A model generated the notes under the pieces. The model was not told the origin of the DNA and made no database searches. It saw only the letters and a list, made by a program, of their open reading frames with translations. From assembly GCF_009914755.1 (NCBI RefSeq), contig NC_060929.1: a stretch of 64,000 bases of DNA; one strand, given 5' to 3'. A program made the translations under genes and the position numbers. How positions within the stretch are numbered: the first letter of the stretch is position 1; each line of letters opens with the position of its first letter. This document shows, piece by piece, positions 1-64,000 of this stretch. This DNA is from the human T2T-CHM13v2.0 reference genome, Homo sapiens.

Positions 1-2474
<2,474 letters not shown>

Positions 2475-2475
2475 A

Positions 2476-3227
2476 TTTTTTTTTCAAAACTGTATTCTGG
2501 TTCTCATCTAATGTTCCACTTGCTCGTCAAGATCTCATCCATTCCATAGCTTAGAATACTATTCATAATCTGACCATGCCTACATTTACATATTTGGAAT
2601 AGAAGTATATAATTCTGTTCTATACTTTGTATTTTATATAGTCATGCCCTGCATAATGACATTACAGTCAACAATGAACTGCATACATGATGGGACTCCC
2701 ATAAGCTTATAAGGTCATCATATCATATTTTTACTGTACCTTTTCTATGTTTAGATATGTTTAGATACACAAATGCTTACCATTGTGTTACAATTGCCTA
2801 CATAATTCAGTACAATACTATGCTGTACAGGTTGGTAGCCTGGGAACAATAGACCATATCATCTAGCCTAGGTGTGTAGTAGGCAATAGTCTCTAGGTTT
2901 GAATAAGTACACTCTACAATGTTTAAACAATGATGAAATTGCCTAATGACACATTTCTCAGAATGTTTTCCCATTGTTAAGCAACAAGAGCCTCTCTTGC
3001 TCTGTTTATGTACATATATGCCATCTCTATTGAATATTCTTATGTGTGATTTAAATTTAACTATCTAAAATTAAACTGAAATTTTTGCTTTGTAAGCTTA
3101 ATATATAATGAATATTTTTAAACCTCAGTTCAGAATCATAACATTTTCATCGAAATCACTCCTCTCTTGACTTTTAGTTTAGGCTGATTATTTCTCTTCT
3201 AGCTGATTTCTATAGGTTGGAGTTTTT
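2476..3227 (-). repeat. Derived inverted, permuted copy of 5337-6104
   Basis: 2476-~3085 is the reverse complement of ~5337-5950, and 3084-3227 is the reverse complement of 5961-6104. Hand counts gave 13/144 and 6/70 mismatches. Confidence 0.93.
2640..2986 (-). mobile_element. Tigger3a (MER7A-type) DNA transposon, duplicated copy
   Basis: TIR-like AGTCATGCCCTGCATAATGAC and the internal motif TTTAGATATGTTTAGATACACAAAT match the recalled Tigger3a consensus. Confidence 0.85.
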
Positions 3228-3229
3228 TA

Positions 3230-3940
3230 GGGATTACTTTTCCTTTCTTTGAAGAACAGTCTGCATTTCCAGCCTAATAGCTCTGTGATCTACTGTGGTA
3301 GTACCCAAAAAGTCTGAAAGTTTTTCTTTGTTCTTCCCACATTCTCTGTCTTCTTTAGTTCAAACTGGCAGCACTTGCCAGTGGTTAATCCCATTTCTAT
3401 TCCTGGCTTCTGCTGAAATGGTTTACTCCAGGAGTTGAACCTGTAATGTCTTTATGAAATGATTGCTCAGGCACACCTTAGTGTTGTCTCTCAGAACAAG
3501 CTTTCTCATTTTGTTCAATATAGATAGGCTGAAACATTCCCAAATATTTATGTTCTGTCTTTTGTTGTCATTGTGAAAAATGTTCTCTTCAATTCATCTC
3601 TCTCCTTTTGCATTTTACTATTAATAGTCAGAAGGATCCAAGTTGCTCTTTCAACACTTCCTTACAAATCTCCATAGCTAATTACCCTACTTCATTGCTT
3701 GCTAGTTCTACTTCCACAAAACACTAGAACACAGTTCAGCCATGTTCTTTGCCACTTTATAACAAAGATCACCTTTTCTCTAGTTTCCATAACCTATTCT
3801 TCATTTCCATGTGAGACCTCACCAGAATCACCATTAACATCCATATTTCTGGCATGTATTTCAAAACTCTTTTAGCCTCTACCCATTATCCAGTTCAAAG
3901 ACTGCTTCCACAGCAGTAACCCATTTCTCAGTACCAAAAC
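3230..3940 (-). mobile_element. MLT1 internal region (MaLR)
   Basis: Ends in CCCATTTCTCAGTACCAAA directly before the LTR. Contains MaLR-int motifs (GAGACCTCACCAGAAT, CCCATTATCCAGTTCAAAG). Confidence 0.65.
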
Positions 3941-4611
3941 CTATCTGGGTTAGTTCAGACTGCTATCACAAAACACCATAGACTGTGTGGCCTAAACAAC
4001 AGAAATTCATTACCTTATAGCCTAGAGACTGGAAGTTCCAAGATCATTGTCCCAGCCTGGTCAAATTCCAGTGAAATTTTTCATTCTTGTTTACAGGTCA
4101 CTGCCATCTTATTGGATACATATTTGTGCATATGAGGAGAGACAGCAAGTTCATCTCTTCTGATAAGGACAATCTTTATATTAGATGAAGTTTCCACCTT
4201 TACGATGCTATTTAATGTTAATCACTTTTTTTTTTTTGAGATGGAGTCTTGCACCATCGCCCAGGCTGGAGTGCAGCAGTGCAATCTCGGCTCACTGCAA
4301 CCTCCACTTCCCGGGTTCAAGCTGGGACTTTCTCAGTCTCCCGAGTAGCTGGGACTACAGGCGCCTGCCACCACACCCGGCTAATTTTTCTATTTTTAGT
4401 AGAGATGAGATTTCATCTTGTTGGTCAGGCTGGTCTCGAACTCCTGACCTAAGGTAATCTACCCACCTCAGCCTCCCAAAGTGCTGGGATTACAGGCATG
4501 AGCCACCATGCCTGGCCTGTTAATCACCTTTTTAAAGGCCCTGTCTCCAATGTAGTCACAAAGGCAGTATTAAAGCTTCAACATATGAATTTGTCTATTC
4601 AGTCTACAGCA
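3941..4611 (-). mobile_element. MLT1A-type LTR interrupted by an Alu
   Basis: TGCTATCACAAAACACCATAGACTG...AAACAACAGAAATT...AAAGGCCCTGTCTCCAA...GCTTCAACATATGAATTT. Confidence 0.75.
4226..4517 (-). mobile_element. AluS element
   Basis: Full dimeric Alu with leading poly-T. TSD TGTTAATCAC on both sides. Confidence 0.95.
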
Positions 4612-4729
4612 GATAACCATTGGACTGTATTTGTAAAATCTGAAAAATTATGTATCACATAATGACTGAGAAATCATCCTAGATCTCTCTTTCTAGGCGT
4701 TCAATAAATAATGACCTCATACTGTTAAT

Positions 4730-6060
4730 TAAACAAAGAATTGTTGTTCTAGATACTGTGTTAGGGGCCAGATATAAGTGAACAAATGAGAGCTAATTGT
4801 TGATCACTTATATTTGGTGTAATAAATACTAATAAATGAAAAACTCCCAGTGTAAGAAAAAGTGTGGGATTAGCAAAGGGTTCCCTGAGAAAATTAAAGG
4901 TAAATTGAAATCTAAATGCAGAATTGAAGTCTTGGAAGCGTTCCAGGAAAGAACAGCTCTGATAGTAATCAGCATGTGCAAAGGTGAAAAGACTAAAGCA
5001 TATTAAATGACCTGAAAGAAGACTGAATTAGAAATGACTAATTTAATTTTTAAATTCATTACTTTGGTTTTTCAAGGAAAAATAGTTTGGAATGGGACAG
5101 CGGAAGCAAAGAAACAACTTAGGAAACCATCTCCTAGACCAGCAGAGAAGGCATGGTCACTCAAAATGGGGGTGCAGAAAGATTGGGGATATAGTAAGAA
5201 TGTAGTATAATATCATATGGTAATAAATTGAATATTTATGGCATAATGGAAGTAATAAGATTAGTGACTTCCAGATTTATGGTACTCAAAACATGCATGG
5301 AGTGGTGACTTACTGTATGTAAGAGGTGGAGAATTGAAATTTTTCAGTTTAATTTTAGATAGTTAAATTTAAATCACACATAAGAACATTCAATAGAGAT
5401 TGCATATATGTACATAAACATAGAGAGAGGGTCTTCTGTTGCTTAACAATGGGAAAACATTCTGAGAAATGTGTCATTAGGGGATTTTATCATTGTTTAA
5501 ACATCATAGAGTGTACTTATTCAAACCTAGAGAGTATTGCCTACTACACACCTAGGCTAGATGATATGGTCTATTGTTCCTAGACTACAAACCTGTGTAG
5601 CATAGTACTGTACTGAATTCTGTAGGCAATTGTGACACAATGGTAAGTATTTGTGTATCTAAACATATCTAAACATAGAAAAAGTACAGTAAAAATATGA
5701 TATGATAACCTTATAAGTTTATGGGAGCACCATCGTGTATATAGTTCATTGTTGACTGTAATGTCATTATGCAGGGCATGACTATATAAATAAAATACAA
5801 AATATTGAAGAGAATTATATACTTCTATTCCAAATATGTAAATGTAGGCATGGTCAGATTATGAATAGTATTCTAAGCTATGGAGTAGATGAGATCTTGA
5901 AGAGCAAGTGGAACGTTAGATGAGAAACAGAATAAAGTTTTGAAAAAAAACACAAAAAACAAAAACTCCAACCTATAGAAATCAGGCAGAGGAGAAACAA
6001 TCAGCCTAAACTAAAAGTCAAGACAAGTGTGATTTAGATAAAAATGTTATGATTCTGAAT
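4730..6060 (-). mobile_element. Degenerate L2 (host of Tigger3a; donor locus of the duplication)
   Basis: L2-like motifs run across the Tigger3a: ACTGTGTTAGGGG, GTTCCAGGAAAGAACAGC...CATGTGCAAAGG, AAGCTATGGAGTAGATGAGATC. Confidence 0.55.
5431..5783 (+). mobile_element. Tigger3a (MER7A-type) DNA transposon
   Basis: GCTTAACAATGGG...TTCTGAGAAATGTGTCATTAGG...CCTACTACACACCTAGGCTA...GGGCATGACTA; about 350 bp. Confidence 0.88.
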
Positions 6061-6641
6061 TGATGTTTAAAACTATTCATTATATATTAAGCTCACAAAG
6101 CAAAGAGTAAAATATCGTATCTTTAATAGATTATTTTCAAATCTATCCATGCATTGAAATAATAAATTTAAGAAAAATAGTGAAGTTGATATTTGTAGGT
6201 GTTGAATTGCGAGACTTTTTTTGTTTTTTTTAAATTTTTTTGTTAAACTTATTTTATTTTCTTCATTTTCTCTACAGAATATACATTTTGTTTGTAATAT
6301 AAACATCAAATTTATTTTGAATCTAAAAGTACATTAAATGCTTGTATCTTATGAAAAGAGGAAAGGCAAATCTTGTAAGCTACTATGAAATATATAATTT
6401 AGTAAACTTGACATAAATTAGGGTCTCTCTGATTAAATATATTTATAGGTCAGTGACATACTCAGAATCTTTCTTTTAGGCTGTAATGTATATTTCTGTA
6501 TATACTATTGTTTATTTGAAAGGAAATACATTTTAATTAAAAATAATTAATTGTTTGCTGTCCAGTAAACTTTTTTTATCTCCTGGAGCAAGTAATACCA
6601 GTTTTAAAATACAAGATCAACACACAATTTTGGATAGGTAG

Positions 6642-6993
6642 TGATATGGTTTGGCTGTGTCCTCACCCAAATCTCATCTTGAATTGTAATAATCCCCACA
6701 TGTCAAGGATAGGGCCAGATGAAGATAATTGAATCATGAGGGAGGTTCTCCATACTGTTCTTGTGGTAGTGAACAAGTCTCACAAGACCTGACGGTTTTA
6801 AAAATGGGAGTTCCCCTGCACAAGCTCTCTTGCCTGCTGCCATGTAAGATGTCCTGTTGTTCTTCCTTCATCTTCCACCATGATTGTGAGGCCTCCCCAG
6901 TCATGTGAAACTGAGTCCATTAAAACTATTTTCTTTATAAATTACCCAGTCTCAGGTATGCCTTTGTTAGCAGCATGAGAATGGACTAATACA
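6642..6993 (+). mobile_element. THE1 (B/C-like) solo LTR
   Basis: TGATATGGTTTGGCTGTGT...GACTAATACA termini; 5-bp TSD GGTAG/GGTAA. Confidence 0.92.
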
Positions 6994-9319
6994 GGTAAGT
7001 TTAAGGATTTTTACATATTATTTTTATCACTAGTCTACCTTACAATGGAAAATGAGAATTTATAGGAAAAGAATGTTTTTCACATCCCTGCACTAAAAAG
7101 TATGTGCAAATAAAACACATGGTTTCAAAATGTTATTTATAATAATTATTGGAAAAAATAGAGTTTGATTCAAATATTGAATCAATATTTCAGTGTCCCA
7201 AATTTCCTCTAACCTTAGAGTTAAAATCCATTTAGTTAAGCAGATATCAGTACCTATAGAATCCACATATGCAATAGATGGTATCGTCCCATTATTAAAT
7301 TATTATATTATGAATGACTCAGGATTTCTTTCTAAATATAGTATGCAGTTGTGCTATTTATTTGAAATTCCATCTAACCTATATAGGTAAGTTATACTGG
7401 ATTTGATACAGTTAACATTTCCCTGTTTTGGAGGATTGGATTGATAATCTTTGAGTACATAGCAAGTACCAAAGTTTCAGCTGCTTAAGTCAGATAATTA
7501 CATAAAAATGGAAAAAAATGATAAAAGTGCCAGAGCCTCTGTTTGCCCCTGCTCCTGAAATGACATAAGTATTGAAAAATATGTAAAATATTAATAATGT
7601 TTAATGTCTTACTTGCTTATCTTTAGCCAGATATGAGAACAAATCCAAATTCCAAAGCAACCATTATAAAAGGTTCAGTTTTCCCTCCAGTCAGTTATTA
7701 TGAAGGATGTTGACAGTATATTATCATCATATATCTTTAAATTCTGGCAAGAACTTCATTGTGAAAAGAAGAAATTGAGTTCCACAAAACCTTTATTTAA
7801 CACAGTTTACTTATATGTTAGGATGAATTGATAAAAGTAATTCATTTACTATTATCATTTTTAAAATAGTAGACAATGATAAAATGGACACAGTTCATGG
7901 TCAAGACCTCCTTTCATCTTTTCTCTCCACCCATTAGAAAGCTAAAAAATGTCACCTGGGCATTTTTTTTTCATGCATTAAATTTCAAGCACCATTAAGA
8001 TTAAGATGCTTGGGACAGTGGATAAGAAAAGCTATTTGGTAAATGTATTAAAGCAGGTTAGTGAAAGATCTTAAGTTCTTATCTATACAAGGAGTGAGAG
8101 GGCAATAGATTATGCATTCTAACAATTAAAAATACATCTTCATTTGTTTTGCCAATTCCCCAGATTTATTCCTTAGAGGAGAAATTAAAATTATATGATC
8201 TGAAATATTCTAAAATACAAGAATAATTCTTTTTTAGTAACTTTCCATTAATTTGAAGGAAGATTTCACATTAGACAGTTTTTATTCTAGAATTATGGAT
8301 TCTGAACATCAACTGTAAAAATAGCAGAAATGCAAAATGCAGTTTTTGTCTAACCTTAATAAAATAATTAATAAAGTGTTTCAAAAATAAGTATTTTAAG
8401 GCACAATCAGTTATATAATAATGTTTGTTTCAAAAATAACATTTGTTGCAATGCAATTGATATATAGGAACAATTTAAACATAACAGATTTTACATTTGC
8501 TTCTGTGTGATTTCATTCACGAGAAATCCAAAGTAATCACTGAAAACTGTACCAAGCTGAACCCAATGGCACAGCAATACACAAACACACACACGTACAA
8601 GCTACCTCAATTCACTACGTGTGTTATGAGCCACATCCGTTCACATCTGATGTTATTAATTTCATACAACCGAACTTCAGGTAATTTTCAAGGAAAATTG
8701 ATATATTTATTAAGTATTTATGCAGTTCTTAACCTCTTAACATATACAAAACTGTACTGTCATTTTTATGGGTTTCTATTTTTTCCATAAACCCAGAATA
8801 TTTCCTTATTCATTTTTTCACAGCTGCTAATTTTTAACACTGCATATCTAGAGTTATAGGAGAGCTGACTATAGTATATTTAATGAATTAAACCTACATC
8901 ATTTGTATTTGCATAAAAAGACTGAGAATAAATAAAATTTATACTGATCTTAGGCTCTCTTGGGAATGAAAGATTAATTGGCATCATTAAACCTAGCTAT
9001 AGTATACGTTAAGTCCTTGAGCTGCACAGTTTTCTTTAAGTAGGGTATGTGTTAGTAAAAAAAGGCAATTTATAAAAGTTTTTAGATAATGTATAATAGG
9101 CCTGACTACCTAATATTTATTTTTGTTTTTTATGAGTCAAACCAAAAGATTAACTTTAAAATGTATTAATAAAATGAAACATTTAAAAATATTTTATTTA
9201 CTTAAAATTCTTTATCCCTTAACACCTAAATATATGTTCATATGTAAATGCCTATGTAAGTTCATTATACTCACAAATGTCATTGTCTCTTTGGGTTGGT
9301 GTGATATGGTGATATTTTT

Positions 9320-9810
9320 ATTCAGTATTTCTCTTTTAAATATCATAAGCTGCAAAATAAACCATTCTAAAATTAGTGGCTTAAAATAACAATAATCTAT
9401 TATTTATCATGATTTTGTGGGTTAGTTGGATGACTCCTCTCCTGTTTTGCCTGCATTTATCAGAGGATGAGCTAAGAGACTCACTTGTCTGGAAATTGTT
9501 GCTGAGTTATCAACTAGTAAAGATTGGTTCTTCTTCACATAGCTTGTAAAGATCCAGTGGATTAGCCAGTTACCTTAAACAACACTCTCAGTGCACCCCT
9601 CAAGGAGACGAAATATAAGTCATTATAAGACCAGGGCCTAAAAGATAGGACTTTACTTCTCCCACATTCAACTGGGTCCAAGCAGACAGAAAATCAATCC
9701 GGATTCAAGGGAGAATTAAGTAGACTCCATTTCCCAATGGAAGTGTAGCAAAGTCACATAATAAAAGGTAGTAGGAGGAAAATTTTTAACCATCTGTGAA
9801 AACAATAAAC
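9320..9810 (-). mobile_element. Old MLT1-family LTR
   Basis: AAATTAGTGGCTTAAAATAAC, CCGGATTCAAGGGAG and TAGACTCCATTTC...GCAAAGTCACAT motifs. Confidence 0.6.
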
Positions 9811-10219
9811 CATGAAATGCATTTCAAAATTTGTAACAGGAGAAAATTTTATAAACACCTTTTAAAAACATACAACCAGAAAGATGGATCACTATAATTA
9901 AAATAAGTAATGTGTTGAATGGTTAATGTAAACAAAACAAAATAAAAACATGAACATCTGATCTAAACTGGAATTGTGAGAACTATGATGTGAAAGAACC
10001 AATTGATGGGTGACAATTATTTTTGTAGGAAAACATATTTCTACAAAAATACATGTATTAAGGGAGGCATCTTAGAAAAATGACAGGTATGTAGCAATAA
10101 CACATGTCTCCTGTTGAGTTATGTGGAAGGAGAATGAAGTGTCTTAAGTAAATTAGCAAAGATAATTCTGTAAGGAAACAAAGGAGTTTCAACTCATTCT
10201 AAGAATACAATTCTAAACA

Positions 10220-12960
10220 TTTTTTAATTGATAAATTATACATGCATATGTTTATGGGGGTACAAAATAGTGTCATAATATTTGAATACAATGTTGAATG
10301 GTTAAACCAAGTGAGTTAACATATTTATCACCTCAAATATTTAACAATTTTATGATAAGAACTTTTGAAATTCACTCTTTTAGTGAAATTTAAATGTACG
10401 GTATTCAGTTATTAGCTTTATTCTTCATGCTGTGTAACTGATTTCAAAAAGAGGAAAAGAAATGAAATGTATTTTTCCTATCTAAGTAAGGCTTCTACCA
10501 TTTGACTGTATCCTCATTCTCCCCATGGCCCAGTCTCTGATAAATACCTGTAGTAATCTGTTTTCACACTGCTGATAAGGACATACCCAAGACTGAGCAA
10601 TTTACCAAAGAAAGAGGTTTAATGGACTTCCATTTCCACATGGCTGGGGAGACCTCACAATCATGGCAGAAGGCAAGAAGGAGCAAGTCACGTCTTACAT
10701 GGATGACAGCAGGCAAAAATAGAAAGCTTGTGCAGGGAGACCCCCAATACACAAACCATCAGATCTCATGAGACCCATTAACTATCATGAGAACAGCCCA
10801 GGAAAGACCTGCCCCCATGACTCAATCATCTTTCACTAGGTACCCCCTATAACATGTGGGAATAATAGGAATAAAAAGATGAGATTTGGGTGGGGACACA
10901 GGGCCAAACCATATCATTCTGCACCTGGCCCCTCCCAAATCTCAGATCTTCACATTTCAAAACCAATCATGCCTTCCCAACAGTCCCCCAAAGTCTCAAC
11001 TCATTTTAGCATTACCTCAAAAGTCCACAGTCCAATGTATTTTCTGAGATGAGCCAAGTTCCTTCAGCCCATGAGCCTATAAATTCAAAAGCAAGTTAGT
11101 TACTTCCTAGATACAATGGGGGGTATGGGCATTGGGTAAATACAGCCATTCCAAATGGGAGAAATTGGCCAAAACAAAGGGGCTACAGGCCCCATGCAAA
11201 GCCAAAATCTAGCAGGGCAGTCAAATCTAATGCAGGAGGTGAGTACCCATGGTCTTGGGCAGATTCATCCCTGGGGCTTTGCAGAGTATAGTCTCCCTCC
11301 CAGCTGTTTTCACCGCTGATGTTGAGTGTCTGTGGCTTTTCCATGCACACGGTGCAAGCTGTTGGTGGATCTACCATTCTGGGGTCTGGAGGACAGTGGA
11401 TCTCTTCTCACAGCTCCACTAGGTGGTACCCCAGTGGGAACTCTGCATAGGGGCTCTACCCCACATTTCCCTTCTGCACTGTCCTAGCAGAGGTTCTCCA
11501 TGAGAGCTCCACCCCTGCAGCAAACTTTTGCCTGGGCATCCAGGTGTTTGCATACATCTTTTGAAATCTAGGCAGAGGTTCCCAAACCTCAATTCTTGAT
11601 GTGTGTGCACTCACAGGCTCAACACCACGTGGAAGCTGCCAAGGCTTGAGGCTGTACCCTCTGAAACCATGGCTCAAGCTCTGCATTGGCCCCTTTCAGC
11701 CCCAGCTGGAGCAGCTAGGATGGGGGGCACCAAGTCCCTAGGCTGAACACAGCAGAGGGATCCTGGGTCTGGCCCACAAAACCAATTTTTCCTCCTAAAC
11801 CGCCAGGCCTTCGATGGGCTGCCTGAAAGGTCTCTGACATACCCTGGAGACATTTTCCCAATTGCCTTGGTGATTAGCATTTGGCTCCTTGTTACTTATG
11901 CAAATATATGCAGGCTTAAGTTTCGCCTCAGAAAATGGGATTTTCTTTTTTATCAATTTATCAGGCTGCAAATTTTCCAAACTTTTATGCTCTGTTTCCC
12001 TTTTAAAACTGAATGCCTTTAATAGCACCCAACTCACCTCTTGAATGATTTGCCTCTTAAAAATTTCTTCCTCCAGATAACCTAAATTATCTCTCTCGAG
12101 TTCAAAGTTCCAGAAATCTCTAGGGCAGGGGCAAAATGCTGCCAGTCTTTTTGCTAGAACATAACAAGAGTCACCTTTGGTCCAGTGTCCAAAAGGTTCT
12201 GAGACCACCTAAGCCTGGATTTCATTGTCCGTATCATTATCAGCATTTTGGTCAAAGCCATTCAACAAGTCTGTAGGGAGTTCCAAACTTTCCCACATCT
12301 TCCTGTCTTCTTCTGAACCCTCCAAACTGTTCCAACCTCTGCCTGAAACCCAGTTCTAAAGCTGCTTCCACATTTTTCAGGTGTCTTTTCAGCAGTACTC
12401 CACTCCTGGTACCAATTTACTCTATTAGTCCATTTTCACACTGCTGTTAAGGACATACCCAAGACTGGGCAATTTACCAAAGAAAGAAGGTTAACTGGAC
12501 TTACATTCCACCTGGCTGGGAAGGCCTCACAATCATGGTGGAAGGCAAGGAGGAGTAATGTTACATCTTATGTGGATGGTGGCAGGCAAAAAAGAGAGCC
12601 TATGCAGGGACACTCTCGTGTTTAAAATCATCAGATCTCATGAGACCCATTCACTATCATGAGAACAACACAGGAAAGACCCACCCCCATGATTCAATCA
12701 TCTTCCAACAGGTCCCTCCCACAACATGTGGGAATTATGGGAGCTACAAGATGAGATTTTGATGGAGACACAGAGCCAGACCATATCAACACTATTCTAT
12801 TCATTGCTTCCATGAGTTTAATTGTTTTAGATTTCACATGTAAGTCAGAGCATGCAGTATTAGTCTTTCTGTGTTTGACTTATTTCACTTGGTAAATGTC
12901 CGATTTCATCTACATTTTTGCAAATGACATAATTTCTTTGTTTTTAATGCTGAATTTATT
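10220..12960 (-). mobile_element. L1MA-type 3' end split by the THE1 provirus (10220-10548 and 12789-12960)
   Basis: CCCAGTCTCTGATAA / ACTATTCTATTCATTGCTTCCATGAG rejoin across the THE1 to give the L1M 3'UTR antisense sequence. Confidence 0.7.
10549..12788 (-). mobile_element. Complete THE1 (A/B-like) MaLR: LTR 10549-10916, internal 10917-12420, LTR 12421-12788
   Basis: Two homologous LTRs both end CCATATCA. THE1-int motifs lie between them. Degenerate TSD ATACC/ACACT. Confidence 0.93.
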
Positions 12961-13729
12961 ACAATAAACAGCCTCATCAACTCAGGATTTTAATCCAGAC
13001 TCAACAGATATATGTTTATGAGACAAAGTTTGAAGCCATTATTTTGGCTCAAAACTTAGTGCTTAGAACTGATTGTACAATTATTTTAAAACTGCAACAT
13101 ATATACAAATATACTATTATAAATGTAGGATAATGTGACTACTTTTTAGTAATTTGATGCTAAAACAGAAAAGCATAGTATCAGAAATATTAATGAATCT
13201 AGAAACATTAGAGAACACTTGGGAAAATATCTATCTTTTATAGGTTATTTTAAAAAGTCTTATGTTTTTTAAAATAGAGTTTAAAACTATGTTGGGATTG
13301 TGTCATTTGATTTTCATTTTAGTTTGTTTTTTCCAAAATAATTGGTAATTATATATTTGAAAAATAAGATTTATTTGTGACTTAATTAACATAATCAAAG
13401 ATATAGTACATATTTTCTTTGTAAGATATCAAGTTTTTGATATGTCATTCTTGTGCCTAGGTAAATTTTAATTTAAATGGGTCAAAGCTGACAGTAGAGG
13501 GTCAGAAATTTCAATTCCTAACTGACATAACTGCAAATATTTTATTAGAATTTCAAAGATAAAAATGTATACTTCAGACATCTCCTTGATAGACATGACT
13601 TAAAATTTTTTGCCTATTGTAACAAAAATTTGTGCTGATGTTGCAAATATTTCTACAATTTATAAATGTCATTTTAGTTATATTCTTTCATATTTTGAAA
13701 GTAAAAGATGATGGGTAACAATTCACTTG

Positions 13730-13830
13730 CGCTTGACAGCGTAGGGAAAATGGAAGAGAGGCTAAATGATTCCAAGGTCAAAGGGCTAGTGGCAGACCTG
13801 GAACAATATCTATGCTACATTTTCTGTAAT
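13730..13830 (-). mobile_element. MIR fragment
   Basis: AGAGAGGCTAAATGATTCCAAGGTCA...GCTAGTGGCAGA resembles the MIR core. Confidence 0.45.
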
Positions 13831-14689
13831 TTTCCCTGAATATACATTAAAACTGACAATACTGTCAAACTTTATAAATATCATGAGCCTCTGATACAGA
13901 ATATAAATATCCATAATTTTTCTACCCAACTGGGCAATTTTGTTCTCCATAAAGTTATATACATACGTGTTTGCCTAAATATTTATTTTAAAGTTTTTTT
14001 TTCTGAGCTTCTCTTCCTGTCTTGAATGAATCTTCCTGCGCACTTAACAAAGGGAGAATTTGGACTCAAAGACAGTTTTATATCCAGCATTAATAAACAC
14101 AAAGAAATTTAAAAATTCACTAAAATTCTTGATAATTCATTTTGAACTTAACTGCTTTTGGATTTCTTATATTTCATTATTTATGTTGAATTGTAAAGCA
14201 CTTAGTAACTTTGGTCCTTACCTAATCACTCTAGCAGGTCCTTGGCTTACTGTATGTAGGTCAGTGTCAGTGTTTCAACTCTATTAAATGGAACATGTTT
14301 ATCATTAATATATTCAATGGTATAAAGTTAATAGAAACTGATTCAAGATAAATTAATCTCAAAAATAATAATGTAATGTATAAGAAGAAAATGGAATGCC
14401 TACATTTGCTTTTTAGTAAAAGGCAATTTTTAATATAAGCAATGGGTGTGTTCTCTTACCAATGAGTGATCAAGCCATTCTCTCTGCATAGGACAATCTC
14501 TATTCTTAGTTTAATGAGTATTAGTTGTTTTATTTCAGTAAACCTTGCACACTTTTTATTTTTCATAACAATATTTTGAGTCCTTAAGAACATCCCACCA
14601 TTTCTTTTTCTATTATTGTAAGAGTGACCAATCCAATTTCCCAGATTCAAGAGTGAATCATTTACCTAGACTTGGACAGTAATATTTTA

Positions 14690-14805
14690 AATTTTATCCC
14701 TTACAAAAATATTTATGGAGTGCCTACAATGTGAAAAGCAGTTTTTTAAGATGTTTGGGGTACAGTGCTGTAAAAAGATATGACCACTGATCTCATGAAG
14801 ATTAT
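14690..14805 (-). mobile_element. L2 3' end fragment
   Basis: AAATATTTATGGAGTGCCTACAATGTG...TGGGGTACAG. Confidence 0.55.
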
Positions 14806-14809
14806 GTGT

Positions 14810-15185
14810 ATTGTATTAGATGTGCATTTTACTCTTTTTGCCTATTTCCAACCCTAGCTGTAGTTTCCAGAATGGGCATTTGATTCAAGCTAGGCAAATG
14901 AGATGAAACCCTGAAATTTCTCATGGAAACATGGGAAAATGAGATGACCTTGGTCATTCTATTTATTGTTTGTATGACAGAATATAAGCCAATGTTCTTA
15001 CAGCCACACAGTAAGAGGCTGGCTAAATGGAGACGACTGGAGAACAGTCAGCTGGATCTAGCTTTTCCTGAGAACTAAAATTCAGCTCTGTTCTCTAAGA
15101 CATTGTTTTCTTCTCCTCCTTCTTCTTCCTTTTTAGCAAAAAGCAGTTGAATTAAACTGTTTTTACTTGAAACTGACACATTTGG
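14810..15185 (+). mobile_element. Possible ancient MLT1J/K-like LTR
   Basis: TGATTCAAGCTAGGCAAATGAGA and GCTGGATCTAGCTTTTCCTGAG motifs; weak match. Confidence 0.35.
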
Positions 15186-15682
15186 TGAGTATAGAAGCAG
15201 AGCAAAAAGGACTTAATGACATAATTTCAGTGTGGAATGACCCCAAGTACCACAACTAAATGTGCCCAGTCTTAGAGTCTTGTTTTTGCAAATGCCCATT
15301 GCACAGACTCTCCTCTGCATGGTACAGGAAGCAAATGCTATTATTTGTCTCTGCACGCTTGCCTTTTCTATGCTTTTTTCCCTGACTAAATCCTTTCAAT
15401 TCCCAGATAACTTAATCTTCATTAAGATATATAAATCATTTCATATTAAATTTGAAGTCACTTAAAGTTTTATATTTTTTAATATTTTATTTTCCCCCAT
15501 ACTACACAGATATATTAATGTTTTAAAGTTTCATATTTAATGTGATTTTGCACTTTATGCTCTGGTTTCTATTGTACTTATTTCTTAGTTTAACTCATTA
15601 ATTGTATATATTTCTTGCCAGAGTTTGCAAGCCTTTTCAAGGGATGACATTTCCTGTAACCCTTATAGCAACTTCAACACTC

Positions 15683-15805
15683 TTTATTTTCCAGCTTTAT
15701 TGAGGTATTACAGACAAATTAAACCATATATAAGATTTCCAACATGATGGTTTGATGTATGTGTACATTGTGAAATGATAACCACAGTCACACTAACATA
15801 ACCAA
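15683..15805 (-). mobile_element. L1MA/MB 3' terminal fragment
   Basis: CCAGCTTTATTGAGGTA...TACATTGTGAAATGATAACCACAGTCA. Confidence 0.6.
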
Positions 15806-16172
15806 CGTACCTACTTTTATATTTGAGTCAGAGACCATGGTTTAAAAGAAATTGATCAGCAATTCACATGTAGAGATACAAACAGGCATCTAGAGAGTAA
15901 TATTTAATTAAATGTCTTCATATAAACTCTGAATATTTGGAGTAACTAGTAAAGGAGAAATCTTAAGAGACATTTGTGAGCAGTTTTTTCATCTTACTGG
16001 CTATGGGAAAAAAAAAAACAACACCAAGTCTTCTCCAACTTGTATTTATCTTTAAGAACAGTGTACTACTAAGGATGTCTTTTTTCTTCACTTGGTAAGG
16101 AAATATATTCCTTCAAGTTGGAGATGATGATGTAGATATTAATGAATTCAATTCGGTTAGGTAGAGTTTTTA

Positions 16173-17185
<1,013 letters not shown>

Positions 17186-17635
17186 TTATAAAGTGGGCAT
17201 TTTCACTAGACTGAGGGAAAAACTATACACAGCAAAGAATAAATGTAATTATACAGAGTACAGAATGTAATTATATTAGAAATAGTAATTAATTATTGAT
17301 TAATTAAAATATGAATTTAATTATTATCATTGGCTTTAATTGAAATGTGAAAATTGAAATACATTATATATCATTAGTAGAGAAAAATGAACTAAAGCTG
17401 TTGAAATTCATTTTCCTGAATTAATACATAGGCTTCCCAAAATCAATGAACAGGAAATTCTGGTTACCTATTTATCTTAATAGTATTATGGCTAGTAAAG
17501 ATTGGCCTGGATGTGATCTTTCTTTTGAATGTAAAAAGCTGATTATTGGGAGGGCTATATCTAGCTAATATACGCATATAAATATCAGTATTCAAAATAT
17601 TTATGCGAGCAAATTTATTTTAAAAATTGCAAATT

Positions 17636-18538
17636 CTCTCTTTAGGTCTTTGAGGAATCACCACACTGTCTTCCATAATGGTTGAAGTAATTTACACTCC
17701 CACCAACAGTGTATGAGTCCCTTTTTCTTCACAACCTCACCAGAATCTGTTATTTTTTGTTTTTAATAATAGCCATTCTGACTGGTGTTAGATTGTATCT
17801 CATTTTGGTTTTGATTTGCATTTCTCTAATGATCAGTCATGTTGAGCTTTCTTTCATGATTTTTGGCCACATGTATATCTTCTTTTGAGAAGTGTCTGTT
17901 TATGTCTTTTCTCACTTTTTAATGCGGTTGATTTTTTTCTGTAAATTTGTTTAAGTTCCTTTTAGATTGTGGATATTACACCTCTGTCAGATGCATAGTT
18001 ATCTTATTACTGGGTAGATACCTAAAAGAATATAGATCATTATATTATAAAGACACATGCACACGTATATTCATTGCAGCACTATTCACACTAGCAAAGA
18101 CATGGAATCTACCCGAATTCCAATCAATGATAGACTGGATAAATAAAATGTGGAACATACACTCTGTGGAATACTATTCAATTATAAAAAAGAATGCTAT
18201 CACGTCCTTTGCAGGGCATGGATGGAACTGAAGGCCATTATTCTTAGCAAACTAACACAGGGACAGAAAACCAAATACTGCATATCCTTACTTATAAGTG
18301 GGAGATGAATGATGAGAACACATGGACACATAGAGGGGAACAACACACACTGGGGCCTATCAGAGAGTAGAGGGTTGGAGGAAAGAGAGGATCAGAAAAA
18401 AATAACCAATAGGTAATAGGCTTAATACCTGGGTGATGAAATATTAATAATCTGTACAACAAACTCCTCTGACACAAATTTACCTATGAAACAAACCTGC
18501 ACATGTATCCCTGAACATCAAATACAAGTTAAAAAAAA
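17636..18538 (+). mobile_element. Older L1PA (about PA11-16) with 5' inversion (inverted ~17636-18000, sense ~18001-18538)
   Basis: Strand switch at ...GATGCATAGTT|ATCTTATTACTGGG. 3'UTR and A-tail present. TSD AAAAA(T/C)TGCAAATT. Confidence 0.88.
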
Positions 18539-19849
18539 CTGCAAATTATACTATTTTAAAGGTCTATTGAATAATTTAAAAATCAGGTTTGTAAAGGCAG
18601 ATTTTCATTTTCATTGTGTTTTAGAAGCAGTCAAAAGCAAGCACATCAACACTTCAAATTTTTCTAGTAGCTAGGGAATATATCAGCACTTCATTTTGGT
18701 ATCATTGATGAGAAAAATAAAAGCAAAACCAAAAAATTCTTATCACATTTCATTTAGAGACAAAATAAAGAGAACTATTTTGTTTTCTGTTAGAATTTAT
18801 TTTACCTTGACTAATTTCCTCTTAATTCTATTCAACTCAAATCACTGGGACATCTTCAGCACTTGATGAAGTGCAATAATAAGAGTCTCTGCTTACAAGA
18901 ACATTATTTTAGGTTTATAATTTGATTTATAAAATGAATTTATTTTTGCTAAATATAACTTATCTTTATATCTTCTTTTAGCAATTTCCACATTTATTTT
19001 ATCCTGCTGTTTATATTTTTCTTCATAATATTTTATTTGAAAATTCAACTCTCGAAATTGATGGAATGAATACATATTGATGTATTCATGAAATTGATGG
19101 AATGAATATTTATGCCCATTTCCTCCCACTGTCACCTATATTTTTCTTCAGTACTTTCGTAGTTAAAAAACACGTTAAGAAAGCTACTATTCATCTGGAA
19201 ACATGGGTCATTTCTTTCTGAAAATGAAGGATTACTCAGAGGTCAAGCTGGTCATCTTGAAGAACAATTCTCTGGCGATAGATCTGTGCCTGAAAAAAAA
19301 AAAAAGCTGATGACTGCTTTTCAGAATCCTTATGAACCAACTGCTACAGGTGCCCTGTTGTCTGCCATTTTGAATGGAACTACATATTTTTGTCGTTGTC
19401 ACTGGCTCAACATTTTATTTTGTATTTCTGGAAGGCAGATTAATTTTCTCCTAAGTTCACTGGCCATTAAGTCAAAAGAATCTGTGATTGAGGAACTTTC
19501 TCTGATACCTGTACTTGATTTAGATAATATCACAGGCCTCAAGCTGGAGCTGATGCCATAACGAAATGGTACTTTGAGGATATTGGAAAGAAGGTAAGAA
19601 AAACATGAATCATTAGGGGCTGTATCTTAGCCTGAAATAAACTTGTTTTGTTGGCCCCTAAGGAAACATGCTTCCTGGTCTTCACACAATAGTTTAAACC
19701 ATCCCCTGGATAAGTGACTTCTTTAACCAATAGCAAATAGCACAAACAATACTGTACAAGTTTCTAAAGTAAGTCTTAAGAAAGACTTACTTAGAATTAG
19801 TTAGTCCAGCAGCTTGTTTTTGCTTTCTATGGGCAACCACTTAATATAA

Positions 19850-20177
19850 GTTTAGTTATCCAGAGACAATTAGGCAGTGAGAATCTCAAATTACCCACAT
19901 ATATAGTCCTTGTGCAAAAGAAGCTCAGAACAAGCCTAAGGTTAGTTCCCACTCATCAGCCAGAACCAACTTGTCAACCGTATGAGTGAACTCACTTCAA
20001 AAGTGGATCCTACAGCTTCAGTTGAGCCACCCTTGATAAGGCAAAGTGAAGCAGTGACAAGGTAACTCCATAGAACCCTGACCCATTTCTATAATAATGA
20101 GCTAGTAAATAAAATGGTTGTTTTAAAGCCATTGAGCATAGTAGTGGTTAATTACACAGCAAGAGTTAACCAAACCA
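19850..20177 (+). mobile_element. MLT1 (G/H-like) LTR
   Basis: AGCCAGAACCAACTTGTCAACCGTATGAGTGA...AATAAAATGGTTGTTTTAAAGCCA...TTACACAGCAA. Confidence 0.7.
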
Positions 20178-21823
20178 CTATTTTAAATTCTTTTTCTGTA
20201 CTTATGTCCATTTATCTATTTGGTTGTTAATAGACAATATTTCAGACAAAAAACATGAGAAATAATTGGTAGATAGTCTATCCTCTATCACTCAATTATG
20301 ACTTACAGATTATCTTACTTCTGACATACGCACATGCACACACACTAATGTAGATATATATATGCATAAATATTTTTGAAAATTAAATATCTGATACTTT
20401 AAAAATAAATTTAATTATTAATTCAGTAGCAACTATGTAGTTACATAGTTAGAATGCTAGGATACTTTTATGAAATAAGAAATGACATTTGGAATAGTAT
20501 ACAAGTGACAAATGTAATTGGTTTTGCTACTTAAGAGTCAACACTTGTATTTATGCAAAGTGGTTTGTTGGGAATAATTTGTCACCAATATTTTCCAAAA
20601 TAAAGCATCACATTACAGATTCATAGAGTTGACAGAGAACTTTGAGAGTCCTCATACATATCTGTGCTTTTTTGAAGAACTATATATAACCTCTCTACCT
20701 TCTGACAACCCAGGCAATTAAAATCCTTCAATAATGGCATTATGTAGGAGCTTACAGAATATTAATTGAAAATGATTTTGTAAATTATTAATGGGGATTT
20801 GGATATATATTTACCATATGTGATAAAAATTATGCGAATATTTTTATTCACATAATACATGTGAGTTTGGCAATATACTTTTTCAAGGCAAGACATTGAA
20901 ATAAAGCATTTACTTCTGTGTAATCTTATGCCTTATTTGCCCAATTCCTCTCTAAAAGATGTTTCATTATTAACTACTGGATTGCTTAGGTTTATTAGAT
21001 TGTAAAATGATAGAATCCTCCAACTAATTTGAATACACATGGTGAATATTAGTTGAATATATCTTTCTACAATAAGATTGAATAAAACTACATATCCCAT
21101 AAATGAATCCATCATAGGGCGATGTCTCAGTTAAACTGCAGCTCTAGGTATCTGAGAAGCAAGCATTTTTTGGCAGGTCTTTATATTTGTTTTCAAATAT
21201 GCCATTTTGTATTTTCCTTTTTTCATTTTTTAATATATTTTTATTTGTTCATTTTCGGAGGGACGGCCAGTTTGTTACATGGATATACTGTGTAGTGGTA
21301 GGGTTTGGGCTTCTAGTGTACCCATCATTTGAATAGTAAACATTGTACCCAAAAGGTACTTTTTCAACCCTCACCCTTTCCAATCCTCTTCCCTTTTGAG
21401 TCCCGAGTGTCTTTTACTTCCATGTTGATGTCCATGTGGACTCACTGTTTAGCTCTGACATAAGTGAGAATATGAGGTATTTGGTTTTCTGCTTCTGACT
21501 TATTTCACTTGAGATAACAACATCCAGCTTCATCTTTGTTGCTGCAAAGACGATCGCATTCTTTTCTATAATTGCATAGTATTCCATAGTGTCTGCATAC
21601 CACATTTTCTTAATCCAATCATCTGTCGATAGAACATGGTTGTTTCTTTGACTTTGCTGATGTGAATAGTGCTGCAATAAACATATGAGTCCAGGTGTCT
21701 TTTTATTATACTGATTTCTTTTTCTTTGGAAATACCTACGAGTGGAATTACCAGGTTGAATGGTAGTTCTATTTTCAGTTCTTTGAGAAATCTGCATCCT
21801 GTTTTCCATAAAAGTTGTCATAA

Positions 21824-22507
<684 letters not shown>

Positions 22508-22649
22508 AACTTTTAAAAATAATCATTCTCACTGGTGTGAGATAGTACCTTATGATGGTTTTACATTTCTCTGATGACAAGTGATTTTTACCATTTTACC
22601 ATGTATTTGTTGACTTCTTGGATGAATGAAACCACTGGTTCTACAATAT

Positions 22650-25270
<2,621 letters not shown>

Positions 25271-25389
25271 ATTCTTTGGGATTTTTAATGACTTATTCCA
25301 ATAATCTGCAAATAAAGGAGAAATTGTATTCTTTGTTCTTACTTCCATGCTTTTAGTTTATTTTATAGCCTCATTTTTATATACAAGTA

Positions 25390-25481
25390 GTAGCACATTT
25401 TATATAAAGGATTCGAGCATCCATGGATTTTTATATCCTGGTCCTGGAACCAATCTCCCATGGATACTGAGGGATGACTGT
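25390..25481. mobile_element. MER2/Tigger2-type DNA transposon terminus
   Basis: GGTCCTGGAACCAATCTCCCATGGATACTGAGGGATGACTG|TA matches the recalled MER2 TIR end. Confidence 0.75.
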
Positions 25482-26259
25482 AAGGCACATAGACTCTCAG
25501 TTCCCTCTTTGGAATCTCTCTGAAGATCTTAAATAACTTAGTAGCAAAATAATTCGTTCAGAGCTCTAAACAATGAGGTTACAGCACTCACTTAACTTCT
25601 CTTTTTGTCATGGGGCTTTTTCTTAATGGCAATATTCTAGGGTTCTCTTTGTCTTAAAGCTGTGTTTTCAGGCAAGTTTGTTTTAGTGAGAAGCATATTC
25701 ACTTTTTAACACTGAAATTTGGGGAATTATTTAGCATTCTATTTTACAATTATATTTGCAAACTGGTCACTTCTGAGAGCTCATCACTTTCTTTTAACAC
25801 CTTACACAATTTGATAAAAGTCAACCCCCACTGATATTTTGCTTCAAAACTTACTTGTCCATTAGCACAAGTTTATTAAATGCATTTTTATTCCTTCTGA
25901 ATTGTCACGAGTAATATTTATACCAATTGCTTCACCGCTATGTAATATGAGTAATTAATTTTTCAATCTCTTGTAACAGTTTCCTTGTTAACGCCCATCT
26001 AATTGCAAACTTAATACGGTATTTTTTTTCATTATTTAAGTATCTCATTTCTAAGTGCCAAATCCTGTATTAATAATTTATTACTGCAAAAATAATTGGT
26101 GAAATAAAGAACTTCAAGTATTGCAATGATAAAACAAGATATATATTTCATTCACATGTGTGCAGAATTCTATCAAGTCAGTCAATCAAGACTGGGATCA
26201 GCTGAGATTCTCTGCTTAAGGCTACGTATTAATTGGAGTTGGTTTCATGCTGAAAATAA

Positions 26260-27030
26260 GGGTTTAAAAAGAAATCTTGTAACTTAATATAAAATACAAA
26301 CAATCTAAACTTTAAAATAAGCAAAAATATGATATACAATTAACTAAAATACAATTAACTAAAGATGATATATAAATGATTAATAGGCTAATTAAAAGGT
26401 GCTCACCATCATTAGTCATCAGGCAAATATGAGAAAACGCTACATGCTATAATGGCTAAAATTTTTAAAGTCTGACCCCACTAACTATTAGTAGAATTCT
26501 CATGTACTTCTTGTGAACATGTGAAAATGGACAACCATTTTAGCAGTTTTGAAGTTTCTTAAAGACAGAGACTTTACCCTTTTTACCCTTTAAATCAGCA
26601 GTTTGATGATGTGAGTTCCAGAGCTCACTCATGCTGGCCTTATGAGAGCTTTTTATACACATCTTCTCAACTCTGTCTTCAGGGATGTAATGTTTGTAGA
26701 TTGATATCAGTCACGGTTAAAATATTTACACTATGACAACCAGCAACCCCGACAAATCAAAGTTTTCTCTTTCTCTTGCCATCCAGAAAACTGGATGGTA
26801 AACATCTCCCATCATGTCTGTACTGCAATTTTACAACCAGGTATTTGCCTGATAAATGAAATATATATCCATACAGACTGTTCACGAATATTTATTGCAG
26901 CTTTACTCATAATATCCAGCTTGTAAAGAACCTATATGTCTATCAAGCAATAAATGGATTAATAAATTCTGATGTAGTCCCTAGCAATAATAAATGAAAT
27001 AATATTATGGCTTAGTACTCACAGTAATGA
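26260..27030 (+). mobile_element. Ancient L1M 3' fragment
   Basis: AAAGGTGCTCACCATCATTAGTCATCAGG and ATATTTATTGCAGCTTTACTCATAAT. Confidence 0.6.
26597..26822 (+). mobile_element. MER63-like hAT DNA transposon
   Basis: GAGAGC...ACATCTTCTCAACTCTG...ATATTTACAC...CAAATCA...GGTAAACAT resemble the recalled MER63A consensus. Confidence 0.55.
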
Positions 27031-27036
27031 ATAATG

Positions 27037-27198
27037 AATATATATATATATATGTACACACATTTACAAGTACCTATAGTTCATTATTATATATAAATAT
27101 ATACATAATATATAAATATACAAATACATAATATATAAATATACAAATACATAATATATAAATATACAAATACATAATATATATAAATATACATATAC

Positions 27199-27283
<85 letters not shown>
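27037..27283. repeat. AT-rich composite tandem repeat: 23-bp unit TATATAAATATACAAATACATAA x3, then TA/TACA, then ~(AT)21
   Basis: Read directly from the sequence. Confidence 0.92.
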
Positions 27284-27285
<2 letters not shown>

Positions 27286-27419
27286 ACTCCTTCTCATAGG
27301 AGCAAAAATTGGGCAATATGAAAGAAATCCTCAGGCCAAAGTGAAATAAGGATAAAACTTAATGGGTAAACTATGCAACGAGGCCATGTCTGTCCTGAAG
27401 AACTTGGCAGAATCTTGCA

Positions 27420-28900
27420 TTTTTAAATGTAAACATTTATATTGACATATAAACAGATATAACTTAAGATACAAGTTATAAGACATATAAACAGACATAA
27501 CTTAAGTAATAAAAAATTGGATAGCTTGTTGAATATTCACAAAGTTAACATACCCACATAACCAAGATTCAGATTAAGAAATTACGCATACCACAACATG
27601 AGAAGCCCTCTCCTGCCACATTTCAGTCACTGCCTGGCTTGCTGTTCCAAGGACAATGACTTCCTAAATTCTAACACCATTTATTAATTTGGCTAACTGT
27701 TAAACATTATATAAAAAGAATAGTAAACCTGCACATGTACCCCTGAACCTAAAATGAAAGTTTAAAAATAGAGAATTACGCCATAAATACTTTTTTTGTG
27801 TTTTGCTTATTGTATTTGTTGATATATGTGCCAGTTGTATTTGTAGTTGTAAATGCTTATTGTTGAAGAATATTGAGTTATGTGGATATATCACCATTCG
27901 TTTATCTATTCTATTAATACTGTAATGACATTTAGCTTATTTCTAGCTTACATTTCCTTGGAAAGATGATTAATATGTGATTACTGTATATACAGTTTGG
28001 TAAAGATGAACATATTCACGTGCATATGAATAGGTGTTTCATAGGCCAACATATTTACATTTAGCAGATACCATCAAGCAGTTTTTCAAAATGTTTGTAT
28101 GATTTACAATCTCAGTAGCAACGTACTAGGGTTTGAGCTGCTCCATAATGGGTATTGCCTGTCTTTTTCACTTAGCCATTCTGGTAGGTGTCTAGTGTCT
28201 AGTAGTTCTTATTATGGTTTTATTTTACATTTGTCTAATGATGAATGAAGTTAAACATTGTTTCACTATGTTATACTATGTTAATTTTCATTGGTTATCA
28301 TCTGGTGAATTTTTTAGAAGTTATTTTGTCTATTTTTCTATTGATTTCTTTATTCTTTTTAATTGATTTGTAAGAATTTTCTCTTTATTGTGGATACCAA
28401 TCTGTTGTATTCTATGTACCAAATACACATATTGCCAATACCTTCTTTCACTCTGTTGTTTGTTTTTTCATTGTCTGAATAGTCTTTTGATGAACAGATC
28501 TTCTAAATCTTAATGTAGACTATGATAACTTTTTTTTTTTCCTTCATAGCAAGGGTTTTGCTCATTTCAAGGTAACAAAAATATTCTTAAATATTTCTCC
28601 TATATTTATTCTCTTAACATTCATGTTTAGATTTGCAATCCATCTACAATTGACTTGAAAATAGTTCTATGTGTTCCCATACTCTTTTTTCATATGAATA
28701 TCAAAATGACACAAAATAATTTTTGAAAGACTATCCTTACTTCCCAGATATTAATGGCACTTTTATCATAAATCAGGTGATTTTATATATATGATTTACT
28801 TCTAAATTTTCAATTTTGTTTGATTCACCCATTTCTCCATCTTTATTAATTATAATATATTTTAGCTTAATTTGAATTTCTTTATTCTTAATTATAGCAT
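27420..28900 (-). mobile_element. Ancient L1ME-type fragment
   Basis: TTAGCCATTCTGGTAGGTG, TTTTGATGAACAGA...AATCTTAATGTAG and ATCCATCTACAATTGA. Confidence 0.6.
27722..27770 (+). mobile_element. Extremely 5'-truncated L1P 3' terminus
   Basis: AAACCTGCACATGTACCCCTGAACCTAAAATGAAAGTTTAAAAA is the last ~45 nt of an older L1PA. Confidence 0.75.
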
Positions 28901-29254
28901 TTTTGAATAATAACCATTTTATCTATTCCCTGTCAATAATTTATTTCTTCCTCTTGACATACTGACTCTTTACATAGTTTTACTACAGTAAAATATTTCT
29001 TCAAAAAGTGAGAGTAGAAAGAATATTTGTCACATGAGCAAACTCAGAGGGAAAACACTCAATAATTTGTCATTTTACCCAATGCCTACTAAAAAGTTCA
29101 TGCTCAATAAATATGGAGATACAAATCTCCACAAAAGAATAATACTAATTAGAAATAAGTAACATATTCTGAATAAGAGAATGATGTGACTATCAATCTC
29201 GTATCTATTATTTCCTATATTTATGAGTTAGAGGAAATTTTTTGATCCATATTT

Positions 29255-29395
29255 TGGTCTCAACATTTATAAAATAGATATAATAATTATTTACCTATTT
29301 CATATAACTCTGGCTATAAATGAAATAGTTAATGCATGTGAAACCTTTAGCTTAATAATTGTCTAGAATAAACACAGGTACATTCGTTTAAACAT
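29255..29395 (+). mobile_element. MIR fragment
   Basis: TATAAAATAGATATAATAAT...TACCTATTTCATA...TAATGCATGTGAAA. Confidence 0.45.
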
Positions 29396-29581
29396 ACTTG
29401 TTTTTTGTATATTTAAATACAAAATTATTATCGGTTGAATTTTTGAATATAGTAGTCGCCATTTCAAAAACTGATTATTTGATCATTAAACCCCTCTCTC
29501 ATAAAAAAAATTACTAGAGGTTTAAATAAAGCAAACCCAAACCAAAACAAACCAAAACAAAACATAATTGAGAAATGAGAT

Positions 29582-31046
<1,465 letters not shown>

Positions 31047-31239
31047 AGAACTGAGATCCTATTTCCCACTTCAGATTTAAACTAATTTGAATGTTTTTGA
31101 GGTAATACAAAATCTAGTCTCATTCTGCCAAATTTCCTAGTAAATTCCTTGCTCTTAGAGAACCAGTTTCTTAGTATCTTCTTAAAATAAAACTTGTATT
31201 GCTCTGAAGACATTAATCCTACCTATTGTACTTTCCTTT

Positions 31240-32358
31240 CTTCTTTTTACTTCTGCAATTTTTTAAGAAAATTATGGATTCAGGGGGTGTATGTGAAGGG
31301 TTGTTACATTAGTATATCAAGTAATGGTGATGCTGGAGTTTCTAGTACACCCATCACCCAAATAGTGAACACTGTATCCAGTGGGTAATTTTTCAAGCCT
31401 CACCTGGCCTCCTGCCTTCTCCCCTTTTGGAGTCCCCAGTGTCTATTATTTTATTTATGTCAATCTATATCCATTATTTAGCTCACACTGATAAATGAAA
31501 ATATGAAGTATTTGGTTTTATGTTTCTGAGTTATTTCACTCAGGTTAATGGCCTCCAGATCCATCCAGGTTGCTACAAAAGACACCAAAATGTTGCTAAT
31601 ATAGTACAACTTTTTAAGGTTATATAGTATTCCATAATGTGTATGTACCACATTTTCTTTATCCAATAATCTGCTAATAGACACTTAGATTGATTTCATG
31701 ACCTAGCTATCATGAATAGTGCTGCCATAAACATGCTAGTGCAGTCATAGTTTTGACGTGATGATTTATTTTCCTTTGGGTAGATATCTAGTAGCCGATT
31801 TACAAGGCCGAATGGTAGTTCTGTTTTTTTCGTTCTTTGAGAAATGTACGTACTGTTTTCCGTAGAGGTTGTACTAATTTACATTCCTACCAATAGTATA
31901 TAAACATTACCTTTTCTTTCTATCCTTGCCAACATGTGTTGTTTTTTGGCTTTTAATAAGTCTTTCTGAGTGGTGTGAGATGGTAGCTCATTGTGGTTTT
32001 AATTTACATTTTTCTGATGACTAATGATTTTGAATATTTTTTCATGTTTGTTGGCTTCTTGGCTATTTGTATGTCTTCTTTTGAGAATTGTCTATTCATG
32101 TTTTTTGCCCACTTTTTAATAGGGTTTTTTTTTTTTCTTATTTAGTTGTTTGAATTTATTGTAGATCCTGGATATTAGCTCTTTTTCAGATGCATAACTT
32201 GCAAATGTCTTCTCCTTTTCTGTAGATTGTCTGTTGACTCTTGATGATTGATTTTGCTGTGCAAAAGCTTTTAAGTTTAATCCAGTCCCATTTGTCTAGA
32301 TTTGTTTTTGCTGCATTTGCTTTTGAGGTCTTAGTCATAAATTCTTTGCATACTCAAA
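31240..32358 (-). mobile_element. L1PB-type 3' end
   Basis: GTACACCCATCACCCAAATAGTGAAC...GAGGTCTTAGTCATAAATTCTTTGC. Confidence 0.85.
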
Positions 32359-32441
32359 TAAGATAAAGATCAACTTTTACTCTAAAACCTTCTGTAACAC
32401 CTGTGATTCACAGTAAACTTTTCTATTTCCGACACTCCATT

Positions 32442-32686
32442 AGTGGTGAAATCTCAGCTTACTGCAACCTCTGCCTCCTGCGTTCAAGTGATTCTCCTGC
32501 CTCAGCCTCCCTAGTAGCTGGGACTGCAGGTGTGCACCACCACGCCTGGCTAATTTTTGTATTTTTAGTAGAGATGGGGTTTCGCCATTTTGGCCAGTCT
32601 GGTCTTGAACTCCAGACCTCAAGTGATCCGCCCACCTCGGCCTCCAAAAGTGCTGGGATTACAGGCGTGAGCCACCATGCCCAGCC
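32442..32686 (-). mobile_element. AluS lacking its 3' end and poly-A tail
   Basis: Begins abruptly at AGTGGTGAAATCTCAGCT; the Alu 5' end is intact. Confidence 0.9.
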
Positions 32687-33635
32687 TTTCATAGTCTGAT
32701 ATCTGCTAGAACAGTAATCTCTTTCTTTGATATTAAACTTTTATTGACAGTAACTACACTTATGATGATTTAACAGAACAAATTTCAGATTCTTTATAGT
32801 TCATACATAGGCCAGAAATTTTAATTAAGAAGTTAATGTTTTGTTCTGGCAAGTAGTGAGAGAAGTAAGAATTATTTAAAAAGAAATAAAGAAATCAATA
32901 TATGAATAACAAAAAAATGGTTATGTCTTACTTTATCTGGTGATGTGTGGAGATTTAGATAAGAGTATGAGAAATTTTAATGACAAATGTTTTAAAGTAA
33001 TTCATCAAAATATTTATGAGTTGAGTATCCTGAAGTCATTATGTTATGCTTCTGGAAACTGCATGGAATCTTGTACTCCACTTCAACATATTCCTTATGC
33101 ATTAGAATAAATACGTTTCTTATTATAATCTGGAGTAAGTGAATGCAAATGTACAGCGCTTTTTTGATACAGGTTTCCCATAAGCTTTCATTTCAAAAAG
33201 TTAGTACATTTCAATCAAATGTAAAATAAAATCTTAGAAAAAAATGAGACACCTTTAAAGAAAATGTCTTCATGTGTAATTCTGTGTAATAGCTAAGTAT
33301 GGATTTGACTGACAAAGAGCACACTATGTTCAGTACTTGGGAAATACACATTTCCTTTTACTAATTTGTGGCAGTTAACATAAATATTCAAAGGATGGAA
33401 TATTTGTGTTACTATTTAAAAGCAAGAAGGTATTCTCATTCATTTTATCTCTCTGTGTGTAGAAGATAACAGGATAGTACTTGTTAATAATGTCAAATTA
33501 TCCTTTTGAAAAATAGATCAAACAGCTATCTTTCATAACCTTTTTGGCTGACATCTTTAAAAATATTGAATGCTATCCGGTGACTATAAGTGAGAACATA
33601 GAGTAACTAGTCTGTTTAGCAAGAAGGTACTATAC

Positions 33636-34001
33636 TGACATGGTTTGGCTCTGTGTCTCCACCCAAATCTCATCTCTAATTGTAATTCCCACCTGTTGAG
33701 GGAGGGACTTGGTGGGAGGTGATTGGATCATAGGGGCAGTTTCCCCCATGCTGTTCTTGTGATAGTGACTGAATTCTCAGGATACCTGATGGTTTTGTAA
33801 GTGTTTGACAGTTCCTCCCTCACATACTCTCCCTCTTCTGCTGCCTTGTGAAAAAGATGCCTGCTTCCCCTTCTGCAAAGATTGTTAAGTTACCTGAGGC
33901 CTCCCAGCCATGTGAAACTGTGAGTCAATGAAACCTCTTTCCTTTATAAATTACCCAGTCTTGGGCAGTTCCTTACAGTAATGTGGGAACGGGCTAATAC
34001 A
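33636..34001 (+). mobile_element. THE1D/MSTA-type solo LTR
   Basis: TGACATGGTTTGGCTCTGTG...GCTAATACA; perfect TSD TATAC. Confidence 0.92.
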
Positions 34002-35429
34002 TATACCATCCAGACAGCCGGCTTTGGTCAACATATAACCCTACATTGTTTTTAGGAGAAGCCATTTTTAAATTTCTCAGTTAATTTTATATTTTCCAGT
34101 AAATTAATATTAACATAGTTAAGGTCTTTGATTCATTTCCCTTTATGTGGAAATGTATTTATTCCATAAAAATAAAACTATTTAATGCATACAATTTATC
34201 CACTTTTATAATTCAGATTATTTCATTTTTGATGTATGTAAAATTCAGTTTTAATACAAACAAATTACAAGACCACAAATCCTTGGTCTACCAAGGGCTG
34301 CTTAAATCTACAAATAGTTATATTTAATTCGCTCTGGGGATTGCTGGACTGCAGGAAATTAGATATCCATCTGTACCTCAGAATCCGTAAGTAACAGGAT
34401 TATATTATTATTGTGTATGGCTGCAAATACTATAATTATTGTATGATAGTTTGTGTTTGGTCTATCAATTTATCTTGAAAGAGAGAAATTGAGTTTTAAA
34501 GATATATACAAGACAATCAAAAAATATCAAGAAGGAAACATATTTTCACTGGTTTTGATTCACACCAAATCTGCTTCTTCTTCTACCTTAAAATTGACAG
34601 CAGATTTTTTTCTACTCTTTTTGCTTTTGCTTAACTGTATGTTTTCCATTCTCAATTCTTGCTTACTCAACTATTTTATCTCTTTATACTATAAATTGAT
34701 ATCTGAAAATATTGTTACATTACATAACTGATTTAATACCTCTGTCGTCTTTTCTATCAATGTCTTCATCTTACACCTTCACAAATAGCTTATTTATTTT
34801 GTAAAAGAAAAAAATGAGAAAAGAAAGAAGAGACAGTCATAGTCATATTTATTGAATGTCTCTGTGTATGGATTATCAAGTCATAGAAAGTAAATGTCAT
34901 TTTAATGGTGCCCGTTATTGAAATAGAGAATAGCTATAACAATGTAAATCTGTCAAAATAAAATTTACTCTGGTAATAAAAGTTTCTGATTGCTTGACTA
35001 CTATTTAATTCAGGTAGTGTGAAAGATTTATTGTACTTTACAAATTACTTATCTTACTCTCTAAGAATAAGTTACAAATGGGGTAAAAGAGATTTCTTAA
35101 ATTTCGAGGAAACACAGAAGAGACGTACCCAAGGTCTTTTGATTCAGAATATGATTATTGTATCTATGATTAATACTTATAATCTTTGGTTGTGTTTCAA
35201 TATGAAATAAGGCACATTATAATTATTTGAAACTAGTTGCTTCTATAATTAAAACTATTCAAACAGAAAAGCTTCGCTTTTATTTGGGAGCGTCCCCAGA
35301 GACAGTTCATACTTCTACAGGTCAGCTGCAGTCATTACATTATGCTAACTTTGACAATGCATTTTCTTTCTTACTACAGCTATTTCTTTGGCTCCGGGTT
35401 CTTTTAGAGCTAATATGAAAATTTGACAG

Positions 35430-35993
35430 GTGTAGGTTTTGAAGAAGTAGTTAAATATGATATCTTCTGCAATCCAGCAAAACCTCTCCACAAAAATGTA
35501 GCAAATAGTAAAATAGTTTTATTGTTAAATTAGCATTAAATCAGACTGTGATGCATATCACAGGCCATTTACTAAAGAGATTACAAAGAGAAAAATACAT
35601 CTCATCCTTTTATATAATTAGGCAGATACAATCTATTACATATGTGTGAAGTATCTTTATCCAAAGAAAAAGTAAAATTTATTGTATCTTTGTGACAAGT
35701 ATCAGGTTATGACTCTGAGCCAGGCATCTAAGCTAAGCTAAAGTGACAGAAGACAGGGTGTCTATCACCTTGATGTTTGTATTTAAAGAGACGACTCCAA
35801 GTCCCCCAAGTAAGACATTTCTGGGATGCAAAACTAGCAACAGTCTTATTTAGCTCTTAAAAAGATTTGCATACATCTTAAAGTGACAGAGGAAAGATTC
35901 AGAATATCAAGTTATCTCAAGTAAATACGAAAAGGAATGGAGTGTTCTCTTTCTCTTTTAGCACCAGAAAAATATAAAATGTATTATTATTCA
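35430..35993 (-). mobile_element. ERV1 LTR, MER67-like
   Basis: AAGACATTTCTGGGATGCAAAACTAGCAA...TTATTTAGCTCTTAAAAAGATTTGCATACAT. Minus-strand AATAAA (~35517) and TATA-like (~35608) motifs are in LTR order. Confidence 0.5.
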
Positions 35994-37189
35994 TAGTAGA
36001 ATTTTAGACTTCCATTTTCTCTCACATGGTCCTCTCACTATTCTGTGTTATACAGTATCACTGGGAACGAATTTCCTCAGAATTATTCATAAAATCGTTT
36101 CAGTCCGTTTATGCCCTCAATTCCTTAAATTTAGAGAGTCAAATTAAGGTCACAACGTACACAGTAAAGACATACCTTTCTGTGTCCTTCTTCCCCTCTT
36201 CCCTGCACCACATCCTCAACCAGTCCCTGAACATCAATGGGGTCAGGCTACGTTGGTGGCCCTGTCAAAAATTCTGATTTATCAAAATTTTAAAACTAGA
36301 GACTGATGTTTCTTTTACTGTATTAATCCACTGTATTATAGACTTTGGAAATATTTGTGCCTAGTTTTCTAAAGCAACCTTTATGAGCAGTTTCATGGAT
36401 CTAGCTGTCAAAATTTTTCAGTCTATGCATGCACTTGCTGTGAATAGGTGGCAGTTAATGAAAGTTGAAATCACAAACAGCAATGAATTCACTGATCTTA
36501 TGCTTTTTCCAATGCCTTGCTTGAGTCTGAAATAATTTTACAGCTATTATTCCACTTCCGGACTTTGATAAAACAAAATAAATGCTTCAAATATATTCTA
36601 GCAACAGAGTAAAAAATGGTAGTGTGATTTTATTTTTCTTATCAACATCACATGTATATGAAGAAGATAAATTTCAAGTTCTAAGAAAAGAAAAAATTGA
36701 TTTGTAACCGAGTTAAACAAGTATGGAAATTCATGTTGAAATTGAAACTATGTATAATACAAATAAAAATTAATGATTGTATACATTTTTCTAACATGAG
36801 TAGATATAAATATGATTTTAATTATAATCAGCAGCACTATGGTTATAGGATGAAAAATGACATCATTTTTGTCGATATTGATAAAATAATAGTTGTTGCT
36901 TTTCAATTTGGGCAGTATTACTTTCAGTTTAATGTTGGTAATTCTGAGTAGACCCAAGACATAGAGAGGGAGTTGTTCCTCTTGCTGGCTTTCTTCTATG
37001 TAAGAGTTACATTGTGAAGCAAATGAAGTAATAATGATTCTAGACTTTCTCCTTAGAAACGAAAAGCAGAATACTGAAAGAATACACCTGTTTTGAAGTC
37101 TGATAAATAACCCTCATCTATTCAAGATCCAGAACAAAGGGTAAGATGGCACTAAGAAAGCATGAACAAATACAAGAGAAATAAGACTG

Positions 37190-37190
<1 letters not shown>

Positions 37191-37222
<32 letters not shown>
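37191..37222. repeat. (AC)16 microsatellite
   Basis: Read directly from the sequence. Confidence 0.97.
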
Positions 37223-37225
<3 letters not shown>

Positions 37226-38659
37226 ACTTTTTATGTAAATCAATATAAATGTTAACCTAAAAGTTCACCTTAAAATTTATGTTTAATTTGTTTTTGGTTT
37301 ACATCGATATCTGTAACACTTTTCTCAAGAGCATAACCATGTTCTATTTTACCTAGCATTCATTTCATTAGATGTGAACGTTGATCCTTCAAAGAAAGGA
37401 ACCCAAAACAAAAATAACATATACAGCATTATAAAATTAAGGTTATTAAAAAAGACATTTCTTTGAGAACAGTATAGGCAATATACTCTGCAGTGAAGAC
37501 TAACAAAGTCAGCATTTCCTTTCCTTTTGTGCATTTGGTTTTCTGGACCTTGTTTTTGTTTTTGTAGCTGTATGGTCAAATCTAGTTATATTAAGGCATA
37601 ACTGTTGTCATTTAAATCCTGTACATCCTCAATCTTTTCTCCTCACTGGCTGTCTTTTAACCATGGCTTTTAAGTACTTGTGTACCAATATGGTTCTGTG
37701 ATCTGATTCTGTGTCTCCTGTCAGCTTTCAGACTAGACAAAGCGTTACCATTTTGGCCACCCCAATTACTGCTGATATTGCTCTTCATTGTTGAAAGTTT
37801 ATCCTTTCTCTACCTTCTTCCACATCTAGGACTCATCTTTGGATATTTCTAACAATAGCTTAACTAATAGATAAAATGTATATGTAATTGTCGCCACAGT
37901 ATATTGTCTATGACAACAAAAAAGGGACTTCGTAGTTGAAATTTATAAAAGAACTAGTTTTCCAGCAAGGTCACTAGGATAACTGTCCCTCAAACTTGAG
38001 ACCAAGCTTCCTATATATGATACTGCTTGGTTTCTGCCTTTCAAGACCCCTGTTCAACATCAATGAGGCAATAGCAGAACATTTAAAAGAAAATTATGAT
38101 TTTTGGATACAGGGACATAAGTTTGCCATTTAACCCTTCATTCAGTGTGTTTACTGTCTCCAAACAAAAGTGAGAAACATTCCCAAAGTTAAGATGAAAG
38201 TATCTTAAATAAAAATGTATAGTAAGCCTAAGCATACCAATATTTAGAAGCACATTCACTATACTTAGACATTTTATTTTACTTCTACTGGAGTTAATTA
38301 AAACAAAAATTGAAAGTAGTCCCTCTATACGAAAGGACAATACTCATGATAATTTTGGCTTTCTTGTACTCTCTTTCCAAGAACAGATGACATTATGAAA
38401 AACAAAGGAAGAAAGCCAAACTTATTCACATCTCATGAAAAATCATAGAAAGATAAACATTTAGTAAAAAAAAAAATTAGAGTGAGAGAAGAATCCAGTG
38501 ATTAATAAATCTGACACTGTCAGTTACCTATGAGGGAAACAAGCCACAGAGTTGTTTTTGACCTAACTAGTGCAGCACCCAAACTTTATCTTAGTTTTCT
38601 TTACCTGAGCTTGGGGATTAGAATTGACACTTCAAAAGCCCTCAGAGTTACCAGGGAAT

Positions 38660-39100
38660 TCCACAAATTAGTTGCATGTTAGAATCACCTGAGAAACTAT
38701 TTTATTTTTATTTTTGAGACAGGCTTTCCCTCTGTTGCCAAGGCTGTCATGCACTCAGTTCATTGCAGCCTCTGCCCCCTGGGCTGAAGTGATCCACCTC
38801 AGCCTCCTGAATAGGTGGGATTAAAGGTGTGGCCACACCTGGCTAATTTTTGTATATTTTTTGTAGAGATGACATCTGACAATGTTTCCCAGACTGGCCT
38901 TGAACTCCTGAGCTCAAGCAATCGGCCACCTCAGTGTCTCAAAGTGCTGGGATTACAGGAACGAGCCACTGCACTTGAGCAGAACTTTCAAAATTATATA
39001 TGGTTAGCCCACATCCAGAAATTATTCTTCTGAAATAAGACCTGTATATCCACAGATTTCAAAAGCTCTCTTTAACATTCAGCCAGTGTTGAGATCCATC
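38660..39100. mobile_element. MER5-type DNA transposon split by an Alu
   Basis: TGCATGTTAGAATCACCTGAGAAACT...CAGCCAGTGTTGAGATCC. Confidence 0.55.
38699..38980 (-). mobile_element. AluJ
   Basis: Diverged Alu with J-type TTTTTTGTAGAGATG and CTCCTGAGCTCAAGCAATC. Confidence 0.88.
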
Positions 39101-39949
39101 AGCAAAGGTATCTGAAGCCTTTTTATACCAAAGCTGTCATCAGTTTAGAATTAATGATAGACTGGCTCAAGTTTGGTGTGTATAATAATTTTTTACAATC
39201 TTTAATACACAACAAATTTGTGGGAAACCAGTAATTCACCTTGATTTACTGAATTTCATTTTTAAAAATCTTCCTTCAATTTCCATTAGCTACATAACTC
39301 ATCTATTTATTTACATTAAACTGTGATATGCTGGGTGAAGTTCCAAATATTTACCCATTGACAAAGATGTATGGTAAATGAGACAGGCAAGAGTAACCCA
39401 CACAGACAATGAAGCATGCTAAGTTCTTTGTCTCTGTTCATAAGCAACACTGCTTTTTTTCTAATAGATTATAAAGATATATCAAAATAATTTGCCAATA
39501 AAGTGTATCTGAATGATAAAATGTTGGCATATGGTCAAATTATATTGAGAACCTAAATTTGGTTGAGAAAATTATTATGTCCCATTCTTGGAACCTTTGC
39601 AGACAGTTGAACAATAATATAGGGCAATATTTCTTTAAAACAGCTAACAACAGTAAATAAAGTTAAATAATATAGTATATTCATCATCAGCTCTCAAGGA
39701 AAAATAAATCTGTCTGTCAATTTACTTCAAGGGAATAGTTTTGTCATGTTTCCACTCTAGCTATCCTTTTAAAGCTTACCATATCTGAAATAAATAATCT
39801 ACAAATCTCAAACTAGGTATCTTCTTAGAGTCCCAAAGTATATAAGTATGGATACGGATATCAATGTGATTTCTTTCCTGACCCAATCTCTTTTCCAAAA
39901 TGTACAACATAGTGCCCTTATCTTTTAAAACTGGAAAAATTTATAATTT

Positions 39950-40890
<941 letters not shown>

Positions 40891-41779
40891 TATTTTAGAG
40901 CTGTGCTTCATGTGATGACAGGGAAAATTCTGAGTTGTTCTAATATGCTATATACCTGACTCTTCTGCATGTCTGCCTCTTCATTCAGGCATTTTTATGA
41001 AGTTATTTTTTTTTTCCCCTTCAGCTTTGTCTATTGGCATTAGAATGCAGTAGAAATGTAATGTATTTATTAAAGCAATTATTACTTAAAAATAAATATT
41101 TCTGGTAGGATACAATTAAATTTTTTTGCATACCTATCTTTTTAAAAATTATTAAACTAAATAAGATGTAAGTATTTTTTAAATATTTCAGACTTTATGA
41201 CATAGAGTTATATTTTCTCCTTTAGCTGTCTACATCTCTTATTTAGTTGCTGTCATAGTTATTTGAATCAAAGCATTGAAATGAGCACATATTTTCAGAG
41301 CTGAAATACATATTTTGAAAAATATTTTTGCTTTTACCACATAGGCCACTAACTAACCAATAACATGACTAAAGCAAATTATTGTCAAAACTAGTTCAGC
41401 CTCCTTAGAAGACGCATGTTTGCACTTAGGACCCTTCAAAGGTGCCCTGAAAAAGACTCATCTTGTGTACTGATATTTCTTGTCTCCATCTTCTGTCCCA
41501 AAACTGCAGTTTTTTTCTGATGTTTCTCTTGGTCCAGTGTCTTTTGGCTTTCCCTATGGCTTTGGGATTTACTTACATATCTTCATTTTTACTCTGTTCT
41601 CACACTTGTCTTTTCACTCCTCCTAAAAATAAATCCTTGGTCACAGATTTTCCATTTTTGCTTAACTGAGAGGTAAAGTATAGAGGTTTACTTCTGATGG
41701 CTGAGTTCTGTTTGGTTATTCAATTCAGAATGGCAAAAAAGGCAACCTTGATTTTTCTTACTTTCACATTATTCACCAT

Positions 41780-43050
41780 CTAAAGGTTTTGCACTTAAAA
41801 TAATATATAATCCACCTGGAGCTTTTTTTTGTATAATATGATAGCTTTTAAAATCCACTTTCTGTCCATATTTTTATCCTTTTGATGCAGTAAGATTTAT
41901 TGAAAAAATAATGATTGCTCCAATGCACTACACCATGTTATCACCTAGATCATAAATCAAGTGACTCTAGAAGTGTGGATATGCTTTTGGACACTTCAAT
42001 CTGTCATACTGTTCAATTTCTTTAGCCTTGTGTCAAGGCATCACTGCCTTACTTACCATTGCATTAAGTCTTCAGCTGTGATATTTGTCACCTAAATTTT
42101 TAATGCAGCTTTTTAATTCCCATAGGGCTAACTGGTGGGATTTTGACTCAGATTGCACAATATTTTTGCATCAATTTATATAGAAGAAGCACATTTACAA
42201 TTTCACCTATTTTGTAAACTTGGCATACCCCTCAATTTATTTAGAATTTCTTTAATGGTTTTCAGTATTGTTGTTATTAAGGAAGTAGTTGTGCACAGTT
42301 TGCATTACATTTAGTATGAATTATTGATACCTTTGATGCTATTGTGAATGGTATTTTTAATTCACTTTTTTGTCTCTTTCTGGCATATAGAGATACCACA
42401 AAGGTGTATAGGTTGTCCTTGTATTCAACAATGTTGAAAAGTTCATTATTTAATTCTCAGTTTATGTGTAGATTATTTTATGGTTTCAGCATATACAGTA
42501 ATTTTGCCAAGTTACAGCTTTTTTGCTGATTTTAAATGTTGATATCTTGTAATGCATTTTTGAGGGGCATGGCTATGGTGTCTAGAACAATTTTGACTAG
42601 AAGGCATGCCAATGACATCTGGTGTCATTACTGACTTCAGGAGTATAACTTTCAATATTTTAACTTTATGATATCTATTCAGAGTCTTACATATACTCTA
42701 TCAGACTAATAGACTTCCACTTTAAGGGAGATCTTTTCTAAGACTCTAAGCATAAAAATATAATGAGATTTTATAAACATGTTTTCCAAATTTATTTTGG
42801 TAACCAAAATATTTCTCCCATTTTTAAATTAAATTGTGACTTCTGTTGTTCAAGCTTTGAATATTAAATTATCCTTATATTATTTGAATAAACCCTACTT
42901 GGTTGTTATGTACTGTTCTTTTTTGATATGTCATCAGGTATGATTTGCTATATTTAGTTTGGGAGATTTTTCAACAAAGAGCTCTGGCATGCAAGGTCAT
43001 AAAATAAATTGACATTTATTTTTCTTTCCTACAATCTCTTTGTCATAATA
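41780..43050 (-). mobile_element. Ancient L1M ORF2 fragment
   Basis: TTTGATGCTATTGTGAATGGTAT, GAATAAACCCTACTTGGTT and similar motifs. Confidence 0.6.
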
Positions 43051-43059
43051 CATCAAAAG

Positions 43060-44590
43060 ATTAAATTTTCAATAGAGATCCCACAAATAAACTCAAGCAT
43101 ATATAGTCAAGTGATTTTTTAACCAGGGCGTCAATAAGACACAATGGAGAAAGAATAGTCTCTTCAATAATTTAAATTGAGAAAAGCGGATATCCACATG
43201 CAAAAGAATGGAATTAGACCTCTATATTACATCATACCACAAACATCAACTCTAAGACCTGAAACCATAAAACTCCTAAAAGAAAATATAGGAGAGAAGC
43301 ATCTTGATATTGGCCTTAGTGCTGATTTATTTTTAGATATCACACTAAAATCTTAGGCAAAAATAAACAAGTGGGACTACATCAAACAAACTACTTCTGC
43401 ACAGCAAAGGAAACAGTTAACAAAATTAAAAGGCAGTCCGTGAAATAAGAGAAAATATTTGTGAACTGTATATCCAGAGACTAATATCCAAAATATATTA
43501 GGAAGTCACACAACTCTATAGCAAAAATAAATAAACTGATTAAAAAAGTCAAAAGCCCTAAATAGACATTTCTTGAATGAAGACATAAAAATGTTCAACT
43601 GGTGTATGAAAAGGCCTACATATGCCTTGTCATATACCAGTTGAACAATTTTATGTTTTCATTTGAGAAGTATCATCATTAATCATAAGAGAAATGCAAA
43701 TCAAAACCACAGTTAGATACCACCTCACACCTGTTAGTATGACTACTATAAAAATGACAAGAGATAACAAATTTTGGCAAGGATGTGGGGCAAGGGTAAC
43801 CCTTGTACACTGTTGGCGTGTATGTAAACTAGTAGAGTCAGCATGGAAAAGAGTATGGAGGTTTCTTAAAAAATCAAAAATGAAATTATCCTATGACTCA
43901 CAATTCCCTCTTCTAAGTTTAACCAAAGGAAATTAAATCAGCAGCTCATAGAGATTTTTGTGCTCCCATGTTCATGGCAGCATTATTTATAATAGCCATG
44001 ATATAAAAGATGATCTTGTCATTTGCATCAACGTGGATGAACCTGGAGGATGCTATGCTTAACTAAATAAACCAGCCCAGAGAGACAAATACTGCATAAT
44101 TTTACGTATCTGTAGAATTTTAAAAATTGAACCCATAGAAGCAGAGAGTAGATGATGGTTTCCAGGGCCTGGACATGAAGAATGGGGGTACTGGGGAGTT
44201 GTTGGTTAAAAAGTACAAGTTACTCTTTAAGAGTTAGATAGGAGGAATAAATTCTGGAAATCTATTGTATGGCATGCAACTATGGTAAAAAATAATGTGT
44301 TGTATATTTGAAAATTGCTAAGAGAAATTTGAAGTGTTCTCTTCACAAAAAATGATAAGTATGAGAGGTTATGGATATATTAATAAGCTTGATTTATTAA
44401 TTGCACAATGTATACATATGCAAAATGTCACATTATTAGTCATAATTATATAAAATTTTTATTTGCCAATTAAAATAATATATTTAAATGGTAACTATGT
44501 GGGATGATATGTTAATTTGCTTGGCTACAGTAGTCTTTTTTTACATATATCAAAACATCATGTTATACACATTAAATATATATAATAAAA
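43060..44590 (+). mobile_element. L1MA 3' portion followed by a second short L1MA 3' terminus
   Basis: ORF 43694-43936 MQIKTTVRYHLTPV...LVHCW is the ORF2 C-terminus. L1MA 3'UTR runs to ~44480, then a second terminus at 44486-44590. Confidence 0.85.
43565..43674. repeat. Inverted repeat: 51-bp arms, 8-nt loop
   Basis: 43565-43615 matches the reverse complement of 43624-43674 at 43/51 positions with no gaps. Confidence 0.92.
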
Positions 44591-44785
44591 GAAATTTTCA
44601 CATCAGTCTATTAATTTTATTATATTATTTTCTCTTTATTTACTTAGTTACTGAATACTAAACTATTTTTGAATTTATAGAATTAGTACCACATGGCCAT
44701 GGCATATTCTCTTGTTATAACTTGATTAATATCTTATTTACTATTGTTACTTTTATCTGCATGAAAGATGTTATTTATTTCCTGA

Positions 44786-45170
<385 letters not shown>

Positions 45171-45670
45171 TGAAAATTGGTGTTATTTCTTAACTATTTT
45201 AATATTGTATATATATTTACCAGAGAGGGATTTTGTTCTAAATACGTCTTTAGATTTTTTTTTCAAAATCACAGTCATAGTTTCTATATTACTTATCAGA
45301 CTGTTCAAAGTATTCACGTCTTTTTACAATTTTGATGAATTATATTTTTCTTAGATTTTGGGATTGCTGCTTTTCTGTGGGAAGCACAATTTTCTATGTA
45401 GATTTGTTTTTTTCTTTCATTAATTTTGGCAGATTTGTTATATAATTTGTCTAGTTTCTTTGCTTTGAGTTTGCTACTTTTTTCTGATTTTTTGTGTACA
45501 TACTTACATGATTAATTTTTTAAGTCTCCCTCCTTTTCTAGGGTTTTCTTATGATGATACACATTTCACTGTAAAGATTTAGCCAAATTGCAGAGTTTTG
45601 CTAGGCCATTTTTACATTCAGTTGAAAATGATTTTTTATTATTTTCTATTTATATTTCTTATTTGTCCTG

Positions 45671-46061
45671 TATATTAGTAGGGTCTGTTTTTGCACTGCT
45701 ATAAAGAACTGCCTGAGACTGGGTAATTTATAAAGGAAAGAGATTTAACTGACTTACAGTTCAGCATGGCTGGGGAGGCCCCAGGAAACACAATCATGGC
45801 AAAAAGCAAAGGGGAAGCGAAGAGCCTTCTTCACAAGGCAGCAGGAAGGAGAATGAACACAGGACGAACTATCAAACACTTATAAAACCATCAGATCTCA
45901 TGATAATTCACTCACTATCATGAGAATAGCATGGGGGAAACCACCCCCATGATCCAACTACCTCCACCTGGTCTTTCCCTTGACATGTGGGGAATACAGG
46001 GATTATGGGAATTATAATTCAAAATGAGATTTTGGTAGGGACACAAGGCCTAACCATATCA
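45671..46061 (-). mobile_element. THE1D-type solo LTR
   Basis: TATATTAGT...CACTGCTATAAAGAACTGCCTGAGACTGGG...ACCATATCA; TSD TCCTG/CCCTG. Confidence 0.9.
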
Positions 46062-46089
46062 CCCTGCCATTCATTTGGAAATATGTTAT

Positions 46090-46520
46090 TGTCACGCGTG
46101 TCTGTGAGATGAAAGTCCACCAACAGGCTTTGCGTGAGCAACAAGGCTGTTTATTCACTTGGGTGCAAGTGGGCTGAGTCCAAGAAAGGAGTCAGCAAAG
46201 GGAGATAGGGGTGGGGCAATTTTATAGGATTTGGGTAGATAGTAGAAAATTACAGTTAAAGGGGGTGGTTCTCTTGCCGGCAGCGGCGGGGGTCACAGGG
46301 AGCTCGGGAGACTTATTGTCCAGGAGAAGGAATGTCACAAGGTTAATTGATCAGTCAGGGTGGAGCAGGAACAAACTACAATGGTGGAATGTCATCAGTT
46401 AAGGCAGGAACTGCCTATTTTCACTTCTTTTGTGGTTTTTCAGTTGCTTCAGGCCATCTGGATTTATACATGCAGGTCACAGGGGATATGATGGCTTAGC
46501 TTGGTCTCAGAGGCCTGACA
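46090..46520 (-). mobile_element. HERV-H solo LTR (LTR7 family, probably LTR7B-like)
   Basis: Termini TGTCACGCG...GGCTTAGCTTGGTCTCAGAGGCCTGACA. Minus-strand TATAAAA (46220-46226) and AATAAA (46150-46155). Flanks TTAT/TTAC. Confidence 0.92.
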
Positions 46521-47491
46521 TTACTTAATTGCCATGGCCATCATTTGGCTGAGTGATGAGATGTAAGGCTCAAAATAAGTGAGGCATGTATCACAGAAAG
46601 GCACCAAAAAGAAGGAGTAATTTCTTTGACACTTATCTTGCCAGGGTCCTGGGTTGATTTTGAAGGTTGCTCAAAAAACAGCATACTCATATTAACTGAG
46701 GCCATTGATCAGTTTCAAGTAGCTAATAGAAGAATATGTATAGAGTTTTACCCAAACCACAAAAGAATTACATGTAATGATTATCACAAAATAGACTGAA
46801 GACACTCCTAATACCTTTACAATTAGCTAATTAGTTTCAATTTTTGAAAATCTGTATAATAAATATAACTAGCATACTTGTTTGTAGATGCTGAATTAAC
46901 AAGAGCAACAGAAAGTTGTTCCATCATCAAATTACTGAGTTTGAAATATTTGCTTCTAAAGAACCCACAAGCCTATGTTTAACATGGATAATCTTTTTCC
47001 TATATGATGATTTAAATAATTTCTAATTTTCTTTGCAATTTACTGGGTCATCCTATTAAATTTTCAGCTTTTATTTTAAAAAATTATGACTTTTTAAATT
47101 AAAGTTTGCTTCATGTATCAGGGGAAATTTCTAGGCCTTTTAAGAGTTACATGTTATTTGAAATTTATTTTATGTTAGGATAATCTAAATAATATATAAA
47201 CACAGTTCCCTTTTTAACATTTTAAAATGATATGAAAATGTCTGTATTTAGGAGATCAAAACCAGAATGAATATTTATCCATTTTCATCATTACTTTTTA
47301 AATACATCAAAGTATTGAATGGCATATGAAAAACACTAAGCAGGATTCATCATTATCATCTTTCTGCTTTATGAATAAGTTAGCAAGAGAATTATTCAAA
47401 TTAAGTTTCACGAATTATTATCAAAGGACTAGTCTGTTTCTAACAATAGGTTAGTAAATTACAGAATAAGCTACAAAGGCATTGCTTTTAA

Positions 47492-47835
<344 letters not shown>

Positions 47836-49402
47836 TAGGAGTTTATTCTATTAATATATTTTCTTGAAAATTTATGAAATCAAATGTAAGGATTGTGGTC
47901 ATATTGCTTTCTGTTGCATTATAAATTATTTTTCCACCTAAATAGTTTTCAAAACATGCACATATGGTAAACTAATGTTAATGAGTTATTGTCATCAGTT
48001 AGCAAAATAAAATATATTAAATCTGGTAAAATGTGGGTAACATAGCAAAAGATCTCTGAAAGAAGAACATAAATATCTGTGATTCTAAAAGCTCTAACTT
48101 ATAGGATATTTGAAAAAGTACATTTTTAATGCAATTGTATTTATCAGTAAATATCATATGCTTTATGTATGATATGTAACCCCCTAAAATATTTAGACTT
48201 TTTTTATTGTCCTAAGTGGGTTAATAAATGTTAATCTAAAGTGTGTTTATTTGTTAAGCAAAACTTTTTAAATACATAGAGTAAATCCTGATATCAATCA
48301 GCCTGTAGTATTCTGTGCTAGTTTCCTGCTAGAAGGCCAAATTGATGCTGCTTGGCTATTTATGCAATGTTTAATCTATATTAACTATATTCTCTTAAAG
48401 TTGCTTTAGTTCTCAAGCTTATATCTTAAAGGTTATCTACTTGCTATTTTGAGCTGTCCAATATTTCATAAGTACTTATTATTGAAACATAGAACAGATG
48501 AAATGGATGATTACTCTGGTAACCCAGCGTCCAAGAACCTCAACTTGCTTGCTGATATGTAGAAAACAGTGCACTAGAAATACTACACTGGAGGTGTCCC
48601 TGGACTTTCATTTCCTAATAAAAGACCCTCAGAGCATTTAGTAAGTGCCACTCAGACATCAATGTGTGACCAATCACCATCTCTAAAATTACTTTTTCTT
48701 TATTTTTAGAAATTTCAATCATGTGTTTAAGCAGAGTTGTTAACATTGTCTTCTAATAGTGGATTAATGAAATAGGAACAAAGCATTATTTTGTTTGTTT
48801 AATGCATTTCAGAAATCTTTCTTCAGCTTAACAAGCCCATAGATAATTACTGTTAACTCTATATTTAATTATCTAAACACCATACAAAAACAAATATATG
48901 TCTAAAAGACATGTTTTTCCTACATCTTCATTTTCTTTATTTAAGAAGCAGACATTTCTTTGAATTTTTGTATACATTCTGGCAGGCTTTAGACCATGGA
49001 TTTTATTGATTGACCCTGATCCAAAGCAGCAATTATGTTCTTAATTCTCTCTGAAGTTAAGAGGGTATATTTATCCAACTAGCAGAAAAACCAAAGTTCA
49101 GGTCAGGAGAAAATATTAAAGGTGATTTTTAAACTGGAATAATTTAACAAGTTGAGAACAGAAAGATGGACAAAAAAAGTACACTTAGGTATGTAAAAAG
49201 ATCCATGCTTTTTTTTTAAATGTCCAGATGGTTTAAATACAGCATCTTCTTGGTAGAGAGTATGAGTCAGTACTGGACATGTTCTTTAGAAAACTAAAAA
49301 TAGGCGGGCGTTTCTGCTAGTAAAGTCTGAAATAAGCCAAACTGTGCTTTAGCTGTCATGACAATTCTTAGACAGTAATGGCCTAGTTTGAGATCCTGCA
49401 TT

Positions 49403-49405
49403 AAA

Positions 49406-49469
<64 letters not shown>

Positions 49470-49535
49470 TATATATACACACAAGTATATATATACATAC
49501 ATATATAATATTTTATAAATATAAAATATATATCA
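49403..49535. repeat. Compound microsatellite A21-(AT)17-(AC)n-AT-rich
   Basis: Read directly from the sequence. Confidence 0.93.
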
Positions 49536-51234
49536 TAATATGATGTATCATGAATAAGTATGTTTTGTACATTTTAAAAATTAAAATTCAACTATGAGGT
49601 TCCACAAACCACATAGTGCTTATGATTAAAGACTTAGTAAATAAAGCCTATAAGAAACAAAAAAAGAACTAATTTTGTTACTCTTTGAGGCAAATAAAGA
49701 AAACATATGAATGAACTCGGTATATAAGATAAATAATTGTTTTGGTGAAAAAGATATGATTGCATAGAAACAAGAGTCAATTAATTATGTATCACTTGTA
49801 GAAATTTTTTTTAACCCCAGGAAAAAAGTATGAAAATAAATAAAACTAGCTTTATTTTCTATAATCGAGTATAATACTTTCAATGCTCTAGTTTATCTTG
49901 TGGCCAAAACTTTTATCAATGCAAATAAACCAGTGAATCCTCAGGGTTTTTATTTTGTTTTAAATAAATTTAGGGATTTGCTATTCCCTTTCTTCATATT
50001 CTTGTGCTTGAGTGGAAGTTCTGGGTGATTTGGATATAGAGGGGCAACTGACAAGCGGTCATCATCTTCTTTCACTGCTCCCTTTGATTGATATTTCTAT
50101 GTGAAATCGTGTATCCAAGCAAGTCACTATGCCTTATTCTCATCTCAGACATGAGTCCTCCTAGATTCCCTAATCACCTCTCAGATATTTCTGTTTGTTT
50201 AACAGAAATAGTTACATAATCTCTTATAGCATTCTGGGTCATGAGCAACTTGTGAAGTGTCTCAGCTACTGCTATTTTCCTGTTGCTGTACAGAAATTCT
50301 GGTAGTCTTCCAAGTTTTCTGTGAAAGGGGTGGCAGCATCTGAGTTTTGTTTTGTTGTCTGCAAATAAACTTAACAAAGATTCTCATTGTTTTCTAATCC
50401 AAGGAGTGAAATAATGAGAGGGAGCAAGCATTTCTAACAATAAAGTTTAGAAATACTTCTCAATTTCTGCAAAATAGACTGTTGTTCTGATTGACATTGA
50501 ATTGAATCTACACATTATTATTGTGAAATTGACATATAGTCTATTCTTTCAAACTATTAGCCTATTTTTGTTCATCGTTTCTCTAAACAAAGTTTTATGT
50601 ATATATATTTTATATTGAGAGAATTTTTCTATTAGAAAATTAAGATTATTAAGGGTTACAATATTGTCCCTTATTTCACGGCATTTTGGTAAAATATTCT
50701 ACAATAAGTCATATTTCTATCCAAAAGAGTTATTTGACATATGAATAAAAAAAGATAAGGGTTGTGGAGGCCAAATTGTGCTATTGGAATTTGTTGTTAA
50801 ACATAATTTCCATGCTAATCATTATTCAGAATCACTTAACCTGTTTACTTTGGACAATCTGTTTATGCAGATGTTAAAATACAGATAGGCTCAATGACCA
50901 AAATAGAACCAATGTGAAACCAAGAGAGAATATGAAGCGTAAAGCTTATATGATTCAAAATATTAAGTCCTAGTAAACTTAAAATGAAGAAAGCAAAAAT
51001 GATGAACTTAACCCTGCTTTAACACTGATGGAGACTCTAAAGCGACTTTAACAAATCCCTCTTCCAAAAACCTTTTTTTCTAACTAAGGTTTTATAAACC
51101 ATGTTATGACAGCCTATACAGATTGTGGAAAATTAAGAAATTAAATATTTCCATGGTCAGAATACTTTGGGGTAAAAATTATTTAGGACATTTTGGGAGT
51201 TTATATTTTATTTGGTGAATTATTAATTTGTATT

Positions 51235-53035
<1,801 letters not shown>

Positions 53036-54130
53036 AGGAGAAAGGTCTTAAGTCAGTGACCTCAGTTTTCACTTAAGAGACTAGAAAAAGGAGAGGAGTC
53101 CGTTTCAAGATGGCCGAATAGGAACAGCTCTGGTCTGCAGTTCCCAGCGTGATCAACGCAGAAGACGGTGATTTCTACATTTCCAACTGAGGTACCTGGT
53201 TCATCTCATTGGGACTGGTTGGACAGTGGGTACAGCCCACGGAGGACAAGCTGAAGCAGGGCAGGGCATCGCCTCACCCGGGAAGCATAAGGGGTCAGGG
53301 GATTTCCCTTTCCTAGCCAAGGGAAGCTGTGACAGACTGTACCTGGAAAATTGGGACACTCCCACCCAAATACTGCACTTTTCCAATGGTCTTAGCAAAT
53401 GGAACACCAGGAGATTATATCCCCCTCCTGGCTCAGTGGGTCCCAAGCCCACGGAGCCTTGCTCACTACTAGCACAGCAGTCTGAGATCGATCTGCAAGG
53501 CAGCAGCCTGACAGGGGGAGGGGCGTCTGCCATTACTGAGGCTTGAGTAAGTAAACAAAGCAGCCAGGAAGCTTGAACTGGGCAGAGACCACAACAGTTC
53601 TGCAAGGCCTGCTGCCTCTGTAGACCCCACCCCTGGGGGTAGGGCATAGCTGAACAAAAGGCCGCAGAAACTTCTGCAGACTTAAACATCCCTGTCTGAA
53701 AGCTCTGAAGAGAGGAGTGGTTCTCCCAGCACAGTGTTTGACCTCCGAGAATGGGCAGACTGCTTCATCAAGTGGGTCCCTGACCTCTGTGTAGCCTAAC
53801 TAGGAGACACCTCCCAGTAGAGGCTGACTGACACCTCACACAAGCGGATGCCCCTCTGGGATGAAGCTTCCAGAGGAAGGATCAGGCAGGAATATTTGCT
53901 GTTCTGCTATTTGCTGTTCTGCAGCCTCCACTGGTGATACCCAGGCAAACAGGGTCTGGAGTGGACCTCCAGCAAACTCCAACAGACCTGCAGCTGAGGG
54001 ACCTGACTGTTAGAAGGAAAACTAACAAACAGAAAGGAATAGCATCAACATCAACAAAAGGGACATCCACACCAAAACTCCATCTGTAGGTCACCAACAT
54101 CAAAGACCAAAGCTAGATGAAACCACAAAG

Positions 54131-55157
54131 ATAGAGAGAAACCAGAGCAGAAAAGCTGAAAATTCTAAAAGCTAGAGTGCCTCTTTTCCTCCAAAGGATT
54201 GCAGCTTCTCGCCAGCAATGGAACAAAGCTGGATGGAGAATGACTTTGACGAGCTGACAGAAGTAGGCTTCAGAAGGTCGGTAATAAGAAACTTCTCTGA
54301 GCTAAAGGAGGATGTTTGAACCCATCACAAGGAAGCTAAAAATCTTGAAAAAAGATTAGACAAATGGCTAACTAGAAGAAAAGGTGTAGAAAAGACCTTA
54401 AATGACCTGATGGAGCTGAATACCATGGCACGAGAAGTTTACGTGACACATGCACAAGCTTCAATAGTTGATTTGATCAAGTGGATAAAAGGGTATCAGT
54501 GATTGAAGATCAAATGAATGAAATAAAGTGAGAAGAGATGTTTAGAGAAAAAAAAGTAAAAAGAAACGAACAAATCCTCCAAGAAATATGGGGCTATGTG
54601 AAAAGACCAAATCTATGTCTGATTGGTGTACCTGAAAGTGATGGGGAGAATGGAACCAAGTTGCAAAACATTCTTTGGGATATTATCCAGGAGAACTTCC
54701 CAACCTAGCAAGGCAGGCCAACATTCAAATTCAGGAAATACAGAGAACATGACAAAGATACTCCTTGAGAAGAGCAACCCCAAGACACATAATTGTCAGA
54801 TTCACCAAGGTTGAAATGAAGGAAAAAATGTAAAGGACAGCCAGAGAGAAAGGTCAAGTTACCCACAAAGGGAAGCCCATCAGACTAACAGTGGATCTCT
54901 CAGCAGAAATTCTACAAGCCAGAAGAGAGTGGGGGCCAATATTCAACATTCGTAAAGAAAAGAATTTTCAACCCAGAATTTCATATCCAGCCAAACTAAG
55001 CTTCATAAGTGAAGGAGAAATAAAATTCTTTACAGACAAGCAAATGCTGAGTGATTTTGTCACTACCAGGCCTGCCTTACAAGAGCTCCTGAAGAAAGCA
55101 CTAAACATGGAAAGGAACAACTGGTACCAGCCACTACAAAAACATGCCAAATTGTAA
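54131..55157 (+). pseudogene. Disrupted L1 ORF1p (start codon mutated to ATA; internal stops/frameshifts)
   Basis: C-terminal piece DLSAEILQARREWGPIF...YQPLQKHAKL* (ORF 54891-55157). Confidence 0.9.
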
Positions 55158-55220
55158 AGACCATCGATGCTAGGAAGAGACTGCATCAACTAACGGGCAA
55201 AATAACCAGCTAACATCATA

Positions 55221-59026
<3,806 letters not shown>

Positions 59027-59237
59027 ACAATGAGAACACTTGAACAGAGTGGGAACATCACACATGGTGGCTTGTCATTGGGTGGGGGACAGGGGGAGGG
59101 ATAGCATTAGGACAAATATTTAATGTAAATGACGAGTTAATGGGTGCAACAAACCAACATTGTACATGTATACCTATGTAATAAACCTGCACGTTGTGCA
59201 CATGTATTCTAGAATTTAAAGTATAATAATAAAAAAA

Positions 59238-59585
59238 GAAACTAGAAAAATGAGAGTAAATTAAACTCAACATCAGCAGATAAAAGGAAATAATTAAGAT
59301 CAGAGCAGACATAAATGAAATGTGAGACAACAATAAAAACCAAAACAATAGAGAAAAATCCAATGAAATCAAATGCTGCTTGAGAACAAGGAAATTGATA
59401 AATCTCCAGCAACAGTTACCAGGAAAAAAAAAAGTGAGAGAAGAGAGACAAATGACCAATAACATAAATGAGAATGGTTTTATTACTATAAATTCTACAG
59501 ATATTAAAAGCATAACAAGAAAACATTATAAATAAATGTATGCCCATAAACATAACAACTTAGAAAGACACAAATTTCCAAAGTT
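59238..59585 (+). mobile_element. L1M ORF2 fragment (also 53036-53089), host of the full-length L1
   Basis: GACCTCAGTTTTCACTTAAGAAACTAGAAAAA...AAGATCAGAGCAGA rejoins across the L1PA. Confidence 0.7.
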
Positions 59586-59589
59586 CCAC

Positions 59590-59722
59590 CAGTTATTAAA
59601 TGTGAATCCTTCAACAAGTTATTTTCAGTGTCTAGACCTCAGTTTCTTTGTATTAAAATTGTAGAGTTTGTGAAGAGTAAATGTACCTGAAGTTATTAGC
59701 CATTACTATTATTACTATTGTT
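59590..59722 (+). mobile_element. MIR fragment
   Basis: TGTGAATCCTTCAACAAGTTATTT...CCTCAGTTTCTTTGTATTAAAAT...TTGTGAAGAGTAAATG. Confidence 0.6.
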
Positions 59723-59976
59723 ATCTTGGATTCAGACTTACAGAGCAAATGAGGATCTGGATGGGACTGAGAAAAAAACATGTGATTCACAAATAGCTAC
59801 TGCAGGAGTTAGTTGATGTGGTAAAATTCTCTTGATTGGACCTCTGATTTTGTTCAATCTCATCATTTTTGTTTCAAAAGTTTTCCTGCTCACTAGAGAG
59901 TACTAATTGGTGCCTTGTGCATTAAAAACCTGATTGATCACTATCATTAACTTGTGCTCATAAAAGAAAGAAAAAA

Positions 59977-60920
59977 GGGGGACCAGTTTCAATATTCTGC
60001 TTATGGCTAGCTGGTTATCCCAGCACCAGTTATTGAATAGGGAGCCCTTTCCCCATTTCTTGCTTTTGTTAGCGTTATTGAAAATCAGATAGTTGTAGGT
60101 TTGTGGGCTTATTTCTGAGCTCTCTATTCTGTTCCATTGGTGTATGTGTCTGTTTTTGTAACAGAACCCTGCTGGTTTGATTACTGTAGTCCTGAAATAT
60201 AGTTTGAAGTCAGGTTATTGATGCCTCCAGTTTTGTTCTTTTTGCTTAGGATTTCCTTGCCTATTTGGGCGCTTTTTTTGGTTCCACATGAATTTTGAAA
60301 TAGTTTTTTCTATTTCTGTGAAGAATGTCATTGGTAGTTTGAGAGGAATGGCATTGAATCTGTAAATTGCTTTGGGCAGTATGGCCATTTTAATGATACT
60401 GATTTTTCCTGTCCATGAGCTTACAATGTTTTTCTATTTGTTTGTGTCATCTCTGATTTCTTTGAGCAGTATTTTGTAAATTTCATTATAGAGATCTTTT
60501 ACCTTTCTGACTAGCTGTATTCCTAGATATTTTATTCTTTTTGTGGCAGTTGTAAATATGATTGCATTCCTGATTTGGCTCTTAGCTTTCCTGCTATTGG
60601 TGTATAGGAATGCTTGTGATATTTGTACACTGATTTTGTATCCTGAAACTTTGCTAAAATTCTTTATCAGGTGAAGGAGCTTTTGGGCTAAAACTATGGG
60701 GTTTTGTAGATATAGAATAATGTCATCTGCAAACAGGGATACTTTGACTTCCTCATTTCCTACTTGAATGCCCTTTATTTTTATCTTGCCTGATTACTCT
60801 GACAAGGACTTCCAATAGTATGTGGATAGGAGTTGTGAGACAGATAGCATCCGTCTTGTGCTAGTTTCAAACAGAATGCTTCCAGCGTTTGCACATTCAG
60901 TGGGAGGTTGGCTATGGGTC
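59977..60920 (-). mobile_element. Older L1PA (piece 2), direct continuation of 51235-52743
   Basis: GGGGGACCAGTTTCAATATTCTGC continues the L1 antisense consensus exactly where piece 1 stops. Confidence 0.9.
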
Positions 60921-62709
60921 TTCAAGAGGCCCATCTCACACTCAATGACACTCATATGTTAAAAAAAGGGATGTAGGAAACTCTACCAATCAAAAGGGAA
61001 TCAGAAATAAAGAAGCGGTTGCACTCCTAAATTTAGACAAAACAAACTTTAAACCAGCAAAGATAAAAAAGGACAAAGAAGGGCATTACATAATAGTAAA
61101 GGGTCCAATTCAAAAGGAAAATCTAACTATCTTAAATACACATGCACCCAATATAGGAGCACATGGATTCATAAAGCAAGTTGTTAGAGACCTACAAAGA
61201 GACATAGACTTCTGCACAATAAAAGTGGGAGTCTTTAACACTCCACTGACAGTATTAGGCAGATTATTGAGGCAGAAAATTAACAAAGATATTTAGAACC
61301 TGGACTAAACATTGGACCAAGTGGCTAATAATAGACCTCTACAGAACTCTCCATCCAAAAATAGCAGAATATATTTTCTTCTCATCGCCATATGGCACAT
61401 GTTCTAAGTCAACCACGTAATCATACATAAAACAATCCTCAAAAATTGCTATATAAACCTAAATAATACCAAACACACTCTCAGATCACAGTACAATAAA
61501 AAACAGAAATCAAGACTAAAAGCATCACTTAAAACCTTGCGATTACAGGGAAATTAAACAACGTGCTCCTGATTGACTTTTGGACAAATAAGGAATTTAA
61601 GGTATAAATCAAGAAATTCTTTGAAACTAATGAGAACAAAAATACAACATAGCTGAATCTCTGGGACACAGTGAAGGCAGTGTTAAGAGGGAAATTAGTA
61701 GCACTGAATACCTACATCAATAAGTTATAAAGATCTCAAATTAACAATCTAACATCACAACTAAAAGAACTAGAGAAGCAAGAACAAACCAACCAGAAAG
61801 CTAGAAGAAGAAAATAAATCAAAATCAGAGCCAAACTGAAGGAAATTGAGATGCAAAAGTCCATTCCAAAGATCAACAAATTCAGGTTTTGATTTTTGAA
61901 AAAAATTAAAGAGAAGCATAGGCCACTAGCTAGATTAATAAAGAAGAAAAGAGAGAAGATCCAAATAAACACAAAGAAATAACAAAGGGAATGTTACCAC
62001 TGACCCCACAGAAATACAAACAACCAGGAGCAACTACTGTGACCAGCTCTGTGCATACAAACTAAAAAACCTAGAAGAGATGGGTAAATTCCTGGACACA
62101 TAAACTCTACCAAGATGGAACAAGGAAGAAACTGATTCCCTGAACAGACTAATAATAATAATGAGCTCCAGAATTGAATCAGTAATAAATAGCCTACCAA
62201 CCAAAAAAGCCCAGGACCAGATGAATTCACTGCCAAATTCTACCAGATGTGCAAAGAAGAGTTGATGCCACCCATACTTAAAATATTCCAAAAAATTGAG
62301 GAAGAGGGTCTCCTCTCCAACTCATTCTATGAGGCCCACTTCATCCTGATACCAAAACCTGGCAAAGACACAATAAAAAATGAAAACTCCAGGTCAATAT
62401 CCTTGACGAACATTGATAAGAAATTCTCAAGAAAATAACTGGCAAAACAAATCTAGCAGCAGATCAAAAAGCTAATCCACCATAATAAAGCAGGCTTTAT
62501 GCCTGGGATGCAAGTTTGGTTCAACATACACATGTCAATAAATGTGATTCATCACATGAACACAGTTAGAAACAAAAATCATATGACTGTCTCAAAAGAT
62601 GTAGAAAAGGCTTTCGATAAAATTCAACATCCTTTTATGTTAAAAACTCTCAATAAACTAGGTATTGAAGGAACATGTCTCAAAATAATAAAAGCTATCT
62701 ATGACGAAC
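60921..62709 (+). mobile_element. Inverted 5' segment of the same older L1PA (piece 3)
   Basis: Sense ORF2 EN-RT sequence ending ATCTATGACGAAC. In L1 coordinates this abuts the end of piece 2 (ACCCATAGCCAAC). Confidence 0.88.
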
Positions 62710-62949
62710 TTTTCTATCTTTAACACTTAACACAGATTTGTCTTTAAAAACTGATGCTCAATATGAGGAGACAACCAATATGACATTTTGAAAGACAGGT
62801 AAGCAACAATAAACTAATGGTGAATATTAACTGAGCACTTACTAATGCTCACCTATAGTTTTGGGTCCTAGATTTCAGCTAGTAGAGAACATAGTGTAAA
62901 TAAGATGAACCTTGTTCATTCTTAAACATAAGCATGATTAATTTATTAA

Positions 62950-63260
<311 letters not shown>

Positions 63261-64000
63261 AGCTATTTTTTCTAGATAAATTATTCAAACACATTTTTGT
63301 AATATATTTAGTCATAAATTTAAGCATGAATTTAAGCATGGTATAGCATTCGGACAATTTGAGGCATATAAACAACTCCCCCCAATAAAATTTCATCTTG
63401 GGACATTTATGCAACTATCTCTCACTTAAAACATCTAACATTTCTGTATTTTCAACACTCTAGTACTTCAGGACACAGGTTTAATGTTTGCTTGACTGAC
63501 TAGATAAACAACTTTAAAAAATAAAATTGTTTTGTTTCATTCATTAAATATGACATTGAAAAATTATAACTGAGCAAAAGCTTCTTTCAAATATAAAAGA
63601 GTGATGATAATTTGAAGTTACTAGAGCTCAGAAAGACAGCAAATTTACCACAAAAATTCATGCAAACTTTTTTTTACTTTAAGTGGAGATAACACACATA
63701 GTTTCATTCAAACTTTTCAATAATTTTATGTAATTTGAGTAAATATATGTCTAATAAAAGATGTGTGCGTAAATATGAGGTTTAATTTCATATTGTACTG
63801 CTTGATTGATCTTTGACTATTCTTGTGATCACTTGCTCGAGAATTTCTAGTTAGTTCATTTCAGAACTTTTGACCTATGAAATTTATTAAAGAAAAATTG
63901 GATCATGTAGCCCAAAGTGGCAGATTTAATTAATGTTCTTATATTGATCACTGAATTAATCACATCCATTATTTAACTTCAGAAAATCTTGCTGTCAGCT

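What the first reader, a model, noticed from the sequence alone, without database searches (positions are those of the whole stretch)
2476..6104. Circularly permuted inverted duplication (~750 bp): possible fossil of a reinserted circular DNA
Seen: the donor reads A (~5337-5950), an A-rich tract, then B (5961-6104), embedded in a continuous L2. The copy at 2476-3227, read on the minus strand, has the order B then A. The donor's right end (...CAAAGCAAA) is joined to its left end (AAATTT..CAGTTT) through AAA microhomology, and both outer ends of the copy map to the same internal A-tract (5943-5965). Both segments diverge by a similar ~9% (13/144; 6/70 sampled), consistent with one event. Inference: this is the topology expected if 5337-6104 circularised as microDNA/eccDNA, was reopened at the A-tract and integrated 2 kb away next to MLT1-int. 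Serial template switching (MMBIR/FoSTeS) is the alternative.
Basis: partly seen in the sequence, partly recalled or inferred. Interest (0 to 1): 0.75.

Follow-up and report, generated by a model that had tools for sequence, protein, structure and literature searches.

The report
Inverted, circularly permuted local DNA insertion
A 750-base piece of non-coding human DNA sits 2 kb from its source, flipped and with its two halves swapped, between 10-base repeats; it is likely an old reinserted DNA circle, a known kind of event with an unusual orientation.

Summary
Confirmed. Window 2476-3225 is an inverted copy of 5337/5342-6104/6106 in swapped order (B then A), both outer ends in the donor A-tract; no third locus was found. 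New here: (1) left of the window the LTR-element interior resumes, with no second B, so one unit went in; (2) a 10-bp target-site duplication (9/10) brackets copy plus L1, and 14 of 20 informative paralogs place the flanks as continuous; (3) the adjacent L1 is probably a later insertion in the copy's A-tail: 2.4% from its relatives versus 6.7% copy-donor, with its own A9T duplication. The AAA microhomology is not secure and the L2 host could not be confirmed. Best mechanism (0.42): small DNA circle opened at the A-tract and captured at a staggered break. Rivals: L1 reverse transcription with an end-to-end jump (0.25), serial template switching (0.16). AB-to-BA insertions are a described class (82 in a 2026 preprint); the inverted orientation (1 of 80 there) and the duplication make this a clean, slightly atypical member. 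No function is evident.

The parts
5337..5950 (+). Donor segment A (left end 5337-5342 depending on the junction model); contains a high-copy Tigger-type DNA-transposon remnant at about 5437-5787 (family name recalled)
5931..5936 (+). AATAAA in the donor, 6 nt before the A-tract (AATACA in the copy); about 4.5% of random positions have one within 6-30 nt upstream
5943..5965 (+). Donor A-tract (A8, A6, A5 runs): the opening point; both outer ends of the copy map here
5961..6106 (+). Donor segment B (right end 6104-6106 depending on the junction model)
3084..3225 (-). Copy segment B'; alignment runs 2 nt further (3226-3227) into the target duplication = 2-nt microhomology
3079..3088 (-). Internal B|A junction joining the donor's right end to its left end (the circle-type junction); 0-3 nt microhomology; no splice-site geometry
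2485..3081 (-). Copy segment A'
2475..2484 (-). A9T tail of the copy; in-window copy of the L1's own probable target-site duplication (the other copy is at L009 8519-8528, left of the window); the T is in neither the donor nor 9 of 9 L1 relatives
3226..3235 (+). Outer target-site duplication, right copy (TTTAGGGATT); the left copy (TTTAGGAATT) lies outside the window at L009 8507-8516, i.e. about 1490 nt before window position 1
1..2474 (-). In-window part of a 5'-truncated L1 (3938 nt in all; it continues left to L009 8537, tail at L009 8517-8536); 2.4% from nearest relatives; probably inserted later into the copy's A-tail (L1PA3-like by recall)
3236..4610 (.). Right part of the host LTR element (interior, then LTR with an Alu at about 4226-4517); its left part is L009 ~7470-8516 (MLT1-type by recall)

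Best explanation
The ~770-bp stretch 5337-6106 likely became a small DNA circle in an ancestral primate germ cell, was likely opened inside its A-tract and captured, inverted, at a staggered break 2.1 kb away, leaving the 10-bp repeats that bracket the copy. SHOWN: swapped order, one unit only, both ends in the A-tract, junctions with 0-3 nt of microhomology, 10-bp target duplication, host element continuous across the site, donor intact, no other source found. INFERRED: (1) the ends 5337/42 and 6104/06 were joined by end-joining on a piece from a sister chromatid or an over-replicated strand, since this chromosome keeps the donor; (2) the ring was nicked or primed at the A-tract, whose T-strand carries TTTT/G sites like those cut by L1 endonuclease (recalled consensus), and a few tract bases were lost; (3) fill-in of a 10-nt staggered break made the duplication; (4) formation and capture were coupled in space, because a free circle would hardly land 2 kb from home; (5) about 25-35 million years ago (6.7% divergence, recalled primate rates); (6) a roughly three times younger L1 then used the new TTTT/C site in the copy's tail. 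It is most likely a neutral scar.
For: Permuted topology with ends meeting within one 23-nt tract; rough chance for two independent nearby segments to abut so is under 1e-3 (crude estimate). No second B or A, nor remnant of a tandem copy, in 84 kb. No other source: 3 of 3 candidates for B plus junction are this locus. Duplication: 9/10 match, 5 such matches in 84,000 nt including the two copies; of 38 paralog loci 20 aligned to both flanks and 14 of those gave an overlap of 9-12 (mode 11 = 10-bp duplication plus one T). A and B compatible in divergence (p = 0.18). Junctions with 0-3 nt microhomology resemble those reported for circle-derived duplications (PMC7450558, passages). AB-to-BA insertions are mostly near their source in a 2026 preprint (78 of 80 within 10 Mb). 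ATM-deficient mouse germ cells make ~1.3-kb circles and local inverted insertions from clustered breaks (10.1101/2020.06.23.168138, passages). L1 younger: 49/734 copy-donor differences against 16-22 expected at the L1's age (Poisson p 5e-7 or less), and a nested A9T duplication at a TTTT/C site.
Against: A 10-bp duplication with an A-rich 3' end is the usual mark of L1 target-primed insertion (PMC5110952), and neither circle paper searched for it uses 'target site' (0 hits). In the preprint 79 of 80 intrachromosomal AB-to-BA insertions are in the source's orientation; this one is inverted. The unit is 30% GC, unlike the GC-rich germline circles described; its size is not informative. Sequence alone cannot tell a covalent circle from a linear piece copied with one end-to-end jump. 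For the two-step dating, the donor branch alone (7 of 346 polarised columns, against 12 on the copy branch and 4 unresolved) does not differ significantly from the L1's 27 of 2470 private changes (one-sided p = 0.11).
Confidence: 0.42

Rival explanations
1. L1 ORF2p copied a locally made plus-strand RNA (or single-stranded piece): it primed from the target's nick on the internal A-tract, copied A to the template's 5' end, jumped to the 3' end at 6104-6106, and copied B until it met its own start or the 5' end of a cleavage product. No covalent DNA circle is needed.
For: 10-bp duplication, A-rich 3' end, 2-nt 5' microhomology, correct polarity; AATAAA 6 nt before the tract in the donor. ORF2p jumps templates and adds non-templated bases in vitro (PMC10830420, passages); one adenoma clone co-inserted pre-mRNA from the vicinity of an L1 insertion (PMC10191854, passage); PMC4897178 notes that reverse transcription across open-ended RNA can mimic a circle.
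Against: The nick site reads GATT/A (AATT on the left copy), not TTTT/A; only 2 nt of primer pairing; the tail is 12-14 nt and can be templated by the genomic tract; AATAAA arises by chance at 4.5% of positions and reads AATACA in the copy; no gene is annotated here; trans-mobilised RNAs normally insert far away.
Confidence: 0.25
2. Serial template switching (MMBIR/FoSTeS-like) on chromosomal DNA: a stalled 3' end at the target invaded the A-tract, copied A, switched to 6104, copied B and returned 10 nt behind its exit point.
For: Explains the 2.1-kb distance, the inversion, the intact donor, the small duplication and possible 2-3-nt A/T microhomologies at all three junctions. The copy branch carries more changes (12 vs 7) and there are 6 adjacent double substitutions.
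Against: Needs B to end within ~10 nt of where A began, which independent switches would rarely give (crude estimate under 1e-3) unless synthesis was blocked by its own earlier product. Neither mutation excess is significant (p = 0.36 and p = 0.09).
Confidence: 0.16
3. One event with the adjacent L1: the L1 cDNA switched to the local template at the A-tract, and the outer 10-bp duplication is the L1's.
For: The copy abuts the L1's 5' truncation point; the outer duplication brackets both; the extra base at the junction could be non-templated; templated insertions within L1 insertions are known (10.1101/2024.08.27.596794, passages); donor branch alone does not exclude equal age (p = 0.11).
Against: 6.7% copy-donor divergence against 2.4% L1-relative divergence (Fisher p = 3e-7); would need 3-4% copying error with no strand-biased signature; the same T closes an A-run at both L1 ends; known templated L1 insertions are mostly under 250 bp and within 15 bp of the site.
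Confidence: 0.07
4. The donor was once a tandem AB-AB duplication; a B-A unit between its two A-tracts was copied out, and the tandem later collapsed or was lost.
For: A tandem duplication has the same B|A junction; tandem duplications and circles arise together from double cuts; PMC7188851 names tandem duplication plus partial deletion as a typical false positive.
Against: No remnant of a second A or B near the donor; needs the copied piece to be one exact unit and a clean later loss.
Confidence: 0.07

Closest known systems
AB-to-BA ('eccDNA-mediated') polymorphic insertions, Zhang et al. bioRxiv 10.64898/2026.09.03.749254 (read: parts 1-3 of 8, methods section 29, term search; supplements not seen)
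   Same: Cyclic shift of source order, source span under 5 kb, unique source, intergenic, same chromosome and near the source.
   Different: Theirs are polymorphic and 79 of 80 keep the source's orientation; this one is inverted, old (6.7% diverged) and has a 10-bp target duplication, a term absent from their main text. The methods section read states no tandem-duplication filter; my inference is that same-strand near-source cases can be reread as tandem duplications, which this one cannot.
eccDNA-mediated duplications, Takahashi and Innan 2020, PMC7188851 (read: parts 1-3 of 4; supplementary file 2 searched for chr5)
   Same: Same diagnostic: two offset parallel lines, efghij-abcd order.
   Different: Three cases of about 20-130 kb drawn from a segmental-duplication set; none of the 12 chr5 entries in file 2 lies near 101 Mb.
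Circular-DNA-mediated segmental duplication pairs, Chicote et al. 2020, PMC7450558 (passages only)
   Same: Swapped block order, 0-2-nt microhomology or short indels at the joins, 93% identity in the oldest cases.
   Different: The six table rows seen are 82 kb to 3.9 Mb and 1.8 Mb or more from the source; here 0.77 kb and 2.1 kb.
Class 1 templated sequence insertion polymorphisms, Onozawa and Aplan 2016, PMC5110952 (read: parts 1-2 of 4)
   Same: Target duplication of 5 bp or more, A-rich 3' end, AATAAA shortly upstream in the donor.
   Different: Class 1 has 10-40 non-templated A, a TTTT/A site and a distant source; here the tail can be templated, the site is GATT/A, the source is local and the order is permuted.
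circRNA-derived pseudogenes, Dong et al. 2016, PMC4897178 (read: part 1 of 2, the main text)
   Same: Non-colinear order with a short A-tail.
   Different: Defined by a back-spliced exon-exon junction; here no annotated gene, and the junction keeps the would-be acceptor CAG inside the copy.

Membership tests
AB-to-BA circularly permuted (eccDNA-type) insertion | [quoted passage not shown] | tested here: met
AB-to-BA circularly permuted (eccDNA-type) insertion | At least 95% of source covered, little block overlap | tested here: met
   A 5337/42-5950 and B 5961-6104/06 leave about 10 of 768 nt, all in the A-tract
AB-to-BA circularly permuted (eccDNA-type) insertion | Single unique source | tested here: met
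   3 of 3 candidates are this locus; 2 of 2; the search tool skips very common words
AB-to-BA circularly permuted (eccDNA-type) insertion | Not a tandem-duplication-plus-deletion look-alike | tested here: inconclusive
   No remnant in 84 kb; ancestral state needs orthologs
AB-to-BA circularly permuted (eccDNA-type) insertion | Physical DNA circle as the intermediate | not testable with these tools
   Sequence cannot separate a covalent circle from an end-to-end jump
L1-mediated insertion (class 1 TSIP) | Target-site duplication of 5 bp or more | tested here: met
   10 bp, 9/10
L1-mediated insertion (class 1 TSIP) | TTTT/A endonuclease site at the first nick | tested here: not met
   GATT/A on the right copy, AATT on the left
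L1-mediated insertion (class 1 TSIP) | 10-40 non-templated A | tested here: inconclusive
   12-14-nt tail, explicable from the genomic tract and disturbed by the later L1
L1-mediated insertion (class 1 TSIP) | AATAAA 10-20 nt upstream of the tail | tested here: inconclusive
   AATAAA in donor 6 nt before the tract, AATACA in copy; 4.5% by chance
L1-mediated insertion (class 1 TSIP) | Distant source | tested here: not met
   2.1 kb away, and permuted
circRNA-derived pseudogene | Junction joins a splice donor to an upstream acceptor | tested here: not met
   GT follows 6106 but no AG precedes 5342; CAG retained in the copy
Templated insertion at an L1 5' end (same event) | Copy and L1 of equal age | tested here: not met
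   6.7% vs 2.4% pairwise; donor-branch test alone inconclusive, p = 0.11
Rolling-circle or concatemer insertion | More than one unit inserted | tested here: not met
   No further A or B left of the L1

The most novel reading that the evidence does not exclude
L1 ORF2p can write a nascent, locus-tethered RNA (or a small local circle) back into its own neighbourhood in circularly permuted form: priming on an internal A-tract, one end-to-end template jump, and a stop at its own start. If so, part of what is now counted as reintegrated eccDNA in the human germline is L1 reverse-transcriptase output, recognisable by 7-20-bp target duplications and an A-tract opening point, and this locus is a fossil example.
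Probability: 0.22. Interest if true: 0.6.

Novelty: new member of a known kind. Interest (0 to 1): 0.33.

Why it matters
No function is suggested: the piece is largely repeat-derived, non-coding DNA in a gene desert. Its value is as a mechanistic specimen. How small permuted insertions enter the germline is open: circle reintegration is inferred from block order alone, and same-strand near-source cases can be confused with tandem duplications. This case is inverted, separated from its donor by 2.1 kb of unrelated DNA, and has all three junctions and a target duplication resolved to within a few bases, so it cannot be a plain tandem duplication. It suggests three features to score across the class (target duplication, endonuclease motif, A-tract opening) that would separate repair capture of circles from L1 reverse transcription, and it shows that old, sub-kilobase cases fall between the published screens read here (segmental-duplication sets; polymorphic insertions).

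Tried and rejected
Third-locus donor: not found. Concatemer or rolling-circle insertion: no second unit. Back-spliced circular RNA: junction geometry does not fit. Separate ages for A' and B': not supported (p = 0.18). Error-prone copying signature: copy 12 vs donor 7 changes (p = 0.36), 6 adjacent double changes (p = 0.09), no strand bias apparent (with 6 outgroups 13 vs 7). L2 continuity across 5337 and across the A-tract: no significant hit, left unconfirmed. Nucleosome-multiple size: 768-770 nt is not informative. In one search, 18 of 38 paralog loci did not pass the filter for aligning to both flanks, and 6 of the 20 that did gave other overlaps (14, 24, 24, 102, -313, -360). A paper search for 2-6-kb templated micro-insertions returned 0 papers. 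A genome-wide survey for similar local permuted copies could not be run, and no primate orthologs or repeat-family library were available, so family names (MLT1, Tigger, L1PA3, Alu, L2) are recalled. Earlier scan findings were not available.
Full report
Observation. Self-comparison gives two offset anti-diagonals: 2477-3081 against 5950-5342 (92.8%) and 3084-3227 against 6104-5961 (91.0%). Read on the minus strand the copy is B then A, whereas the donor is A, A-tract, B; both outer ends of the copy fall in the tract 5943-5965. Excluding ends, A differs at 36 of 595 and B at 13 of 139 columns; these rates are compatible (p = 0.18). The internal junction is best fitted by a blunt join of 6106 to 5342 with one junction change, next by 3-nt AAA microhomology with two changes; untemplated bases are also possible.

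What lies left of the window. The 20 kb to the left were fetched. The L1 that abuts the copy ends about 1460 nt before the window start (3938 nt in all); beyond its tail the interior of the same LTR element resumes, then its other LTR (LTR halves 69% and 79% alike). No further A or B is present in 84 kb. A 10-mer, TTTAGG(A/G)ATT, stands at both outer edges (L009 8507-8516; window 3226-3235). Matches of 9/10 to it occur 5 times in 84,000 nt, the two copies included. To test whether it is a target duplication, each flank was aligned separately to 38 paralogous loci: 20 aligned to both flanks, and 14 of these placed the flanks with an overlap of 9-12 nt (9 at exactly 11, which with the start used equals the 10-mer plus one T); 6 gave other values. 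The host element is therefore continuous with no sign of deletion, 2476-3225 is the insertion and 5337-6106 the donor.

Two events, probably. The L1 differs from the 9 relatives fetched by 2.35-2.55% and has 27 of 2470 private changes; copy and donor differ at 49 of 734 (6.7%). At the L1's age 16-22 differences would be expected (Poisson p 5e-7 or less). An A-run closed by a T stands at both L1 ends; that T is in neither the donor nor 9 of 9 L1 relatives, which reads as the L1's own duplication at a TTTT/C site. Against: with 18 paralogs of the internal transposon as outgroups, 7 changes fall on the donor, 12 on the copy and 4 are unresolved in 346 columns; the donor branch alone is not significantly longer than the L1's (p = 0.11), though the copy branch is (p = 0.002). 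By recalled primate rates the copy is about 25-35 million years old and the L1 about 10-15.

Mechanism. To be explained: one-unit permutation with about 10 nt lost, opening in the A-tract, 0-3-nt joins, a 10-bp duplication, inversion, and a 2.1-kb distance. A template whose two ends are joined explains the first three. I favour a small DNA circle captured at a nearby staggered break (0.42): joins resemble those of circle-derived duplications, published AB-to-BA insertions are mostly near their source, and clustered germline breaks yield circles of this order of size and local inverted insertions in ATM-deficient mice. The duplication, A-rich 3' end and 2-nt 5' microhomology point instead to L1 ORF2p (0.25), which jumps templates in vitro and has once been seen to co-insert nearby pre-mRNA; but the nick site is GATT/A, the tail can be templated, and the donor's AATAAA (5931-5936) has a 4.5% chance rate and reads AATACA in the copy. 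Serial template switching (0.16) explains locality and inversion but needs B to stop where A began. A single event with the adjacent L1 (0.07) conflicts with the divergences and with the size and distance of known L1-linked templated insertions. A lost tandem donor (0.07) has no remnant. All steps of formation are inferred; only the product is shown.

Comparison with what is known. The topology is the published diagnostic for circle-mediated duplication (PMC7188851; PMC7450558), and a 2026 preprint reports 82 polymorphic AB-to-BA insertions among 327 source-resolved ones. This locus meets the order, coverage and uniqueness criteria. It differs in being inverted (1 of 80 there), old, and bracketed by a target duplication ('target site' 0 hits in that preprint and in PMC7450558). 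It fails class 1 TSIP on nick site and distance and fails circRNA pseudogene on junction geometry. The locus is not among the 12 chr5 entries of Takahashi and Innan's supplementary file 2; the preprint's table was not seen, but it lists polymorphic alleles, so an old copy is unlikely to be there (inference). Ten full-text searches were for the class, not for coordinates, so I cannot claim that the locus is not in print. Papers seen only as listings are not relied on; PMC10581685, PMC13532658, PMC10830420, PMC10191854, PMC7450558, 10.1101/2024.08.27.596794 and 10.1101/2020.06.23.168138 were seen as passages.

Verdict. A real, well-resolved, probably neutral scar; a new member of a known class with an atypical orientation and an L1-like duplication that keeps its mechanism open. 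Interest 0.33.

Noticed in passing
window 16176-17161: An internal L1 piece (16184-17117, minus orientation, 96.9% identical to the matching part of the L1 next to the copy) is followed by a plus-strand A-rich tail and bracketed by an 18-nt direct repeat (16176-16193, 17144-17161); it looks like a twin-primed insertion of which almost only the inverted part remains.
   Followed up: partly
window 4216-4527: An Alu inside the right LTR has a 10-nt target duplication (TGTTAATCAC); if it came later, target and donor were about 1.8 kb apart at the time of the event.
   Followed up: partly
window 5437-5787 and 2636-2986: The copied piece carries a ~350-bp Tigger-type remnant (name recalled), so this element was duplicated passively; donor and copy are 9.9% and 11.1% from the majority base of 18 paralogs.
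   Followed up: partly
window 6642-6997, 10545-10916, 12420-12788: Three related ~370-bp repeats (solo-LTR-like by recall) within 6 kb, 72-82% alike, one inverted to the others.
   Followed up: no
L009 ~7470-8516 and window 3226-4610: The host LTR element has two LTRs plus interior and has taken three insertions: the permuted copy, the L1 within it, and an Alu.
   Followed up: partly
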